From Alphaproteobacteria bacterium (GTDB taxonomy: Bacteria > Pseudomonadota > Alphaproteobacteria > SP197), in assembly GCA_965228895.1 (NCBI GenBank), contig OZ245842.1, positions 1,344,001 through 1,408,000 on the forward strand: a stretch of DNA of 64,000 nt. Reading direction: 5' to 3'. The notes below the pieces were generated by a model, which searched no databases, was not told where the DNA came from, and saw nothing but the letters and a program-made list of their open reading frames with translations. This document shows, piece after piece, positions 1 through 64,000 of this stretch (the stretch's first letter is position 1; each line of letters begins with the position of its first letter). Both the position numbers and the translations under genes were made by a program.

Positions 1-199
1 CGTGCCGATGAAGTCCGGCGCAACGCGCGTGATTGCCTCTTTCGATCGGTTTCGACAGCCGGCTTGCCCCTACAACATCCAGACACAACATGACCGACGC
101 CGAGCAAGGCCCCCTGTTTAGCCCCGGGGTGTTTTCTTGCTATGCTTAGATTAAGTCAGATCAACTGACGGTCCAATCCGCGATGAGGACTCGCTAGAA

Positions 200-763
200 A
201 TGTCTTGCCTTGCCAATCGGGGGATGATCGGCGTCATCGCGCTGATGGGTGTTCTGGCCCTAACAGCCTGCGTCAAGCCGACACCCTATCAGCCACGTCA
301 GGATGGCTACGGCTACAGCAGCACGCAGCTGGAGCCGAACCGCTATCGTGTCACGTTCTATGGCAACACCAGGACGTCACGCGAGACGGTAGAGAACTAT
401 TTGCTTTATCGCGCGGCCGAACTGACGCTGGAGGTCGGCGGCGATCACTTCGAAGTGGTCGAGCGCGATACCGAACGCGACGTCAACACCTATACCAGCT
501 ACAACGTCTATCCCGGCGGCAGCCTGTTCTACGGCTACCGATCCTATCGCGGCCCCTATTATGGGCCTTACTACGGCCCGTTCTATGGACCGTACTACGG
601 TGCGAGTTTCGGTACGGCGACGACGCGCACGACGGAGAAGTTCGAGGCCACCGTCGAGTTTCTGGCATACCGCGGCCCCAAACCGCCTGACGATCCCTAC
701 TCGTACGATGCGCGCGAGATCATCGCCAACCTGGGCCCGCAAATTCGTTACCCCGCCGACTAG
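200..763 (+). CDS. Lipoprotein (CC0125/CC1285-like family) with Tyr-Gly-Pro repeat tract
   Basis: Hydrophobic signal ending in lipobox LALTAC, then TPYQP..GYS..L.PNRYRVTFYGN; GAGGA upstream of the ATG. Confidence 0.75.
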   Translation: MSCLANRGMIGVIALMGVLALTACVKPTPYQPRQDGYGYSSTQLEPNRYRVTFYGNTRTSRETVENYLLYRAAELTLEVGGDHFEVVERDTERDVNTYTSYNVYPGGSLFYGYRSYRGPYYGPYYGPFYGPYYGASFGTATTRTTEKFEATVEFLAYRGPKPPDDPYSYDAREIIANLGPQIRYPAD

Positions 764-770
764 TATCGGT

Positions 771-1424
771 TCACGCAGCGTTGGTGACGATCTCCCAACC
801 GTCGACACTGGCACGCCGTCTGAGCTTGCGGTCGGGCTGCACCGCAACGGGATGGCCGACCGCGCCCAATAGCGTGAGGTCGTGCACTGAATCGCCGTAG
901 GCGGTCGTCTCTGCAAGTGTGGTCTTTTGTTGTGCGGCGAGTTGTTCGGCGATCAGAAGCTTTTGTTCCCGGTACGGGTGTTGCACGGGTGGTGCGACCG
1001 CAAAATGTCCATTGACTGTTCGGCATTGGGTTGCGCAGACCCTGTCGACCTTTAGGTGCCGTCCCAGCACATTGGCCAAGAAGTCGGGAGCCCCGGTCAA
1101 CAGCACCACGCGGTCACCTGCCGTACGGTGCTTTTGCAGGCGCTCGACCATGTCAGGGCGCAGCAGGGGGATAAGAGCCCTCACCGTAAACTGCTCGGCC
1201 TCACGGCAGACTGTGTCAATTGCCATGCCTGCCAGGTAGTCCTTGTTGCGCGCCATGCCATGGGGATCGCCGGCGAGGACGGCGGCGATCAGCGCCCGTC
1301 CGCCGCGCGCCAGTTGCCGTGGTCCAACCAGGCCGCGCCGCAGCATGTGGGCGAAGAACCGTTTCTCGCTGCTCGGTAGAGGCAGCAACGTTCCGTCCAG
1401 GTCGAACAGCGCCAGCCGAGCTAT
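771..1424 (-). CDS. HAD-superfamily hydrolase, subfamily IB (phosphoserine-phosphatase-like); start uncertain, possibly ATA
   Basis: Motif I FDLDGT, motif II LLTGA, motif IV AYGDSVHDL, GHPVAVQPD. The track's extension to 1832 overlaps the upstream gene. Confidence 0.8.
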   Translation of the reverse strand: MARLALFDLDGTLLPLPSSEKRFFAHMLRRGLVGPRQLARGGRALIAAVLAGDPHGMARNKDYLAGMAIDTVCREAEQFTVRALIPLLRPDMVERLQKHRTAGDRVVLLTGAPDFLANVLGRHLKVDRVCATQCRTVNGHFAVAPPVQHPYREQKLLIAEQLAAQQKTTLAETTAYGDSVHDLTLLGAVGHPVAVQPDRKLRRRASVDGWEIVTNAA

Positions 1425-2053
1425 CGCCGGTCTCCCGCGGTCGAGTGGGGCCCAAGCAAGCCGCTTCCCATGACAAACTCGATGATGACCGGCAGGCCGC
1501 GGGCCAAGCAGGTCATGACAGAGATGCCGACCAGGATACCGGTGACAAGATGGAAGGTGCCGTACCACGTCGCCCACAGGCCGGGATCGACGGCAGGCAG
1601 CGGTTGCATCAGCAGCACCCAGCCAAAGGTGACGGCCTTGACGGTGCCATAGAACCCACGCATGAAGCGACCGGCGACCAAGAATTTGCCGACCGGCGAG
1701 CGCATCATGCCGAAGGCCGTCTCGCCATCGGAGATCGCGCCATAGCGGATCGAGTCGACGATGGTGCCACGCACGATGAAGACCAGCGCGACCCAGATCG
1801 GGATGAGGTCGAGATCGGCCAGGACGATCCACAGGACATATTCGACGATACGGTCAACGGCGATGTCGAAGATCGATCCGAATGCGGTTGTTTCATGCCG
1901 CTTGCGCGCGACATAGCCGTCCAGGCCGTCGAGCGCGATGATGACGAACAGAAGCGGCATGTTGATGAGTTGCCATGCGGGCGGTGCCTGATAGGCCATG
2001 GCGACGAGGACAAACAGCAGCCCGAAACGCAGCAGCGTGATCATATTGGCCAT
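1421..2053 (-). CDS. CDP-alcohol phosphatidyltransferase (PgsA-like)
   Basis: ANMITLLR and the D-G-x2-A-R-x8-G-x3-D-x3-D signature (DGLDGYVARKRHETTAFGSIFDIAVD); GGAG before ATG 2053. Confidence 0.9.
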   Translation of the reverse strand: MANMITLLRFGLLFVLVAMAYQAPPAWQLINMPLLFVIIALDGLDGYVARKRHETTAFGSIFDIAVDRIVEYVLWIVLADLDLIPIWVALVFIVRGTIVDSIRYGAISDGETAFGMMRSPVGKFLVAGRFMRGFYGTVKAVTFGWVLLMQPLPAVDPGLWATWYGTFHLVTGILVGISVMTCLARGLPVIIEFVMGSGLLGPHSTAGDRR

Positions 2054-2146
2054 GCGTCGCATCTCCGCTGAACCAAAGCACAGCGCCCCCCGCGACAGTC
2101 CCTCTACCTCTACATATGGGTTCTTTTTCTCAGATGTCACATGTGC

Positions 2147-3355
2147 TCATGTCGCGGCGTCGAGGGCGCCGCCGATGTCGTCCATCAGGTCCTCGACGTT
2201 CTCCAATCCGACCGACAAGCGCACCAGGCCGTCGCTCAGCCCATGTTCGGCGCGCTCTTCAGCGCTGTAGGACGAGTGGGTCATGCTGGCGGGGTGTTGC
2301 ACCAGCGTCTCGCTGTCGCCAAGGCTGACGGCGCGGGTCACCAGGTCGACATGGTTCATGAACGCCAGCCCCGCCGCCATGCCGCCCTTGAGCTCGAACG
2401 CCAACAGGCCGCCGCCGCCGGACATCTGGCGCCGGGCCACGTCACGCTGGGCGAAGTCGTCTCGCCAGGGGTAAGACAACGACGCAACGGCGCGATGTCC
2501 GGCCAACGAGTCGGCGATGCGCATCGCGCTTTCGGAATGGCGGGCCATGCGGATCTCCAAGGTCTTCAGGCCGCGCATGATCAGAAAGGCGGCCATCGGC
2601 GACAAGGTTGCGCCTGTGAGATAGCGCAGCCCATGCTGGCGCACCTGATGAACCAGATCGGCGGGCCCGACCAAAAGACCGGCGAGCAGATCGCCATGGC
2701 CGCCGAGGAACTTCGTCGCCGAATGGACGACGAGATCAGCGCCGTGATCAAGCGGGCGCTGCAGGGCAGGGGTCGAGAAGGTGTTGTCGACGACGGTCAG
2801 GGCACCGTGTGTTTTGGCAATCGATGAAATCGCGGCGATGTCGATGACGCGAAGGTTGGGGTTGGCCGGCGTCTCAAAGAAGACGACCTTGGTCTTGTCC
2901 GTGATGACCGCTTCCAGGTTCGCCGGGTCGGTCAGATCCGCCAGGTGCACGTCGACGCCGAAGCGTGGCAGCCCATGGGTGAAAAACGAGAACGTGTTGC
3001 CGTAGACCGTGTGATCCAGCACCACCTGGTCGCCGGCCGACAGCAACGTCCACATGGTCGCGGTGATCGCGCCCATGCCGGTGGCGAGCGCCAGGGCGGC
3101 TTCGCCGCCTTCCAGGCTGGCGACCCGATCTTCCAACAGCGCCTGGGTCGGGTTGCGCGTGCGGCCATAGACGTACCCCGGCCGCTCGCCGCGAAACATT
3201 TCGCCGCCGGCTTCCGCCGATTCGAACGCATAGGTCGATGTCATGAAGATTGGCGGCGTCAACGCACCGTGTTCGCTGGCCGGGTTGTATCCGTGATGGA
3301 TGGCCCGCGTCGAAAATCCAAGTTTTCGGTTATCGCCTTCTTTTGATGCCGCCAT
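2147..3355 (-). CDS. megL: Methionine gamma-lyase (PLP-dependent Cys/Met metabolism family)
   Basis: [21 protein letters not shown] lysine in [32 protein letters not shown]. Confidence 0.82.
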
Positions 3356-3491
3356 GATCTGCCTCTGATTCCTGGAATGCCGAGCGTTAGACCGGATTGG
3401 GGGGCGCGCGCAAGCATCGGGCCTTGACGATGGCTCCGGTGGTGACCAGTTATGGACGGGCGTATTTGGATCTGAGGGAAGGAATATCACC

Positions 3492-3974
3492 ATGTCATCC
3501 ACCGTTCGCCGACTTTGCGCGGCCGCTGCCTTGGCCGCTGCCACGTCGTTGCCCGTCGCGGCCAGCGCCGACTCAATCGATACCGAGTCCGGTTATCTGC
3601 GTTGCGATGTCGAGGGATCCGTCAGCTTCATCTTCGGCTCGACTCGCGATGTCACCTGTACGTTCGATCCTGTGGGCGACGGCCCGGTGGAGACCTACAC
3701 CGGATCCATCGAGCGTTACGGCATCGATATCGGATACATGGAAAGCTCGGTCATGCTGTGGGGTGTATTGTCGACCGGAGAGCCGGTGCCGGCAGGTGGG
3801 CTTGCCGGATCCTATGCCGGTGTCAGCGCCGAGGTTGCCGCCGGCTACGGCGTTGGTGCCAACGTTCTGGTGTTCGGCGAGAAATCGCTGGCGCTACAGC
3901 CCCTGAGCGTTCAGGGCGGTGAGGGCCTCAACATTGCCGCGGGCGTCGCCGAACTCAAACTCGAGCATAACTGA
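3492..3974 (+). CDS. Secreted DUF992-family protein
   Basis: Signal peptide, G.L.C...SFIFGSTR...CTF, G.Y.GVSA, ALQPLSVQG.EGLNIAAGVA; AAGGA RBS. Confidence 0.8.
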   Translation: MSSTVRRLCAAAALAAATSLPVAASADSIDTESGYLRCDVEGSVSFIFGSTRDVTCTFDPVGDGPVETYTGSIERYGIDIGYMESSVMLWGVLSTGEPVPAGGLAGSYAGVSAEVAAGYGVGANVLVFGEKSLALQPLSVQGGEGLNIAAGVAELKLEHN

Positions 3975-4039
3975 CCGCTAGAACGGGCCACGATGGGGCG
4001 GAACCGTTGAGAGGTTCCGCCCGATCTCGTCGCTCTGCA

Positions 4040-4792
4040 CTACGCGCCGGAGAGCGTCCCGCCGTCGACGGGCATGGCAACGCCCGTGGTGAACGAGGCG
4101 CTGTCCGACGCGAAATAGAGGACCGCATCGGCGATCTCGTCGGGGCGTGCCATCCGTTTCATCGGCGCGTGGGCGTGGGCGGCCTCCATGAAGGACACGT
4201 CGTCCCCGGTTAGGGCGCCGGCGTTGTGCATCATGTCGGTATCCACATTGCCGGGACACACACAGTTGACCCGGATGGCCGGCGCCAGCTCCCATGCCAT
4301 GGCTTTGGTCAGGTTGACGACACCGCCTTTGGCCGCGCAGTAGGCGGCCGCGTTGAGGTAACCGACCAAGCCTGACTCCGATGCAATGTTGACGATGTTG
4401 CCGCCTGACGTGATGAGCGCCGGTAAGGCCGCCTGGGAACAGAAGAACGTGCCACCCAGATTGACCGAGATCGCGCGTGTCCAATGGGCCTCGTCGATCT
4501 CGGCGACCGGCGACTCCTCATAGACCCCCGCCGAGTTGACCAGCACATCCAGACCGCCCAAGCCGTCAACGGCGTCGGCGACCAGCTTCTTGCAGGCATC
4601 CGGTTCGCCGATATCGCCGGTCACGGCTATTGCTTGGGTTCCCCGCAGATCGTCAGACCACGCATCAAACGAGGCATCGCTACGCCCGGCGATGGCGACA
4701 TGCGCGCCGGCGTCGAGGAACCGCCTGACCGTGGCCGCGCCGATGCCGCGCGTGCCGCCGGTCACCAACACCCGTTTGCCGTCAAAGGACAT
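4040..4792 (-). CDS. Short-chain dehydrogenase/reductase
   Basis: TGGTRGIG, NSAG, catalytic YCAAK. Confidence 0.9.
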   Translation of the reverse strand: MSFDGKRVLVTGGTRGIGAATVRRFLDAGAHVAIAGRSDASFDAWSDDLRGTQAIAVTGDIGEPDACKKLVADAVDGLGGLDVLVNSAGVYEESPVAEIDEAHWTRAISVNLGGTFFCSQAALPALITSGGNIVNIASESGLVGYLNAAAYCAAKGGVVNLTKAMAWELAPAIRVNCVCPGNVDTDMMHNAGALTGDDVSFMEAAHAHAPMKRMARPDEIADAVLYFASDSASFTTGVAMPVDGGTLSGA

Positions 4793-4824
4793 CCAGCACC
4801 TCGTCGACGTGTTTGTTTTGAAAG

Positions 4825-5910
4825 TTAGCCGGTGCGGCGCCGACGAAGGTCGCTGGGCACTTGGCGAAAGGCGCGCTTGAAACAGCGGCTGAAATGGGAG
4901 GCGTCGGCGAAGCCGCAATCGTCGGCGATCTGGGTCACCGTGCGCTTGGTATGGGTCAACAGCCAGCGCCCATGCCTAAGCCGCATGGCACGATAGTAGG
5001 TTTGTGGACTGACCCCGACGCTGTTGCGGAAGCTGCGCTCCAGTTGTCGGACGCTGGACCCGACGCGACCGGCGATCTGGCCGATCCGCGGCGGGTTGTT
5101 CATATGGCGCTCCATGATGACCAGCGCGCGTTTGACGCGATCGTCAAATCCCCGGAACGATCCGTCGACCAGCGGCAGCCGCTGGTGGTTCGGACTGCGA
5201 ATCCCGTCGACCACGAGGTGCGGCAAAATCTTGAGCGCGCGATCATGGCCGCAATGCCGATCGACGAGGATGGCTGCCAGATCGATCACCGCGGTTCCGC
5301 CGGCGCAGGTCAGGCGGTCGCGATCGACAACCACGACGTCGCCGCGAACGGCGTGGATGGCCGGAAAGGCCTGCGAGACATCGATGTCGTGATCGCCATA
5401 GACACAACAGCGGTAACCATCCATCAGCCCCGCCCTGGCAAGGACAAAGACACCCGTGCCGACGCCGACCAGCGGTATGCCTTGCGCGGCGGCACGGCGC
5501 AGATAGTTCAGCGTTGCGTCATCGTGTGCGGGATCGCTGGTCAATGGTCCGCCGACCACGACGAGGTAATCGAACTTCGCCGGTTCGCCAAACGTCTCTT
5601 CGGGCGGTATGGCTATGCCGCAGCTCGATTGCACCGGACGCAAGTCGGCGCCGACCAGTGACCAGCGGCAGCGTATCTGGCGGCTGCGCTCGCCGATATC
5701 CCCGGCGATACGCAGGGCGTCAACGAAACCGGCGAAGGCGAGCAGCGTGAATGACGGCGTCAGGACAAAACCGACGTTCAGGTCGGGTGTCACGTCATCG
5801 GGTGGTGCCACGCTGAGGGTGGGCGCGTGCGTCGAAGCAGAACGGTCGAGCGCGGAAGGCTCCCGACCACCTGCTGAACCGTCATGCTGGCCGCTTGCGG
5901 CCTCTGTCAC
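4825..5910 (-). CDS. GlxA/GbdR-type AraC regulator (DJ-1-like domain plus HTH)
   Basis: FTLLAFAGFVDALR, RLTCAGGTA, C-terminal RQLERSF..CGFADASHFSRCFK; GTG start after AAGGAG. Confidence 0.88.
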   Translation of the reverse strand: MTEAASGQHDGSAGGREPSALDRSASTHAPTLSVAPPDDVTPDLNVGFVLTPSFTLLAFAGFVDALRIAGDIGERSRQIRCRWSLVGADLRPVQSSCGIAIPPEETFGEPAKFDYLVVVGGPLTSDPAHDDATLNYLRRAAAQGIPLVGVGTGVFVLARAGLMDGYRCCVYGDHDIDVSQAFPAIHAVRGDVVVVDRDRLTCAGGTAVIDLAAILVDRHCGHDRALKILPHLVVDGIRSPNHQRLPLVDGSFRGFDDRVKRALVIMERHMNNPPRIGQIAGRVGSSVRQLERSFRNSVGVSPQTYYRAMRLRHGRWLLTHTKRTVTQIADDCGFADASHFSRCFKRAFRQVPSDLRRRRTG

Positions 5911-6115
5911 GGCGTGCTCCTTAGTGTGCGCTCGCCCGGCCAAGCGCCAGGATCGATCACACAGTCTATGGCGTGCCGTCTCGTCGGTCGACGGCTGGTG
6001 CGCGTTCGCTAACAATCTATCCCAAGACTTGTACCCAGGTCGCTGGTCGACGTGAGAATGCGGTCATGCGACATCTGCCAAGATCATTCGGCGGCGACGA
6101 TAGGGAGACCCAGCC

Positions 6116-6886
6116 ATGGCTATGCCAACGCGGCGCATCGATCTCAGCAACCAACGGGTTCTGGTCACGGGCGGCGGTGGTGGCATGGGCCGCGACATCG
6201 CGCGAACTTTCGCGGTCTGGGGCGCGCGGGTCGCCGTGTGTGATCTGACGTTGGAGGGCGCCCGGTCCACCTTGACCGTGATCAACGACGTCGGCGGTGA
6301 CGGCTTTGCGGCGGCCATGGACGTGGCCGACGAGCAGTCAGTGGCTGCCGGTGTTGCAGCGTGCTGGGATGCGCTGGGCGGGTTTGACCTTCTGGTCAAT
6401 AACGCCGGTGTTCTCACCGTCTCCGACGTCGTCGACATGCCATTGAAAGACTGGCGCTTTGTGCTCGACGTCAATGCGACGGGTGTTTTCCTTGTCAGCC
6501 GGGAAGTCGCCCGCATGATGATCCAACAGGCGACGCCGGCATCGATTATCTCGACGTCGTCGATCTCGGGAAAGAGCGGCGATGCCGGATTGGCCCATTA
6601 CTGCGCGTCAAAGTTCGCGGTGGTTGGGTTCACCCAGGCGCTGGCGCGCGAACTTGCCGTGCACGACATTCTGGTCAACGCGATCTGTCCGGGCATTGTC
6701 GAAACGACAATGATGGACAACCTGACCCGTGATGCCCAAACCTCGGTCGAGGCCTATGTCAGCGAGCAGTTGATCAAACGCTCCCAAACGCCCGAGGACA
6801 TGGCCTACGCGATGGCGTTCCTGCACACGTCGCGGGCAATGACCGGGCAGGCTCTGAACGTCGACGGGGGCACGGTCTTCAATTGA
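6116..6886 (+). CDS. Short-chain dehydrogenase/reductase
   Basis: TGGGGGMG, NNAG, YCASK; divergent from the GlxA regulator; GGGAG RBS. Confidence 0.9.
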   Translation: MAMPTRRIDLSNQRVLVTGGGGGMGRDIARTFAVWGARVAVCDLTLEGARSTLTVINDVGGDGFAAAMDVADEQSVAAGVAACWDALGGFDLLVNNAGVLTVSDVVDMPLKDWRFVLDVNATGVFLVSREVARMMIQQATPASIISTSSISGKSGDAGLAHYCASKFAVVGFTQALARELAVHDILVNAICPGIVETTMMDNLTRDAQTSVEAYVSEQLIKRSQTPEDMAYAMAFLHTSRAMTGQALNVDGGTVFN

Positions 6887-7080
6887 TATCGGCTCACGAC
6901 TGCATCGCATGGTTGTAGTCGCTTTGTGGCCGATTCGGTCCGCATCGATCGCAATCGACGCGACCGTCGGCGTAACCCCATTTTGCCGTGCCCGTTCGGT
7001 CCCGCCGCCTGTCGCAAACCGGGACGAACTCTGTCTCACACTGGCACAAATTTGCGTGACGCGGCGGCGTCGACCGGCCC

Positions 7081-7608
7081 CTAATTCCCGTCGACAAGTG
7101 GCAGCGGCTGCTCAAGCACAGGGATGCTGTCGTCCGGCGCCTCGGTAAGGGCCATGCGACCGTTGGCAATATCGGCGGCGAATTCGGCCAGGGCCGTGGG
7201 CGACAGGCCGTCGATCTCGGTATGACGGCGGGCCAGGTCGGTGAAGGTCTGAGCGCACCAGGGTGCGTGTGCTTCAACACCCGCTGGACTGCCCAAACGC
7301 AGCTTGAGCGCGGCTGCGGCCAATCGAATCAAGGACTTACGGAACAGCCATAGGTCTGAGTCGCGGTCCGCGTCGCGCCACGCCGATTCCCAGACCTCGT
7401 GGGCTTCCCAGAAGTATCCGTTATTGAACAGGTCAATGCCGTACGCAATCGCGGTCGAAATGTCATCGACGGATGCCAGCTTGTGATGCCCGGCGGGCGC
7501 CCGCAGCGGATGGATGGTGTCGCCGGGAACGTAGGCATAGAGGGGAAAATCAAGGGATGGGGACAATCGCGGTCGGTCCGAAAGATGGGTGGTCCGAATC
7601 TTGCTCAT
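7081..7608 (-). CDS. DUF309-family protein
   Basis: LFNNGYFWEAHEVWE motif. Confidence 0.8.
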   Translation of the reverse strand: MSKIRTTHLSDRPRLSPSLDFPLYAYVPGDTIHPLRAPAGHHKLASVDDISTAIAYGIDLFNNGYFWEAHEVWESAWRDADRDSDLWLFRKSLIRLAAAALKLRLGSPAGVEAHAPWCAQTFTDLARRHTEIDGLSPTALAEFAADIANGRMALTEAPDDSIPVLEQPLPLVDGN

Positions 7609-7904
7609 AATACTTTTGAATTACCTATAATGTGTAGATATGGAGAGAGTCGTGCCCTTGCTTGGTTGTCCGGTAATACAACATAATGGTGCGCAATCTG
7701 GAGCCTGTGTTTTCGGTATGCGCCCAAATGCCGCGACAGCCTCGTCGGGGTCAGCGAACAGGCGCATCGACTAATCGCAACAGATTGCTACGGCAATCAT
7801 CGGTGAAGCAACGTGGGGGCGTTCGTGAACACCATGATGGGAACAGCAGGCGATACCCGGATCATGTCCTGTACCAAAAAAGCCGATAACGGCGGCGGTG
7901 CGTC

Positions 7905-10900
7905 ATGAACGTGGTCGACCGACAGTCGGAACATCTCCTGCCGGTGATGAACGGCGAGCGCAAGGTCGTCACGGTCATCTTTGCCGATATCGTAAGGTCG
8001 TCTGAGCTTGTCGCCGGGCACGACCCGGAAGACGCCAACGACCATCTGCTTCCAATTCTGCAGGCCATGATCGATGCCGTGCATCGCTTCGGCGGCACGG
8101 TCAACCAGATCCTGGGCGATGGTATTATGGCCGTGTTTGGCGCGCCGATGGCCCAGGAGGACCACGCGCTGCGCGCCTGCCTGGCCGCGCAGGTGATGCA
8201 GATGATGGCCACCCATGCCTTGCGCAACAGCGTCTGCGACGCCCTACGCAACCATCGCATCAGGATCGGCATCAGCTCCGGTGACGTGGTGGCGCAGACT
8301 CTGAAGGGCGACTTCCACACCGAGTACCGCATTGTCGGCGAGACGGTTTATCGTGCGTCACGGCTTGAGAACGCCGCGACACCAGGCAGCATTTTTGTCT
8401 GTCGCGACACCGTTCGCCTGTCGCGCGGCGCGGTCGACGCCGAGGCGGTCGGCGCCGTAACGCTGTCGACCGAGGCGCGCGCCATCGAAGCCATGCGGCT
8501 GAAGGCCGTTGCGACCTCTCACAACCTGTCTGACCACACCGCAGAGACCGGCGCTCCAGCATTGGTTGGCCGCCAGGACGAGCTGGCCGACTTAAGAAAT
8601 TGTCTGGCCGAAACCGCGACGGGTTCGGGAACGTCGATCGTGGTGACATCCGACGCCGGCGTTGGCAAGTCCAGGATTATCCGCGAGCTGGTCGACGATT
8701 TGTCTGAACGTGACTATCGCGTCGTCGAATGCGAGTTGCACCCCACGGGCCTGGCGCGCCCCAGCGGTACCATTACGCGCGTCCTGCGCGGTGTGCTCGG
8801 TTTGCTTGCCGACGACCGGGAAGCGCTGGAGTTCCGTCTCGATCAGATTGATCTGCGTGATCCCATCTTGCGTGTCGCGCTGTTGGATGTGCTTGGCCAT
8901 CCGGTCGAGCATCCGGGTTGGGTCGAAAGCTCGCCGTCCGAAAAACTTCGTTTGACCGTCGATGCGGCAACGTCGGTCATCATCGACGTGGCGCGCGACA
9001 AGCCGGTCGTCATCGTGCTTGAGGATGTTCACTGGGCCGATACCCAGTCCCGCGCGTTTGCCAAAGAATTGTCCGGCCGTGTTTCGGATGCCGCCGTCTT
9101 GATGCTCGCGACGTCGCGCATTTGGAGCGAGCCTGTTTGGTCCGAATGGCCCGGCGTACGCGAATTGCGCCTTGAGTCGTTGATGCCCGATCAGACCGAG
9201 CGTTTGCTCGATCGCATGCTCGGCGTTCGCAAGGAGCTCGCCCATCTGAAACAGCGCCTGGTCGACATGACCCAGGGCGTCCCGTTCTTTATTGTCGAGT
9301 GCGTCCGGAGCCTTAAGGAAACCGGCGCTTTGCAAGGTCAGTTCGGCAGTTATCGACTGATGGTGCCGATGACCGAGATCAGCATTCCGGCAACGGTCCA
9401 CGGCTTGCTGGCCGCGCGGATCGACACGCTTCCGGCAGCCGACCGTTATGTCCTGCTTTGTGCCGCGGTCGTCGGTCAAAGTTTCGACGTCGGCCTGTTG
9501 CAGGAGATTACGGGTCGCAAGTCGCAGGACATCTTGATGCAGCTGAACCGGCTGCAGGCAGCGGGTTTCGTGAACCGCACCCGCATCGTGCCCAACCTAG
9601 AATTCAGTTTCCAACATGCGCTGACGCATGACGTCGCCTACGAGACGTTGCTGAAGAGCCTGCGCCGGGATTTGCACGGTCTGCTGATGAACGCGCTGGA
9701 GCACCGGCGCTCGGATCAAATGCCAGGCCGGATCGAACTGCTGGCCCATCACGCGTTCCGTGCTCAAGATTGGCCGAAGAGTGTCGTCTATAGTCGCCTT
9801 GCCGGTCGTGAGATGCTGACGGCATCGCGCAATGCGGAGGCCGGTCAGTGTTTTGAGCAGGGATTAAGCTCTCTCGACCAACTCGAGGACACCTCGCGCA
9901 ACGCGGAACGTCGCGTCGATTTCCACATCGAGCTGATTCAGGCGTACTTCCCGCTCGGTCAAGGCGACCGCGTTAAAACGCATATCGATCGTGCCGAAGA
10001 GATCGCTGAGAAGCTGTCCGACTACCGCCGACTTGGCCACCTCGCGTCATACAAAAGCCTTTACCTGTGGTCGGTCGGCAAGGTCGCCAGGGCGATCTCC
10101 ACCGGAAAGTCGGCGCTTGGGTTGGCGCGCAAGCGCGGCGACCGGGATCTCGAAATCCACGTTGCCGGTCGTTTAGGGGCATTGTTGGTCGATCGCGGCG
10201 ATTTCGACGCGGCTTGTGCCCTGTTGGAACGAGCGATCAGTTTGATCCCGCCCGAAATGAACCACAGACGGTTCGGGCTGTTGCCGGTAGCGTCGGTGAC
10301 CACGTTGGCGTCGCTGTCGCGTGGCTTGGCCGAGTTGGGCGATTTCAAAAAGGCGCTGCAGTACGGCGACCAGGCGATCCAGATCGCCGATGAGGTTGGA
10401 CACGGTTTCAGCCAGATTTACGCCAATCTTTGGGTCGGCAACGCCTTGATCAAAAAAGGCGATTTCGAGCGAAGCATTCCCCCGCTGGAACGTTGCCTTG
10501 CGCTTTGTGAAAAGACCGAACTTGATTTGCTTTATCCGCGCAGCAAAAGTTCGCTCGGTTATGCCTACATGCATGTCGGCCGAAACGATGAGGCATCGGC
10601 CTTGTTGACCGAAGCCATCGATGACGCAGGCAACGGGCCGACACGCTGGAACAACGCCCAGCAGCTTGCTTGGTATGCCGAATTCCTTCTGCGCAACGGT
10701 AACGTCGAGGAAGCGAGCAAATGCGCGGTACAGGCGCTGGAGCTTGCCGTTGAGTCGGGCGAGAAGGCGTCGGAGGCATGGTCGCTGCTGCTTTTGGGCC
10801 AGGTCCAGAATTCACTGTGTGCTCAGCCAGAGCCGACGGCCCATCGCTATCTGACAAAAGCCTGGGACATGGCGGTTGCGCACCGCATGGGGCCTCTGGC

Positions 10901-11081
10901 TGCCCACTGCCATCGTGGCCTAGCGGACTTTTACATGCGTCACAACGCGCCGCAGAAAGCCCATGCGGAGATTGATGCTGCACTGAGCTATTACGGCCGG
11001 CACGGCATGGACACCTGGTTGCGTTATGCGCGCATGGACCTGCAACTCGTCGGCGACCTTCGCGCCGAGCGCGTTCACTAG
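7905..11081 (+). CDS. Class III adenylate/guanylate cyclase domain + STAND-type P-loop ATPase + TPR repeats
   Basis: VTVIFADI and LGDGIMAVFGAP (two metal Asp), RIGISSG; LVGRQDEL, Walker A SDAGVGKS, Walker B VIVLEDVHWAD, GVPFFIVE; helical TPR-like C-terminal part. Confidence 0.9.
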   Translation: MNVVDRQSEHLLPVMNGERKVVTVIFADIVRSSELVAGHDPEDANDHLLPILQAMIDAVHRFGGTVNQILGDGIMAVFGAPMAQEDHALRACLAAQVMQMMATHALRNSVCDALRNHRIRIGISSGDVVAQTLKGDFHTEYRIVGETVYRASRLENAATPGSIFVCRDTVRLSRGAVDAEAVGAVTLSTEARAIEAMRLKAVATSHNLSDHTAETGAPALVGRQDELADLRNCLAETATGSGTSIVVTSDAGVGKSRIIRELVDDLSERDYRVVECELHPTGLARPSGTITRVLRGVLGLLADDREALEFRLDQIDLRDPILRVALLDVLGHPVEHPGWVESSPSEKLRLTVDAATSVIIDVARDKPVVIVLEDVHWADTQSRAFAKELSGRVSDAAVLMLATSRIWSEPVWSEWPGVRELRLESLMPDQTERLLDRMLGVRKELAHLKQRLVDMTQGVPFFIVECVRSLKETGALQGQFGSYRLMVPMTEISIPATVHGLLAARIDTLPAADRYVLLCAAVVGQSFDVGLLQEITGRKSQDILMQLNRLQAAGFVNRTRIVPNLEFSFQHALTHDVAYETLLKSLRRDLHGLLMNALEHRRSDQMPGRIELLAHHAFRAQDWPKSVVYSRLAGREMLTASRNAEAGQCFEQGLSSLDQLEDTSRNAERRVDFHIELIQAYFPLGQGDRVKTHIDRAEEIAEKLSDYRRLGHLASYKSLYLWSVGKVARAISTGKSALGLARKRGDRDLEIHVAGRLGALLVDRGDFDAACALLERAISLIPPEMNHRRFGLLPVASVTTLASLSRGLAELGDFKKALQYGDQAIQIADEVGHGFSQIYANLWVGNALIKKGDFERSIPPLERCLALCEKTELDLLYPRSKSSLGYAYMHVGRNDEASALLTEAIDDAGNGPTRWNNAQQLAWYAEFLLRNGNVEEASKCAVQALELAVESGEKASEAWSLLLLGQVQNSLCAQPEPTAHRYLTKAWDMAVAHRMGPLAAHCHRGLADFYMRHNAPQKAHAEIDAALSYYGRHGMDTWLRYARMDLQLVGDLRAERVH

Positions 11082-11297
11082 ACCGGGCAATCCGGCATTG
11101 CCGGGGGCCTGATCGGACGGTTTTCTCCTTTTTAGTGTGATTCGCTTGCGCGTTGCTCGTAACGCGTGCTGCTGGCTGCACGCCGTCGCTGATCGAGGAC
11201 GGTGCTTCCCGACGCCGACTTCCCGATGGCATCGATGCGCCATCAGGCGCGCAACGCCTAAGCTTTTCTGAAATTATTCGAACTTGAACCTGGTCGA

Positions 11298-11313
11298 TGT
11301 GAACCAATTCACA
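11298..11313. promoter_or_regulatory. CRP/FNR-family operator, perfect TGTGA-N6-TCACA
   Basis: TGTGAACCAATTCACA, 71 bp upstream of the precursor ATG; centre 11305.5 equals -41.5 if TGnTAGCCC (11332-11340) is the extended -10. Confidence 0.75.
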
Positions 11314-11384
11314 GACGGCCAAGACCCCCGTTGGTAGCCCTGATCTTGTCTGTGGCTTGGCAGAAAGTGATCAGGAGGTTGCTA

Positions 11385-12185
11385 ATGGCAACTACGCTTA
11401 GTGAGGGCACACTGCTGCGTGGCCCTGATGGTATCCTGTACCGTGTCCATGCTGGACACGCGATGGAGGTCCACGAGCCCCGTGCTGGTGAAACTTCCGA
11501 TGTTACCTTCAACAGTGAGGAACGCGAATGGTCTGCAGCGGACCATGCCTCGTCCCGCCTAGCGATCGACCCGGGCGACAGTGCGTCGTCGCGTTTGGCG
11601 ATTGATCCGGGTGACCATGCGTCGTCCCGTCTGGCTATCGAACCGTCGGAAGACTATTCGATGGCCGCCGGCGACAGCGCATCGTCGCGTCTCGCGATCG
11701 ATCCGGGCGATCATGCATCGTCGCGCTTGGCGATTGATCCGGGTGACCATGCGTCGTCCCGTCTGGCTATCGAACCGTCGGAAGACTATTCGATGGCCGC
11801 CGGCGACAGCGCATCGTCGCGTCTCGCGATCGATCCGGGCGATCATGCATCGTCGCGCTTGGCGATTGATCCGGGTGACTATGCGTCGTCCCGTCTGGCT
11901 ATCGAACCGTCGGAAGACTATTCGATGGCCGCCGGCGACAGCGCATCGTCGCGTCTCGCGATCGATCCGGGCGATCATGCATCGTCGCGCTTGGCGATTG
12001 ATCCGGGTGACTATGCGTCGTCCCGTCTGGCTATCGAACCGTCGGAAGACTATTCGATGGCCGCCGGCGACAGCGCGTCGTCGCGTCTCGCGATCGATCC
12101 GGGCGATCATGCATCGTCGCGTTTGGCGATTGATCCAGGTGACCATGCCTCGTCGCGTCTGGCCATCGAGCCTGGCCAGATCTGA
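11385..12185 (+). CDS. Putative multi-core RiPP (thioamitide) precursor, 266 aa: 52-aa leader plus 15 core repeats
   Basis: AGGAGG at 11373-11378 before ATG 11385; repeats vary mostly at synonymous positions in this frame; directly upstream of ycaO-tfuA. Confidence 0.85.
   Translation: MATTLSEGTLLRGPDGILYRVHAGHAMEVHEPRAGETSDVTFNSEEREWSAADHASSRLAIDPGDSASSRLAIDPGDHASSRLAIEPSEDYSMAAGDSASSRLAIDPGDHASSRLAIDPGDHASSRLAIEPSEDYSMAAGDSASSRLAIDPGDHASSRLAIDPGDYASSRLAIEPSEDYSMAAGDSASSRLAIDPGDHASSRLAIDPGDYASSRLAIEPSEDYSMAAGDSASSRLAIDPGDHASSRLAIDPGDHASSRLAIEPGQI
11541..12176 (+). repeat. Hierarchical coding tandem repeat: ~36-bp units (x15) inside a 132-bp period
   Basis: Spacer TCGGAAGACTATTCGATGGCCGCCGGC recurs at 11646, 11778, 11910 and 12042. 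Confidence 0.97.
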
Positions 12186-12350
12186 GGTAGGCTGACGTGA
12201 ACGCCGCCGGTCATGTGGGTGGTAACAACGTGTGGGCAGGCGCCGTGGTCTTGTTGAGCCCGGTGTATCAAGCCCGCCAGTCCGTCCATGTGCCGGCGGC
12301 GTTCTTTGAGTCATGCAAAACCGACAAGCCGAGAGAACTTGAGAGCTTTT

Positions 12351-13628
12351 ATGCGCGCATCAAATTCGATGCTGGCGGCCGCCCCAGGCAACCCGCTGGC
12401 AGGTATCGCATCGGTCCAGAAGGCATACGATGCCGGCACGCACCGGCTGATTGCACCACAGGAAACCGTCGAACGCATCAAACCCTTGATGCCGGTGATG
12501 GGGATAACACGTATAGCCAACGTTACAGGACTGGATACTATTGGTATTCCGGTAGTAATGGTGAGCCGACCAAATTCCAGGTCGATTTCGGTGGCACAGG
12601 GCAAGGGCGCATCACTTGACGCGGCAAAGGCATCCGGTCTGATGGAATCAGTTGAGAGCTACCACGCCGAGCGCATCTCTCTGCCCCTTATGTTGGGTAG
12701 CTACGAGGACATTCGCTACAACCACAACGTAGTCGATGTCGACCGGCTGCCACACCTGACGGACAGTCTCTACACACCAAATACCCAACTCTTGTGGATA
12801 GAGGGACGCGATCTGATATCCGATCAGGGGGTATGGGTACCCTATGAGATGGTCCACCTGGACTATACGCTCCCGCTGCCCACCGGGCACGGGTGCTTCG
12901 TGCCCAGTTCCAACGGTTTGGCGTCGGGCAACCATCTGTTCGAGGCCATCTCGCACGGGATCTCTGAGGTCGTCGAACGCGACGCCGTCACCTTGTGGCA
13001 TCTGCTCGACTCTGAAGAACAGGAGCGCACGCGTGTCAATCTGGACACGGTCGATGATCCCGTTTGTCGCGAGTTGCTGGAGAAGTACGCCGATGCCGGC
13101 GTGTTGGTCGCGGTATGGGAGGTCACATCGGACATCGGCATGCCCGCCTTCCTGTGCCGCATCCTTCAGGAAGCACCGCCACCCTATAACGATTACCGGC
13201 CGGCCAGTGGCATGGGCTGTCACCCGGCGCGCCATATCGCTTTGTCGCGTGCCCTAACCGAAGCGGCGCAGAGCCGACTGACATTCATCTCCGGCGCCCG
13301 CGATGATCTCTGGCGTTCGGACTATGACAGTTTCCTGGACCCCGAAACCCACAAGATATGGCTGTCCTACATGGAGTCGACCTGGGAAGGCCGTAACTTC
13401 CAGGACATGCCGACGTTTATCGGCGGTTCGTTTGAAGAGGATATCTCCTGGGAGGTCGACCGGCTTGTCGACGTCGGCGTGACGCAGGTCGTCGCGGTTG
13501 ATCTGACAAAGTCGGAGTTCGGCATCCCTGTCGTGCGGGTGATCATCCCGGGTCTGGAGGGTATGGACCATTCACCGAAGTATGTACCCGGCGAGCGGGC
13601 CCGCAAGTTGCTGAAGAGGCGCACATGA
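12351..13628 (+). CDS. ycaO: YcaO-family ATP-dependent backbone-modifying enzyme, TfuA-associated type (start 12351 or 12369)
   Basis: GTHR...P.ET, GITRIANVTGLD.IGIP, QGKG....AKASGLMESVE, SNGLASGN..EVVERD, ALTEAAQSR, IPVVRVIIPGLE; no Pro-rich PxP C-terminus. Confidence 0.95.
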   Translation: MRASNSMLAAAPGNPLAGIASVQKAYDAGTHRLIAPQETVERIKPLMPVMGITRIANVTGLDTIGIPVVMVSRPNSRSISVAQGKGASLDAAKASGLMESVESYHAERISLPLMLGSYEDIRYNHNVVDVDRLPHLTDSLYTPNTQLLWIEGRDLISDQGVWVPYEMVHLDYTLPLPTGHGCFVPSSNGLASGNHLFEAISHGISEVVERDAVTLWHLLDSEEQERTRVNLDTVDDPVCRELLEKYADAGVLVAVWEVTSDIGMPAFLCRILQEAPPPYNDYRPASGMGCHPARHIALSRALTEAAQSRLTFISGARDDLWRSDYDSFLDPETHKIWLSYMESTWEGRNFQDMPTFIGGSFEEDISWEVDRLVDVGVTQVVAVDLTKSEFGIPVVRVIIPGLEGMDHSPKYVPGERARKLLKRRT

Positions 13629-14368
13629 GCGTGTACGTTTTCATCGGGCCTTCGATCACCTTGGAGGACGCCCGCAAGGAGATCAAAGCGACGTTCATGC
13701 CGCCGGTGTCCGAGGGCGACATCACGCGTTTGGTCGCGAACGAAAAACCGCGCGCTATCGGTATCATTGACGGCTATTTCGAGAACGTTCCCAGTGTCTG
13801 GCACAAGGAAATCCTGTTCGCGATGACCCATGGCGTCCACGTCTATGGCGCCTCCAGCATGGGCGCCCTTCGGGCGGCGGAACTCTATCCGTTCGGCATG
13901 GAAGGCGTCGGCGCCGTCTTCGAGGCCTATCGTGACGGCCTGATCGAAGACGATGACGAGGTGGCCGTCATCCACGGTCCCGCTGAACTCGGCTACCCCG
14001 CGCTGTCGGAAGCCATGGTCAACATTCGCCGCACGCTCTCGGATGCCCTGCACCATCATGTGATCGGCCAGGCCACCTATCAGCGCCTGGAGGAACTGGC
14101 CAAGACGCTGTCCTATAAGGATCGCAGCTACGCCAACCTGTTCGAGCTGGCGCGTGAGTACGCCATCGACCGTCGTGAAGTCGACGCCTTTGCCTTCTGG
14201 CTGCAGACCGGACGGGCGGACCAAAAGCGCGATGATGCGCTATTGCTGTTGCGCACGATGCGCCATCAGCTGAAGGCTGATACGCCGCCGAAAGACGTGC
14301 GTTATCACTTCGAATACACGACCTTGTGGGACAGAGCCATCCGTACCGCTGCCCAAGACACCACCTAG
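13625..14368 (+). CDS. tfuA: TfuA-like protein (YcaO partner for thioamide formation)
   Basis: VFIGPS, PPV..GDI, IIDGYF..VPSVWHKEI, GASSMGALRAAEL, DDDEVAV.HGP; ATGA overlap with the ycaO stop. Confidence 0.95.
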   Translation: MSVYVFIGPSITLEDARKEIKATFMPPVSEGDITRLVANEKPRAIGIIDGYFENVPSVWHKEILFAMTHGVHVYGASSMGALRAAELYPFGMEGVGAVFEAYRDGLIEDDDEVAVIHGPAELGYPALSEAMVNIRRTLSDALHHHVIGQATYQRLEELAKTLSYKDRSYANLFELAREYAIDRREVDAFAFWLQTGRADQKRDDALLLLRTMRHQLKADTPPKDVRYHFEYTTLWDRAIRTAAQDTT

Positions 14369-14586
14369 AATCCCCAACACCCGCGTTGGCCATTGACCGA
14401 CCGCTGCGTTTCACGGACTCGCATAGGCCGGTGCAATGCATGTCCTATCTAAATTGCCGGTGCGTCTGTCTGCATCCGGTTGTGCTTGTTCGTTGGCAGG
14501 CGCCATGACACTCTGAAAATGCGGTACATGGGGGGACGGTCAGCGGACCACGGCGTGGTCTAAGAGACGATCGTGCATCCCCGGCG

Positions 14587-15321
14587 GTGGATGTGGACGA
14601 CGGCGTGACTGATCGTGTGACGACGAGAGTTGATCTCGATGCGCTCCGGCGCAACGAGCTGCTTGGCCAGCTCGAGCCCGACGAGATGGACGAATTTTTG
14701 GGACTGGCCAGCATTCAGACCTATCCCGCCGACCGTTTGATCTTTCAGAAGGCCGATCCTGGCGACCGTCTGTTCGCAATCGTCAGTGGGCGGGTCGGGA
14801 TTACGACGGAATCGGAGTCCGGAAAGTCCATTCTTCTGAACATGCTGAAGGCGGGTGACGTGCTTGGCGAAATTGCATTGTTGGATGGCAAGCCACGCAC
14901 CGCCAACGCGGTTGCCTTGGACGACAGCGAACTCCTCTGTGTCGAACGCTCGGATTTTCTGGCGTTCCTGGAGCGCCACCCCCGTCTTGCCATTCGGCTG
15001 ATGGGTGTTCTGTGCGACCGGTTGCGCTGGACCAGCGACATCATCGAGGACACGATGTTCCTGGACATTCCCCATCGTCTGGCGAAGCGGCTGATGGTTT
15101 TGAGCGATCAATACGGGAGAAAGACCGACGACGGCCTCTTGATCGATCTGCGCTTGTCCCAGGAGAGCTTGGGCCAGATGCTGGGCGCGACCAGAGAGAG
15201 TATCAACAAGGGGCTGAAGCTCCTGGAGCACAAAGGTCTGATCGAGAGCACCGGCGGCTATATCCGCGTTACCGATATGGACGCGCTGAGAGACTTCGGC
15301 GGCTTCGACGAGGCTGGCTGA
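14587..15321 (+). CDS. Crp/Fnr-family transcriptional regulator with cNMP-binding domain (start uncertain by ~10 codons)
   Basis: Phosphate-binding cassette LGEIALLDGKPRTANA; HTH LSQESLGQMLGATRESINKGL. Confidence 0.92.
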   Translation: MDVDDGVTDRVTTRVDLDALRRNELLGQLEPDEMDEFLGLASIQTYPADRLIFQKADPGDRLFAIVSGRVGITTESESGKSILLNMLKAGDVLGEIALLDGKPRTANAVALDDSELLCVERSDFLAFLERHPRLAIRLMGVLCDRLRWTSDIIEDTMFLDIPHRLAKRLMVLSDQYGRKTDDGLLIDLRLSQESLGQMLGATRESINKGLKLLEHKGLIESTGGYIRVTDMDALRDFGGFDEAG

Positions 15322-15344
15322 GAGCGGTGTCGGGGGCGTCAACG

Positions 15345-16106
15345 ATGACCGACAGCTTGGATCGTGAGATACGAGCGCTGCGTTCGCTGCTGGACGACAG
15401 CGCCGAAACCGTGATGTTTACCGGCGCCGGTATCAGCACCGAATCGGGTATTCCCGACTTCCGCAGCCCCGGTGGTATCTGGACCAAGTTCAAACCCATT
15501 CAGTTTGACGACTTCATGGCATCCGAAGACGCGCGCCGCGAATACTGGCGGCGGCACTTCGACCTGCGCGGTGAACTCGGCAGCGCCGAACCGAACCGTG
15601 GCCACCGCGCCGTCGCCCATCTCGTGCGCCAGGGCAAGGTCAGCCATGTGATTACCCAGAACATCGACGGGTTGCACCAGCTATCCGGCGTGCCGGAAAG
15701 CAAGGTGGTCGAACTGCACGGCAACGCGACCTATGCAGAGTGTCTGGACTGCGCGGAGTCCTATGAGCTCGATCATGTCCGTGCTGTGTTCGAGCCGGAC
15801 GAGACCTTGCCGATGTGCGAGATCTGCGGTGGCATCGTGAAGCTCGCGACGATTTCTTTCGGTCAGGCGATGCCGGAAGGTCAAATGGCGAGGGCGGAGC
15901 ATGCCACGCTGTCGGCCGACCTCTTCATCGTCCTCGGCTCATCGCTCGTCGTGTTCCCGGCCGCAGGTTTCCCGATGCTTGCCAAGCGGAATGGGGCGGC
16001 CCTGGTGATCGTCAACCGCGAAGCCACCGACCTCGACGAAATCGCCGACCTCGTCATTCACGGCGAGATTGGACCCACCATGGGCGCGACAACGGGCGTC
16101 AACTAG
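15345..16106 (+). CDS. Sir2-family NAD-dependent protein deacylase
   Basis: TGAGISTESGIPDFRS, TQNIDGLH, ELHGN, CLDC/CEIC zinc site, GSSL.VFPAA. Confidence 0.93.
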   Translation: MTDSLDREIRALRSLLDDSAETVMFTGAGISTESGIPDFRSPGGIWTKFKPIQFDDFMASEDARREYWRRHFDLRGELGSAEPNRGHRAVAHLVRQGKVSHVITQNIDGLHQLSGVPESKVVELHGNATYAECLDCAESYELDHVRAVFEPDETLPMCEICGGIVKLATISFGQAMPEGQMARAEHATLSADLFIVLGSSLVVFPAAGFPMLAKRNGAALVIVNREATDLDEIADLVIHGEIGPTMGATTGVN

Positions 16107-16122
16107 GGGCCGTGGACACGCT

Positions 16123-16926
16123 TTAGAGGCGGTCCAGATCGCCGCCAAACTCCATCTCCGGAAAGATGCCGCCTTGCAGGGCATGCGCGACGTCACCGCC
16201 AGGCTCCGGTGGGTCCGCGGCTAACAGGCGTTCGGCGTAATCCTCGGCGTTGTCCTGAGGATCGTACCCCAGCTCGAACGCGCGCCGATTATCCCACCAC
16301 GCCCGCGTGTTACGCGAAATGCCATAGACGATCGCCAAGCCCAGATGCGGGGTCTCAAGGCCGGTCGTTACCAGACGCGCCATGTCGCCATAGCTCATCC
16401 AGGTTGCGAGTTGCCGGGCGTCCTGCGGCTCCGGCTGGAACGAACCGATCCGCATCGCCATGACGTCGAACTGGTGCTTATCGACATAAAGACTCGCAAG
16501 ATCTTCACCGAAAGCCTTGGAGAGTCCGTAACGGGTGTCCGGGCGCTGAGATACCCGTTCGTCAATCGGTTGATCACGGCGATAGAAACCGATGGCGTGG
16601 TTGGAACTGGCGAAGACGATCCGGCGTGCGCCGGCTTGACGCGCGGCCTCAAAGACGTTGTAGGTGCCCATGATGTTCGCAGGCAGAATCTTGTCCCAGG
16701 TATCCTCGCCGGGAATAGCGCCCAGATGGATCACCGCATCCATACCGTCCATCGCGGCTTGCACATCGTCCATATCGGCTAGTTCCGCTCTGACGAACTC
16801 TTCGCCTGGTCCAGTCGACGCGATATCAACCATGTCGCTCAGTCGAAGCAGGTCATAGCGCCCTGCCAGCTTCTTGCGCAAGACGCCGCCTATATGGCCC
16901 GCCGCGCCCGTCATCAGCACCCGCAT
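16123..16926 (-). CDS. NAD-dependent epimerase/dehydratase family, uronate-dehydrogenase-like
   Basis: TGAAGHIG, FASSNHAIGFY, RPDTRYGLSKAFGE, RIGSF. Confidence 0.82.
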   Translation of the reverse strand: MRVLMTGAAGHIGGVLRKKLAGRYDLLRLSDMVDIASTGPGEEFVRAELADMDDVQAAMDGMDAVIHLGAIPGEDTWDKILPANIMGTYNVFEAARQAGARRIVFASSNHAIGFYRRDQPIDERVSQRPDTRYGLSKAFGEDLASLYVDKHQFDVMAMRIGSFQPEPQDARQLATWMSYGDMARLVTTGLETPHLGLAIVYGISRNTRAWWDNRRAFELGYDPQDNAEDYAERLLAADPPEPGGDVAHALQGGIFPEMEFGGDLDRL

Positions 16927-17078
16927 GGTCGTTCTATCCGGATCGGTTGATGAATGTGGCCGCATCATGATGGTTGGTACGGTGGAAAGATAGTCTGTGC
17001 ATCGCATTGGGCTGCTGATCTCAGCCGAAAACGGTATGCTTGGCGCGCACATTTTGCAGGTACCCAGGGAGATCGCAG

Positions 17079-17804
17079 GTGGCCGAGAACGCAAAGGCTG
17101 GGACACGACCCAAGGTAACCGCCCGGATTCGGCGCCATCTGCTGACCGGGCTGCTGACGGCCATTCCCCTGATGGTGACGTGGTTCGTGTTGGCGTTTCT
17201 GTTTCGCCTGCTGTCGCAGATCGGCGAGCCCTTGGTCGCCGGTCTGGCGCGCACCGTTCGCCGGGTCAACCCGGATATTGCCGACTTCCTGCTGGAGCCG
17301 TGGCTGGTGCCGGCGCTCTCGGTCTTGATGGTGATTGTGCTGCTCTACCTGCTCGGTGTGCTCGCCAGCCTGGTCGTCGGAAGGCGCCTGATCGGTGCGT
17401 TCGACATGTTCATGCAGCGCATTCCGCTGGTCCAAACCATCTACGGCGCGGTGAGCCAACTGCTTGGCGCCCTAAAACAAAAACCGGACGGCGTGCAGCG
17501 GGTCGTCCTCATCGATTTCCCGTCGCCGGAAATGAAGGCGGTCGGTTTTGTTACCAAGACGTTGAAGGATGCGGATACCGGAGACGAATTGGCCGCCGTC
17601 TACGTGCCGACCACGCCCAATCCGACCAGCGGTTATCTCGAGATCGTACCGGTCGATCGCGTCGTCTCGACGACATGGACATTCGACGAGGCGATGACGT
17701 TTATTGTCTCGGGCGGTGCGGTCTCAAAGGAGACCATGAACTATTCCAAGAGCGCCGAACCGCTGGAAGAGCCCACTGCCGCGGACGAGGAGGAAGCGCG
17801 GTAG
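17079..17804 (+). CDS. DUF502-family membrane protein
   Basis: LTGLL..IPL.VT, RIPLV.TIY, VYVPTTPNPTSGYL; GTG after GGGAG. Confidence 0.88.
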   Translation: MAENAKAGTRPKVTARIRRHLLTGLLTAIPLMVTWFVLAFLFRLLSQIGEPLVAGLARTVRRVNPDIADFLLEPWLVPALSVLMVIVLLYLLGVLASLVVGRRLIGAFDMFMQRIPLVQTIYGAVSQLLGALKQKPDGVQRVVLIDFPSPEMKAVGFVTKTLKDADTGDELAAVYVPTTPNPTSGYLEIVPVDRVVSTTWTFDEAMTFIVSGGAVSKETMNYSKSAEPLEEPTAADEEEAR

Positions 17805-17812
17805 GACCGAAC

Positions 17813-19765
17813 TCAAACCGCGACGCCGGCCTTCAACCCCTCAAGAACCGCTTCTTCGCAGGTGCGCGGGCTCAGGCAGTCGCCTGCCATATGGAGATCC
17901 CCAGACCAGTCCTCCAAGGCTTCGGCCAGTTCGTCGACCGACGTGTGACCAAGCGATGTAACCAGCGTGTCGACCTCGTCGACGATGATCGGTTCGCCGG
18001 ATGTCGCGTGCTGCAGGTAGACGCTGTCGGCATCAGCGCCGAACAGGCGGGCATAGGGGATGATCTCGACGCCCAGCTTGTGCAGTTCGCCGACCCAGCG
18101 GTCGCGCACGTACATCTGGATGCGCTGGCCGGGCATGTAGCCGTCGACGGCAAGTGTCACCGTGCAGCCGTCGCGCGCCAGCTTCTCGGCCATGCCAAGC
18201 CCGATCCAGTCGCAGCGCCAGTCGGCGATAACCACGCGGCTGCCGACATTGGCCTCACCCTTCAGCGCCGCCCAGGCATCCACGACGTGGGCTTCGTCGG
18301 CGCCCTCGATCGACGGCCGGCGGGGTAGGGCGCCGGTCGCCAGGATCACGGCATCCGGCGCCTCCTGTTCGACCAATGCCATATCGACGGCGGTGTTCTT
18401 GACCACTTTCACGCCGGCAAGTTCCATTTCGCGGGTGAGGTTGGTGATAATGCCGCCGAACTCCGCGCGGCCGGGCAGCATTTGCGCCAGCTGCGCCTGG
18501 CCGCCCAGTTGGCCGGTCGCCTCATAGAGCGTGACGTCATGGCCGCGTTCGGCGGCGACCGCGGCCGCCTTCATGCCGGCGGGACCGCCGCCGACAACCA
18601 TGACCTTGCGTGACTCGGCGGCCGGCTGGCGTTCGCCAAATTCAATCTCTCGTCCGGTTTCCGGATGCTGAATGCAGGAGATGCCGAGGCCGACCTGCAT
18701 GTGGCCGATGCACGCCTGGTTGCACGCGATACAGGCACGGATATCGTCGGTCCGGCCCTCGCGTGCCTTGTTCGCCATCTCGGGGTCGCAGATCTGCGCG
18801 CGCGTCATGCCGCACATGTCGGCCTGGCCGCCGGCGATGATCTTCTCGGCCTCCTGCGGCTGGTTGATGCGCCCGGCGACGAAGACGGGGATATCGATCA
18901 GCTTTTTGACGCTGTGCGCCATGGGCGCGAGGTAACCGTGTTCGATGTTCATCGGTGGCACGACATGGATCGAGCCTTTGAGCGCGATCATCGATCCGGC
19001 GATGACGTTCATATAGTCGAGACCGCCTTCGTTGCCGATGATGCGGCAGACCTCCATCAACTCGTCGGGATCGCCGCCCTCCGGGTGCATTTCGTCGCCG
19101 GAGATGCGCATGCCGACAACACGGTCGCCGCCGATCGCGTCGCGTACGCTGGCGATGACCTCGCGCAGAAACCGCATGCGGTTATCCAGGCTACCCCCAT
19201 AAGCGTCCGTCCGTCGGTTGACGTGCGGGTTCAGAAACTGCGCCGGCAACAGGCTGTGGCTCGAGAGGATTTCAACGCCGTCCAGACCAGCGCGCTTCAT
19301 GCGCGCGGCCGCCGCGCCATAGGCTTTGACCAGATCGGCGATCTGCGCCGACGACAGCGCCCGCGACACCATGTGCGAGCGTTCGGCGGTGTATTCGGAG
19401 GGGCCATAGGGAACGCCCAGCGAACCGTCGGTGGTGCCGACGCTATAGACGCCGCCGTGGCCGAGCTGCCCGAAGACCGCGCAGCCATAAGCGTGCACCG
19501 CATCGGCCGTGCGCTGGTAGCCTGGAATGCAGGCATCGTCGCCGGCGTTCAGATTGCGGTGGCCGGAGGTCCAGTGCAGCGCAGCCGCCTCGGTGATGAT
19601 CAGACCCGCGCCGCCTTTGGCACGGGCTTCGTGGTAGGCGACAAACCGATCATCGGGCAGATAGTTGTCGAGCAGGCACGTCATATGCCCGGTCGAGAAG
19701 ATACGGTTCTTGAAGGTCGCCGGGCCGACCTTGATGGGCGAAAAGAGATGGGGGAACGCGGTCAT
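17813..19765 (-). CDS. NADH:flavin oxidoreductase (OYE barrel + 4Fe-4S + FAD), N-methyl-amino-acid demethylase-like
   Basis: KNRIFSTGH, RAKGGAGLII, CIACNQACIGH...C cluster, VVGGGPAG. Confidence 0.88.
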   Translation of the reverse strand: MTAFPHLFSPIKVGPATFKNRIFSTGHMTCLLDNYLPDDRFVAYHEARAKGGAGLIITEAAALHWTSGHRNLNAGDDACIPGYQRTADAVHAYGCAVFGQLGHGGVYSVGTTDGSLGVPYGPSEYTAERSHMVSRALSSAQIADLVKAYGAAAARMKRAGLDGVEILSSHSLLPAQFLNPHVNRRTDAYGGSLDNRMRFLREVIASVRDAIGGDRVVGMRISGDEMHPEGGDPDELMEVCRIIGNEGGLDYMNVIAGSMIALKGSIHVVPPMNIEHGYLAPMAHSVKKLIDIPVFVAGRINQPQEAEKIIAGGQADMCGMTRAQICDPEMANKAREGRTDDIRACIACNQACIGHMQVGLGISCIQHPETGREIEFGERQPAAESRKVMVVGGGPAGMKAAAVAAERGHDVTLYEATGQLGGQAQLAQMLPGRAEFGGIITNLTREMELAGVKVVKNTAVDMALVEQEAPDAVILATGALPRRPSIEGADEAHVVDAWAALKGEANVGSRVVIADWRCDWIGLGMAEKLARDGCTVTLAVDGYMPGQRIQMYVRDRWVGELHKLGVEIIPYARLFGADADSVYLQHATSGEPIIVDEVDTLVTSLGHTSVDELAEALEDWSGDLHMAGDCLSPRTCEEAVLEGLKAGVAV

Positions 19766-19810
19766 GGTGCTCTCGGTCCTGGATCCTGTGGGACCGGAGC
19801 ATAGGCGCCT

Positions 19811-20191
19811 CTACAGCGCAGACAAAGCGCCGATCAGACCGACAAGCCACAAAATTGAGGCGGCCGCGAAGGCAATCAAAAAGCCCGGACCGCGCGTGGG
19901 GGGATCGTTCTTATAGGTGATCGCGTACAGAACCCGCCCGATGATCCATACCAGGCCGCCAATGCCGGCCCAGGTCCACGTCACGAAGTAGCCGCAGATC
20001 CACATGCTGGGCAGAAAGAAGAGCATCTGCTCGGCGGTATTCTGGTGAATGCGGAAAGCGCGCTCGAACTTTTCGTCGCCGACCGTCGCCGGCGCCTTGA
20101 TCCCCGCCTTGCCGCGGTGTTGCGCCGTGCGCGCCGCGAGGAACGTATAGAAGCCGAGAGCAAGTAGCGTCACCAGCGCGACGAAGGCCAT
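19811..20191 (-). CDS. MAPEG-family membrane protein
   Basis: APA..G...FERAFRIHQNTAEQ, WIIGRVLYA. Confidence 0.88.
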   Translation of the reverse strand: MAFVALVTLLALGFYTFLAARTAQHRGKAGIKAPATVGDEKFERAFRIHQNTAEQMLFFLPSMWICGYFVTWTWAGIGGLVWIIGRVLYAITYKNDPPTRGPGFLIAFAAASILWLVGLIGALSAL

Positions 20192-20215
20192 GGGTCGAGG
20201 ACTCCTTACCGCGGT

Positions 20216-21118
20216 CTAGAACGAGATTGGCGCGAACTGGGATGCGACCGCCGCGGCAGCCAACATCAGAAGAAACGTGCCCACCGAGACGCCGACAACC
20301 GTCGCGGGGCTCGGCTCGGGCATGGCGCTGCCGTGGTCACGTCCTCCGCTACCGCTTTGGCCGCCATGGTGGTGGCCCTCATGCCCGCCCGCGCCATGGT
20401 GATCATGACCGGTCATGGCATGGCCCTCGTGGTCACCATGCCCGCCCATTGTGGTCGCGGCCTTGTCGGCGGATGGCGCCGACATCATGCCGTGCTTGTA
20501 GCCTTTGCCGACCAGCCAGGAATTGATCGGGTAGGCGGTCACGCCGCCGATCAGGGTCGCCACCGACATGACACCCCAAAAGGCTGGGTTCCAGGGGTTG
20601 TCGCCTTCCGGCACCACGTGCATCAGGATGATCATGGTCGGGATCATGCCGAACATCACCATGTTCATGGAGACGGTCTCGGCGAAGAAAGTCTTCCTGA
20701 CCGCAACCCAGTAGCTGCCGAACATGGATTTCATGAACAGCGCCTGAAAGACCAGAAGGCCCACCACAAAGGCCGACAGGTACTCGATGATGAGGTCGAT
20801 GCCGTTCGGCAGCATGAAGTGATAGACGATGGCGGCCGAGATGATGATGCCCGTGGCATCGCCCGCCAGACAATGGGCCATCGAGCCGATCGTCTGTTTC
20901 CAATGGGCGGCAATGAAAGGGTCGTGGGTGCCGGGCGAGGGCTGGCGGCAGGTCAGCAGGTAGACGAACAGGCCGATCGGTCCGGTGTAGAGAATGACCA
21001 GCACCCAGGCGAGCCTCATGACCCCGACCGAAGGCGTGTTGGTCGCCTGGTCCCAGATGACGAACACCACCGCGCCAAACGTCAACGCGTACCAGACAAG
21101 CAAGGCACCCATCAGCAT
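20216..21118 (-). CDS. DUF4396-like membrane protein with His/Met/Gly-rich loop
   Basis: HCLAGDATG, AYPINSWLV..G.KHGM, multiple TM segments, His-rich tract. Confidence 0.75.
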   Translation of the reverse strand: MLMGALLVWYALTFGAVVFVIWDQATNTPSVGVMRLAWVLVILYTGPIGLFVYLLTCRQPSPGTHDPFIAAHWKQTIGSMAHCLAGDATGIIISAAIVYHFMLPNGIDLIIEYLSAFVVGLLVFQALFMKSMFGSYWVAVRKTFFAETVSMNMVMFGMIPTMIILMHVVPEGDNPWNPAFWGVMSVATLIGGVTAYPINSWLVGKGYKHGMMSAPSADKAATTMGGHGDHEGHAMTGHDHHGAGGHEGHHHGGQSGSGGRDHGSAMPEPSPATVVGVSVGTFLLMLAAAAVASQFAPISF

Positions 21119-21264
21119 GCCGATTCCCCCTTAGTCGTCTGCGCTGCTACCGCCATCGAGCCACGGAAAGGTGCCGGTGGCATAACTCGCTTGTCCCTAA
21201 AATCCATCCCCATCCCCACGAGCATGGTGGACCGTCGGCAAGCCGCTGTGAAGGGGACAAGGGG

Positions 21265-22332
21265 TTAGGCGACCGCGGGCCTTATGAATCGGGCATAGGC
21301 AAAGCGCGCCAGATGGCGGGTGACGCGCCACGCGATCCAGCCGGGGATCGAGGCCAGAACGCCATAGAGCGCGGCAACCAGGATGCGCATCAGCGGCCAT
21401 CCGCGCTTGAACAGGCGAAGGCTCGTCTTGCCGGTCAGCTCGATCACCGCGCGCGTCTTCTTGCCCAGCACCTTGGCCATGGCCGCGACCTCGCCAATCT
21501 CCGTGGCACTTCGAATATGGGGAAGAATGCGCATCGTTTCCGCCGGACCAAGACGCGAGGAGATGTCGCCGATGTCATCAAGCGTCGCGACGAGGCGGCT
21601 ATGACGTGCCGTTTCCAGATGCTGGCCGGCAACGCGTTTTAAACCGGTGATGTCCGTCGCGTCGACGCTGGTGAGGTCCGTTCTCAGCCGGGTCAGGTCG
21701 ACGGCCTGGCGGGCCAGCCCGGCCATGTCGTCCAGCAAGGGTGCGGCCAGGCGTCCGGTACGTTTCGCGGCCTTCGTGACCGAGGCGCCGACCCGGACCG
21801 GCAGCGCCGCGCCGCCGGTTGCCCAGGTCGCCGTCGTGATGCCCAGACCGACGCCGGAGAGCACGAGGATGAACTCATCATAAGGTTCGCCCGCGACCAT
21901 TGCGCCGCCTTCTAGAGCAATATCCCTGACGTCGCCGACGACGGTCAGGTCGGACGCCACGGCACCACCGAACGACGCGATATCGTCGGTCTCGCCCGTG
22001 ACGAAACCCGCCGCGAAGCTCGTGCTTTCGCGCCACGTGCTCTGCCAGACGCCATGGGCTTCGTTCAGATCGGCGAGCAGCTCGGGTGGCAGGCTATAGC
22101 CCGTGAAGGTTGCCGTCTCGGCATAGATGTCGGCGGTTTCGACGTCATCCTCGGCCAAGGCCGTCTCGACCTGTGCGGCAAAGTCTTCCGCGGTCAGCGT
22201 GGCGCGCAGGGCGTCATGGACCACCATCGCCTCGGACCGGTCGTCGGCCATGATGATCACAGCCGCGGCGATCGCCGCAATCCAAAACAAGACGATTGCC
22301 GCATATGTACGCCATCTGCCCATGACCGCCAT
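21265..22332 (-). CDS. Hypothetical membrane protein
   Basis: 355-aa ORF with N- and C-terminal hydrophobic helices, SDLTVVGDVRD segment. Confidence 0.7.
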   Translation of the reverse strand: MAVMGRWRTYAAIVLFWIAAIAAAVIIMADDRSEAMVVHDALRATLTAEDFAAQVETALAEDDVETADIYAETATFTGYSLPPELLADLNEAHGVWQSTWRESTSFAAGFVTGETDDIASFGGAVASDLTVVGDVRDIALEGGAMVAGEPYDEFILVLSGVGLGITTATWATGGAALPVRVGASVTKAAKRTGRLAAPLLDDMAGLARQAVDLTRLRTDLTSVDATDITGLKRVAGQHLETARHSRLVATLDDIGDISSRLGPAETMRILPHIRSATEIGEVAAMAKVLGKKTRAVIELTGKTSLRLFKRGWPLMRILVAALYGVLASIPGWIAWRVTRHLARFAYARFIRPAVA

Positions 22333-22465
22333 GGTGACGGTTAAATGCGGGCAAAATCATGGCCTTTCAATAAGTTGGGCCGTGAGTTGAAAGTGGCATA
22401 TCAGCAGGCCTGCCGTGCGGCGCTTGCCCCAATTCAATCGGAAATTACTGAGTTAAGCCGTAGGG

Positions 22466-23071
22466 TTAGGCGGCTTTCTTCAGCCGGTCGAACGCCGCGA
22501 TCACGTCGGCCGTCGTGCAGCGTGCCCCGGTCTGCAGATACTCCATGGCGTCCAGTGACGCTTCGTGACGGGCATAGGTCGAGCCGCCGACGCAGTCTTC
22601 GACCACCCGCATGTAGTAGTCATGCTGGTGGCCGTCGACAAAGGTGTAGTGGACGCAGACGTCCGTCAGCTCGCCGCACAGGATCAGGGTATCGGCCTTC
22701 AGGCCTTTCAGCAGGATTTCCAGATCGGTGCCAAAAAAGGCGGAATAGCGCCGTTTGGCGATGTGATACTCGCCTTCCTGCGGTTGAACGCGGCGATGAA
22801 TGGCCGTGCTGGGCACGCCTTCGATGCAGTGCACGTCCTCGCTGCCGTCGAGTTCGCGGCCGAAGTCCACATGGTCCGGGCGATGGACTTCCTGGATGAA
22901 GACGAGCGGGATGCCGTTCTGGCGCGCGGCGCCGACCAATTTTTCGGCGTTGTCGAGCAGCCGGTCGCGGTCGCCCATATAGGGAATGCCTGAATCGCCG
23001 GAGTCGTCGTTATCGCCGCCCTGAATGTCGATCACGACCAGAACCGGCCTTCCTTCGATAAACGCTGGCAT
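22466..23071 (-). CDS. Isochorismatase-family cysteine hydrolase
   Basis: VIDIQ, KRRYSAFFGTDL, TDVCVH catalytic triad; GAGGAGG RBS. Confidence 0.92.
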   Translation of the reverse strand: MPAFIEGRPVLVVIDIQGGDNDDSGDSGIPYMGDRDRLLDNAEKLVGAARQNGIPLVFIQEVHRPDHVDFGRELDGSEDVHCIEGVPSTAIHRRVQPQEGEYHIAKRRYSAFFGTDLEILLKGLKADTLILCGELTDVCVHYTFVDGHQHDYYMRVVEDCVGGSTYARHEASLDAMEYLQTGARCTTADVIAAFDRLKKAA

Positions 23072-23123
23072 CTGAGCCTCCTCAGTCAGAATGGACCATG
23101 TTAGGCCTTTTGGCGCCGAGCGC

Positions 23124-23645
23124 CTACAGGCTGCGGCACATGAAGACGCGCCGTGACGTGTCGAGGCCGAACGCCGCTTCTTCGGATTCGATCCGGCGCA
23201 AAGCGGGCGTCAGAGCGTCCGATCCCAGGCGCTCGAAACCCAGCCGCTCGTAATAGGGTGCGTTCCACGGCACATTGGCGAAGGTCGAGAGCAAGACGGT
23301 GCGATCACCGCGATCTTTCGCGGCATCGCAGACCGCGTCGATCAAGCGTCTGCCGATGCCGCGCCGCTGATAGGCGCGCATCACATCGAGTTCCTGGATA
23401 TAGAACGCGTCATCGACGAGCCGGGCATAGACGAACCCAATGGGCACATCGTTGATGTCGCAGGCGACCCATAGCCTCGATTCGGCCTGAGCATCGCGCA
23501 GGGTTTCGAGGTCGGTGGGCGGGTCGTCATCGATGTCGGCCATACCGACATCACGAAAGATGCCGGCCGCGTCATCCTCGATCAGACGGCACGCCTGCAG
23601 GTCTTCAAGCCGTGCCGGGCGAATGTTGATGGCGTCGTCAGGCGT
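23124..23645 (-). CDS. GNAT acetyltransferase (true start probably upstream of 23543, ACG at 23645)
   Basis: QRRGIGRRL acetyl-CoA motif, TFANVPWNAPYYERLGF; frame stays open upstream as INIRPARLEDL. Confidence 0.82.
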   Translation of the reverse strand, partial: TPDDAINIRPARLEDLQACRLIEDDAAGIFRDVGMADIDDDPPTDLETLRDAQAESRLWVACDINDVPIGFVYARLVDDAFYIQELDVMRAYQRRGIGRRLIDAVCDAAKDRGDRTVLLSTFANVPWNAPYYERLGFERLGSDALTPALRRIESEEAAFGLDTSRRVFMCRSL

Positions 23646-23657
23646 TGGAACGGCTCC

Positions 23658-24098
23658 TCAGTCGTCCAACGCGACCGCGTCGCCCACGGCGACATGGCCT
23701 GGCGACGTGACGCGGCAGGTGACGCCGCCGCGCCAGTCCGGCGTCAGGGCCTGACGTAACCCGGCGACCTGTTCTTCCATACGGTTGCACGGGTCGGTCT
23801 CGCCGGTGATCTGAAGCGCCAGATCGCCGATACGAATGGTCTTGCCGACCTTGCCTTCGACCCTGAGGCCCTCGATCAGGATGTTGGAGCGTCGTGTGGT
23901 CCAGGGGATCTTTTTGCCCAGCTCGTCGCAGGCGGCCTGCCAGCTCTCTCGGGTCAGAACGGTGACCTGCCGGTCATCGGGTTCACCGCGGTAGTCGCCG
24001 TCGACACCGGCCTCCAACGAGACGCCTGCTTCGTTCAATTCCTCCATGGGCGCACGCGACTTTTCCCTGCGCGCGATGGAAAGAACACGTCCCGTCAT
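23658..24098 (-). CDS. MOSC-domain protein
   Basis: GVDGD, RQVTVL, RRSNILIEG, ETDPCNRM, RGGVTCRV..G.VAVGD. Confidence 0.88.
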   Translation of the reverse strand: MTGRVLSIARREKSRAPMEELNEAGVSLEAGVDGDYRGEPDDRQVTVLTRESWQAACDELGKKIPWTTRRSNILIEGLRVEGKVGKTIRIGDLALQITGETDPCNRMEEQVAGLRQALTPDWRGGVTCRVTSPGHVAVGDAVALDD

Positions 24099-24265
24099 GG
24101 CCGGTTTCTCCGTTTCCTGATTGATCGACGCGCATCCTGTCGTCTATGGCGGTGTCGCGCAAGGTTTCAGCCCCGGCTTCTCGGGATATGCTTACGCACA
24201 ACCGGCAGGGGTGTCGCAAAGACGCCTCTTTCCCGTAACAGGATCCAATGCAAAGGGCAGACAGC

Positions 24266-25288
24266 ATGACGACAACCATCAATCGCCGAATTATCCTCGC
24301 CAAGCGTCCGGTCGGGCTGCCGACGGACGATGACCTGAAACTTGTCGAAGGCGCTGTCCCGGCGCCCGGTGACGGCGAGGTGCTGGTCCGCACGATCTAT
24401 CTGAGCCTCGATCCCTACATGCGCGGCATGATGGATGACGCGGAGTCCTATGACGCACCGATCGGTCTTGGCGAGGTCATTGTCGGCGGCACGGTGGGCG
24501 AAGTCGTCGAGTCAAAGTCTCCGGCCCTGAATGTCGGTGATCTGGTCGAGGCGTATTCCGGTTGGCAAGACTATGCGGTGTTCCCCGCCGGTCAGGTCCG
24601 CAAGCTCGATCCCGCTTTGGCGCCGCTCACCACTGCGCTTGGCGTGCTCGGCATGCCGGGACTGACGGCCTATCACGGTCTGCTTGAGGTCGGTCAGCCC
24701 AAGGCTGGCGAAACGGTTTTCGTTTCGGCCGCCTCCGGCGCGGTCGGGGCGACGGTCGGACAGATAGCCAAGATCAAGGGTTGTTGTGTCGCCGGGTGCG
24801 CCGGGTCCGACGCCAAGGTCGCGTACTGTCTTGACGACTGCGGCTATGACGCGTGTTTCAACTACAAGACATGCGGCGACATTGCCGACGCCATGCGCGC
24901 GACGTGTCAGGACGGCATCGATGTCTATTTCGAGAATGTCGGCGGTGTGATCGGCCGCACCGCATTTGATCAACTCAACCTTCACGGCCGTGTCGCGGTG
25001 TGCGGCTCTATCTCCAACTACAATGCCACTGAACCGGAGATGGTGCCGGACGAGCTTTGGAAGTTCATCGTCAAGCGGGCGCGTATGGAAGGTCTGCTGG
25101 TCACCGATTTTGCGGATGGGCATGCTGCCGCGATCGCTGAGATGGCCGGCTGGATCAAGGACGGCCGCCTGACCTATCGCGAGACCATCGTCGACGGGTT
25201 GGAGAAAGCGCCCGCCGCGTTCAACGGCCTGTTCAGCGGCGACAACTTCGGTAAGCTTGTTATCCGGGTTGCCGACGCGCCGGGTTAG
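24266..25288 (+). CDS. NADP-dependent oxidoreductase (CurA/prostaglandin reductase-like MDR)
   Basis: YLSLDPYMRG, GVLGMPGLTAY, SAASGAVG, YFENVGG, GDNFGKL. Confidence 0.92.
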   Translation: MTTTINRRIILAKRPVGLPTDDDLKLVEGAVPAPGDGEVLVRTIYLSLDPYMRGMMDDAESYDAPIGLGEVIVGGTVGEVVESKSPALNVGDLVEAYSGWQDYAVFPAGQVRKLDPALAPLTTALGVLGMPGLTAYHGLLEVGQPKAGETVFVSAASGAVGATVGQIAKIKGCCVAGCAGSDAKVAYCLDDCGYDACFNYKTCGDIADAMRATCQDGIDVYFENVGGVIGRTAFDQLNLHGRVAVCGSISNYNATEPEMVPDELWKFIVKRARMEGLLVTDFADGHAAAIAEMAGWIKDGRLTYRETIVDGLEKAPAAFNGLFSGDNFGKLVIRVADAPG

Positions 25289-25334
25289 ATCGTCATCGGG
25301 CGGTTGTGCTCAACGGGTTAGAGTGGAGTTTCTT

Positions 25335-25601
25335 ATGCGTTTTCTTGCGACGCTTTTGGTGGTTCTGTTGCTGGCGCCGGGTATCGTCCAGGCCCAGTAC
25401 GATGATCCGGATTCCGATTTGCTGAATATCGAGCCGGGCACGGTCGATCCCGACAGCGATCAGATCGATATTCCGTTGGGCGACGACAGTGGCACCAAAG
25501 ACGCTGAGACGGATCGCGTGACCGAAGAGACGCTGTGCTGTCAGATGCCGGACGACGTGCGCGAGGCCGACGAACTGTGTGCTGACGTCGAGTGTCCTTA
25601 A
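25335..25601 (+). CDS. Small secreted acidic protein with four C-terminal cysteines
   Basis: GGAG RBS, signal peptide MRFLATLLVVLLLAPGIVQA, Asp/Glu-rich mature part. Confidence 0.65.
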   Translation: MRFLATLLVVLLLAPGIVQAQYDDPDSDLLNIEPGTVDPDSDQIDIPLGDDSGTKDAETDRVTEETLCCQMPDDVREADELCADVECP

Positions 25602-25619
25602 CGACGCTGGAGCGCCTGC

Positions 25620-26756
25620 CTAGCTAAGCTTGGCGAACCGCTCGAGGTGCCAGTCGACGTCACCGAACAGGCGGGCAACGATGGTCAAGCGCTTGAAGTA
25701 ATGACCGGCGGCGTATTCCTCGGTCATGCCGATACCGCCATGAAGCTGAATCGCCTCCTGCCCGACAAGGCGGCCGGATTTGCCGATCTGTGCCTTCATG
25801 GCCGAGACCGCCAGACGCCGTTCGTCCCGGTCGTCGCTATCGACATCGTTCATGTAGACCGTGGTCAACGAGCGCGCTTCTTCCAGGGCGACGAACATAT
25901 CGACCATGCGGTGCTGCAGGGCCTGGAACTTGCCGATTGGCTGGCCGAACTGCTCACGCGTCTTCGAGTAGTCGATGGTGAGGTCGTTCAGGGCCGCCAT
26001 CAGACCCAGCGCTTCGCCGCATAGGGCCGCGGCGCCGCGGTCGATGGTCTCCTCGATTACCGGATAGGCCGCGCCTTCTTCGCCGATCAGCGCGTCCGAT
26101 GAAACCTCGACGCCATCAAAGCTGATTTCGGCGGCACGGCTGCCGTCGTTGGTGGCGTATCCTCTGCGGCTCACGCCAGATGCATCGGCGTCGACCAGAA
26201 ACAGCGAGAGACCGTCTTCGTCGCGGTCGCCGCCGGCCATGCGGGCGCTTACCACCAGGCGGTCGGCGGTGTCGCCGTTCAGCACCACAGACTTCGCGCC
26301 GTCCAGCTTGTAACCACTGTCTTGGCTTTTGGCGGTGGTTGTCACCGCGGCGATATCGTTGCGCGACTGTCGTTCGCCATGGGCAAACGCCATCAGCGTT
26401 TCGCCGGCGACGAGAGAAGGCAAAACATCCTGCTGCTGCGCCGACGTGCCCGCGCGCGCCAGCGTGCCGCCGCCCAGGACGACGCTGGCCAAGAATGGTT
26501 CGTTGACCAGGCCCCGGCCCAGTGACTCGGAGAGGATGGCGACATCCTTGGCGCCGCCGAAGCCGCCGACATCCTCAGGCAGGCCCAGACCAAGCCAGCC
26601 CAGTTCAGCGAAGGTTTTCCAGACTTCCGGCCGGAAACCCTGTTCGCTCTTCGCCGACGCTCGGCGATCGGAGAACTTGTAGTCGCGCTCGACAAACCGG
26701 TCGGCGCTCTCCTTTATCAACTGTTGCTCGCTGGAGAGCTCCAGGTCGATCATCAC
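25620..26756 (-). CDS. Acyl-CoA dehydrogenase, PimD-like small subunit
   Basis: REQFGQPIGKFQALQHRMVDM, AIQLHGGIGMTEE. Confidence 0.9.
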   Translation of the reverse strand: MMIDLELSSEQQLIKESADRFVERDYKFSDRRASAKSEQGFRPEVWKTFAELGWLGLGLPEDVGGFGGAKDVAILSESLGRGLVNEPFLASVVLGGGTLARAGTSAQQQDVLPSLVAGETLMAFAHGERQSRNDIAAVTTTAKSQDSGYKLDGAKSVVLNGDTADRLVVSARMAGGDRDEDGLSLFLVDADASGVSRRGYATNDGSRAAEISFDGVEVSSDALIGEEGAAYPVIEETIDRGAAALCGEALGLMAALNDLTIDYSKTREQFGQPIGKFQALQHRMVDMFVALEEARSLTTVYMNDVDSDDRDERRLAVSAMKAQIGKSGRLVGQEAIQLHGGIGMTEEYAAGHYFKRLTIVARLFGDVDWHLERFAKLS

Positions 26757-26805
26757 GTCACTCCCACGGGGTCACATTGATTTCTTGTTCTCGTCGCGCT
26801 GGATG

Positions 26806-26945
26806 CTAGAGCAGATCCCGTTTTGATGGAATCGCTTCGCGATGCCATCGAGATGGGTGAATCTGCTCTACTCACAAATATAGAGCGGATTCGCGTGGTC
26901 AGGTAGGATCGCTCAACGATTCTACCTGGCCACGATCCGCTCTAG
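26806..26945. repeat. ~140-bp twin-hairpin intergenic miniature element (RIME/MITE-like) bounded by CTAG
   Basis: TAGAGCAGAT(26807)/ATCTGCTCTA(26870) and TAGAGCGGAT(26881)/ATCCGCTCTA(26944); terminal IR CTAGAGC(A/G)GATC. Confidence 0.75.
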
Positions 26946-28138
26946 AGGCCCAGCACCGCCTTGGCGATGATGTTTTTCTGAATCTCGTTCGAGCCACCGT
27001 AGATCGTCACCTTGCGGGTGTTGAAATAAGTCGGCGCCGCCGGCATGGCGTAGTCGGGGCCCACCGGCTCCTCGTTCCAACCCTCTTCCATGGCTTCGGG
27101 GATGAAGGGCAGGGCGTAATTGCCGACCGCGTCCATGGTGAGCTCGGTCAGCGCCTGATCGAGCTCGGTGCCGCGGATCTTGATGAACGAGGCTTCCGGT
27201 CCCGGCGTCTTGCCGGCGACCTGATCGGCCAACAGGCGCAATGTGGTCGCCTCCAGCGCCATGATCTGGATTTCCGTATCGGCGACTCTGTGGCGGAAAC
27301 GCGAGTTTTCCAAGAGCGGTTTGTCGCCATCCATTTCGTTGGCGGCGATGTCCTTGATGCGTCTTAGCGCGCGTTTCGCCTGAGGGATGCCGGCCATGTT
27401 TGTGCGCTCATAACCCAACAGGAACTTGGCATAGGTCCAACCCTTGTCCTGTTCACCGATCAGGTTGCCGACCGGCACGCGCACATCGTCGAACATAACG
27501 GTGTTGACCTCGTGACCGCCTTCCATGGTGATGATCGGATTGATAGAGATACCCGGGCTCTTCATGTCGATCAGCAGGAACGAAATGCCTTCCTGCTTCT
27601 TTCCGCTGCTGTCTGTGCGCACCAGGCAGAACATCCAATCGGCCCAATGACCCATCGTGGTCCATGTCTTACCGCCGTTGACCACATAGTGATCGCCGTC
27701 CAGGACCGCCTTGCACTTAAGGCTGGCGAGGTCGGAGCCGGAATTGGGTTCAGAGTAGCCCTGACACCAGAAGACATCGGCGGTGAGAATACCGGGCAGG
27801 TGTTCTTTTTTCTGTTCCTCGGTCCCGAAATGCATGATGACCGGCGCCACCATATCAGGGCCAAACGGCATCTCGCCGGGCGCGCCGGCCTCGCCGAGTT
27901 CGGTCTCGAAGATATAGTGCTGGACCGGACTCCAGTCACAGCCGCCGTATTCGGTCGGCCAGTGCGGGCATGACCAGCCCTTGGCGTGGAGCTTCTTGTG
28001 CCATGTGACGTAGTCGTCCCGACTCAAGCCATGGCCGGCCAAGACCTTATCGCTGATCGCCGGCGGCAGTTCGGCGGCAAGAAAGGCTCTGACCTCGTCG
28101 CGAAAAGCGCGATCGGCATCACTCAGGTTGATCTGCAT
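26942..28138 (-). CDS. Acyl-CoA dehydrogenase, PimC-like large subunit
   Basis: WCQGYSEPNSGSDLASL, KGWTYAKFLLGYER, TIYGGSNEIQKNIIAK. Confidence 0.92.
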   Translation of the reverse strand: MQINLSDADRAFRDEVRAFLAAELPPAISDKVLAGHGLSRDDYVTWHKKLHAKGWSCPHWPTEYGGCDWSPVQHYIFETELGEAGAPGEMPFGPDMVAPVIMHFGTEEQKKEHLPGILTADVFWCQGYSEPNSGSDLASLKCKAVLDGDHYVVNGGKTWTTMGHWADWMFCLVRTDSSGKKQEGISFLLIDMKSPGISINPIITMEGGHEVNTVMFDDVRVPVGNLIGEQDKGWTYAKFLLGYERTNMAGIPQAKRALRRIKDIAANEMDGDKPLLENSRFRHRVADTEIQIMALEATTLRLLADQVAGKTPGPEASFIKIRGTELDQALTELTMDAVGNYALPFIPEAMEEGWNEEPVGPDYAMPAAPTYFNTRKVTIYGGSNEIQKNIIAKAVLGL

Positions 28139-28553
28139 GGTGGTCTCCGAGAGTCCATAACGGCGGTGTTGGATTGGATGCTAGTTGATCTGACGCCAAA
28201 GAGAATGGTTTTTTGCGCTGATCGGAGGCGTGCTAGCCGCGCCAGAATGCCCGATGCAATTGAAACACTTCTCCCTTCAAGCATGACATGCAACTGAAAC
28301 ACACCGGTCCCAAATCGCGGGATGCACGGCGGCACTCCCGCGTCCGCCGCCCCAGACGCGAAGGGAGGCGCTCATGCCGATACGCTCAAGCAAGCTGCAT
28401 TCTACGCCCAGGATGGCCACCGCATTGGGCGGCGGCACCAATAAATGGGCCCGGCACACTGCCGAGTTGGCAAGTGGCCGTATCGATGGACAGACGCCGC
28501 CTCTAACGCCTCTTGCGGTTAATGCAAGTGCCGCCGATGCCTCGCATCCGGCG

Positions 28554-29336
28554 ATGGTGACCGAGCGTTTCGACCTCAGGCCTCTCACACTTGAACACGC
28601 GCCCTATGTTGCGGATCTTGGCGCGGATCCGGATGTCGTCAAGACCTTGATCTGTGACTGGTCAAGCGCCGAGCAGCGGCTTGCCATCGCGCGTGCTTGG
28701 ATAAAGCGAAATCAGGTCTTCGGTATCTGGGGCGTCTTCGATCGGGATGGCAGGTTCGGCGGCCACGGCCGATTTATCGGCTTCTGCGCGGTCGACGAAC
28801 CGCTTGAGCATGTCGGGCAAGGTCCTGAAATCTACTATGCCTTTTGTCGCAGCGCCTGGGGCAAGGGTGTGGCGACCGAGGTCGTCGGCATCATTATGCG
28901 CCACCTGTTCCGGCGCGGCGATATCGGCTCGCTTGAAGCGCTTGTGCTGGCCGGGTTGAACCCGGCTTCGCGCAGGCTGCTTGAAAACCTCGGCATGCGG
29001 TTGATTGGCCGCTTTCCGCATGTCGCCTATGCCGACAGCCAATGCGCGCCGACAATCCGCTATGAAGTCTGGCGGGTCAGGACGGCGACACCGTCAAACG
29101 CCCTCAGAAGATTGGAGGAAGCGGCCTATAAAATCGGGCAGTTCGTCGCCGAAGGCGTCGGGTCCAAGGAAGCGGTCGCCGCCTCACTCAGCGCGGCGGC
29201 CGAGGCCAATGGACTGGCGGCGCGTCTGGGCGAGGGCACCGTCGCCGACATCGTTGATGAAAGCCTGGCCGCCGGCCTGAAGGAAAATGGCCTGCTGCAT
29301 TACCGGCTCGTAAGACATGAGTGCCCGTGGCTCTAG
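28554..29336 (+). CDS. RimJ/RimL-type GNAT acetyltransferase with extra C-terminal helical domain (start uncertain)
   Basis: TERFDLRPL, FIGFC, AWGKGVATE, NPASRRLLENLGM. Confidence 0.75.
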   Translation: MVTERFDLRPLTLEHAPYVADLGADPDVVKTLICDWSSAEQRLAIARAWIKRNQVFGIWGVFDRDGRFGGHGRFIGFCAVDEPLEHVGQGPEIYYAFCRSAWGKGVATEVVGIIMRHLFRRGDIGSLEALVLAGLNPASRRLLENLGMRLIGRFPHVAYADSQCAPTIRYEVWRVRTATPSNALRRLEEAAYKIGQFVAEGVGSKEAVAASLSAAAEANGLAARLGEGTVADIVDESLAAGLKENGLLHYRLVRHECPWL

Positions 29337-29415
29337 TCTGACGTCATGACCCCTGGCATCCATCGTCGCGATGCGTATGCTCTCGCCCGACACAGCGCTC
29401 TAGCGGGAGAAGCAC

Positions 29416-30186
29416 ATGGATATGTTTGGTTTGACCGGCAAGGTCGCCGTTGTGACGGGCGGTTCAAAAGGCATCGGGCGGGCGATCGCCGAGCGCATGG
29501 CCGAAGCCGGCGCCAAGGTCGTTGTTGCAAGCCGTAAACTGGACAAGTGCCAGGAGGTCGCCGACGGCATCAACGCGGCGGGCGGTGAAGCAATCGCGGT
29601 AGCCTGCAACGTCTCCCACATCGATCAGCTCGAAAACCTTGTCGACCAGACGTTGAAGGCGTTCGGCAAGGTTGACATCCTGGTCGGCAACGCCGCCGTC
29701 AACCCGCATTACGGTCCGATGACCGATATCGAGGAGACGGCCTTCGACAAGATCATGGACAGCAACATCAAGGCGAACCTGTGGCTCGCCCGCATGCTGC
29801 TGCCCCAGATGGCGGAACGGCGCGACGGCGTGGTAATCCTGTTGTCCAGCATAGCCGGCATCAAAGGCACCGACGATATCGGCGTCTACGGCATCTCCAA
29901 GGCTGCCGACAGCGCGATGGTCAGGAACCTGGCGGTGCGCTGGGGAGAGCACAACATCCGCTGCAACGCCATCGCGCCCGGCCTGATCAAGACCGACTTC
30001 GCCCGGGCGCTCTGGGAAAACCCGGAACGGCGGGCCGTGGTCGAGGCGAGCTATCCCCTGCGCCGCCTGGGCGAGCCCGACGATATCGCCGGCGTGGCGG
30101 TTTTCCTGGCCTCGCCGGCGGGCAGCTACATCACCGGCCAGACAATTGTCGTTGATGGCGGCTCGACAATCGTCGCCAGCGTTTGA
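29416..30186 (+). CDS. Short-chain dehydrogenase/reductase (DHRS4-like)
   Basis: TGGSKGIG, NAAVNP, YGISK, PGLIKTDFA. Confidence 0.92.
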   Translation: MDMFGLTGKVAVVTGGSKGIGRAIAERMAEAGAKVVVASRKLDKCQEVADGINAAGGEAIAVACNVSHIDQLENLVDQTLKAFGKVDILVGNAAVNPHYGPMTDIEETAFDKIMDSNIKANLWLARMLLPQMAERRDGVVILLSSIAGIKGTDDIGVYGISKAADSAMVRNLAVRWGEHNIRCNAIAPGLIKTDFARALWENPERRAVVEASYPLRRLGEPDDIAGVAVFLASPAGSYITGQTIVVDGGSTIVASV

Positions 30187-30241
30187 CGCCAGCGCTCATC
30201 ATCACCATCTTTGGGAAGTCAGCAGCATCGAGGACGGTTTC

Positions 30242-30718
30242 ATGGTCAAGGCGACATTCGCAGCGGGTTGTTTCTGGAGCCCGGAGGAGACCTTCAGCCA
30301 GATCACCGGCGTGACGGCGACCCAGGTGGGCTATATCGGCGGTACGCTCGATAACCCGACTTACGAAGCCGTCTGCAGCGGCACGACCGGCCACGCCGAG
30401 GCCATCGAGATCGAGTTCGATCCAGACCGCATCACCTATGACGAGCTGCTCGACGTCTTTTGGTCGATCCACGATCCCACAACCAAGGACCGCCAGGGAC
30501 CGGATATCGGCAGCCAGTATCGCTCGGCAATCTTTGTTCATGATGGTGAGCAGCGCAGCGCGGCCGAGACCTCGACGAAGGCACGCCAGGACGCGCGCAC
30601 CGACGGCCGCACCATAGTGACGCAGATCGTTGATGCGCCGACCTTCTGGCCGGCCGAAGACTATCACCAGAGATTCCTGGAAAAGCGCCGCAGCAAGTTC
30701 GGCGGCTTGTTCGGCTGA
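30242..30718 (+). CDS. msrA: Peptide methionine (S)-sulfoxide reductase
   Basis: AGCFW, NPTYEAVCSGTTGHAE, HDPT...RQGPDIGSQYRS, AEDYHQ. Confidence 0.95.
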   Translation: MVKATFAAGCFWSPEETFSQITGVTATQVGYIGGTLDNPTYEAVCSGTTGHAEAIEIEFDPDRITYDELLDVFWSIHDPTTKDRQGPDIGSQYRSAIFVHDGEQRSAAETSTKARQDARTDGRTIVTQIVDAPTFWPAEDYHQRFLEKRRSKFGGLFG

Positions 30719-30719
30719 C

Positions 30720-31799
30720 CTAACTGGCGGCTGCCGCCTTCGCCTTGTCGATCAGGGCACGCACGCGTTCGTCCATGACCGCGAACCGCTCGTCTTGGGT
30801 TTGGCCGCGCAGATAGCGGATGTAGATCTGCTGTACGATCACGGCGATCTTGAAGGCGCCGAACACCTCGTACCAGATTAGTCGTGAGAGATCGAAGCCC
30901 GTCCGACCGCCATAGGCCTCTCTGATCTCCTGGCGGGTCGGAAAGCCGGGCCGGTCGGTCGGCATCCACGCGGCCTTGCGCTGCAAGTCGCTGTCTGTGG
31001 CTTCGGCCCAATAGTTCAGCAGGTTGGCAAGATCGAGCAGCGGGTCACCGCGCGTGCACATGTCCCAATCGAGCACGGCGACCGCGCGTGCCGGGTCGTC
31101 ATGGGCGACCATGATGTTGTCGAGCTTGAAGTCGTTATGGACCAGGGTGACCTGATCGGAGTCGGGGATATCGGTCTCGATCCAGGTAATCAGATCGCCG
31201 GCATCGGGCGCGTTTTCGTCGACGGCGGCATTCCAGCGCTTGACCCAGCCCGCGACCTGCCGTGCAACGAAACCTTCCGGGCGGCCCAGGTCGCCTAGAC
31301 CGACGCTTTCGGGGTCGACCCGGTGAAAGTCCGCCAGGCTGTCGACGATCATGCGGCCGATCCGCTGGCAGAGCGGCGGGTCGTTGTTGATGACGGTCGT
31401 GTTGTTGGCCCGGATCACGAAGCCATCGCGCCGCTCCAGCACGTGAAAGTCGACGCCAAGGACGTCCGGATCGGTGCACAGAACGAAGCTGCGCGGCGCC
31501 AACGGGTAGGCGCGCCACAGGTCCTTTAAGACACGATGCTCGCGCTTCATGTCGTGTGCGCTTGGTGCTACGGGTCCGAGTGGGGGGCGGCGCAGGACAA
31601 ACTCGTTCTCGGCGAACCGCAGCAAGTAAGTGAGGTTGGCGTGGCCGCCGCCAAACTGCCGGACGCTGAGTGGGCCTTCTGCGCCCTCCAGGTTATCGCG
31701 CAGCCAGGGCTCCAAACGTGTCAGATCGAGTGTTTCGTCGGCCCGAACATCGATAGTCTCGGGGTCGCTGGCAGATCGTTTGTCGCGCCCCGACGTCAT
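30720..31799 (-). CDS. Phosphotransferase family protein (APH-like, ACAD10 kinase-like)
   Basis: GGHANLTY, VLRRPP..AHDMKRE, VHNDFKLDN, VLDWDM...GDPL.DL. Confidence 0.88.
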   Translation of the reverse strand: MTSGRDKRSASDPETIDVRADETLDLTRLEPWLRDNLEGAEGPLSVRQFGGGHANLTYLLRFAENEFVLRRPPLGPVAPSAHDMKREHRVLKDLWRAYPLAPRSFVLCTDPDVLGVDFHVLERRDGFVIRANNTTVINNDPPLCQRIGRMIVDSLADFHRVDPESVGLGDLGRPEGFVARQVAGWVKRWNAAVDENAPDAGDLITWIETDIPDSDQVTLVHNDFKLDNIMVAHDDPARAVAVLDWDMCTRGDPLLDLANLLNYWAEATDSDLQRKAAWMPTDRPGFPTRQEIREAYGGRTGFDLSRLIWYEVFGAFKIAVIVQQIYIRYLRGQTQDERFAVMDERVRALIDKAKAAAAS

Positions 31800-31830
31800 G
31801 GCCGTTGCCTGGTCCCGCAAGGCCTTCGGC

Positions 31831-33015
31831 TCAGCAAATCTCGAACAGGCCGGCCATGCCCTGACCGCCGCCGATGCACATGGTGACGACCGCATGTTTG
31901 GCGCCGCGGCGCTTGCCTTCGATCAGCGCGTGGCCGGTCATGCGCGCCCCTGACATGCCGTAGGGGTGGCCGATCGAAATCGAGCCGCCGTCAACATTGA
32001 GTTTCTCGTTGTCGATGCCCAGCTTGTCCCGGCAGTAGATGACCTGAACCGCGAAGGCTTCGTTCAGCTCCCACAGATCGATGTCGTCGACCGTCAATCC
32101 GTTGCGCTCCAGAAGTTTCGGCACGGCGTACACCGGACCGATGCCCATTTCATCCGGCTCGCAACCGGCGACCACCATGCCTTTGTAGATCGCCATCGGT
32201 TCGATGCCGCGCTTAGCTGCCGCGGAGGCCTCCATCACGACACAGGCCGAGGCGCCGTCAGACAGCTGGCTGGCATTGCCGGCGGTGATGAACTGGTCTT
32301 CGCCGCGCACGGGGTCGAGGCCCTGGAGGCCCTCCAGCGTGGTCGTCGGACGGTTGCCTTCGTCCTTGTCGAGCGTCACCGCCTGTTCGCTGATCTCGCC
32401 GGTCTCCTTGTCCTTGACCAGCTTGATCGATGGCAGGGGCACGATCTCGTCGTCGAACTTGCCGGCCTGTTGGCCGGCGGCCGTGCGCATCTGGCTCTGC
32501 AGGGCGTATTCGTCCTGGGCCTCGCGGCTGATACCATAGCGCGCCGCGACCGTGTCGGCGGTTTCCAGCATGGACATCCAGAGCGCCGGCTTGTGCTCCA
32601 TCAACCAGTCTTCGGTCGCCTTGTATTGATTCATGTGATCGTTCTGGACCAGGCTGATCTGTTCGACGCCGCCGGCGACCGCGACATCGACCTTGTCGAC
32701 GACGACCCGCTGGGCGGCCGAGCTGATCGCCTGCAGGCCCGAACTGCAGAAGCGGTTGATGGTGGTCGCCGCCGTCGTCACCGGCAGGCCAGCACGGATC
32801 GTTGCCAGGCGCGCGTGGTTGTGGCCGGTCGCGCCTTCGGGCAGGCCGCAGCCGATCATGACATCCTCGACTTCGGCGGGCTCGACGCCGGCGCGCTCGA
32901 CCGCGTGCTCGATCACATGGCCGGTCATGGTGATGCCGTGGGTGTTGTTGAACGCGCCGCGATAGGCCTTGCCGATCGGGGTGCGGGCGGTGGAGACAAT
33001 GACGGCTTCACGCAT
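31831..33015 (-). CDS. Acetyl-CoA C-acyltransferase (thiolase, PimB-like)
   Basis: [29 protein letters not shown]. Confidence 0.95.
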
Positions 33016-33018
33016 GGT

Positions 33019-35124
<2,106 letters not shown>

Positions 35125-35191
35125 GGGTATCTCCCGCAACTGCGAAGGTTTGTTGTGCGGTGCAGCACGCTAGAGCACGCGCACGCCGCAA

Positions 35192-36406
35192 TCAACGCCG
35201 CTGGGATGCCTGGCGACGGTATTCCTCCTTCGAGATGACCCCGCGGTGCACCTCGTCGGGACCGTCGGCGAAGCGCACCGTACGCGCGTACATCCAGGCA
35301 TGCGCCAGGAAAAAGTCCTGGCTGATGCCGGCGGCGCCATGGGCCTGAATGGCACGGTCAATCACGGTCTGCGCGACGTTAGGGGCCACCACCTTGATCA
35401 TGGAAATTTCCGAGCGCGCCTCCTTGTTGCCGACCTTGTCCATCATGTCGGCGGCTTTGAGCGTCAATAGCCGGGCCTGATCGATTTCCATGCGCGAGTT
35501 GGCGATGTCGGCGCGTATGGTGTCGCGGGTCGCGAGTGGCCGGCCGAAGGCGACGCGGTCTTCGACGCGATGGCACATGGCCTCCAGCGCACGTTCGGCC
35601 AAGCCGATCAGGCGCATGCAGTGGTGAATGCGGCCCGGCCCCAGGCGGCCTTGGGCGATCTCAAAACCGCGGCCTTCACCGAGCAACAGGTTCGTTGCCG
35701 GCACGCGCACGTCCTCAAATGTCAACTCCATATGGCCGTGCGGCGCATGATCGTTGCCGAACACGGTCATCGGTCGCACCACGGTGACGCCGGGCGTGTC
35801 CATCGGCACCAGGATCATCGATTGCTGTTTGTGCCGTTCCGCGTTCAGGTCGGTTTTTCCCATAAATATCAATATCTTGCAGCGGGGATCGCCGGACCCG
35901 GAGATCCACCACTTGCGCCCGTTGATCACGTAGTCGTCGCCATCGCGTTCGATCCGCGATTCGATGTTGGTGGCATCCGAGGAGGCGACCTGAGGTTCGG
36001 TCATGGCAAAGGCGGAGCGGATCTCGCCGGCCAGCAGCGGTTCCAGCCACTGTTTCTTCTGATCTTCGGTGCCGTAACGCTCCAGCACTTCCATGTTGCC
36101 GGTATCCGGCGCCGCGCAGTTAAAGGCCTCCGGCGCGATGAAGCTGCGGCCCATGGTTTCGCACAGCGGCGCGTATTCGAGGTTGCTGAGGCCGAAGCCC
36201 CGTTCGCTGTCGGGCAGGAACATGTTCCACAGGCCCTCGGCGCGCGCCTTCTTTTTCAGTTCCTCGATGATTGGGGGGACTTTGTTCCAACCGCCATTGC
36301 GCGCCTGGTCTTCATAGGCGTGCTCGTTGGGATAGATGTGCTCGGCCATGAAGTCGCCGATGCGTTTCGTCAGGTCCTTGACCTTGTCCGAATAGTCGAA
36401 GTCCAT
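35192..36406 (-). CDS. Acyl-CoA dehydrogenase (ACAD10/11-like)
   Basis: [50 protein letters not shown]. Confidence 0.93.
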
Positions 36407-36466
36407 GATGTGTCCTTTGGGCGGGGGTGCCCGGTCAGGGAGGATGGGGCCGCCAGCGCGGCCTTC

Positions 36467-38101
36467 TCAGATGGTCGGCAGTTTGTGGTTTTTGAATCGT
36501 TCGCGCAGTTGCAGTTTGGAGACCTTGCCTGTCGCGGTGTGCGGCAGTTCGTCGACAAACGCGATGTCGTCGGGCATCCACCATTTGGCGACTTGGCCGT
36601 CGAGATGGTCGAGCACGCTGTCGGCCGTTAGGTCGGCACCGTCACGGCAGACGATGACCAGCATGGGCCGTTCGGTCCATTTTGGGTGGGGCATGGCAAT
36701 GGCCGCCGCCTCTTGCACGTCGGGATGCCCCATGACCACACTTTCCAAATCGATCGAACTGATCCATTCGCCGCCGGATTTGATCAGATCCTTGGTGCGG
36801 TCGGTGATTTGCAGGAGCGATTCGTCATCGATTGTCGCGACATCGCCGGTGCGAAACCAGCCATCGTCGGTGATGGCGGCCTTTGTGGCCTCGTCGTCCT
36901 TGTAATAGCCGCTAGCGATCCAGGGGCCACGGCAGACCAGTTCGCCGGAGGTTTCGCCGTCGTGGGGCAGGTCGTTGTGATCGTCGTCGAGGATGCGCAG
37001 TTCAACGCCGAAGACTCGGCGCTGTTTGCATTTGCGGGCATAACGCGTTTCCTCATCCAGTTCGTCAAATCCCGGTCCTTCACTGCCGGCCGCGCAGACC
37101 GGACTGGTCTCGGTCATGCCCCAGCCCTGGACATAGGTGACGCCATGGTCTTCCTCATAGGCCTTGATCATCGAGACCGGTGCTGCCGCACCGCCGCTGA
37201 CCAGGATAAAGCCGGGTGGCAGCTTGGCGCCGGTTTCGTTCAGGTGGTTCAACAGACCCAGCCAGATTGTCGGCACGCCCAGCGTCAGGTTAACCCGTTC
37301 GCTGTCGAACAACTCAAGAAGGCTTGGCGGGTCCAACCTAAAGCCTGGCATGACGATTTTTGCACCGCAGATTGGCGCCGCATAGGCCTGTCCCCACGCC
37401 TGAACATGGAACATGGGGACGACCGGAAGCACCGCGGTCGTGGAGTCCATGGTCAACGTGCCGGCCGCCAAAAGTCCCATGGCATGAAGCACAGTCGAAC
37501 GGTGACTAAAGAGTGCGCCTTTAGGATTGCCGGTCGTGCCGGACGTGTAGCACATGGCGGCCGCCGTGTTCTCATCGAACGATGGCCAGTCATAGGATGT
37601 CGGTTGACCTTCCAGCAGCGCTTCGTAGCACATGGCATTCTTCAGACTGGTCTCGGGCATGTGCTCCCGGTCGGTCATGATGATATAGCCTTCGACCTTT
37701 GGGAATTGATCGGCCAAGCCTTCCAGCAACTCGACCAGGTTCAGATCAAGGAAGATGAAACGGTCTTCGGCATGGTTGACGATGTATTCCAGTTGATCGT
37801 GGAACAGGCGCGGGTTGATCGTGTGGCAGACGGCGCCGATGCCCGAGATACCGTAATAGAGCTCCATGTGCCGGTAGGTGTTCCAGGCGAACGTCGCAAC
37901 GCGATCACCCGGTTTCACGCCTAGCGCGACAAGCGCGTGGGCCAGCTGTTGTGTGCGGGCATAGCAGTCTCGGTAGGTATAGCGGTGGATGGGCCCTTCT
38001 ACCGTGCGCGTCACGATTTCCTGCAGGCCGTGCGCCTGCGCCGCATGCGCCAGGATCCCCGAGATCATCAGCGGCGTATCCATCATTTGTCCGCGCAACA
38101 T
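36467..38101 (-). CDS. Fatty-acid/3-methylmercaptopropionate-type CoA ligase (DmdB/AlkK-like)
   Basis: YTSGTTGNPKG, WGMTET, GWFRTGD, DRTKDLIKSGGEWISS, PHTATGK. Confidence 0.9.
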   Translation of the reverse strand: MLRGQMMDTPLMISGILAHAAQAHGLQEIVTRTVEGPIHRYTYRDCYARTQQLAHALVALGVKPGDRVATFAWNTYRHMELYYGISGIGAVCHTINPRLFHDQLEYIVNHAEDRFIFLDLNLVELLEGLADQFPKVEGYIIMTDREHMPETSLKNAMCYEALLEGQPTSYDWPSFDENTAAAMCYTSGTTGNPKGALFSHRSTVLHAMGLLAAGTLTMDSTTAVLPVVPMFHVQAWGQAYAAPICGAKIVMPGFRLDPPSLLELFDSERVNLTLGVPTIWLGLLNHLNETGAKLPPGFILVSGGAAAPVSMIKAYEEDHGVTYVQGWGMTETSPVCAAGSEGPGFDELDEETRYARKCKQRRVFGVELRILDDDHNDLPHDGETSGELVCRGPWIASGYYKDDEATKAAITDDGWFRTGDVATIDDESLLQITDRTKDLIKSGGEWISSIDLESVVMGHPDVQEAAAIAMPHPKWTERPMLVIVCRDGADLTADSVLDHLDGQVAKWWMPDDIAFVDELPHTATGKVSKLQLRERFKNHKLPTI

Positions 38102-38233
38102 GGTGCTTTTGCCTCCCCAGGCTCATTTCATTTTCACGAATGATAACGCCGTGGGACCCAACTTCCAGGCTCATCAAACGTAATTTCTCCGATTTCACTT
38201 CTGGTTTACGCTGGCTCAGGGAGGCCCGTAGCC

Positions 38234-39541
38234 ATGCCTGATCACCTTCTGACCGACGACTTCAAGGAAACGCCGTTCTGGTGGGATGCGGCACCCAGGC
38301 CGGAATCGGCCGATCGCACACCGCCCGCCAAAGCCGACGTGGTGGTGGTCGGGTCCGGCAACGTCGGTTTGGCCGCGGCCCTGACCCTGGCGCGCGCCGG
38401 GCGCGACGTGGTCGTGTTGGACGCCGAGGCTCTGGGCCATGGCGGATCATCGCGCAATGCCGGCTATATCGGCCGTACGCTGTGGTTCAAATATCCGGCG
38501 CTGAAGCAGAAACTGGGGACCGAGGCGGCCAAGACTCTGACCGAGGCGGCGGGGCGCGCCCATGACTTCGTCGCCGAGACGATCGAGCGCGAGCAGATCG
38601 CCTGCCACTTCATCGACAACGGCCGGTTCATTCCCGCCGTCACGCAGACGGTCTATTGCAAGATGGAAAAAGAGCTCCAGGACATGCTCGACGACGGCGT
38701 GGAGACGGAGAGCTGGATGGTGCCGCGAGAGCGCCAGCGCGAAGAACTGGGATCCGACCTTTATCACGGCGGTCAGGTGCTGTGCGGCACGGGCCAACTG
38801 CATCCCGGACTGTACCACCAGGGTCTGCTGGAACGCGTGCAATCCCAGGGCGCGACGACAATCGGATACTGCCCGGCGACCGGTATTCGCCGTGAAGGCG
38901 CCAGGTTTACCGTCGCGACGCCGAAGGGCGATATCGATGCCGGCCATGTCATTCTCGCGACCAACGGCTATACGCAAAAGGCAACGCCATGGTTGCGGCG
39001 TCGTCTGGTGCCGGCCCCCGCCTATATGGTCGCAACCGAACCGTTGCCACCCGAGACCATGAAGGCGTTGTTTCCGAACTACCGCACGATGATCGAAAAC
39101 TGTTACAGCCCCTCATGGGCGCGCCCGTCCCATGACGGGACGAGGCTTCTGTTTGGCGGCGGGACGGGCGTGAAACGTGCGTCGCTCAAGCAAAAGGCTC
39201 ACGATCTTCATGCCGGCATGGTCAGGGTCTTTCCGCAGCTTGCCGACACCAGGCTCAGCCATTGCTGGACCGGCAATGTCGCGTTCACCTTCGACCTGTT
39301 GCCCCATATAGGCGAGCATGACGGTGTGCATCATGCGACCGGATTTTGTGCTGCCGGGGTGCCGTTGGGCACCTATATGGGTCACAAAACGGCGCAGAGA
39401 ATCCTCGGCGATCCGGATTCCGCCACGCCGTTCGACGGCCAACCGTTCCCGACCAAACCGTTCTATACCGGCAACCCGTGGTTCCTGCCGCTGGTTATCG
39501 CCTACTTCAACTACATGGACCGCAAGCTCCGGCGTTCCTAA
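38234..39541 (+). CDS. FAD-dependent oxidoreductase (DAO/PuuB family)
   Basis: VVGSGNVG, GGSSRNAG, LATNGYT, TFDLLPHIG. Confidence 0.88.
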   Translation: MPDHLLTDDFKETPFWWDAAPRPESADRTPPAKADVVVVGSGNVGLAAALTLARAGRDVVVLDAEALGHGGSSRNAGYIGRTLWFKYPALKQKLGTEAAKTLTEAAGRAHDFVAETIEREQIACHFIDNGRFIPAVTQTVYCKMEKELQDMLDDGVETESWMVPRERQREELGSDLYHGGQVLCGTGQLHPGLYHQGLLERVQSQGATTIGYCPATGIRREGARFTVATPKGDIDAGHVILATNGYTQKATPWLRRRLVPAPAYMVATEPLPPETMKALFPNYRTMIENCYSPSWARPSHDGTRLLFGGGTGVKRASLKQKAHDLHAGMVRVFPQLADTRLSHCWTGNVAFTFDLLPHIGEHDGVHHATGFCAAGVPLGTYMGHKTAQRILGDPDSATPFDGQPFPTKPFYTGNPWFLPLVIAYFNYMDRKLRRS

Positions 39542-41121
39542 CCCAGGTCGATGCGCCGCTCGATCCGGATCGCCGAAAGAAAGTCCTCGTCGTGGCTTGC
39601 AACCAGCAGCGCGCCGTCATAGTCGGCAAGTGCGGCCTCGATGACCTCGATAGAGGTGAGATCCAGGTGGTTCGTCGGTTCGTCGAGGACGATCAACTGT
39701 GGTGCTTCATGGCCGCCCAACACGACAGCCAACGCGGCCCGCAGGCGTTCGCCGCCACTCAGGTTTCCGACCCGCTTCAGGGCGTCATCGTTCCGAAAAA
39801 GAAAGCGCGCCAGCATGGTCCGCGCGGCATTCTCCGGTTGCTCGGGATTGAGATGGCGAAAGTTCTCCAGGATCGTGGACGAGGGGTCGAGAAGGGCGAC
39901 GTTCTGATCGAGCATGACGATCCGGCATCCCCGACGGACAGAGCCCTGATCGGGTTTCAGGTCACCGGCGACCAGGCGGAGCAGGGTCGACTTGCCGGCG
40001 CCGTTCGGCCCGATGACGGCGATCCGTTCGGGTCCCACGAGCGTGAGTGACAGGTCGGACAGGACGGACTTGCCGTCGGGTGTCCGCCAGGAAACATCGT
40101 CCATAGCAAGCAGGCGTTTGTTCGACGGCGTGTTCGATGGCGGCAGCGTAAGGCTAAGGGACTTGAAAACCTCGACGTCTTCGCGTGCGGCGTTGACCGC
40201 TGCCGTGGCATCGTCACGCTTACGCGTTGAGAGGTTGGCGCCGCGATCCATCGCTTGTTCGCTCTTCTCCTTCTTGAAGTCGTAGGCCGACTTCGAGTGG
40301 CTTCGGCTGGTTCGCTCGTGGCGACCGCGACTGTCGCTGCGTGCTTTGCGTTCGCTAGCTTTCTGAATGTCCCGGTTGACCTGGACCAACGTGCGTTCGG
40401 CTGTGGCCAAACGGTGCTCAGCGGCGTCGCGCTCCTCGGCCTTGCGCTCGGCATAGAGATCCCAGTTGCCGCCGTAGACCTTGGCTCCGAGACCGGACAG
40501 TTCGACGATGCGGTCCATCCTGCGCAACAGCTTGCGGTCATGGCTGACAACCACAGCGCCACCTTTCCAGGCGCCTAGCATGTCGGCGACGATTGCGCGT
40601 CCACCCCGGTCCAGATTGTTGGTGGGTTCGTCGAGCAGCAACAAGTCGGGTTCGGCGAACATCAGAGCCGCCAGCGCGGCGCGGGTGGCTTGGCCGCCAC
40701 TTAAGGTCGCGAGTTGACGGTCGAGCGCGATATCGGCGAGGCCCGCATCAGCTAGCGCCGCCATGGCGCGCGGTTCGAGACTCCAGTCCGCGTCGTCCAG
40801 ATCGCCGTCTCGGGCTTCACCCGCCTCGATACGGGCAAGCCGCTCCAGGTCGTCAGCGACGCAAAACGCATCGGCGATTGTCTGATCCGGTGGCGGGCCG
40901 CTTCTTTGATGAAGCATGCTGACGCTGCCCGTCACCGTGACGGTTCCGCTAGCCGGTGCGATCGCGCCAGCCACGATGTTCAGTAACGTGGTCTTGCCGA
41001 TCCCGTTTCGGCCGATCAGGCCGGATCGTTCGGCACCAAACGCAAGGTTGATGTTATCGAGGAGCGGGGACCCGTCAGGCGTTGACCAGGAGACGTTTCT
41101 CAGTTCGATATGGGAGGGCAT
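39538..41121 (-). CDS. ABC-F family tandem ATPase (ribosome-associated, no TM domain)
   Basis: Two NBDs: GRNGIGKT/LSGGQ/LLLDEPTNNLD and GPNGAGKS/LSGGE/VLDEPTNHLD, joined by a charged linker. Confidence 0.92.
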   Translation of the reverse strand: MPSHIELRNVSWSTPDGSPLLDNINLAFGAERSGLIGRNGIGKTTLLNIVAGAIAPASGTVTVTGSVSMLHQRSGPPPDQTIADAFCVADDLERLARIEAGEARDGDLDDADWSLEPRAMAALADAGLADIALDRQLATLSGGQATRAALAALMFAEPDLLLLDEPTNNLDRGGRAIVADMLGAWKGGAVVVSHDRKLLRRMDRIVELSGLGAKVYGGNWDLYAERKAEERDAAEHRLATAERTLVQVNRDIQKASERKARSDSRGRHERTSRSHSKSAYDFKKEKSEQAMDRGANLSTRKRDDATAAVNAAREDVEVFKSLSLTLPPSNTPSNKRLLAMDDVSWRTPDGKSVLSDLSLTLVGPERIAVIGPNGAGKSTLLRLVAGDLKPDQGSVRRGCRIVMLDQNVALLDPSSTILENFRHLNPEQPENAARTMLARFLFRNDDALKRVGNLSGGERLRAALAVVLGGHEAPQLIVLDEPTNHLDLTSIEVIEAALADYDGALLVASHDEDFLSAIRIERRIDLG

Positions 41122-41182
41122 GGCAACACGATGCGTGATGGACGACATGGGTTTCACAGGTCTGCATCGTCTTGCACAACAT
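41075..41182 (-). CDS. Possible 35-aa leader ORF overlapping the ABC-F start
   Basis: AAGGGAG 6 nt before ATG; MLCKTMQTCETHVVHHASCCHALPYRTEKRLLVNA*. Confidence 0.35.
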   Translation of the reverse strand: MLCKTMQTCETHVVHHASCCHALPYRTEKRLLVNA

Positions 41183-41263
41183 CGGCCGCTCCCTTGTCTC
41201 TGAGCACGTGAGTCCGAACGGACTGACTACATGGTTAGCCGTTGTCGGTCAAATCAGCGCCAC

Positions 41264-42208
41264 TTATCGGCCGAGTTGACGCAACGCGCGTATCTGGACC
41301 GCCAACACACCGGCCATGATGACAAGGCCGCCGATGAGGTGAAACAAGGTCGGCCGGGCACCAAATGCCATGGCGATCAAAACAGCGATCACGGGCACGA
41401 AGTTGACGTAGATCGCCATCATGGTGACGCCGAGACGACTGACCCCGGTGTGCCATGTCAGATTGCCAATCCCGATCGGCACGATGCCGATGAAGAGCGC
41501 CAGGGCTATCGTGGTGACGTTGATCGGCAGGTGGACGTCGTAGAGACCTGTTGTTGCCAAAACGATAACGATGCCGGTCAGGATGAGGCCGCCGGGCAGC
41601 ATGGAGAAGGCGGCGATCTCAAGCTGGCTGAAACCTTTCAGCCTGCGCTGGCATGCGACCGAATACCATGTCCAGCAGATCAGGCTCAGCACCATGAACC
41701 CTTCACCGCCGGTAAAGCCGGCATCATCGAGGCGGCCGAGGGTCAGAATCACGCCGCCGACACACGCGAACATGATGCCGATGACGATGCCCGGCTGCAG
41801 CGGTACGCGAAACGCGACCCATGACGTCACCGCCGCGATAATCGGGCCGGTCGCATAGATGATGGCGACCGCGACGGAACCGGCGAGCGACACCGCGAGC
41901 GTCGTCAACGTCGACGAGCAGACGGGACCAAAGAACCCCAGCATGATCATGTGGCGCCATGGCAGGGTGCGGCGTAGCGGAAACTGACGTTGCCGCACCG
42001 CAAGCAACGTCAACAGGGCGATAGAGCCGATCAATTGGCGCGCCGCGGTCGTCGAAAAGATGTCCCAATGACGGAGCAGCTGCTCGACGAGCGGAAAGAT
42101 CGTGCCCCATACAAGGATGGTAACCAACGCCGCGCCGTTACCGATCAGGAGGTCGCGGCGTTCCGGGGCCTGTGCGTTATCTGGTTCGCCGTTTGACACG
42201 GGAGACAA
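41264..42208 (-). CDS. DMT/EamA-family transporter
   Basis: About 10 TM segments, LVWGTIF, two EamA-like halves. Confidence 0.88.
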   Translation of the reverse strand: MSPVSNGEPDNAQAPERRDLLIGNGAALVTILVWGTIFPLVEQLLRHWDIFSTTAARQLIGSIALLTLLAVRQRQFPLRRTLPWRHMIMLGFFGPVCSSTLTTLAVSLAGSVAVAIIYATGPIIAAVTSWVAFRVPLQPGIVIGIMFACVGGVILTLGRLDDAGFTGGEGFMVLSLICWTWYSVACQRRLKGFSQLEIAAFSMLPGGLILTGIVIVLATTGLYDVHLPINVTTIALALFIGIVPIGIGNLTWHTGVSRLGVTMMAIYVNFVPVIAVLIAMAFGARPTLFHLIGGLVIMAGVLAVQIRALRQLGR

Positions 42209-42217
42209 GTGGTGCGG

Positions 42218-44260
42218 CTAAAGGGCGACGCGATCCCGCTTCACGACGTCATTGCCGTCAAGTGTCCGTGCATAGAGATGCCCGGCATGCACCGCCGCGG
42301 CGATCAAGCCCGGTGCGTCGCAATCGCCGATATGGCTGGCCGAGCGTATGCCCGCATCGCCGAACGCTTGCTGACGATCCATGAGATCCCGGTAGAGACT
42401 GTCATTCGGCTTGCGGCCCGTCACGTTGACAAGTGTGGCGCACGGCAAACTCTGTTCGCGTCCGCTGAACGCGCAGGCGATGACCGCCACGCCGTTGGCG
42501 ACAGACTGTAGGGTGTGCGACGTCACGACATTGATGCCAAGTTCCAAGACGCGCGACTGGATTCGGTCTTGGTCAAGGGTGCCGTGAGCCATGCTGGACA
42601 CCACACCATCGCTGGTCACCAATGTGGTCTCATGACCTCCGCTTCTAAGTGCCTCTGCGACCACACCGCCCATGTAGAAGTTGTCGTCGTCGTAGACCAC
42701 GATCGGTCCGCTGACGGGTGCACCCGCCATGATGTCGTCGGGTGTCAGGACGTTCGCCTTGTCCCAGCCGTCAATGGTCCGGTGGCTCGACCGGCCGACG
42801 CCGTCCTGCCGCCAGCGCGCGCCTGTCGCAATGCAGACGTGATCAAAGCCGAATTCCAGAATCTGATCGGCGTCGAGTTCGCTGTCGCGGTAGACCTCGA
42901 CATGGCCGAGTTGCTCGATTTGATAGGTCCGGTAATCGCGCACGCGGCTCCACGCGGACAGGCCGGGCAGGGCGGATTCCTTCGTCACCCGGCCGCCTAG
43001 CTCGCTTGTCGCCTCGGCCAGCGCCACGTCGTAACCCCGGTCGGCGAGCGCCCGCGTCGCTTCCAATCCAGCGGGACCGGCGCCGACGACGAGAACTTTG
43101 GTGTCGCTCGCCCTTTTTGTGATGGTCTCGGGGTGCCAGTCGCGGCGCCATTCCTCGCCCATGGTCGGGTTCTGTGTACAGCGGATCGGCGCGCCGTGAC
43201 CGTCGCCCATGATGCAGACGTTGCAGCCGATGCACTCGCGGATGTCTTCGATGCGGCCTTCCTCGATTTTCTTGGGCAGGTAGGGGTCGGCGATGGACGG
43301 ACGGGCCGCGCCAATCATGTCCATGATGCCCTTGTTGACCACGCTCACCATGCGATCGGCGCTGGTATAGCGGCCGACGCCGACGACCGGTTTGGTCGTC
43401 ACCTGTTTGACGAAGTCGATATAGCCTTCCTGATGACCTTCCTCGGCAAATCGCGAGGTCCGGGCGTCCGCCGGGAAGTTGGCGATGTTGACGTCCCAGA
43501 GGTCCGGCACCTCGGCGAGGTACTCGACGAGCGCCCTGCCATCGCCATCCTTGGTTACGCCGGCATCGACATCCAGGTTGTCGACGGCAAAACGGATGAC
43601 GACGCCGCAGGTATCGCCGACGGCGTCCTTTGTGTCTTCCAGCAGTTCCTTGATCAAACGCGCGCGGTTCTCAAAGCTGCCGCCGTACTCGTCGCTGCGC
43701 TGATTCTGTACCGGTGACAGGAACTGGGCCGGCAGATAACCGTGGGCGGCGTAGACGTAAACGATATCGAAACCGGCTTCCTTCGACCGCAGCGCGGCCT
43801 CCCGATGCCAGCGGCGGAAGTTTTTGATATCGGTCTTGTCCATGGCGCGGGTCTGGTTGGCGCCGTGCCATGTCGGTACGCTGTCTGGACCGAGCGACGG
43901 TGCACGGCTCAAATGGTTGGCCGTGGAGTAGCCGCCATACCAAAGCTCGACGCCAGCGAGCGCACCGTGGCGATGCACGGCTTCGGTCATCGCGGCGTGG
44001 GTCTTGACGTCGGCGTCGTCCCACATGGTGCAGTAGGGATAGGGCTGATCGTCGGAACTGGGATGGATCGAACAGTACTCGGTGCACACCACACCCCAGC
44101 CGCCTTCAGCCTTGATCTCGCGCATGCGATTCAAGGTCTGCGGCATGGCAAAGCCCATGCCGGAGCAATGGGGCACCTGATAGAAGCGGTTCTTGGATGT
44201 CACCGGTCCGATAGCTACCGGCTCGAAAAGCACGTCATAGCGGGAATCGCGCGCCATCAT
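42218..44260 (-). CDS. Trimethylamine/histamine dehydrogenase-like flavo-iron-sulfur protein
   Basis: NRFYQVPHC (covalent-FMN Cys), KAEGGWG, YVYAAHGY, RECIGCNVC...CTQNPTMGEEWRR. Confidence 0.88.
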   Translation of the reverse strand: MMARDSRYDVLFEPVAIGPVTSKNRFYQVPHCSGMGFAMPQTLNRMREIKAEGGWGVVCTEYCSIHPSSDDQPYPYCTMWDDADVKTHAAMTEAVHRHGALAGVELWYGGYSTANHLSRAPSLGPDSVPTWHGANQTRAMDKTDIKNFRRWHREAALRSKEAGFDIVYVYAAHGYLPAQFLSPVQNQRSDEYGGSFENRARLIKELLEDTKDAVGDTCGVVIRFAVDNLDVDAGVTKDGDGRALVEYLAEVPDLWDVNIANFPADARTSRFAEEGHQEGYIDFVKQVTTKPVVGVGRYTSADRMVSVVNKGIMDMIGAARPSIADPYLPKKIEEGRIEDIRECIGCNVCIMGDGHGAPIRCTQNPTMGEEWRRDWHPETITKRASDTKVLVVGAGPAGLEATRALADRGYDVALAEATSELGGRVTKESALPGLSAWSRVRDYRTYQIEQLGHVEVYRDSELDADQILEFGFDHVCIATGARWRQDGVGRSSHRTIDGWDKANVLTPDDIMAGAPVSGPIVVYDDDNFYMGGVVAEALRSGGHETTLVTSDGVVSSMAHGTLDQDRIQSRVLELGINVVTSHTLQSVANGVAVIACAFSGREQSLPCATLVNVTGRKPNDSLYRDLMDRQQAFGDAGIRSASHIGDCDAPGLIAAAVHAGHLYARTLDGNDVVKRDRVAL

Positions 44261-44361
44261 GGCCCCTTGTCATCGTTCGTGGATCTGTCCGCCACAGCAT
44301 CGGGCGGCTTGGCGCGCCACGCAAGAGCTTGTCTACGCCATAAGGTGGGAAGGGGCTTAGG

Positions 44362-46119
44362 TTACTTGCTCCAGCACTCCACCAGGTGGGTGAACTCCTC
44401 GGCGCTGTCGGCGATATCCGTCGTTTCCCGGTGCTCGGTTGATGCCGCCGTCCGATAAGCAACCTCCTGGGAGTCCAAGAAGATCAACGCAATCTGTGTT
44501 TTGATGGCGAAATTGACGTTCTGCGGCGTCACGTCATCGTTTCCTCTGACCAACTCCGACGAGACAACGCCAATCACGTGGCCGCTGCTGTCCAGCAGGG
44601 GGCCGCCGCTGTTGCCGGGCTGGATGGGCGCGGTGAACTGATACTCGCGAATGTCCTCGTTGTAGCCGACCAGCGCACTGATGGTGCCGACGGTGATGTT
44701 GCCCGACGACGACAGGGTGCCCTGAAGCGGGAAGCCGATCGCCACGACAGTCTCGCCGCGCTGAACCCGCGGGCTCTCGCGAAACGCCGCCGTCTTGATC
44801 GTATCGGGGTCGGCATCTGGCAAGTGCAGCAGGGCAAGATCGTTACCGGCATCGGCGGCGACCACCTCGGCGACGCCATAGTCCTCGACGGTCACTTGCA
44901 GGCAGCCGTCGATGACGTGCTGGTTGGTCAACATCTCGCCACGCGATGAAACAAAGAAACCTGTACCCGTGCCCCACAGGTTGAGCTTTGGCAGCAGGGA
45001 CGATTGTTCGTTCTCGGCAATGCGCAAGCGGCTGTTGAGTGTCTCGCGCAGCGATGTCAAAAGCGCTTCATCAATGGTGCCACTTGTCGGCAAACCTTGG
45101 GCGCTCTGATAGGCGTTGACCGCTTCCCTGGTGTTGGGGCCGGCGATCCCGTCGATAACACCGACATCGTAGCCGAGCGCGGTGAGCAGTTCTTGCGCCG
45201 CACGGATCAGCGCTGTTGTTTCAGCAGCGCCGGTTTCTTCGGCGTCTTCAATCTGCTCGGGCGTCAGCACCGCCGCGATCTTGTCACGTAGTTCGGCGGC
45301 GCCTGGCTCGTCCTGGGCCGCGGCCAGATCGAGCCACTCATAGGCTTCGACCAGGTCTTTCTGCACACCGAGACCGTCATAGAGCATGCGGCCCAAGGCG
45401 GCCTGCGCATAGGAATCGCCGAGCTCGGCGGCGTGCCGGTACCAGTCGACAGCGGTGCGATAGTTCTGAGATACGCCGTAGCCGTTCTCATAGAGGTAGC
45501 CGAGGCTGGAGAGTGCAAAGGTGTCATCGTCGGCGGCGGCGCGTTCGTACCAGGTTGCCGCGATGGCATAGTCCTGGACGACGCCATAACCGTTCTCGTA
45601 GAGAAAGCCGACATTGCGTTCGGCGAACGCTTCGCCCTGCTTGGCGGAGCGAAGGAACCACATCATGGCTTCGTTGTAGTCGAGTTCGACGCCCAGGCCG
45701 TATGCATAGAGGTAGCCCAGATTGCCCTGGGCATAACCATCGCCTTGCTCGGCGGCCTGTCTGTACCAGTTGGCGGCCATGCGGTAGTCCTGGGGCACGC
45801 CCAGACCGCTGTCATATAGGTAACCCAGGTTGCCCTGGGCATAGGCGTCGCCCTGCTCGGCGGCGCGGCGATACCAGTCGGCCGCCTGGGTGTAGTCCTG
45901 GGGCACGCCCAGACCGAATTCATAGAGGTAGCCGATATAGGACTGCGCGGCGGCATCACCCTTACTCGCCATGCCGATCCACTCTTGATACGCGGTTGCG
46001 TAGTCTTCCCGGTCAAACGCATCCCAGCCGGAATCAAGATCAGCCGAAGCAGGCACCGCAAGTAATGCGATGACGGCAAACGCCGGTATGGAGTTCAGAA
46101 GACGGTGCATCACGCTCAT
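44362..46119 (-). CDS. Secreted Sel1-repeat + peptidoglycan-binding + trypsin-like serine protease
   Basis: Signal peptide, six 36-aa Sel1 repeats, LGY..G.IDG..GP.TR.A PG-binding motif, triad TNQH/NDLA/GNSGGP. Confidence 0.9.
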   Translation of the reverse strand: MSVMHRLLNSIPAFAVIALLAVPASADLDSGWDAFDREDYATAYQEWIGMASKGDAAAQSYIGYLYEFGLGVPQDYTQAADWYRRAAEQGDAYAQGNLGYLYDSGLGVPQDYRMAANWYRQAAEQGDGYAQGNLGYLYAYGLGVELDYNEAMMWFLRSAKQGEAFAERNVGFLYENGYGVVQDYAIAATWYERAAADDDTFALSSLGYLYENGYGVSQNYRTAVDWYRHAAELGDSYAQAALGRMLYDGLGVQKDLVEAYEWLDLAAAQDEPGAAELRDKIAAVLTPEQIEDAEETGAAETTALIRAAQELLTALGYDVGVIDGIAGPNTREAVNAYQSAQGLPTSGTIDEALLTSLRETLNSRLRIAENEQSSLLPKLNLWGTGTGFFVSSRGEMLTNQHVIDGCLQVTVEDYGVAEVVAADAGNDLALLHLPDADPDTIKTAAFRESPRVQRGETVVAIGFPLQGTLSSSGNITVGTISALVGYNEDIREYQFTAPIQPGNSGGPLLDSSGHVIGVVSSELVRGNDDVTPQNVNFAIKTQIALIFLDSQEVAYRTAASTEHRETTDIADSAEEFTHLVECWSK

Positions 46120-46345
46120 CAGCCATCAATCCCCTGGTTCCCAGTAGCCTTTATAGCCTTCAATAGAGGGTTGGACCATCAATCTGGGCCAAATCCATGA
46201 TGAGACCCCAATCTTTGCTTGGACCAGTATAGTACAGACAGTCGTGAAGAAGATGTAACGGTGACTACAATCTGTCACATCTTGCCGTCGCGGATTCAGC
46301 CGATATGCTCGCGCCGCCCAGCTGGAAACGAGGGAATGCCCGCCT

Positions 46346-47476
46346 ATGTCCGAAACCCTGGATCTGCTTGCCCGACTAATCGCCATCGACACCTGCGATC
46401 CGCCGGGCGGAGAAATGGAGATCGCGGGCGTCGTTCACGGCTACCTGCGGGAACATGGCCTGGCGTCGGAACTCGACGTCTTCCTGCCAGGCAGGGCCAA
46501 CGTCGTCTCGCGCCTGAAGGGTGATGGCAGTCGGCCGGGGCTGATATTCTCAGCCCATTTCGACACCGTGCCGCCGGGCGCGCAGCCGTGGCAACACGGC
46601 CCCTTTTCCGCGCAGATCGAAGGCGGCCGCCTTTATGGTCGTGGCGCGTCTGATATGAAAAGTGGCATGGCGGCGATGATCAGCGCGGCGGTCAACCTGA
46701 CGCAACAGGACGTCACCTTGGGCGGCGATCTGATCCTGGCGTTCAGTGCGGGAGAAAGTTCGAACTGCCTCGGCGCAAAACGCATGGTTGAGAATGGCGA
46801 CTTGGCCGGTGCCGGTCATTTTCTGGTCAGCGAGCCGACCTCGCTCGGCATATTGATCGCGGAGAAGGGCGCTCTGTGGCTGCGGCTGATCACCCATGGC
46901 AAAGGCGGTCATGCGTCGGCGGACGAAGGCGCGTCAACCATGAGCCACAGTGCCATCACGCGTATGACGCAGGCACTCTCAGCATTGGAGCAGTTCGGTT
47001 TCGGCGTCGCGGACCACGCGCTCTTGGGTTCGCCGAGCGTTGCGGTGGGCACAATCCATGGCGGCACGGTGGTCAACCTGACGCCGGACCGGTGCGAGGC
47101 GGAGATTGATTTGCGACTGCTGCCAGGACAAGAGCCGCCCGCCGTTGTTGCTGCGCTGTCAGCGTATTTGGGCGATGACATCGAGATTGAAGAAATCGAT
47201 TTCAAACCACCGGTCGAGACCGCGGCTGATCACCCGTTCGTCACGGCCTGTATCGATGCGTGCGAACGTATGTCCGGGCAACCGCCGGTTCCAGGCGGCG
47301 TTTCCTATTACAGCGATGCCACGGTCATATGCCCGGCCCTCGACCTGCCGATGGTCATCCTGGGTCCTGGCGAACTCGGCATGAGCGGCCAGACCGATGA
47401 GTACGTCGAGATCGAAAAACTGGAGCAGGCGGTGCCGGTCTTTGAGCAGGTCGCGCGAACCATGCTGGCGTCCTGA
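46346..47476 (+). CDS. M20 metallopeptidase/deacylase (ArgE/DapE-like)
   Basis: SAHFDTVP, GRGASDMKSG, EPT, GKGGHAS. Confidence 0.9.
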   Translation: MSETLDLLARLIAIDTCDPPGGEMEIAGVVHGYLREHGLASELDVFLPGRANVVSRLKGDGSRPGLIFSAHFDTVPPGAQPWQHGPFSAQIEGGRLYGRGASDMKSGMAAMISAAVNLTQQDVTLGGDLILAFSAGESSNCLGAKRMVENGDLAGAGHFLVSEPTSLGILIAEKGALWLRLITHGKGGHASADEGASTMSHSAITRMTQALSALEQFGFGVADHALLGSPSVAVGTIHGGTVVNLTPDRCEAEIDLRLLPGQEPPAVVAALSAYLGDDIEIEEIDFKPPVETAADHPFVTACIDACERMSGQPPVPGGVSYYSDATVICPALDLPMVILGPGELGMSGQTDEYVEIEKLEQAVPVFEQVARTMLAS

Positions 47477-47513
47477 AGAAAAGGGCCGCCCCGATGCGGA
47501 ACCCGGGACGGCC
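47476..47513 (-). terminator. Possible intrinsic terminator between convergent genes
   Basis: Minus strand GGCCGTCCCG-10nt-CGGGGCGGCC followed by CTTTTCTT. Confidence 0.5.
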
Positions 47514-47536
47514 AGTGGGGGACGGATGTTAGCTTT

Positions 47537-48130
47537 TTAGGAGACGAACGCGTTGGGGACGGGGTCTTCGCCCAGAACCATGCGCAGGACCGCGAGGTGC
47601 ATGGCTTCATCGCCCAGGATGGACGCTGCGACCTGGGCGAGATCACGGTCTTCGAACTCTGGCACCGCGCCCAGATAGGCGCTGACGGCACCGGCCTCCA
47701 GGTCGGCGGCAAACGACAAGGCGTCTGCTTCGTTCTTGATCGAGTCGAGCGGAAAATCGTACTGAGCGAGCGGTTCGACAGGCGTGCCGCCAAGCTGACC
47801 GATCGTCCCGGCAAGTGCCTCGGCGTGTTCCTGGTGATGCCCCATGAAGGTTATCGCCGTCGGCGCGACGGCATCGGTCAAGATACCGGCGTCAGCGACC
47901 GTCGCATAGGCCGCGACCGCTTCCAGTTCCGCACCCAGTGCTGCGTTAAGAATGGTGACATCTTGTTCGCCCGACGCCGCCCATGCGCCGCGCGAACCGA
48001 TCAGGTGGTCGGCGCCGGCCATCATGGCAAGCGCGCCAGCTGACAACGTCGCGCCACCGGCTTTCCTGAACAAACTTCGCCGGTTGATCAAACTGCGAAA
48101 CGAAAAGGGTGTTACTGTTGCTTCGTTCAT
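47537..48130 (-). CDS. Exported ferritin-like domain protein (probable Tat signal)
   Basis: NRRSLF signal; D..ILN.AL..E..AV.AY, HHQEH, DLE..AVSAY, DEAMH di-metal ligands. Confidence 0.85.
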   Translation of the reverse strand: MNEATVTPFSFRSLINRRSLFRKAGGATLSAGALAMMAGADHLIGSRGAWAASGEQDVTILNAALGAELEAVAAYATVADAGILTDAVAPTAITFMGHHQEHAEALAGTIGQLGGTPVEPLAQYDFPLDSIKNEADALSFAADLEAGAVSAYLGAVPEFEDRDLAQVAASILGDEAMHLAVLRMVLGEDPVPNAFVS

Positions 48131-48157
48131 ATCGGTGCTCCCTATTGGTAAAGGAGT

Positions 48158-48183
48158 TACCCGGCAAGCACCGTCTTGGATGC
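48158..48183 (-). promoter_or_regulatory. Putative ECF promoter GCATCC-N17-GTA for the ferritin-like gene
   Basis: Same motif and spacing as upstream of the sigma gene (49169-49194). Confidence 0.55.
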
Positions 48184-48187
48184 AGTA

Positions 48188-49147
48188 CTAAAGAACGATT
48201 TGCAGAACCAGATAGATGATCACGATCGTCATGAGAGCAAGTGCGATCGGGCGCCAGAACAACGTATCGCTCGACGCGCGGTGCCGACCGTGCGGCAAGG
48301 TGCTCGCGACACGGCGCCACACCGTGTTGTCGACGTCCATGTCAGGCAAGGTGTCGACCAACGCGGCAAGGGCATACTCCCAGCGATCGGCCATCTGACA
48401 CAAACGGGCATCCTGGTCGCGAAGCTTCGCGAAGCGGCTGCGTGCCGGACCACGCAACAAACCGAGGACGTATTCGCCGGCCAGCGCGTCCTTGACGCCG
48501 ATCTTCTGGTCGCTTCCTTCAAGACAGGTGCGCAGACGGATCATGCCGCGCCGTATGGCGCTCTTGGCGGTACCCAGCGGCAGTTGCAGGCGTTCGGCCA
48601 ACTCGCGATGGCTTAGTCCTTCGAAATAGGCCAGCGTGATCGCGCGGCGCTGGGTATCCGGCAGGCGTTGCAGGCAGCCAGCTAGCGCCTGCGTTTCCTG
48701 TCGGCGCATGGCCTGCTCCAGTGGATCGGGCTCGCTGCTCGCAATCTCGCGCGCGTCCAGTTCCGGACTCGATGGGATCTCGCGGCCGCCGCGCATGGCC
48801 AGCGTCAACGCGACATTACGGGTGATGGTGACAATCCAGGCGAACCCTGATCCCTTGCCTGGATCATAACGGTGCGCCCAGCGCCATATCCGCAGATAGG
48901 CGCTCTGCAGCGCGTCTTCCGCACGGTCGGGCTTGCGCAGGATCTTCATGCAGAGCGCATAGAGTTTGCCGTGGGTCAGATCGAACAAACGGGCAAAGGC
49001 GTCCTGATCGCCGCGCGCGGCCGCTTCGATCAGCGCCGCCAGCGGATCGCTCGCGTCCGCGCCGCGAGTCACCGATGCACCTGCCGTCGGCATTGGCGCG
49101 TTGCGTGCGTCTGCCTTGGTCTTCGTCAGGGGGACAACATTTTCCAT
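48188..49147 (-). CDS. ECF sigma factor (SigK-like) fused to RskA-like anti-sigma N-domain and C-terminal TM helix
   Basis: Region 2 AEDALQ..YLRIW, region 4 LAYFEGLSHRELA..PLGTAKS.IRRG, then LAGEYVLGLL...VW.RV and a hydrophobic tail. Confidence 0.85.
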   Translation of the reverse strand: MENVVPLTKTKADARNAPMPTAGASVTRGADASDPLAALIEAAARGDQDAFARLFDLTHGKLYALCMKILRKPDRAEDALQSAYLRIWRWAHRYDPGKGSGFAWIVTITRNVALTLAMRGGREIPSSPELDAREIASSEPDPLEQAMRRQETQALAGCLQRLPDTQRRAITLAYFEGLSHRELAERLQLPLGTAKSAIRRGMIRLRTCLEGSDQKIGVKDALAGEYVLGLLRGPARSRFAKLRDQDARLCQMADRWEYALAALVDTLPDMDVDNTVWRRVASTLPHGRHRASSDTLFWRPIALALMTIVIIYLVLQIVL

Positions 49148-49168
49148 CGCATTCGCCTTTCGCCACTA

Positions 49169-49194
49169 TACTCGCGTCGTCACAAGGGGGATGC
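49169..49194 (-). promoter_or_regulatory. Putative autoregulatory ECF promoter GCATCC-N17-GTA
   Basis: 21 bp upstream of the sigma ATG; duplicated before the downstream gene. Confidence 0.55.
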
Positions 49195-49253
49195 GCTGGT
49201 CACGAAAAAATGTCCTCGCGTTCGGCGGTTCCTAGGTAAGGGGAGTGGATTGC

Positions 49254-49997
49254 ATGATCTCGTTTGAAGGCCAGGTTGCGGTTATCACCGGCGCTGGTGG
49301 CGCGATTGGCGGCGCGACGGCGCGGCGCTTCTTCGATGCCGGGGCCAACCTCGTGTTGACCGACGTTTCGGAGGCCGGTCTTGGTGCGTTGGCCCATGAC
49401 CTCGACGCCTCCGGCGCGCGTGTGGCGACGATCGTTCAGGATGCGCGGCAATCCCGTGATGCCGACGCCGCGGCAGAGCTGGCCAAGGAGCGCTTTGGCA
49501 AGGTCGATACCCTGGTAACGGCGGCCGGCTTGTTCCCGCAGGTCAGCGTGCCCGAGATGACCGATGATCATTGGCATGAGGTGATTGGCATCAACCTGGA
49601 TGGGGTTCTCTTTACATCGCGCGCCATGATCCCGCTGATGCCTGCCGGCGCGTCGATGGTCCACATCGCTTCGCTCGCGGGTCATCGCGGCACAGCCGAG
49701 CACGCCCACTACGGTGCGGCCAAGGCAGGCGTTTTGGGGCTGAGTCGGTCGCTCGCGCACGAACTGGCGCCCAACAACATCCGCGTCAACGCGGTATCGC
49801 CCGGCATCATCGAGACGCCGATGGTGAATGATCTGATGCGCCAACGCGGCGATTTTATTCTTGCCGCTACGCCCATGGCACGTCTCGGCACGCCGGACGA
49901 GATCGCCTGCGCGATCGCGTTCCTGGCCAGCGATCTCGCCAGCTTCATCACCGCCGAGACGCTTCATGTGAACGGCGGTTACTACGTGGGATCTTAA
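49254..49997 (+). CDS. Short-chain dehydrogenase/reductase (FabG-like)
   Basis: TGAGGAIG, YGAAK, PGIIETPM. Confidence 0.9.
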   Translation: MISFEGQVAVITGAGGAIGGATARRFFDAGANLVLTDVSEAGLGALAHDLDASGARVATIVQDARQSRDADAAAELAKERFGKVDTLVTAAGLFPQVSVPEMTDDHWHEVIGINLDGVLFTSRAMIPLMPAGASMVHIASLAGHRGTAEHAHYGAAKAGVLGLSRSLAHELAPNNIRVNAVSPGIIETPMVNDLMRQRGDFILAATPMARLGTPDEIACAIAFLASDLASFITAETLHVNGGYYVGS

Positions 49998-50007
49998 GGG
50001 CTGCGAA

Positions 50008-50844
50008 TCACCATAGACTGCCGCCGGCGACGTTGATGTTTTCCATGGTCAGGCCGCGCGCGTCGTCACGGCAGAAAAAGACGGCGAGCGCCGCGATCTC
50101 TTCAGGTTCGATGATACGTTTCTGCGGATAGGTCGCCGCAATGTCGCCGACAAGCTCTTCGATGGGTCGGTTGTCACCCCTCTCAGCGGCGCGCCGCGTC
50201 AAGTCGCTCACCAGCATGCCGGTGCGCACATAGCCGGGATTGATGGCATTGCATGTGACGCCGTGGGGCGCACCTTCCAGAGCGACGCACCGCGTCAGCC
50301 CGAGTAGACCTGACTTCGACGCACAATAGGCGGCACAATCCTCGGCGCCGATGTTGGCGGCCGTCGACGCCACGTTGACGATACGTCCCCAGCCCCGCTC
50401 GATCATGCCCGGCAGACAGCGTTTTATCATGCGGTAAGGGCCAGTCAGATTGGTGTCGAGCGTTCGCTGCCACAAGGCGTCGTCGTGGCCGACGATGTTC
50501 TGGAAGACGCTGATGCCCGCGACGTTCATCAAGATGTCGACCTTGCCGAAATGGTCTTGGGCCAAGTCAATCAGGCCCTGACAGCGCTCATCAGAGCGCA
50601 GGTCGTGGTGACATCCGACCGCATTGACACCACAGGCTTCGATGGCAGCGACGGCACGGTCCAAATCGGTCTGGGTCAAACGGGATGTATCGGCCGGCTC
50701 ATCGGCTTCAGGATCGTCATATAGAAACGAACCGATGGCGACATCGGCGCCGGCTTCGGCGAGCGCCAGGGCAACGGCGTGGCCCTGACCCGATGCGCCA
50801 CCGGTGACGATTGCGGCGCGGCCTTCAAGAAAACGATCGGACAT
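50008..50844 (-). CDS. Short-chain dehydrogenase/reductase
   Basis: TGGASGQG, NVAG, YCASK. Confidence 0.9.
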   Translation of the reverse strand: MSDRFLEGRAAIVTGGASGQGHAVALALAEAGADVAIGSFLYDDPEADEPADTSRLTQTDLDRAVAAIEACGVNAVGCHHDLRSDERCQGLIDLAQDHFGKVDILMNVAGISVFQNIVGHDDALWQRTLDTNLTGPYRMIKRCLPGMIERGWGRIVNVASTAANIGAEDCAAYCASKSGLLGLTRCVALEGAPHGVTCNAINPGYVRTGMLVSDLTRRAAERGDNRPIEELVGDIAATYPQKRIIEPEEIAALAVFFCRDDARGLTMENINVAGGSLW

Positions 50845-50911
50845 GATGGACTCCCGTTAAGCACGCGGGGACGATAGCCTTTACCGGAACAGGGGTCATC
50901 AGGGGGCAACC

Positions 50912-51511
50912 ATGATTTATGCCGAGTACATCGAGCGCGACCGTTTCATGCCGATGGAGATCTTCCGGCGCTTCGCCGATCAGTCGTCATGGACCGATCC
51001 CGATGACGGCATGGTCGGCAATTTCGGCCGCACCATGCGCATGGGGCCGACGCCCGCCTACATGTGCTTCTGGCAGTGCAAGGGTCTGGAACGCATGGAT
51101 GAGTGGGAGACCCACTTTCGCACGCCCGAAGCGGCGATGGACGCTGCCGAGCAGGCGACCTTTCGCGCCATTCACCTGGCGCGGGGCGGCTGTTATGACG
51201 AGCTTGTCCAAGGCCCGGCTGTCGACCGGGACGGTCTTATCTGCATCGAGTACTTTGCCGCACCCGAGAGTGCACCCGGCGAAGAAGTTGCCGCACACTT
51301 CGAGGGGCGGGCCGCCAGGCATCCCGAAGCGGCCTTGAATTTCGTCCTGCGTCGGATTGGCCGCCTGGGTCCCAACCCCGGTTGCCTGGCGGTCTGGACG
51401 TTCGCCGACTACGCGGCGATGGAGCCGTTTCAGCGCGCCAGCCTGGATGACGATCCCTATCGTCCGGAAGAAACCGGCATCTATCGCTGGATGGGTAAAG
51501 ATATTCTCTAG
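50912..51511 (+). CDS. Hypothetical protein with internal two-fold repeat
   Basis: AGGGGG RBS; fills the gap between genes; RMGPTPAYMCFW resembles RLGPNPGCLAVW. Confidence 0.7.
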   Translation: MIYAEYIERDRFMPMEIFRRFADQSSWTDPDDGMVGNFGRTMRMGPTPAYMCFWQCKGLERMDEWETHFRTPEAAMDAAEQATFRAIHLARGGCYDELVQGPAVDRDGLICIEYFAAPESAPGEEVAAHFEGRAARHPEAALNFVLRRIGRLGPNPGCLAVWTFADYAAMEPFQRASLDDDPYRPEETGIYRWMGKDIL

Positions 51512-51571
51512 ACGCAGAGATGCGGCGGCCGGTGATTGACCAGCCGCCGCACCGTAGATTCGTCCCGGAGG

Positions 51572-52093
51572 TTAGCGTACACCCTTCAGCGCGTCGCCAA
51601 GGAGCCAGACCGCAACTGCGAGCAGCACCGTATCCTTGATGATGAACTGGCCGGGTACGACGGAGAGCGCCGGGAACCCGCCCAGGCTCGCTTCCCAGCC
51701 GGGCGCGGTGAACAGAAAGCTGAGCGTGACGATGAAGGTCGCAATGGCGCCCAAGGCGCCAAGCACGGCGGCGCCGCGCAACCACAATCCGGCGACGATC
51801 AGAAGCGCCGTCGCGATTTCGACGGTGCCGATCAGGTTGGAAACGCCCTGCAGACTCAGAACATCGTAGAGCCAGCTTGTAAACGGGCTCGATGCGACTA
51901 GGCCTTCGATGGCGCCGGCCTCGTAGGCCGTGAACTTCATAGCGCCGATCCAGCCGAGGACGCCGGCCACGGTGAACCGCGCCGCGAGCTTGCCATAGCG
52001 TGACAGACGTTCGCCAAGTTCGGCGATGTCTTCTTTAACGGTGGAATCCTGCGCAACACGATAGGGGGATGCGGTGCCTGTCTTGTTGGTCAT
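51572..52093 (-). CDS. DUF417/YkgB (RclC-like) membrane protein
   Basis: WIGAMKFTAYEA..I..LV.SSP, TLSFLFTAPG, GQFIIKD; AAGGAG RBS. Confidence 0.88.
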   Translation of the reverse strand: MTNKTGTASPYRVAQDSTVKEDIAELGERLSRYGKLAARFTVAGVLGWIGAMKFTAYEAGAIEGLVASSPFTSWLYDVLSLQGVSNLIGTVEIATALLIVAGLWLRGAAVLGALGAIATFIVTLSFLFTAPGWEASLGGFPALSVVPGQFIIKDTVLLAVAVWLLGDALKGVR

Positions 52094-52147
52094 AACGTCA
52101 GTCTCCTTTTGGTGTCGGATCGGCAAATTGTGGGAAACCCCTTGTTC

Positions 52148-52163
52148 ATGACCGATCGGTCAT
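52148..52163. promoter_or_regulatory. TetR operator 1, perfect palindrome ATGACCGATCGGTCAT
   Basis: 16-bp palindrome in the divergent intergenic region. Confidence 0.8.
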
Positions 52164-52220
52164 TATCTTGTCCTGTGAAACGGCGATCATGGTCGCCAGT
52201 ACAACGCAGATGGATATTCA

Positions 52221-52234
52221 TGACCGATCGGTCA
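52221..52234. promoter_or_regulatory. TetR operator 2, TGACCGATCGGTCA
   Basis: Second copy of the palindrome, 19 bp upstream of the tetR ATG. Confidence 0.8.
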
Positions 52235-52253
52235 AGAATAAGGATGATCACAA

Positions 52254-52844
52254 ATGAGTGACACGAAACCCCTGGGCAGGCCCCGTGAGTTCGACGAAGG
52301 CGACGCCCTCGCCACGATCCTCGATGCTTTCTGGAAAAACGGATTTGCCGGCACGTCCATGAGCGACCTGGTGGCCGCCACAGACCTCAGGAAAGGCAGT
52401 CTCTACGCTGCTTTCGGCGACAAACACGCAATGTATCTGAAGGCGCTGGCGCTTTATGACCGCACGGCCGTCGAAGGCGCTGTCGCGCTTCTGACGGGAC
52501 CAGGAGCGCCTCTGGAACGTCTCGACCGGTTCCTCAGCCTGCCGATCACCGCGATTGCCAAGGCTGGAGACCGGCGAGGCTGTTTCCTGTGCAACGCCTC
52601 GGTCGATCAGGCGGTTCTGGACCCCGACACCGAACGTGCCGTCAAAGCAGGTTTTCGCCGTATGGCGCGTGCCTTGGAGACGGCCTTGTCAGCGATACCG
52701 GGCGAAGCGGATCGCGCCGGTCAAGCACAGCACCTCTTGTCGGTCTACTTTGGGCTTCGTGTGATGGCCAAGGGCGGTCAATCGATCAAGGCCCTGACCG
52801 AGGCCAAGCGCGCGGCCCTGAAGGGCTTATCCGCGTCGCGTTAG
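52254..52844 (+). CDS. TetR/AcrR-family regulator (NemR/ComR-like)
   Basis: GRPREFD, FWKNGFAGTSMSDLV...KGSLYAAFGDK, RGCFLCN. Confidence 0.92.
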   Translation: MSDTKPLGRPREFDEGDALATILDAFWKNGFAGTSMSDLVAATDLRKGSLYAAFGDKHAMYLKALALYDRTAVEGAVALLTGPGAPLERLDRFLSLPITAIAKAGDRRGCFLCNASVDQAVLDPDTERAVKAGFRRMARALETALSAIPGEADRAGQAQHLLSVYFGLRVMAKGGQSIKALTEAKRAALKGLSASR

Positions 52845-52896
52845 CGTATCTCTACGTACCGGCATCGCTCCACCGCCAAGCCTCATGGCGGCATCG

Positions 52897-53406
52897 TCAG
52901 TCGACTGACTTCCAACGGGCGTGGTTAGGGTCTCGCAGTTTTCTCACGGCGTTTTCTACCGTCGACGCCTGCACACTGGCGCGTCGATGCAGCTTGCGCA
53001 GCTTCTCAACCGCTTCGTCGCGTGCGGCATCATGGGAGTCGAGGTGCCTTTCAATGTCATCGATGACGTCTTCGGCACCCAAAACGAGATCGCGCATGTC
53101 GAGAACGGGGCGGACGACCTCGAGGTCCGGCAATTGCGCAATGTGAACCTCGCGTAGAGCCTCACCAGCATTCCTGAACGCCGCGGCGTTGTAGCTCTCC
53201 CGGTAGTAGCGTGCCATCGACTCGTCATGCCCGTCGCACAACTGGACCTTGGCCTCATCGATCAGGTGCATGGCGCTGTCCACGATCGAGGCCACGGTTT
53301 CCAATAGGCGTGCATCGTCCTGTCGCTGGACATGCGCAGACCGTCGCACAACCAGCCAATGGGAAAACCAGGCAACACCGACGGCAACGATTGCCGTCAA
53401 GATCAT
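52897..53406 (-). CDS. Hypothetical protein with N-terminal membrane anchor
   Basis: Hydrophobic N-terminus then helical charged region; no recognised motif. Confidence 0.55.
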   Translation of the reverse strand: MILTAIVAVGVAWFSHWLVVRRSAHVQRQDDARLLETVASIVDSAMHLIDEAKVQLCDGHDESMARYYRESYNAAAFRNAGEALREVHIAQLPDLEVVRPVLDMRDLVLGAEDVIDDIERHLDSHDAARDEAVEKLRKLHRRASVQASTVENAVRKLRDPNHARWKSVD

Positions 53407-53591
53407 GGCACTCAAGGATCTAGCTCCCGATCACCACCTCAATTGGTTCAGAGACCATCATGATCATGCGCCTTCTGGTAGAACGCAAGTCGGGCAGGAT
53501 AAGGCGTTCGCGTTGCGGCCATCGTTCTGTTCTCGTGCTACGTTGCCATCGGACGATCCTATGACGGAGCTGGAGCAGAAGGAGGGCCGCC

Positions 53592-54362
53592 ATGCAGTTC
53601 AATTTTGCCGACAAGCGCGTGTTGGTCACCGGAGGAACGCGCGGCATCGGAAATGCCACCGTCGCGGCTTTTCTTGACGCTGGCGCGCGTGTCGCCGTCA
53701 ATGGGCGGACGGCCGACTCAACGGCTTCGGCCATGGCGGTTCTCGGCCATGGTGACCGGCTGTTCCCCGCGCCCGGCGATATCGGAACTGTGGCCGGTTG
53801 TGAGGCGGCCGTCGGCGCTGCGCTCGACGCTCTGGGCGGCCTTGACGTTCTCGTCAACAGCGCCGGCGTTGGCAAGGATGGACGCATCGAGGATTTCGAT
53901 GAGGCGGCCTGGGATGAGACGCTGGACATCAATCTGAAGGGCACGTTCTTTTGCATCCGAACGGCGCTGCCGGCTCTGCGGAAAAGCAAAGGCAATATCG
54001 TCAACCTGGCTTCTGACGCCGGGCTGATCGGCGACGGGACATTGACGGTCTACAGCGCATCCAAGGGTGGTGTTGTCAACATGACGCGCGCCATGGCGCT
54101 GGAACTGGCGCCCGACATCCGCGTCAACTGCGTTTGTCCCGGCTATGTCGACACCGACATGGTGCGCCGCGACGGCATCGAGCAAGCCGATGATCCCGCC
54201 GCGGCAGAACAGGCGGTGATCGACTACGCGCCGCTCAAGACCCTCGGGAAACCGTCCGAAATTGCCTCGGCGATCCTGTACCTGGCGTCGGAAGATGCGC
54301 GGTTCATCACCGGATCGGCCCTGCAGATCGATGGCGGGTCCACCGCCGGGCACACCAGCTAA
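53592..54362 (+). CDS. Short-chain dehydrogenase/reductase (paralog of 4040-4792)
   Basis: TGGTRGIG, NSAG, YSASK; AAGGAGG RBS. Confidence 0.92.
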   Translation: MQFNFADKRVLVTGGTRGIGNATVAAFLDAGARVAVNGRTADSTASAMAVLGHGDRLFPAPGDIGTVAGCEAAVGAALDALGGLDVLVNSAGVGKDGRIEDFDEAAWDETLDINLKGTFFCIRTALPALRKSKGNIVNLASDAGLIGDGTLTVYSASKGGVVNMTRAMALELAPDIRVNCVCPGYVDTDMVRRDGIEQADDPAAAEQAVIDYAPLKTLGKPSEIASAILYLASEDARFITGSALQIDGGSTAGHTS

Positions 54363-54373
54363 AACACGCTCGC

Positions 54374-56080
54374 CTAAGCCACCCACTCGCTGACCGGCGC
54401 GTTGGCCTCGTCAAGCGGCTGACAGGTGACATCGACCAGTGACGGACCGCGATGCGCGATCGCTTCTTTCAGCGTGCCGCGTAGCGCGCGCGGGTCTTCG
54501 ACCGACCAGGCCTTCAGGCCGAAACCCTCGGCGACACGGGCGTGATCGGTGCGGCTGAAGCTGGTGGCGAAAAAGCGGGCGTCATAGCGGTGCCGTTGCC
54601 CGGCGCGGATCCAGCCATAGGTCGCGTTGGCGACAACCACCAGGGTGACCGGCAGATCGAGCCGTACCATGGTTTCCATTTCGCCCGCCGCCATGCCGAA
54701 GCTGCCATCGCCCATGACCGCCACGCACGGCACGTCGGGCCGCGCTGTTTGCGCGCCGATGATGGCCGGCAGCGCATAACCCAGCGCGCCGTGGGCGCGG
54801 TTCGAGATCAGGTGCCGGCCCGCGCGCGGCAGGGTGTAGTAGGCCGAGAAGTAAGGGCAGGGTGTGCCTGGGTCGACGACGACGACACCGTCATCGGGCA
54901 TGACGGCGCGCAGATCGGCGACGAGGCGTTCCGGCCTGATCGGCGTTGCGTCCGCACCGGCCAGCATGTCGAAGGCCGCAAATTTCGCACGCTTTGCTTC
55001 CGCGACGATGGCCTGCGCGCCGGTCTCGACGGCCGGTCCCGCGAGCTCGACCAGGAGTGCCTCCAGGATCAGTCTGACATCGCCGACGATCGCGGCGTCC
55101 GGCTCATAGGTTGCGCCGATCACCGCCGGGTCGATATCGATCTGAACGATCTTGGCTTTGCCAGCGGCCGGGTACTGCCACCGTTCCGTGGTTACCGAAC
55201 CGGCGCGGCAGGTGACGAAGACCACGACGTCGGCCCGTTCGACAACCGCGCGGGTCTCCGGCGTGCCGCCGTTGGAGCCGACGACGCCCAGCGCCAACGG
55301 ATGAGTCTCCGCGATGGCGCCCTGGCCGGTGATGGTGGTCGCGACCGGCGCATCAAGACGTTCGGCAAGCGATTGCAGCACGTCTTCCGCGCCTGATGTC
55401 ACGACGCCGCCGCCGCAGATGAAAATCGGCATCGTGGCGTCGGCCAGCAGGTCGGCGGTACGCGCGATGGCGCGCAGGTCGCCCATCGGCCGTTCCGCCG
55501 GCACCATGCCAAACGCTGGGTCACCCGTGACATCGCCATCATCGACGGGGTCGCGCTGCACGTCGAAGGGCAGACCCAGGTGCACGGCACCCGGTTTGCC
55601 GCATGTCGCTTCCTTAAAGGCGCGACACAGGGTCGCGGGTATGTCGGACGCGCGATCGATGACGTCGTTGTACTTCGTGATCGGTGCGAACAGCGCCTTT
55701 TGATCAAGCTCCGTCAGCGTGAACTTGCCGCGTCCGCTGACCGCGATGTCGGTCGTCATGGCGATCATCGGCACGGACGAATCGTTCGCTTCGGCGATGC
55801 CCGGCAGGATGTACGTCGCGCCGCCGCCGGACGGCCCTTCGCAGATGCCGACCCGGTTGGTCAGGCGCGCGTAGGCGTCCGCCATATAGGCGGCGTGGCG
55901 TTCGTCGCGCGTCAGAATATGCGTGATGCCGTGATCGAGACGCGCCAGCGAGTCGTAGAGCGGCAGGCTGGTGTCGCCGCACAGGCCGAAGACGTGCTGG
56001 ACGCCATGGTGTTGCAGCAGGCGCACGACCGCATCGGCGCCGGTCATCCGGTTATCAAGATCGGGCACGGGCAAACTCAA
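54374..56080 (-). CDS. Thiamine-diphosphate-dependent enzyme (acetolactate synthase-like family)
   Basis: VFGLCG, RDERHAAYMADAYAR, GDGSFGM...VVANATYGWI. Confidence 0.9.
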   Translation of the reverse strand: MSLPVPDLDNRMTGADAVVRLLQHHGVQHVFGLCGDTSLPLYDSLARLDHGITHILTRDERHAAYMADAYARLTNRVGICEGPSGGGATYILPGIAEANDSSVPMIAMTTDIAVSGRGKFTLTELDQKALFAPITKYNDVIDRASDIPATLCRAFKEATCGKPGAVHLGLPFDVQRDPVDDGDVTGDPAFGMVPAERPMGDLRAIARTADLLADATMPIFICGGGVVTSGAEDVLQSLAERLDAPVATTITGQGAIAETHPLALGVVGSNGGTPETRAVVERADVVVFVTCRAGSVTTERWQYPAAGKAKIVQIDIDPAVIGATYEPDAAIVGDVRLILEALLVELAGPAVETGAQAIVAEAKRAKFAAFDMLAGADATPIRPERLVADLRAVMPDDGVVVVDPGTPCPYFSAYYTLPRAGRHLISNRAHGALGYALPAIIGAQTARPDVPCVAVMGDGSFGMAAGEMETMVRLDLPVTLVVVANATYGWIRAGQRHRYDARFFATSFSRTDHARVAEGFGLKAWSVEDPRALRGTLKEAIAHRGPSLVDVTCQPLDEANAPVSEWVA

Positions 56081-57426
56081 ACGGGGGCAAGAACAAGATC
56101 GGCAAGGGTATCCGTATCACCGCTCGACGTGCCGAGCGCGTTGACCGCTTGGTCAACCGCTTCGGCGCGTTCGGCGCCGATGACCGGTGCGGCAAGCGCG
56201 TGGAACTTGTTCTTCATGAACACGTCGTCGAACGGAGCGTCGGGATCGCCGTTGGCGGCGACAAGGTCGGTCGCGAAGCTCTGGCCGTCGCGCAACGTCA
56301 CCTTGGCGCGCGCAAGACGCTCTGCCGGAAAGCGGGCGTTGCAGGCATCGTCTTCGCTGAGCCTAACCACATCGGCAATCCGCGCCACTACCGGGTCGGT
56401 CAGGCCAACGCCGGTAATCTCGGCTGTGCCCAGCGTACCTTTGACCAAGGCTGACGCGACCGGGAAGGGCAGGCTGTATTGCGCCTGCTCCGTGTCGGCG
56501 GGGTGGCGCATGGCAAGGCGGGTCGCCTCATGGAAGGTCGCGACCTCGATCACGTCGATCGTTTCGGCGTCGAACCCATGGCTGCGCTGCAGCTGAAGCG
56601 TCGCCTCGACGGCCGGCTGCGCCCAACGGCAGACCGGATAGGGTTTGACGTACTGGTCGGTCATGTACCAGGTCGCGCCCAGATCGGACCACAGGTGCGC
56701 GAGGTCGTCGGCCTCCGTGGTGATGGCCGGCGCGCCGGTGAAACCGTCGGCTGCCAGATAGGCGGCGGAAACGCCCGCCATCGCGCCCCAGCCGGAGCCG
56801 TCCTTCAACATGGTCGGGTGATCGATACAGCGCATCATCTGGCTACGCGGCCCGTGGTACTCGGCGATGCCCAGAGCGTGGCGCGTCTTCTCGCGGTCGA
56901 GACCCATCAGGCGCGCGCCAAGCGCGGCAATGGCGACGCACGTCCAGGCGCCGGAGGTGTGATAGTCGGGCACGCTGGCGTGAAGCGCGATACCGGCCCG
57001 TGTGCCGATCTCATAACCCAGAACGAAGCAGGTCAAGAACTGACGGTCGTCCATGGCGAGCCCATCGTCGTGATAGGCCAGCAGCGCGGGCAGGACAGCG
57101 ACGCCGATATGACCCTTGGTGTCGCGCATGCCGTCATGGGCGTCGATGGCGTCGATCGTCATGCCGCCGGCCAGCGCCGCGCCGGCCGGGCTCGCCCGCC
57201 GGCCGTCGAACAGGAGCCGGGCCGAGGAGCCGCCGAACATACGGACGGCGTGATCGTGAATGATCCGCGACAGTGGCGTTGTGCGCCCGCTCGCCGAAAC
57301 ACCGATCAGATCGAGCAGGTGGCGCCGCGCGGCATGAACCACGTCATCGGGCAGATCGTCAAAGGTGAGCTCGTGGACGAAGGCCGGAACGTCGAAGGAC
57401 GCTGCCGTTTCAAGTTGGGTCGCCAT
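56077..57426 (-). CDS. MmgE/PrpD-family protein
   Basis: LLDLIGV..SG, DAHDG...KGH, KPYPVCRWAQ, AQYSLPF. Confidence 0.9.
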   Translation of the reverse strand: MATQLETAASFDVPAFVHELTFDDLPDDVVHAARRHLLDLIGVSASGRTTPLSRIIHDHAVRMFGGSSARLLFDGRRASPAGAALAGGMTIDAIDAHDGMRDTKGHIGVAVLPALLAYHDDGLAMDDRQFLTCFVLGYEIGTRAGIALHASVPDYHTSGAWTCVAIAALGARLMGLDREKTRHALGIAEYHGPRSQMMRCIDHPTMLKDGSGWGAMAGVSAAYLAADGFTGAPAITTEADDLAHLWSDLGATWYMTDQYVKPYPVCRWAQPAVEATLQLQRSHGFDAETIDVIEVATFHEATRLAMRHPADTEQAQYSLPFPVASALVKGTLGTAEITGVGLTDPVVARIADVVRLSEDDACNARFPAERLARAKVTLRDGQSFATDLVAANGDPDAPFDDVFMKNKFHALAAPVIGAERAEAVDQAVNALGTSSGDTDTLADLVLAPV

Positions 57427-57443
57427 GGGCGGGTCGGCCTCCT

Positions 57444-59699
57444 CTATGCGGCGTTGAACACGATATCAAGGCGCTGGATCGATTCGGTTACGGGCAGAAT
57501 AATGCGTCCTTCGGCCGGATCATAGGCCAAGGTGTCTCCCCCTAGCGTTGCGTTGGCGGCTCTCTTGTCGCCAGCAACCGTGATCTCGACCCAGCGATCA
57601 CCGCTTCCGGCGGGGATGAAGACCGAGCAGTCAGTTGCCGTCAGATGCAGGTGGTTCAGTCTGCCGGTCATGTTGGTGGTAAGCGTCAAGCCGTTCTCGG
57701 TTGTTACCGCCAACGTGTCGCCGGTCGCCTCGACTGTCGCGTCGCCGGCAGGCGTCAACATCGGCCCCAGCCGATAGGTCTCGCCGTCGCGCCGCGTCAC
57801 GGTCCAGCCCTGCCACGGGTTGACGTCGGAGAGCTCGGCGGTCGCGACATAGGCCATCAAGGCGCCCCAGGTATAGAAGAGGTCGGTGTCCGGCTGGTCG
57901 TCGGCCTGACCGGATGTGCCATTGAAGTTTTCGCCGCAGATGCGGGCGCGTTCCCAGTTCTCCATGAAGATGCGGTAGCTGGACTCCGCGACCTCGCGCG
58001 CGGCGTCGTCGAGGCCGTAGCGGCGCAGGCCGTAATAGGTCAGGAAGTTCAGCGGCGGCCAGATGCGCCCGCGCCAGTAGACATTGTCGTGGAACGCCGG
58101 GTCGTCGCGGGTCACCGCCGGCAGCATGTGGTCGCCATAGAAGGCGTCGGGGTTCATGAGCCAGCCGTCGACCATCTTCTCGGCCTGCTCGGTCGTCGCC
58201 GCACCGCAGACGAGCGGGAAGAAGCTGGTTGGTGCGATCGAGTCGGTGAACTTGCCGGACCACAGGCGGTTGGCGAAGACCTGCCGGTCATCGTCCCACA
58301 GTTGGTCGCGGATGCGCTCCTTCAGGCCCGTCGTCAGACGTTCCAGACGGTCGGACTCGTCGAGATGGCCCAGCGCACGCGCGATGTGGGCGAGGATCTC
58401 GCCATCCAGCGCGACGAAACTGTTGAGCGCGACGTCCTCGCAATCCAGCGTATGGACGTCCTCCATCAGACGGGCCTCGTCGTGGATCGGCGAGTTGTCC
58501 ATCATGGACTCGTCCTTGGCCGCGAGCTTGGTGCCGCGGTAGAGCCCGGTACCGACCGGCGAGGTGCCGAATTCCAACAGGCCGTTCTTGTTGCCGTCAC
58601 GCTCGCGCCACCACCAATCGTGGTTGCTCTTCAAGACCGGCCAGGCGTCCTCCAAAAAACGCCGGTCGCCGGTTCTCAGATAGTGGCACCAGGTGGTGAA
58701 ACCGACGACGGGCGGCTGCGAGCGGTCGATCCAGCTGTCGTTACCGGTCAGCAGACAGGGCAGGTTGCCAGCCTCGGCAACGCCGTCGAACACGGCTTTT
58801 TGGTTCTCGTGACCGAGATCGGCGTCGAACAGGCTGCCCATCATGCCGTGGTAGACGACATCGTTAAGCCAGACGCCCCAGCCGCCAAACTTCTGGGCGA
58901 CCCAGTTGCGGCTGAGCGAGGTGTACGGCCGGCCGTTGTGGCGATCCCAAACCGTGTTCCAGGCGACGCAGTCGCGCACCGCATCGAGCGCGCCGGCGAA
59001 CTGACCGGTGTGATGTGCTGCCATGGGTAGAGGTTGCGATACCTGCAAGGCTTTGGTCAGCTTGGCGGAGGCTTCCTTGCGGGTTGGCGCGTGGGTCAGC
59101 GCGACCTCGAATTCGGCCATTTCTTCGAGGTTGTAGCGGAGAACGCCGAGCGGCCCGTTGGTGCCGCGTGACGCCAGGTAGAAGTATCCCTTTTCTTCGT
59201 ACTCCTGCTTCAGGTCGTCGAAGCTCCTGTGAAACGTCGCCATCAAGGGAAAGTGCGGGCCGCGCACGACGATGTCGCCGTGACCGGTCCATAGCGCCAT
59301 CTCGGTGGAGTCGGGGTCGTAGGACCAGACGTGTTCGCCGTCATGGGCATGCTCGTCGCGCCAAAGGCAGACCAGAAGCCAGAAACGAAGGCCCCATTCG
59401 CCGAACGCGAGCGTCTTCCAGCCGATCTTGAGAACGTCGTTGTCGTCCTTTGACAAACGCACGGCGATCTTGGTGCCCGCATGCTCGATATCGATGGCGA
59501 TGTCGGTGGCATCGACGGTCCGCGGCCCCAAGGTGACGCCGTTGCGGTGACCGGGCGGCAGTCGCGTGAAGGTGCCGGTGGCATCGGAATAGGCGGCAAG
59601 ACCGACATGGACGCCGGTGGGCAGGTGCACGAGTTCGGCCGGATAGACCGCATCCCACGTGTTCCACGCGCGATGGTCGGGAACGGGCCGGTCGCTCAT
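57444..59699 (-). CDS. GH63/MGH1-like (alpha/alpha)6 glycoside hydrolase
   Basis: W.ND, RSQPPV, RDGNKNGLLE, ESMMDNSP, YWRGRIWPPLN, GENFN. Confidence 0.8.
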   Translation of the reverse strand: MSDRPVPDHRAWNTWDAVYPAELVHLPTGVHVGLAAYSDATGTFTRLPPGHRNGVTLGPRTVDATDIAIDIEHAGTKIAVRLSKDDNDVLKIGWKTLAFGEWGLRFWLLVCLWRDEHAHDGEHVWSYDPDSTEMALWTGHGDIVVRGPHFPLMATFHRSFDDLKQEYEEKGYFYLASRGTNGPLGVLRYNLEEMAEFEVALTHAPTRKEASAKLTKALQVSQPLPMAAHHTGQFAGALDAVRDCVAWNTVWDRHNGRPYTSLSRNWVAQKFGGWGVWLNDVVYHGMMGSLFDADLGHENQKAVFDGVAEAGNLPCLLTGNDSWIDRSQPPVVGFTTWCHYLRTGDRRFLEDAWPVLKSNHDWWWRERDGNKNGLLEFGTSPVGTGLYRGTKLAAKDESMMDNSPIHDEARLMEDVHTLDCEDVALNSFVALDGEILAHIARALGHLDESDRLERLTTGLKERIRDQLWDDDRQVFANRLWSGKFTDSIAPTSFFPLVCGAATTEQAEKMVDGWLMNPDAFYGDHMLPAVTRDDPAFHDNVYWRGRIWPPLNFLTYYGLRRYGLDDAAREVAESSYRIFMENWERARICGENFNGTSGQADDQPDTDLFYTWGALMAYVATAELSDVNPWQGWTVTRRDGETYRLGPMLTPAGDATVEATGDTLAVTTENGLTLTTNMTGRLNHLHLTATDCSVFIPAGSGDRWVEITVAGDKRAANATLGGDTLAYDPAEGRIILPVTESIQRLDIVFNAA

Positions 59700-60301
59700 G
59701 ACACCGTCCAGTTAGCGAGGATCTCATCGGTTGTGCCGATTTCGATCTGGTCTTCGAACCGGCGGTAGACATGATCCATCGTCGCCGCGTGGGACACGGG
59801 ATTGGAGCTGTGCACGGCGTCGGAAGGGATGATGACGCGGTAACCGTAGTCCATCGCATCCATCACGGTAGCGAGGACGCAGACATCGGTCTCGACGCCG
59901 GTACAAATGAGAGTTTGGCAGGACATGTCATCCAACATCGCGCGGAACGCCTCGGTCTTGAAGATGGAATAGGTCGGTTTATCGACGACCAGCGCGGGCG
60001 GCACGAAGTGGACGAGGTCGTCGACGACGTCGATCATTGCGCCATCCATCACCGCCGTCGTCACGCTGGTCCAGCGCTCGTAATAGGCACGCCAGTGGCC
60101 GGTGGCGTCGCCGGGATGTTCAGGGGTCGTGAAGCGCGTGAAGATAGAGCGTGACGGCGCATGCTCGGTCAGGCGCACGATCTGCGGCAGGATGTCGGCA
60201 ATCGACGGCGTATGCCAGACGGTCTCGTCGGCGAACAGACGCTGGATATCGATACAGACATGAACGGCATCAGGTCCGATGGGTTTGACCTCTTGCCTCA
60301 T
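59696..60301 (-). CDS. Isochorismatase-family cysteine hydrolase
   Basis: CIDIQ, DKPTYS, GVETDVCVLAT. Confidence 0.88.
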   Translation of the reverse strand: MRQEVKPIGPDAVHVCIDIQRLFADETVWHTPSIADILPQIVRLTEHAPSRSIFTRFTTPEHPGDATGHWRAYYERWTSVTTAVMDGAMIDVVDDLVHFVPPALVVDKPTYSIFKTEAFRAMLDDMSCQTLICTGVETDVCVLATVMDAMDYGYRVIIPSDAVHSSNPVSHAATMDHVYRRFEDQIEIGTTDEILANWTVS

Positions 60302-61353
60302 TCAACGACCACCGTGTGATCGGGCGACCAGGTCAGGCTGACGGTCTCGCCTGGTTGGAACAGGCTGGTTTCGCGGTTTTGCTGGAAGACGCGGAACTCC
60401 TGCGCACCGGCTTCGACCAGATAGGTGACGCTGCTGCCGGAATAGACGGCCTGGCGTACGGTGCCGGTCAGCGCGTTCATGGCGCCGGGCGCCGGATCGC
60501 CGGCGCTGACATGGAACTTCTCGGGCCTAACAGCAAGCGTCACCCCGGCGCCTGCTGCCGGCAGGGCGCCGCTCGTGCGAATGGTGCCGAACGGCGTTTC
60601 GCCGACCGCGCCGTCGCCGGCGCTCTTGCCTTCGATGAAGTTCGCATCGCCCAGGAAACTCGCGGCGAAGCGCGTTCGCGGGTGCTCATAGATATCATCG
60701 GGTTCGCCGACCTGGACCAGCTTGCCCTCGTTAATAATCGCGATCCGGTCAGCCAGAGTCAGCGCCTCTTCCTGATCGTGGGTGACGAAGATCGTCGTGA
60801 TGCCGACCTTCTGCTGGATTTGACGCAGTTCGATCTGCATGTCCTGGCGCAGACGTTTGTCGAGCGCGCCAAGGGGTTCGTCGAGCAACAGCACCTTGGG
60901 ATCGGTAACCAAGGCGCGGGCCAACGCGATGCGCTGCTGCTGGCCGCCGGACAATTGACGTGGCTTGCGCTCCTCCATGCCGGCGAGCTGGACTAGTTCC
61001 AGCATTTGGCGCACGCGATCGGCGATCTCGCTCTTGGAGACACCGCGCACCGACAAACCGAACGCGACGTTGTCGAACACCGTCATGTGCGGGAACAATG
61101 CATAGTTCTGGAACACCATGCCGATATTGCGCCGGTGCGCGGGAATATGTTCGACCGACACGCCGTCGATGGTGATCTCGCCACTGTCTTGTTCCACGAA
61201 CCCGGCGATCGCGCGCAGCAGGGTCGTCTTGCCGCTGCCGCTGGGTCCCAGAAGGGCGTAGAACGAGCCGTCGGGGAAGTTCAGTGACACATCGTCAAGC
61301 GCCGCGACGTCGCCATAGAACTTGTTGACGTGTTTCGCTTCGACCGCGCTCAT
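60298..61353 (-). CDS. ABC transporter ATPase, PotA-like
   Basis: GPSGSGKT, FQNYALFPHM, LSGGQQQR, VTHDQEEA, TOBE tail. Confidence 0.95.
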   Translation of the reverse strand: MSAVEAKHVNKFYGDVAALDDVSLNFPDGSFYALLGPSGSGKTTLLRAIAGFVEQDSGEITIDGVSVEHIPAHRRNIGMVFQNYALFPHMTVFDNVAFGLSVRGVSKSEIADRVRQMLELVQLAGMEERKPRQLSGGQQQRIALARALVTDPKVLLLDEPLGALDKRLRQDMQIELRQIQQKVGITTIFVTHDQEEALTLADRIAIINEGKLVQVGEPDDIYEHPRTRFAASFLGDANFIEGKSAGDGAVGETPFGTIRTSGALPAAGAGVTLAVRPEKFHVSAGDPAPGAMNALTGTVRQAVYSGSSVTYLVEAGAQEFRVFQQNRETSLFQPGETVSLTWSPDHTVVVE

Positions 61354-62141
61354 CGTTCACCACCGAAGCGAGAAAAGCGGGCGAACAAGAGAAGCAGGCC
61401 CATCGAGAAAAAGATGACGATGGTCGAAATGGCGTTGACCTCCGGCGTGAAGCCCTTGCGGATCGCCGAATAGATCTCGACGGGCAAGGTCGAGACGCCG
61501 GGCGGCGCAAGAAAATAGGAAATGACGAACTGATCGAACGATACGGCAAACGCGAACAGCGACGCCGCGACGATGCCCGGCGCCATCAAAGGAACGCTTA
61601 CCCGCAGGAACCGTTGAAGCGGTGTCGCGCCCAGGCTGGCCGCGGCCTCTTCCAACTCCGGCCCGAAGCTGGCCAGCCGGGCGCCGACCACGACGATGAC
61701 ATAGGGCAGGGAGAGCGCGACATGACCGAGCAGCATCGCGTGCAGGCCGCGCCCGATACCGGTCCAGAAGAACATGATCAGCATCGACGTGCCGATGATG
61801 AGCCAGGGAATGGTGATCGGTGGAAACAGAAGCAGTTGCAGGATCGTGCGGCCGCGGAACCGGTAGCGGGCAAAGGCAAAGGCCGCCATCGTGCCCAGCG
61901 TCGTCGCAATCACCGTGTTGGCCAGCGCGACCCACAGGCTGTTGAGACCGGCCGTGATCAGCCGGTCGTTGCCGGCGAGCTCGCCATACCATTTGAAGGT
62001 GCCGCGTATCGGCAATTCGTAGAGCACGGATTCGTTGAAGCTCATCAGAGCCAACACAAAAATCGGCAGGTACAGGAAGATCAGCACCAGCACCAGGAAC
62101 GACCGGCCCACCCAGTCCCATGTCCGCGCCGTCACCCTCAT
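61350..62141 (-). CDS. ABC permease, PotC-like
   Basis: FLYLPI, EEAAASLGA loop, TLPVEIY, PEVNAIST. Confidence 0.93.
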   Translation of the reverse strand: MRVTARTWDWVGRSFLVLVLIFLYLPIFVLALMSFNESVLYELPIRGTFKWYGELAGNDRLITAGLNSLWVALANTVIATTLGTMAAFAFARYRFRGRTILQLLLFPPITIPWLIIGTSMLIMFFWTGIGRGLHAMLLGHVALSLPYVIVVVGARLASFGPELEEAAASLGATPLQRFLRVSVPLMAPGIVAASLFAFAVSFDQFVISYFLAPPGVSTLPVEIYSAIRKGFTPEVNAISTIVIFFSMGLLLLFARFSRFGGER

Positions 62142-63001
62142 GCCGCCCTCAGATTGTTGCGCAGGAGCGGGTAGGAGACGCCCAGAATGATCAGGACGAT
62201 GGCGAGCAGCACGAAGGAGAGCGCCGCGCCCAGGGGCCAGTTGAAGACGACCGTGAACTGGTCTTCGATCACCGTGCCCAGCATGGTGCCCTGACGCCCG
62301 CCCAGGATGCGCGGTTCGAAGAACGAGCCGATCACCGGCACGAAGATCAGGATGGCGCCTGCCGCCAGCCCCGGTACGGCGAGCGGCAGGATGATGCGCC
62401 GCAGGATCGTGAAGGCGGACGCGCCGAGACTGCGCGCGGCCTCGATCAAGCTGTCGTCGATCGCCTGCAGCGACAAATAGCAGGTCAGAATCATATAGGG
62501 CAGGTAGGAGTGGACCAGGCCGATGATGATGGCGTTATAGGAATCGGCGAGGTCCAGCACCGGCAAGCCGGGCGCGACAATATGAATGGCGCTGTCGAGG
62601 ATGCCCTCCGGCCTCAGGACGATCGTCCACGAGAACACGCGCACCAGCGCGTTGCTCCAGAACGGCAGCACGACCAGAAGAAACAGCGCCTCGCGCCAGC
62701 GCCCGGGGACCCGCTTGGCGAGCACATAGGCGGTCGGAAAGCCGATCAGAATGCAGATAAGCGTGACGTGGAAACCCATCTTCAAGCTGCGCCACGTCAG
62801 ATCGTGCAGATAGGCCTTTTCGAAGAACGCGCCGTAGTTTTCCAGCGTCAGTTCAGGTTGCCGGTTGCCGAATGGGGCGTCCGTCAAGAAGCTGAAATAG
62901 AGCATGGCCGAGAGCGGCAAAAAAATGGTCAGCGTCAACCACAGATAGGCGGGCGCGGTCAGTCCGAAGACGGCCCAACGTCGACGCGTATCAACTCTCA
63001 C
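62138..63001 (-). CDS. ABC permease, PotB-like
   Basis: LPFWSN.LVR, YLPYMIL, EAARSLGA, NWPLGAALS. Confidence 0.93.
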   Translation of the reverse strand: MRVDTRRRWAVFGLTAPAYLWLTLTIFLPLSAMLYFSFLTDAPFGNRQPELTLENYGAFFEKAYLHDLTWRSLKMGFHVTLICILIGFPTAYVLAKRVPGRWREALFLLVVLPFWSNALVRVFSWTIVLRPEGILDSAIHIVAPGLPVLDLADSYNAIIIGLVHSYLPYMILTCYLSLQAIDDSLIEAARSLGASAFTILRRIILPLAVPGLAAGAILIFVPVIGSFFEPRILGGRQGTMLGTVIEDQFTVVFNWPLGAALSFVLLAIVLIILGVSYPLLRNNLRAA

Positions 63002-63039
63002 GTTCTCGCCGCCCCCTCAGCGCATCAAGAAGAGAAGGG

Positions 63040-63075
63040 GGGAGAGGGCGCAGCCCCTGGGCGCCACCCTCTCCC
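63040..63075. other. Intergenic stem-loop after the substrate-binding protein gene
   Basis: GGGAGAGGG...CCCTCTCCC with inner GCGC pairing; usual position of an mRNA-stabilising hairpin. Confidence 0.5.
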
Positions 63076-63087
63076 TCGTCACCGCCC

Positions 63088-64000
63088 TTACTCGGCGTAG
63101 TAGGCCTTGGTCTCCTGCCACAGCTCCAGGAACTCTTCACGCTTGCCGTCGCTCAGTGGCGCCATGAACTGAAGGTTCTTCGTCGCTTCGGGGTCGCCCA
63201 GAACTTGTCGGTTGAAAGCGTCTTCCGGCAATTGGTTCATCGCAACGCCGTTGGCGGAGGCGGGCGCGCCGACTTCCGTATCCCAACGCACGTAGTGCTC
63301 CGGGCTCACCATGAAATCGATGAACGCATAGGCGCCGTCCGGGTTGGGTGCGTCGGTCGCGATCGACAAACCGTCAAGCCAGCTGATCGCACCTTCCTGC
63401 GGGATCAGAAATCCGATCGGCAGACCGAACGCCTTGGCGCTGCGCGAGGCCGAGCCCGACCAATAGATAGCAACGTCAAACGAGTCGGCGCTGAACTCCT
63501 TGTTCCACTCGTCTTCGGATGACCAGAAAGTCCGAATCTGCGGCTTAAGCTCACGCAGCTTCTCGCGAATAGCGTCCATATCCTGAGGATCGTTCATGTT
63601 CTGACCGGTCGCGAGTGCCGCCAGATAGACGTTCTCCACCGCATCGTCGCGGATGCCGACACGACCGGCATAGGCGGGATCCCAGAGAATATCGATTGTG
63701 TTGCCCGGCTCGACCTCGTCCGTGTCATAGGCGATCGACGTGACGCCCCACGTCCAGGCGATACCATAAAGCTCGCCGTCATAGGTGAACTCGGTCGCGT
63801 CGCGCAGGCCCGGCGACAGATCGGCAAAGTTGCTGATCTTCGAGGAATCCATCGGCTGAATAAGCCCTTCTTCGGCCGCCTGCTGGGTGAACGCGCTGTT
63901 GATCAGCACGACGTCATAGGCACCGGGGCTGGTCCGCAACTTGGTCAGCATCTCCTGTTCGGAGTTGAAGTTGTCGTGGACGACCGTAAAGCCGGTCTGC
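63088..64000 (-). CDS. ABC substrate-binding protein, PotD-like (5' end outside window)
   Basis: FNSEQEMLTKL..YDVV, WGVTSIAYD, IYWSG, PQEGAISWLD; frame open to the window edge. Confidence 0.9.
   Translation of the reverse strand, partial: QTGFTVVHDNFNSEQEMLTKLRTSPGAYDVVLINSAFTQQAAEEGLIQPMDSSKISNFADLSPGLRDATEFTYDGELYGIAWTWGVTSIAYDTDEVEPGNTIDILWDPAYAGRVGIRDDAVENVYLAALATGQNMNDPQDMDAIREKLRELKPQIRTFWSSEDEWNKEFSADSFDVAIYWSGSASRSAKAFGLPIGFLIPQEGAISWLDGLSIATDAPNPDGAYAFIDFMVSPEHYVRWDTEVGAPASANGVAMNQLPEDAFNRQVLGDPEATKNLQFMAPLSDGKREEFLELWQETKAYYAE

Follow-up and report, generated by a model that had tools for sequence, protein, structure and literature searches.

The closest described counterpart of the locus analysed here is the gcy-cgrA system of the cyst-forming bacterium Rhodospirillum centenum, in which the site TGTGAAGCAGTTCACA ahead of the genes RC1_3785-gcyB-gcyC-cgrA has been footprinted and coincides with a ChIP-seq peak (PMC4681086, Dong et al. 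2015, citing Roychowdhury et al. 2015). This site is needed for the 60-80-fold activation exerted by CgrA, a cGMP-binding Crp homologue, and expression of gcyB and gcyC drops 60-80-fold in a cgrA deletion strain; the small divergent ORF RC1_3784 is also activated by CgrA, so that both directions are activated in R. centenum (PMC4681086). In Dong et al., gcyB and gcyC are described as cyclase subunits without catalytic function and RC1_3785 as a hypothetical protein, and a cyclic-nucleotide feed-forward circuit is proposed for this system (PMC4681086). Experiments in R. centenum with cGMP and CgrA cover the whole chain, from the cyclase through the nucleotide-loaded Crp homologue to activation of the small ORF, of the next two genes and of cgrA (PMC4681086; PMC10187061). 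CgrA prefers cGMP, its Kd for target DNA being 61 nM with cGMP and 1795 nM with cAMP, and its nucleotide pocket has RT where that of CAP has RS (PMC10187061). A. brasilense encodes genes for cGMP production and a CgrA homologue (PMC6159551), and the A. brasilense locus in our collection (L029) has the cassette and the box described below. The window, the whole 64,000-nucleotide stretch of DNA that was analysed, belongs to a lineage that groups with Kiloniellales-like relatives; its YcaO shares 57-62% identity with those of Azospirillum-named loci. R. centenum belongs to the same clade as Azospirillum and Niveispirillum.

Three better known Crp proteins frame the comparison. At class II promoters of E. 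coli CAP, as at the promoter proposed below, a TGTGA-N6-TCACA site lies about 21 nt from the -10 hexamer and there is no -35 hexamer. GlxR of Corynebacterium glutamicum and Rv3676 of M. tuberculosis are actinobacterial global cAMP regulators that, unlike the window Crp, have no linked cyclase-YcaO-TfuA cassette. Both bind TGTGA-N6-TCACA. Clr of Sinorhizobium meliloti is an alphaproteobacterial Crp activated by cGMP and by cAMP; its recognition helix is RPKVNR and it reads TGTT-N8-AACA-type sites (PMC10187061), whereas the window Crp keeps the helix Glu and is accompanied by a true TGTGA box.

On the biosynthetic side, YcaO-TfuA thioamide RiPP clusters have YcaO and TfuA genes adjoining a short or repetitive precursor gene, and precursors with repeated thioamide cores exist in actinomycetes (thiovarsolins). 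The window has the same arrangement and is a putative member of this class. No description of a Crp box as the switch of YcaO-TfuA clusters was found in the open-access literature searched. A perfect box of this kind stands ahead of the window cluster, and we consider it quite probable that it is the operator of the cluster's own Crp and that it activates precursor-ycaO-tfuA in response to a cyclic-nucleotide signal.

Gene content of the cluster

All of the relevant genes of the cluster lie on the plus strand, in the order cyclase-AAA-TPR gene, box, precursor gene, ycaO, tfuA and crp, followed by a Sir2 gene. The genes and the elements between them are:

7905..11081, plus strand: class III nucleotidyl cyclase with AAA_16 (STAND-type) ATPase and TPR repeats, 1058 aa (Pfam)
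11298..11313, no strand assigned: CRP/CgrA-type box TGTGAACCAATTCACA (motif match, conserved in Crp-bearing relatives)
11385..12185, plus strand: precursor peptide gene, 266 aa (leader and repeated core; homologous small ORFs)
12199..12304, plus strand: long stable RNA hairpin with a U-rich tail, between the precursor gene and ycaO (fold)
12351..13628, plus strand: ycaO, TfuA-associated type (Pfam YcaO, 2.5e-83; TIGR03266, 1.2e-74, under its cut-off)
13625..14368, plus strand: tfuA (Pfam TfuA, 3.8e-48; NF033432, 1.2e-65, just under its cut-off)
14493..14520, plus strand: sigma-70-like promoter motif TTGGCA-16-GAAAAT ahead of crp (consensus scan)
14587..15321, plus strand: Crp/Fnr-family regulator of the CgrA type, 244 aa (Pfam cNMP_binding, 8.3e-25; HTH_Crp_2, 2.8e-17)

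The first gene has Pfam matches to Guanylate_cyc (5.9e-19), AAA_16 (3.9e-21) and several TPR families. Its product is related to the NCBIfam family TIGR03903 'TOMM system kinase/cyclase fusion protein', which is named for its YcaO/TOMM association, with an E-value of 5.7e-91 and a score of 306 bits that falls under the family cut-off of 705. The best match among solved structures is 2w01, which the PDB labels adenylate cyclase and which is the guanylyl cyclase Cya2 of Synechocystis. The window protein has Q68 and R142 at the two base-specifying positions, which is neither the K/D pair expected for ATP nor the pair of E with C or G expected for GTP, so the nucleotide is not predictable from the cyclase sequence; Gln at the first of these positions is common to 35 of the 41 cassette cyclases. 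The protein is presumed to be the source of the cyclic nucleotide, and a homologue of it lies upstream of ycaO in most of the Crp-bearing loci among the best 80 of 405 relatives (tblastn map).

In the precursor, a leader of 52 aa that contains the motif RGPDGILY precedes 15 copies of D[HSY]ASSRLAI[DE]P, and the gene is correspondingly repetitive at the DNA level (132-nt period, 4.7 copies, 96% matches). The protein matched no family of Pfam or NCBIfam; it is homologous to small ORFs at the same place in 39 other loci among the best 80 of 405 relatives, and residues R12, G13, D15, G16, L18, D65 and R70 are invariant in the precursor alignment. The ycaO reading frame is open from 12288, and its start is placed at M22 (12351), where the homologues (425 aa) begin; the two genes overlap where ycaO stops and tfuA starts. 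A precursor with a conserved leader and a repeated core stands next to YcaO and TfuA genes, the arrangement taken here as the mark of a RiPP-type cluster.

The hairpin between the precursor gene and ycaO has a predicted energy of -76.7 kcal/mol (z = -3.6), and none of 200 shuffled sequences was as stable; its 3' part includes a terminator-like match in the consensus scan at 12282-12299. It may be an attenuator or an mRNA-stabilising element, and may set the ratio of precursor to enzyme mRNA. Downstream of tfuA there is a 218-nt gap before crp that contains no terminator-like motif. The promoter-like motif within it matches the sigma-70 consensus at 9 of 12 positions, a level of match that occurs as frequently as expected by chance and is weak evidence, and it could be a basal promoter for crp. 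Since crp has both this motif and the gap in front of it, autoregulation of crp is uncertain.

Among proteins of solved structure the window Crp is nearest to GlxR and M. tuberculosis Crp (E-values of about 6e-34 to 9e-34), followed by Clr (7pza, 2.8e-32) and CAP. Its recognition helix, GATRESINKGL, aligns with GASRETVNKAL of GlxR; the RETVNK helix of GlxR and Rv3676 shares R-E-x-x-N-K with the RESINK of the window protein, and the GE..PRT pocket is the same in all three. The pocket, GEIALLDGKPRTA, has the GE..RT signature, and the C-helix pair is the CAP-like Thr-Ser (TS). The helix with its Arg-Glu pair and the intact cNMP pocket, both of which had been read from the window sequence beforehand, are therefore correct by alignment to solved relatives. 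Across the cassette Crps from the best 80 of 405 relatives the R-E pair is present in 45 of 45, R-E-x-x-N-K in 43 of 45 and GE..RT in 43 of 45. Helix positions one, two and last touch TGTGA, and the last may be Lys (PMC10187061). CAP and the window Crp both read through the Arg-Glu pair (PMC10187061), but CAP has the helix RETVGR and the pocket RS, and the window protein, at 244 aa, is longer. CAP is a global regulator, whereas the window Crp would be a dedicated local one that lies beside its target. With CgrA the window Crp has in common the GE, RT and TS pocket signatures, and it shows the features by which PMC10187061 sets CgrA apart from CAP, RT in place of RS and, judged from its 244 aa, a longer N-terminal part; RT is also found in the cAMP-binding Rv3676 and so is not specific to cGMP regulators.

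The box and its conservation in related loci

The box TGTGAACCAATTCACA is composed of TGTGA (11298-11302), ACCAAT (11303-11308) and TCACA (11309-11313), and matches the TGTGA-N6-TCACA consensus at 10 of 10 positions. It is intergenic, in the 303-nt gap 3' of the cyclase gene and 71 nt before the precursor ATG. The original prediction had placed a perfect CRP box ahead of the precursor gene at exactly these positions, and it proves to be the sole perfect one on both strands of the 64,000 bases, where 0.03 would be expected from 100 dinucleotide-preserving shuffles of the window. Looser versions are not enriched: there are 4 sites in the window with up to two mismatches (19.3 expected) and 25 matches to the core GTGA-N6-TCAC with up to one mismatch (25.5 expected). 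Since these looser patterns occur at or below chance frequency, the window has one exceptional site and not a family of weak ones, and no wider regulon is inferred from it.

Related loci were collected by alignment of YcaO homologues, and the best 80 of 405 relatives in the genome collection were compared. The cassette of cyclase, small ORF, ycaO, tfuA and crp recurs in Kiloniellales-like MAGs, Azospirillum, Niveispirillum and other Rhodospirillales (tblastn map). In 50 of the 80 loci a Crp gene directly follows tfuA, and 46 of these are assessable, with at least 700 bp upstream. A box is present in 44 of the 46 (37 perfect, 7 with one mismatch), and among the 30 loci without an adjacent Crp gene, 29 of them assessable, none has a box with up to one mismatch; the loci are related to one another, so these counts are not independent events. 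Conservation of the box in homologous loci had been proposed as a check on the idea, and it is borne out by this contrast. One of the two clusters counted as lacking a box (L002) has the symmetric variant AGTGAAGTAGTTCACT, and in the other (L004) ycaO is interrupted in its 5' part by an IS3-type transposase. Four of the 50 Crp-bearing loci were too short to assess, and one of these (L027) still has a perfect box. The group without a box includes two loci (L056 and L073) that have a Crp homologue elsewhere in the locus. Loci of up to 19 kb have at most one perfect box each, without exception upstream of ycaO.

Clustering by Crp identity divides the box-bearing loci into 11 groups at 70% and 28 at 90%, with 23 different spacers among them. 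In sequences anchored on the box, hardly any variation is seen at the ten consensus positions or at the inner A/T pair (TGTGAA...TTCACA), whereas the flanking columns carry about 0 bits; the family consensus is TGTGAAGnnCTTCACA, and the R. centenum box agrees with it. Half-sites that are kept while spacer and flanks turn over, and that are lost where the Crp gene is missing, are as predicted for a cognate operator. They also bear on the notion of a chance palindrome that plays no part in regulation. Three of the 100 window shuffles did contain one such match; a chance palindrome would nonetheless have had to be kept in the same place across the 11 Crp clusters and their 23 spacers and to be absent wherever the adjacent Crp gene is absent (0 of 29), and we regard this explanation as hardly credible.

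The same distribution speaks to which protein reads the box. A perfect E. coli-type consensus can be bound by many CRP homologues, and the 64 kb in view are a small part of a contig of about 5.5 Mb, so some other global regulator of the CRP family, such as a classical cAMP-CRP, might act here while the neighbouring Crp has other targets. A site for such a regulator would not be expected to follow the adjacent Crp gene as closely as the box does (44 of 46 loci with the gene, 0 of 29 without, among the best 80 of 405 relatives). The adjacent Crp moreover has the matching R-E helix, no second Crp-family frame was found in the 64-kb window, and in R. centenum it is the adjacent CgrA that binds (PMC4681086). 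A global regulator thus seems an unlikely reader of the box, and the cluster's own Crp is the preferred one.

Promoter geometry and flanking signals

The following elements surround the box:

11245..11259, plus strand: terminator-like hairpin with a T-rich tail, between the cyclase stop and the box (consensus scan; a weak motif)
11267..11282, no strand assigned: AT-rich stretch TCTGAAATTATTCGAA (read from the sequence)
11332..11340, plus strand: extended -10-like TGgTAGCCC, 21 nt from the box, predicting a start near 11347
11373..11378, plus strand: Shine-Dalgarno AGGAGG, 6 nt before the precursor ATG at 11385

The terminator-like hairpin upstream of the box suggests that the precursor operon has its own promoter. 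A consensus scan of 11100-11385 found no sigma-70 -35/-10 pair; the box covers the -35 position and there is no recognisable -35 hexamer. The extended -10-like element TGGTAGCCC (11332-11340) contains the hexamer TAGCCC, which begins 21 nt 3' of the box. If the start lies 7 nt past the hexamer, the box centre is at -41.5 for this gap of 21 nt, or at -42.5 for a gap of 22. The extended -10 and the box centre of -41.5 that had been put forward for this promoter hold up in their arithmetic, and the element recurs in relatives, while the hexamer itself is a weak one that has no T at position 6. In the gap-22 register, which most relatives use, the window reads AGCCCT and has no A at position 2.

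The recurrence was scored as xAnnnT, the two best-conserved positions of a -10 hexamer, in 45 distinct contexts around boxes. Such a match is found at 21-22 nt after the box in 38 of the 45 (gap 22 in 28, gap 21 in 10), compared with 0-8 at each of 52 other offsets. The closest relatives share ggTA at 21 nt, reading cggTAGATA in L001 and tggTATGAA in L045 where the window has tggTAGCCC, and L047 has cggTAAGTA, also 21 nt past a box when counted from its second box at 6400. Judged by this shared sequence, the window TGgTAGCCC is homologous to the -10-like element of its closest relatives. The box-to-hexamer spacing has class II geometry, and with the start predicted as above the promoter would be of class II. 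The distance from box to precursor ATG has a median of 70 nt (n = 40), which fits a promoter immediately upstream of the precursor gene.

A site at -35 can repress as well as activate, and no sequence feature gives the sign of the effect, so the cluster's Crp could bind the box and block RNA polymerase until the nucleotide signal changes. There is, however, no recognisable -35/-10 promoter independent of an activator. Activation requires a constant class II distance to a weak -10, as is seen in 38 of 45 contexts, and loss of CgrA lowers the downstream genes 60-80-fold in R. centenum (PMC4681086). We therefore think repression improbable and infer that the Crp binds the box and activates.

The minus strand has a conserved signal of its own. 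In 39 of 45 contexts a TA stands on the minus strand 21-22 nt from the box; it is the strongest flanking conservation in most relatives, where it serves a divergent RHH_4 gene (confirmed in Azospirillum and Niveispirillum); the window has TAATTT at this place, and the divergent RC1_3784 is activated by CgrA (PMC4681086). The box might accordingly serve mainly a divergent promoter, and in the window be a leftover with little effect on the precursor. A profile of 30 RHH ORFs, however, finds nothing in the window at E-values up to 10, and the one ORF on the minus strand runs antisense to the cyclase gene; with neither an RHH gene nor a credible minus-strand ORF, a divergent role is not the whole story here. 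The window box has kept its perfect sequence, conservation extends to the -10-like signal on the plus strand, and both directions are activated in R. centenum (PMC4681086). A mainly divergent function is, like repression, improbable, and activation of the precursor operon by the cluster's Crp remains the favoured reading.

The AT-rich stretch TCTGAAATTATTCGAA, which includes this minus-strand -10-like TAATTT 21 nt from the box, also resembles a CRP site that departs from the consensus at 3 of 10 positions and has its centre 31 bp upstream of that of the main box. Judged from its letters, it could be a weak second Crp site or a relic minus-strand -10. True tandem boxes are present in L047 (32 bp apart) and L045 (37 bp apart). 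No Rfam match was found in 10900-12450 at E-values up to 1.

The proposed circuit and its relation to gcy-cgrA

In the circuit that we propose, the cyclase-AAA-TPR protein would make the cyclic nucleotide, and a Crp dimer loaded with it would bind TGTGAACCAATTCACA. The promoter, whose -35 region is overlapped by the box, has no more than a weak extended -10 (TGgTAGCCC), so that bound Crp would recruit RNA polymerase in the class II manner, from about -41.5, and the precursor-ycaO-tfuA transcript would be switched on. Transcription probably reads through into crp, which would make the circuit self-reinforcing; basal crp expression followed by induced read-through, as proposed for cgrA, is plausible. 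By analogy with CgrA the nucleotide is most likely cGMP rather than cAMP, and in its ligand the window Crp would then probably differ from CAP. The earlier proposal that cyclic nucleotide-loaded Crp activates precursor-ycaO-tfuA is supported, as far as sequence comparison can take it, by the unique box, its co-occurrence with Crp, the helix and pocket, the recurring -10-like element and the R. centenum circuit.

The likeness to R. centenum extends from the site to the gene order. All 10 consensus positions and the extended TGTGAA and TTCACA arms are identical between the CgrA site and the window box, the spacers of the two being different (AGCAGT and ACCAAT, respectively), and the CgrA cluster and the window share, in order, a box, a first ORF, two genes and a Crp homologue. 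Marden and colleagues are said to have noted in 2011 that gcyB and gcyC carry YcaO (DUF181) and TfuA domains. Gene order, box sequence, family relationship and these domains together suggest that gcyB corresponds to ycaO, gcyC to tfuA and cgrA to the window Crp. No R. centenum-named protein is among the 120 Crp homologues listed or the 120 A. brasilense YcaO homologues listed, nor is any in the best 80 of 405 loci. Azospirillum and Niveispirillum, whose cassettes have the box, show the same order as R. centenum, namely a divergent small ORF, a small ORF, two genes and crp; there the divergent ORF is the RHH_4 protein and the small ORF a precursor of 53-78 aa with the leader motif RGADGRLY, the core in Azospirillum being DHEA(A/G)RxxITPG. 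The window differs in having no divergent small ORF or RHH_4 gene where R. centenum has RC1_3784, and in its first ORF, which is the 266-aa, 15-core precursor and not a small ORF as in R. centenum. By these comparisons we read the window cluster as a diverged member of the gcy-cgrA system.

The type of switch is already published, as the CgrA-type autoregulatory site of R. centenum, and the idea is not new. What appears to be new is that the genes under this switch look like a RiPP unit, with a conserved precursor, YcaO and TfuA, a point not stated in the literature searched; the open-access literature yielded nothing linking gcyB with YcaO, TfuA with cGMP, or TfuA with Azospirillum, and nothing relevant among the papers listed for the TIGR03903 family. 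None of gcyA, gcyB, gcyC, cgrA and RC1_3785 is mentioned in PMC4340629, and PMC7117780 names CgrA in its references only. The genes most strongly activated by CgrA would on this comparison resemble a RiPP system and not cyclase subunits, which is absent from the cyst-development literature searched, and if the RiPP reading is true a modified peptide lies at the core of a cGMP developmental switch. The cGMP-CgrA circuit would likewise reach beyond the single species studied so far, to at least 11 diverged lineages when these are counted as Crp groups at 70% identity, marine Kiloniellales-like bacteria included. The box would also give a concrete on-switch for an otherwise silent peptide cluster, in that supply of the right nucleotide or over-expression of Crp should fire the operon.

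The cassette has no transporter or protease for the peptide, and the modified peptide may therefore act inside the cell. This allows a more speculative feedback loop, possible though on balance doubtful, in which gcyB and gcyC would encode a YcaO and a TfuA that together modify the product of the small first ORF. Once modified, this peptide would serve as the ligand required by the TPR-STAND part of the cyclase for cGMP synthesis, and cGMP-loaded Crp would then induce more peptide through the box. If this were true, a thioamide peptide of ribosomal origin would help to trigger development of the cyst type across Azospirillum-like bacteria. We note that in the window the 15-core precursor could, under such a scheme, bring several cyclase monomers together.

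Divergent genes and sites around the box

In the Azospirillum and Niveispirillum clusters a divergent gene with a product of about 100 amino acids, a ribbon-helix-helix protein of the RHH_4 type, lies directly upstream of the box, the CRP/CgrA-type palindrome that precedes the precursor gene (TGTGA-N6-TCACA, 11298-11313 in the window). Three examples are:

L029 (A. brasilense locus) 8033-8338, minus strand, divergent RHH_4 gene
L033 (related YcaO locus) 8119-8454, minus strand, divergent RHH_4 gene
L082 (A. lipoferum 4B locus) 4713-5000, minus strand, divergent RHH_4 gene

On this gene's side of the box a minus-strand TA is found at a distance of 21-22 nt, and the gene is probably the counterpart of RC1_3784, the small divergent CgrA-activated ORF beside the box in Rhodospirillum centenum. 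No RHH_4 gene is present anywhere in the full 64 kb of the window. The Kiloniellales-like loci L003 and L047 carry another small divergent ORF on the minus strand upstream of the box; the two share the motif LIGAAAEA and are unlike RHH, and no counterpart of this ORF was found in the window. A. lipoferum 4B has an additional, second RHH gene 3' of crp.

On this side of the box the window has an AT-rich stretch:

11267-11282, AT-rich stretch TCTGAAATTATTCGAA

This stretch could be either a weak second CRP-like site, centred 31 bp upstream of the box, or a minus-strand -10-like element, TAATTT, which sits at the mirror class II distance from the box. Genuine tandem boxes are found in the relatives L047 (6368 and 6400) and L045 (8266 and 8303). 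The A. lipoferum-type loci L009, L010, L013, L015, L017, L018 and L025 have in common cTTCGAATGTGAAGAGTT, about 18-28 nt past the box, which includes an extra TGTGAAG half-site that overlaps the -10-like position.

Precursor peptide and the hairpin that follows it

11385-12185, precursor gene: 52-amino-acid leader with RGPDGILY, then the cores
12199-12304, long hairpin with U-rich tail, between the precursor gene and ycaO

The window precursor has 15 near-identical cores of the pattern D[HSY]ASSRLAI[DE]P, and its repeat is a 132-nt unit present in 4.7 copies at 96% identity. Azospirillum relatives have a single core, DHEA(A/G)RxxITPG, and precursors of the Kiloniellales-like relatives have multiple cores, with DHGAARYVIEPG and DADAGRWAITP. 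Invariant across the family are leader residues R12, G13, D15, G16 and L18 and the core pattern D-x-x-x-x-R. The hairpin (-76.7 kcal/mol, z = -3.6; none of 200 shuffles equally stable) is a candidate attenuator, or it may serve to stabilise the transcript.

Cyclase residues, downstream neighbour and insertions

7905-8534, cyclase domain, unusual residues at specificity and catalytic positions
15339-16106, Sir2-family NAD-dependent deacylase gene, next after crp

The cyclases of these cassettes are an unusual subgroup: Gln replaces the base-specifying Lys/Glu in 35 of 41, the second specificity position is Arg in most, and His stands in place of the catalytic Asn, with Tyr there in the window cyclase. 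The Sir2-family gene also follows crp in L004, the closest relative, but is absent there in Azospirillum loci. Insertion sequences lie within the cassette in two relatives: ycaO of L004 has lost its 5' part to an IS3-type transposase (1-950), and the cyclase and RHH genes of L082 have an IS5 transposase between them (3558-4106).
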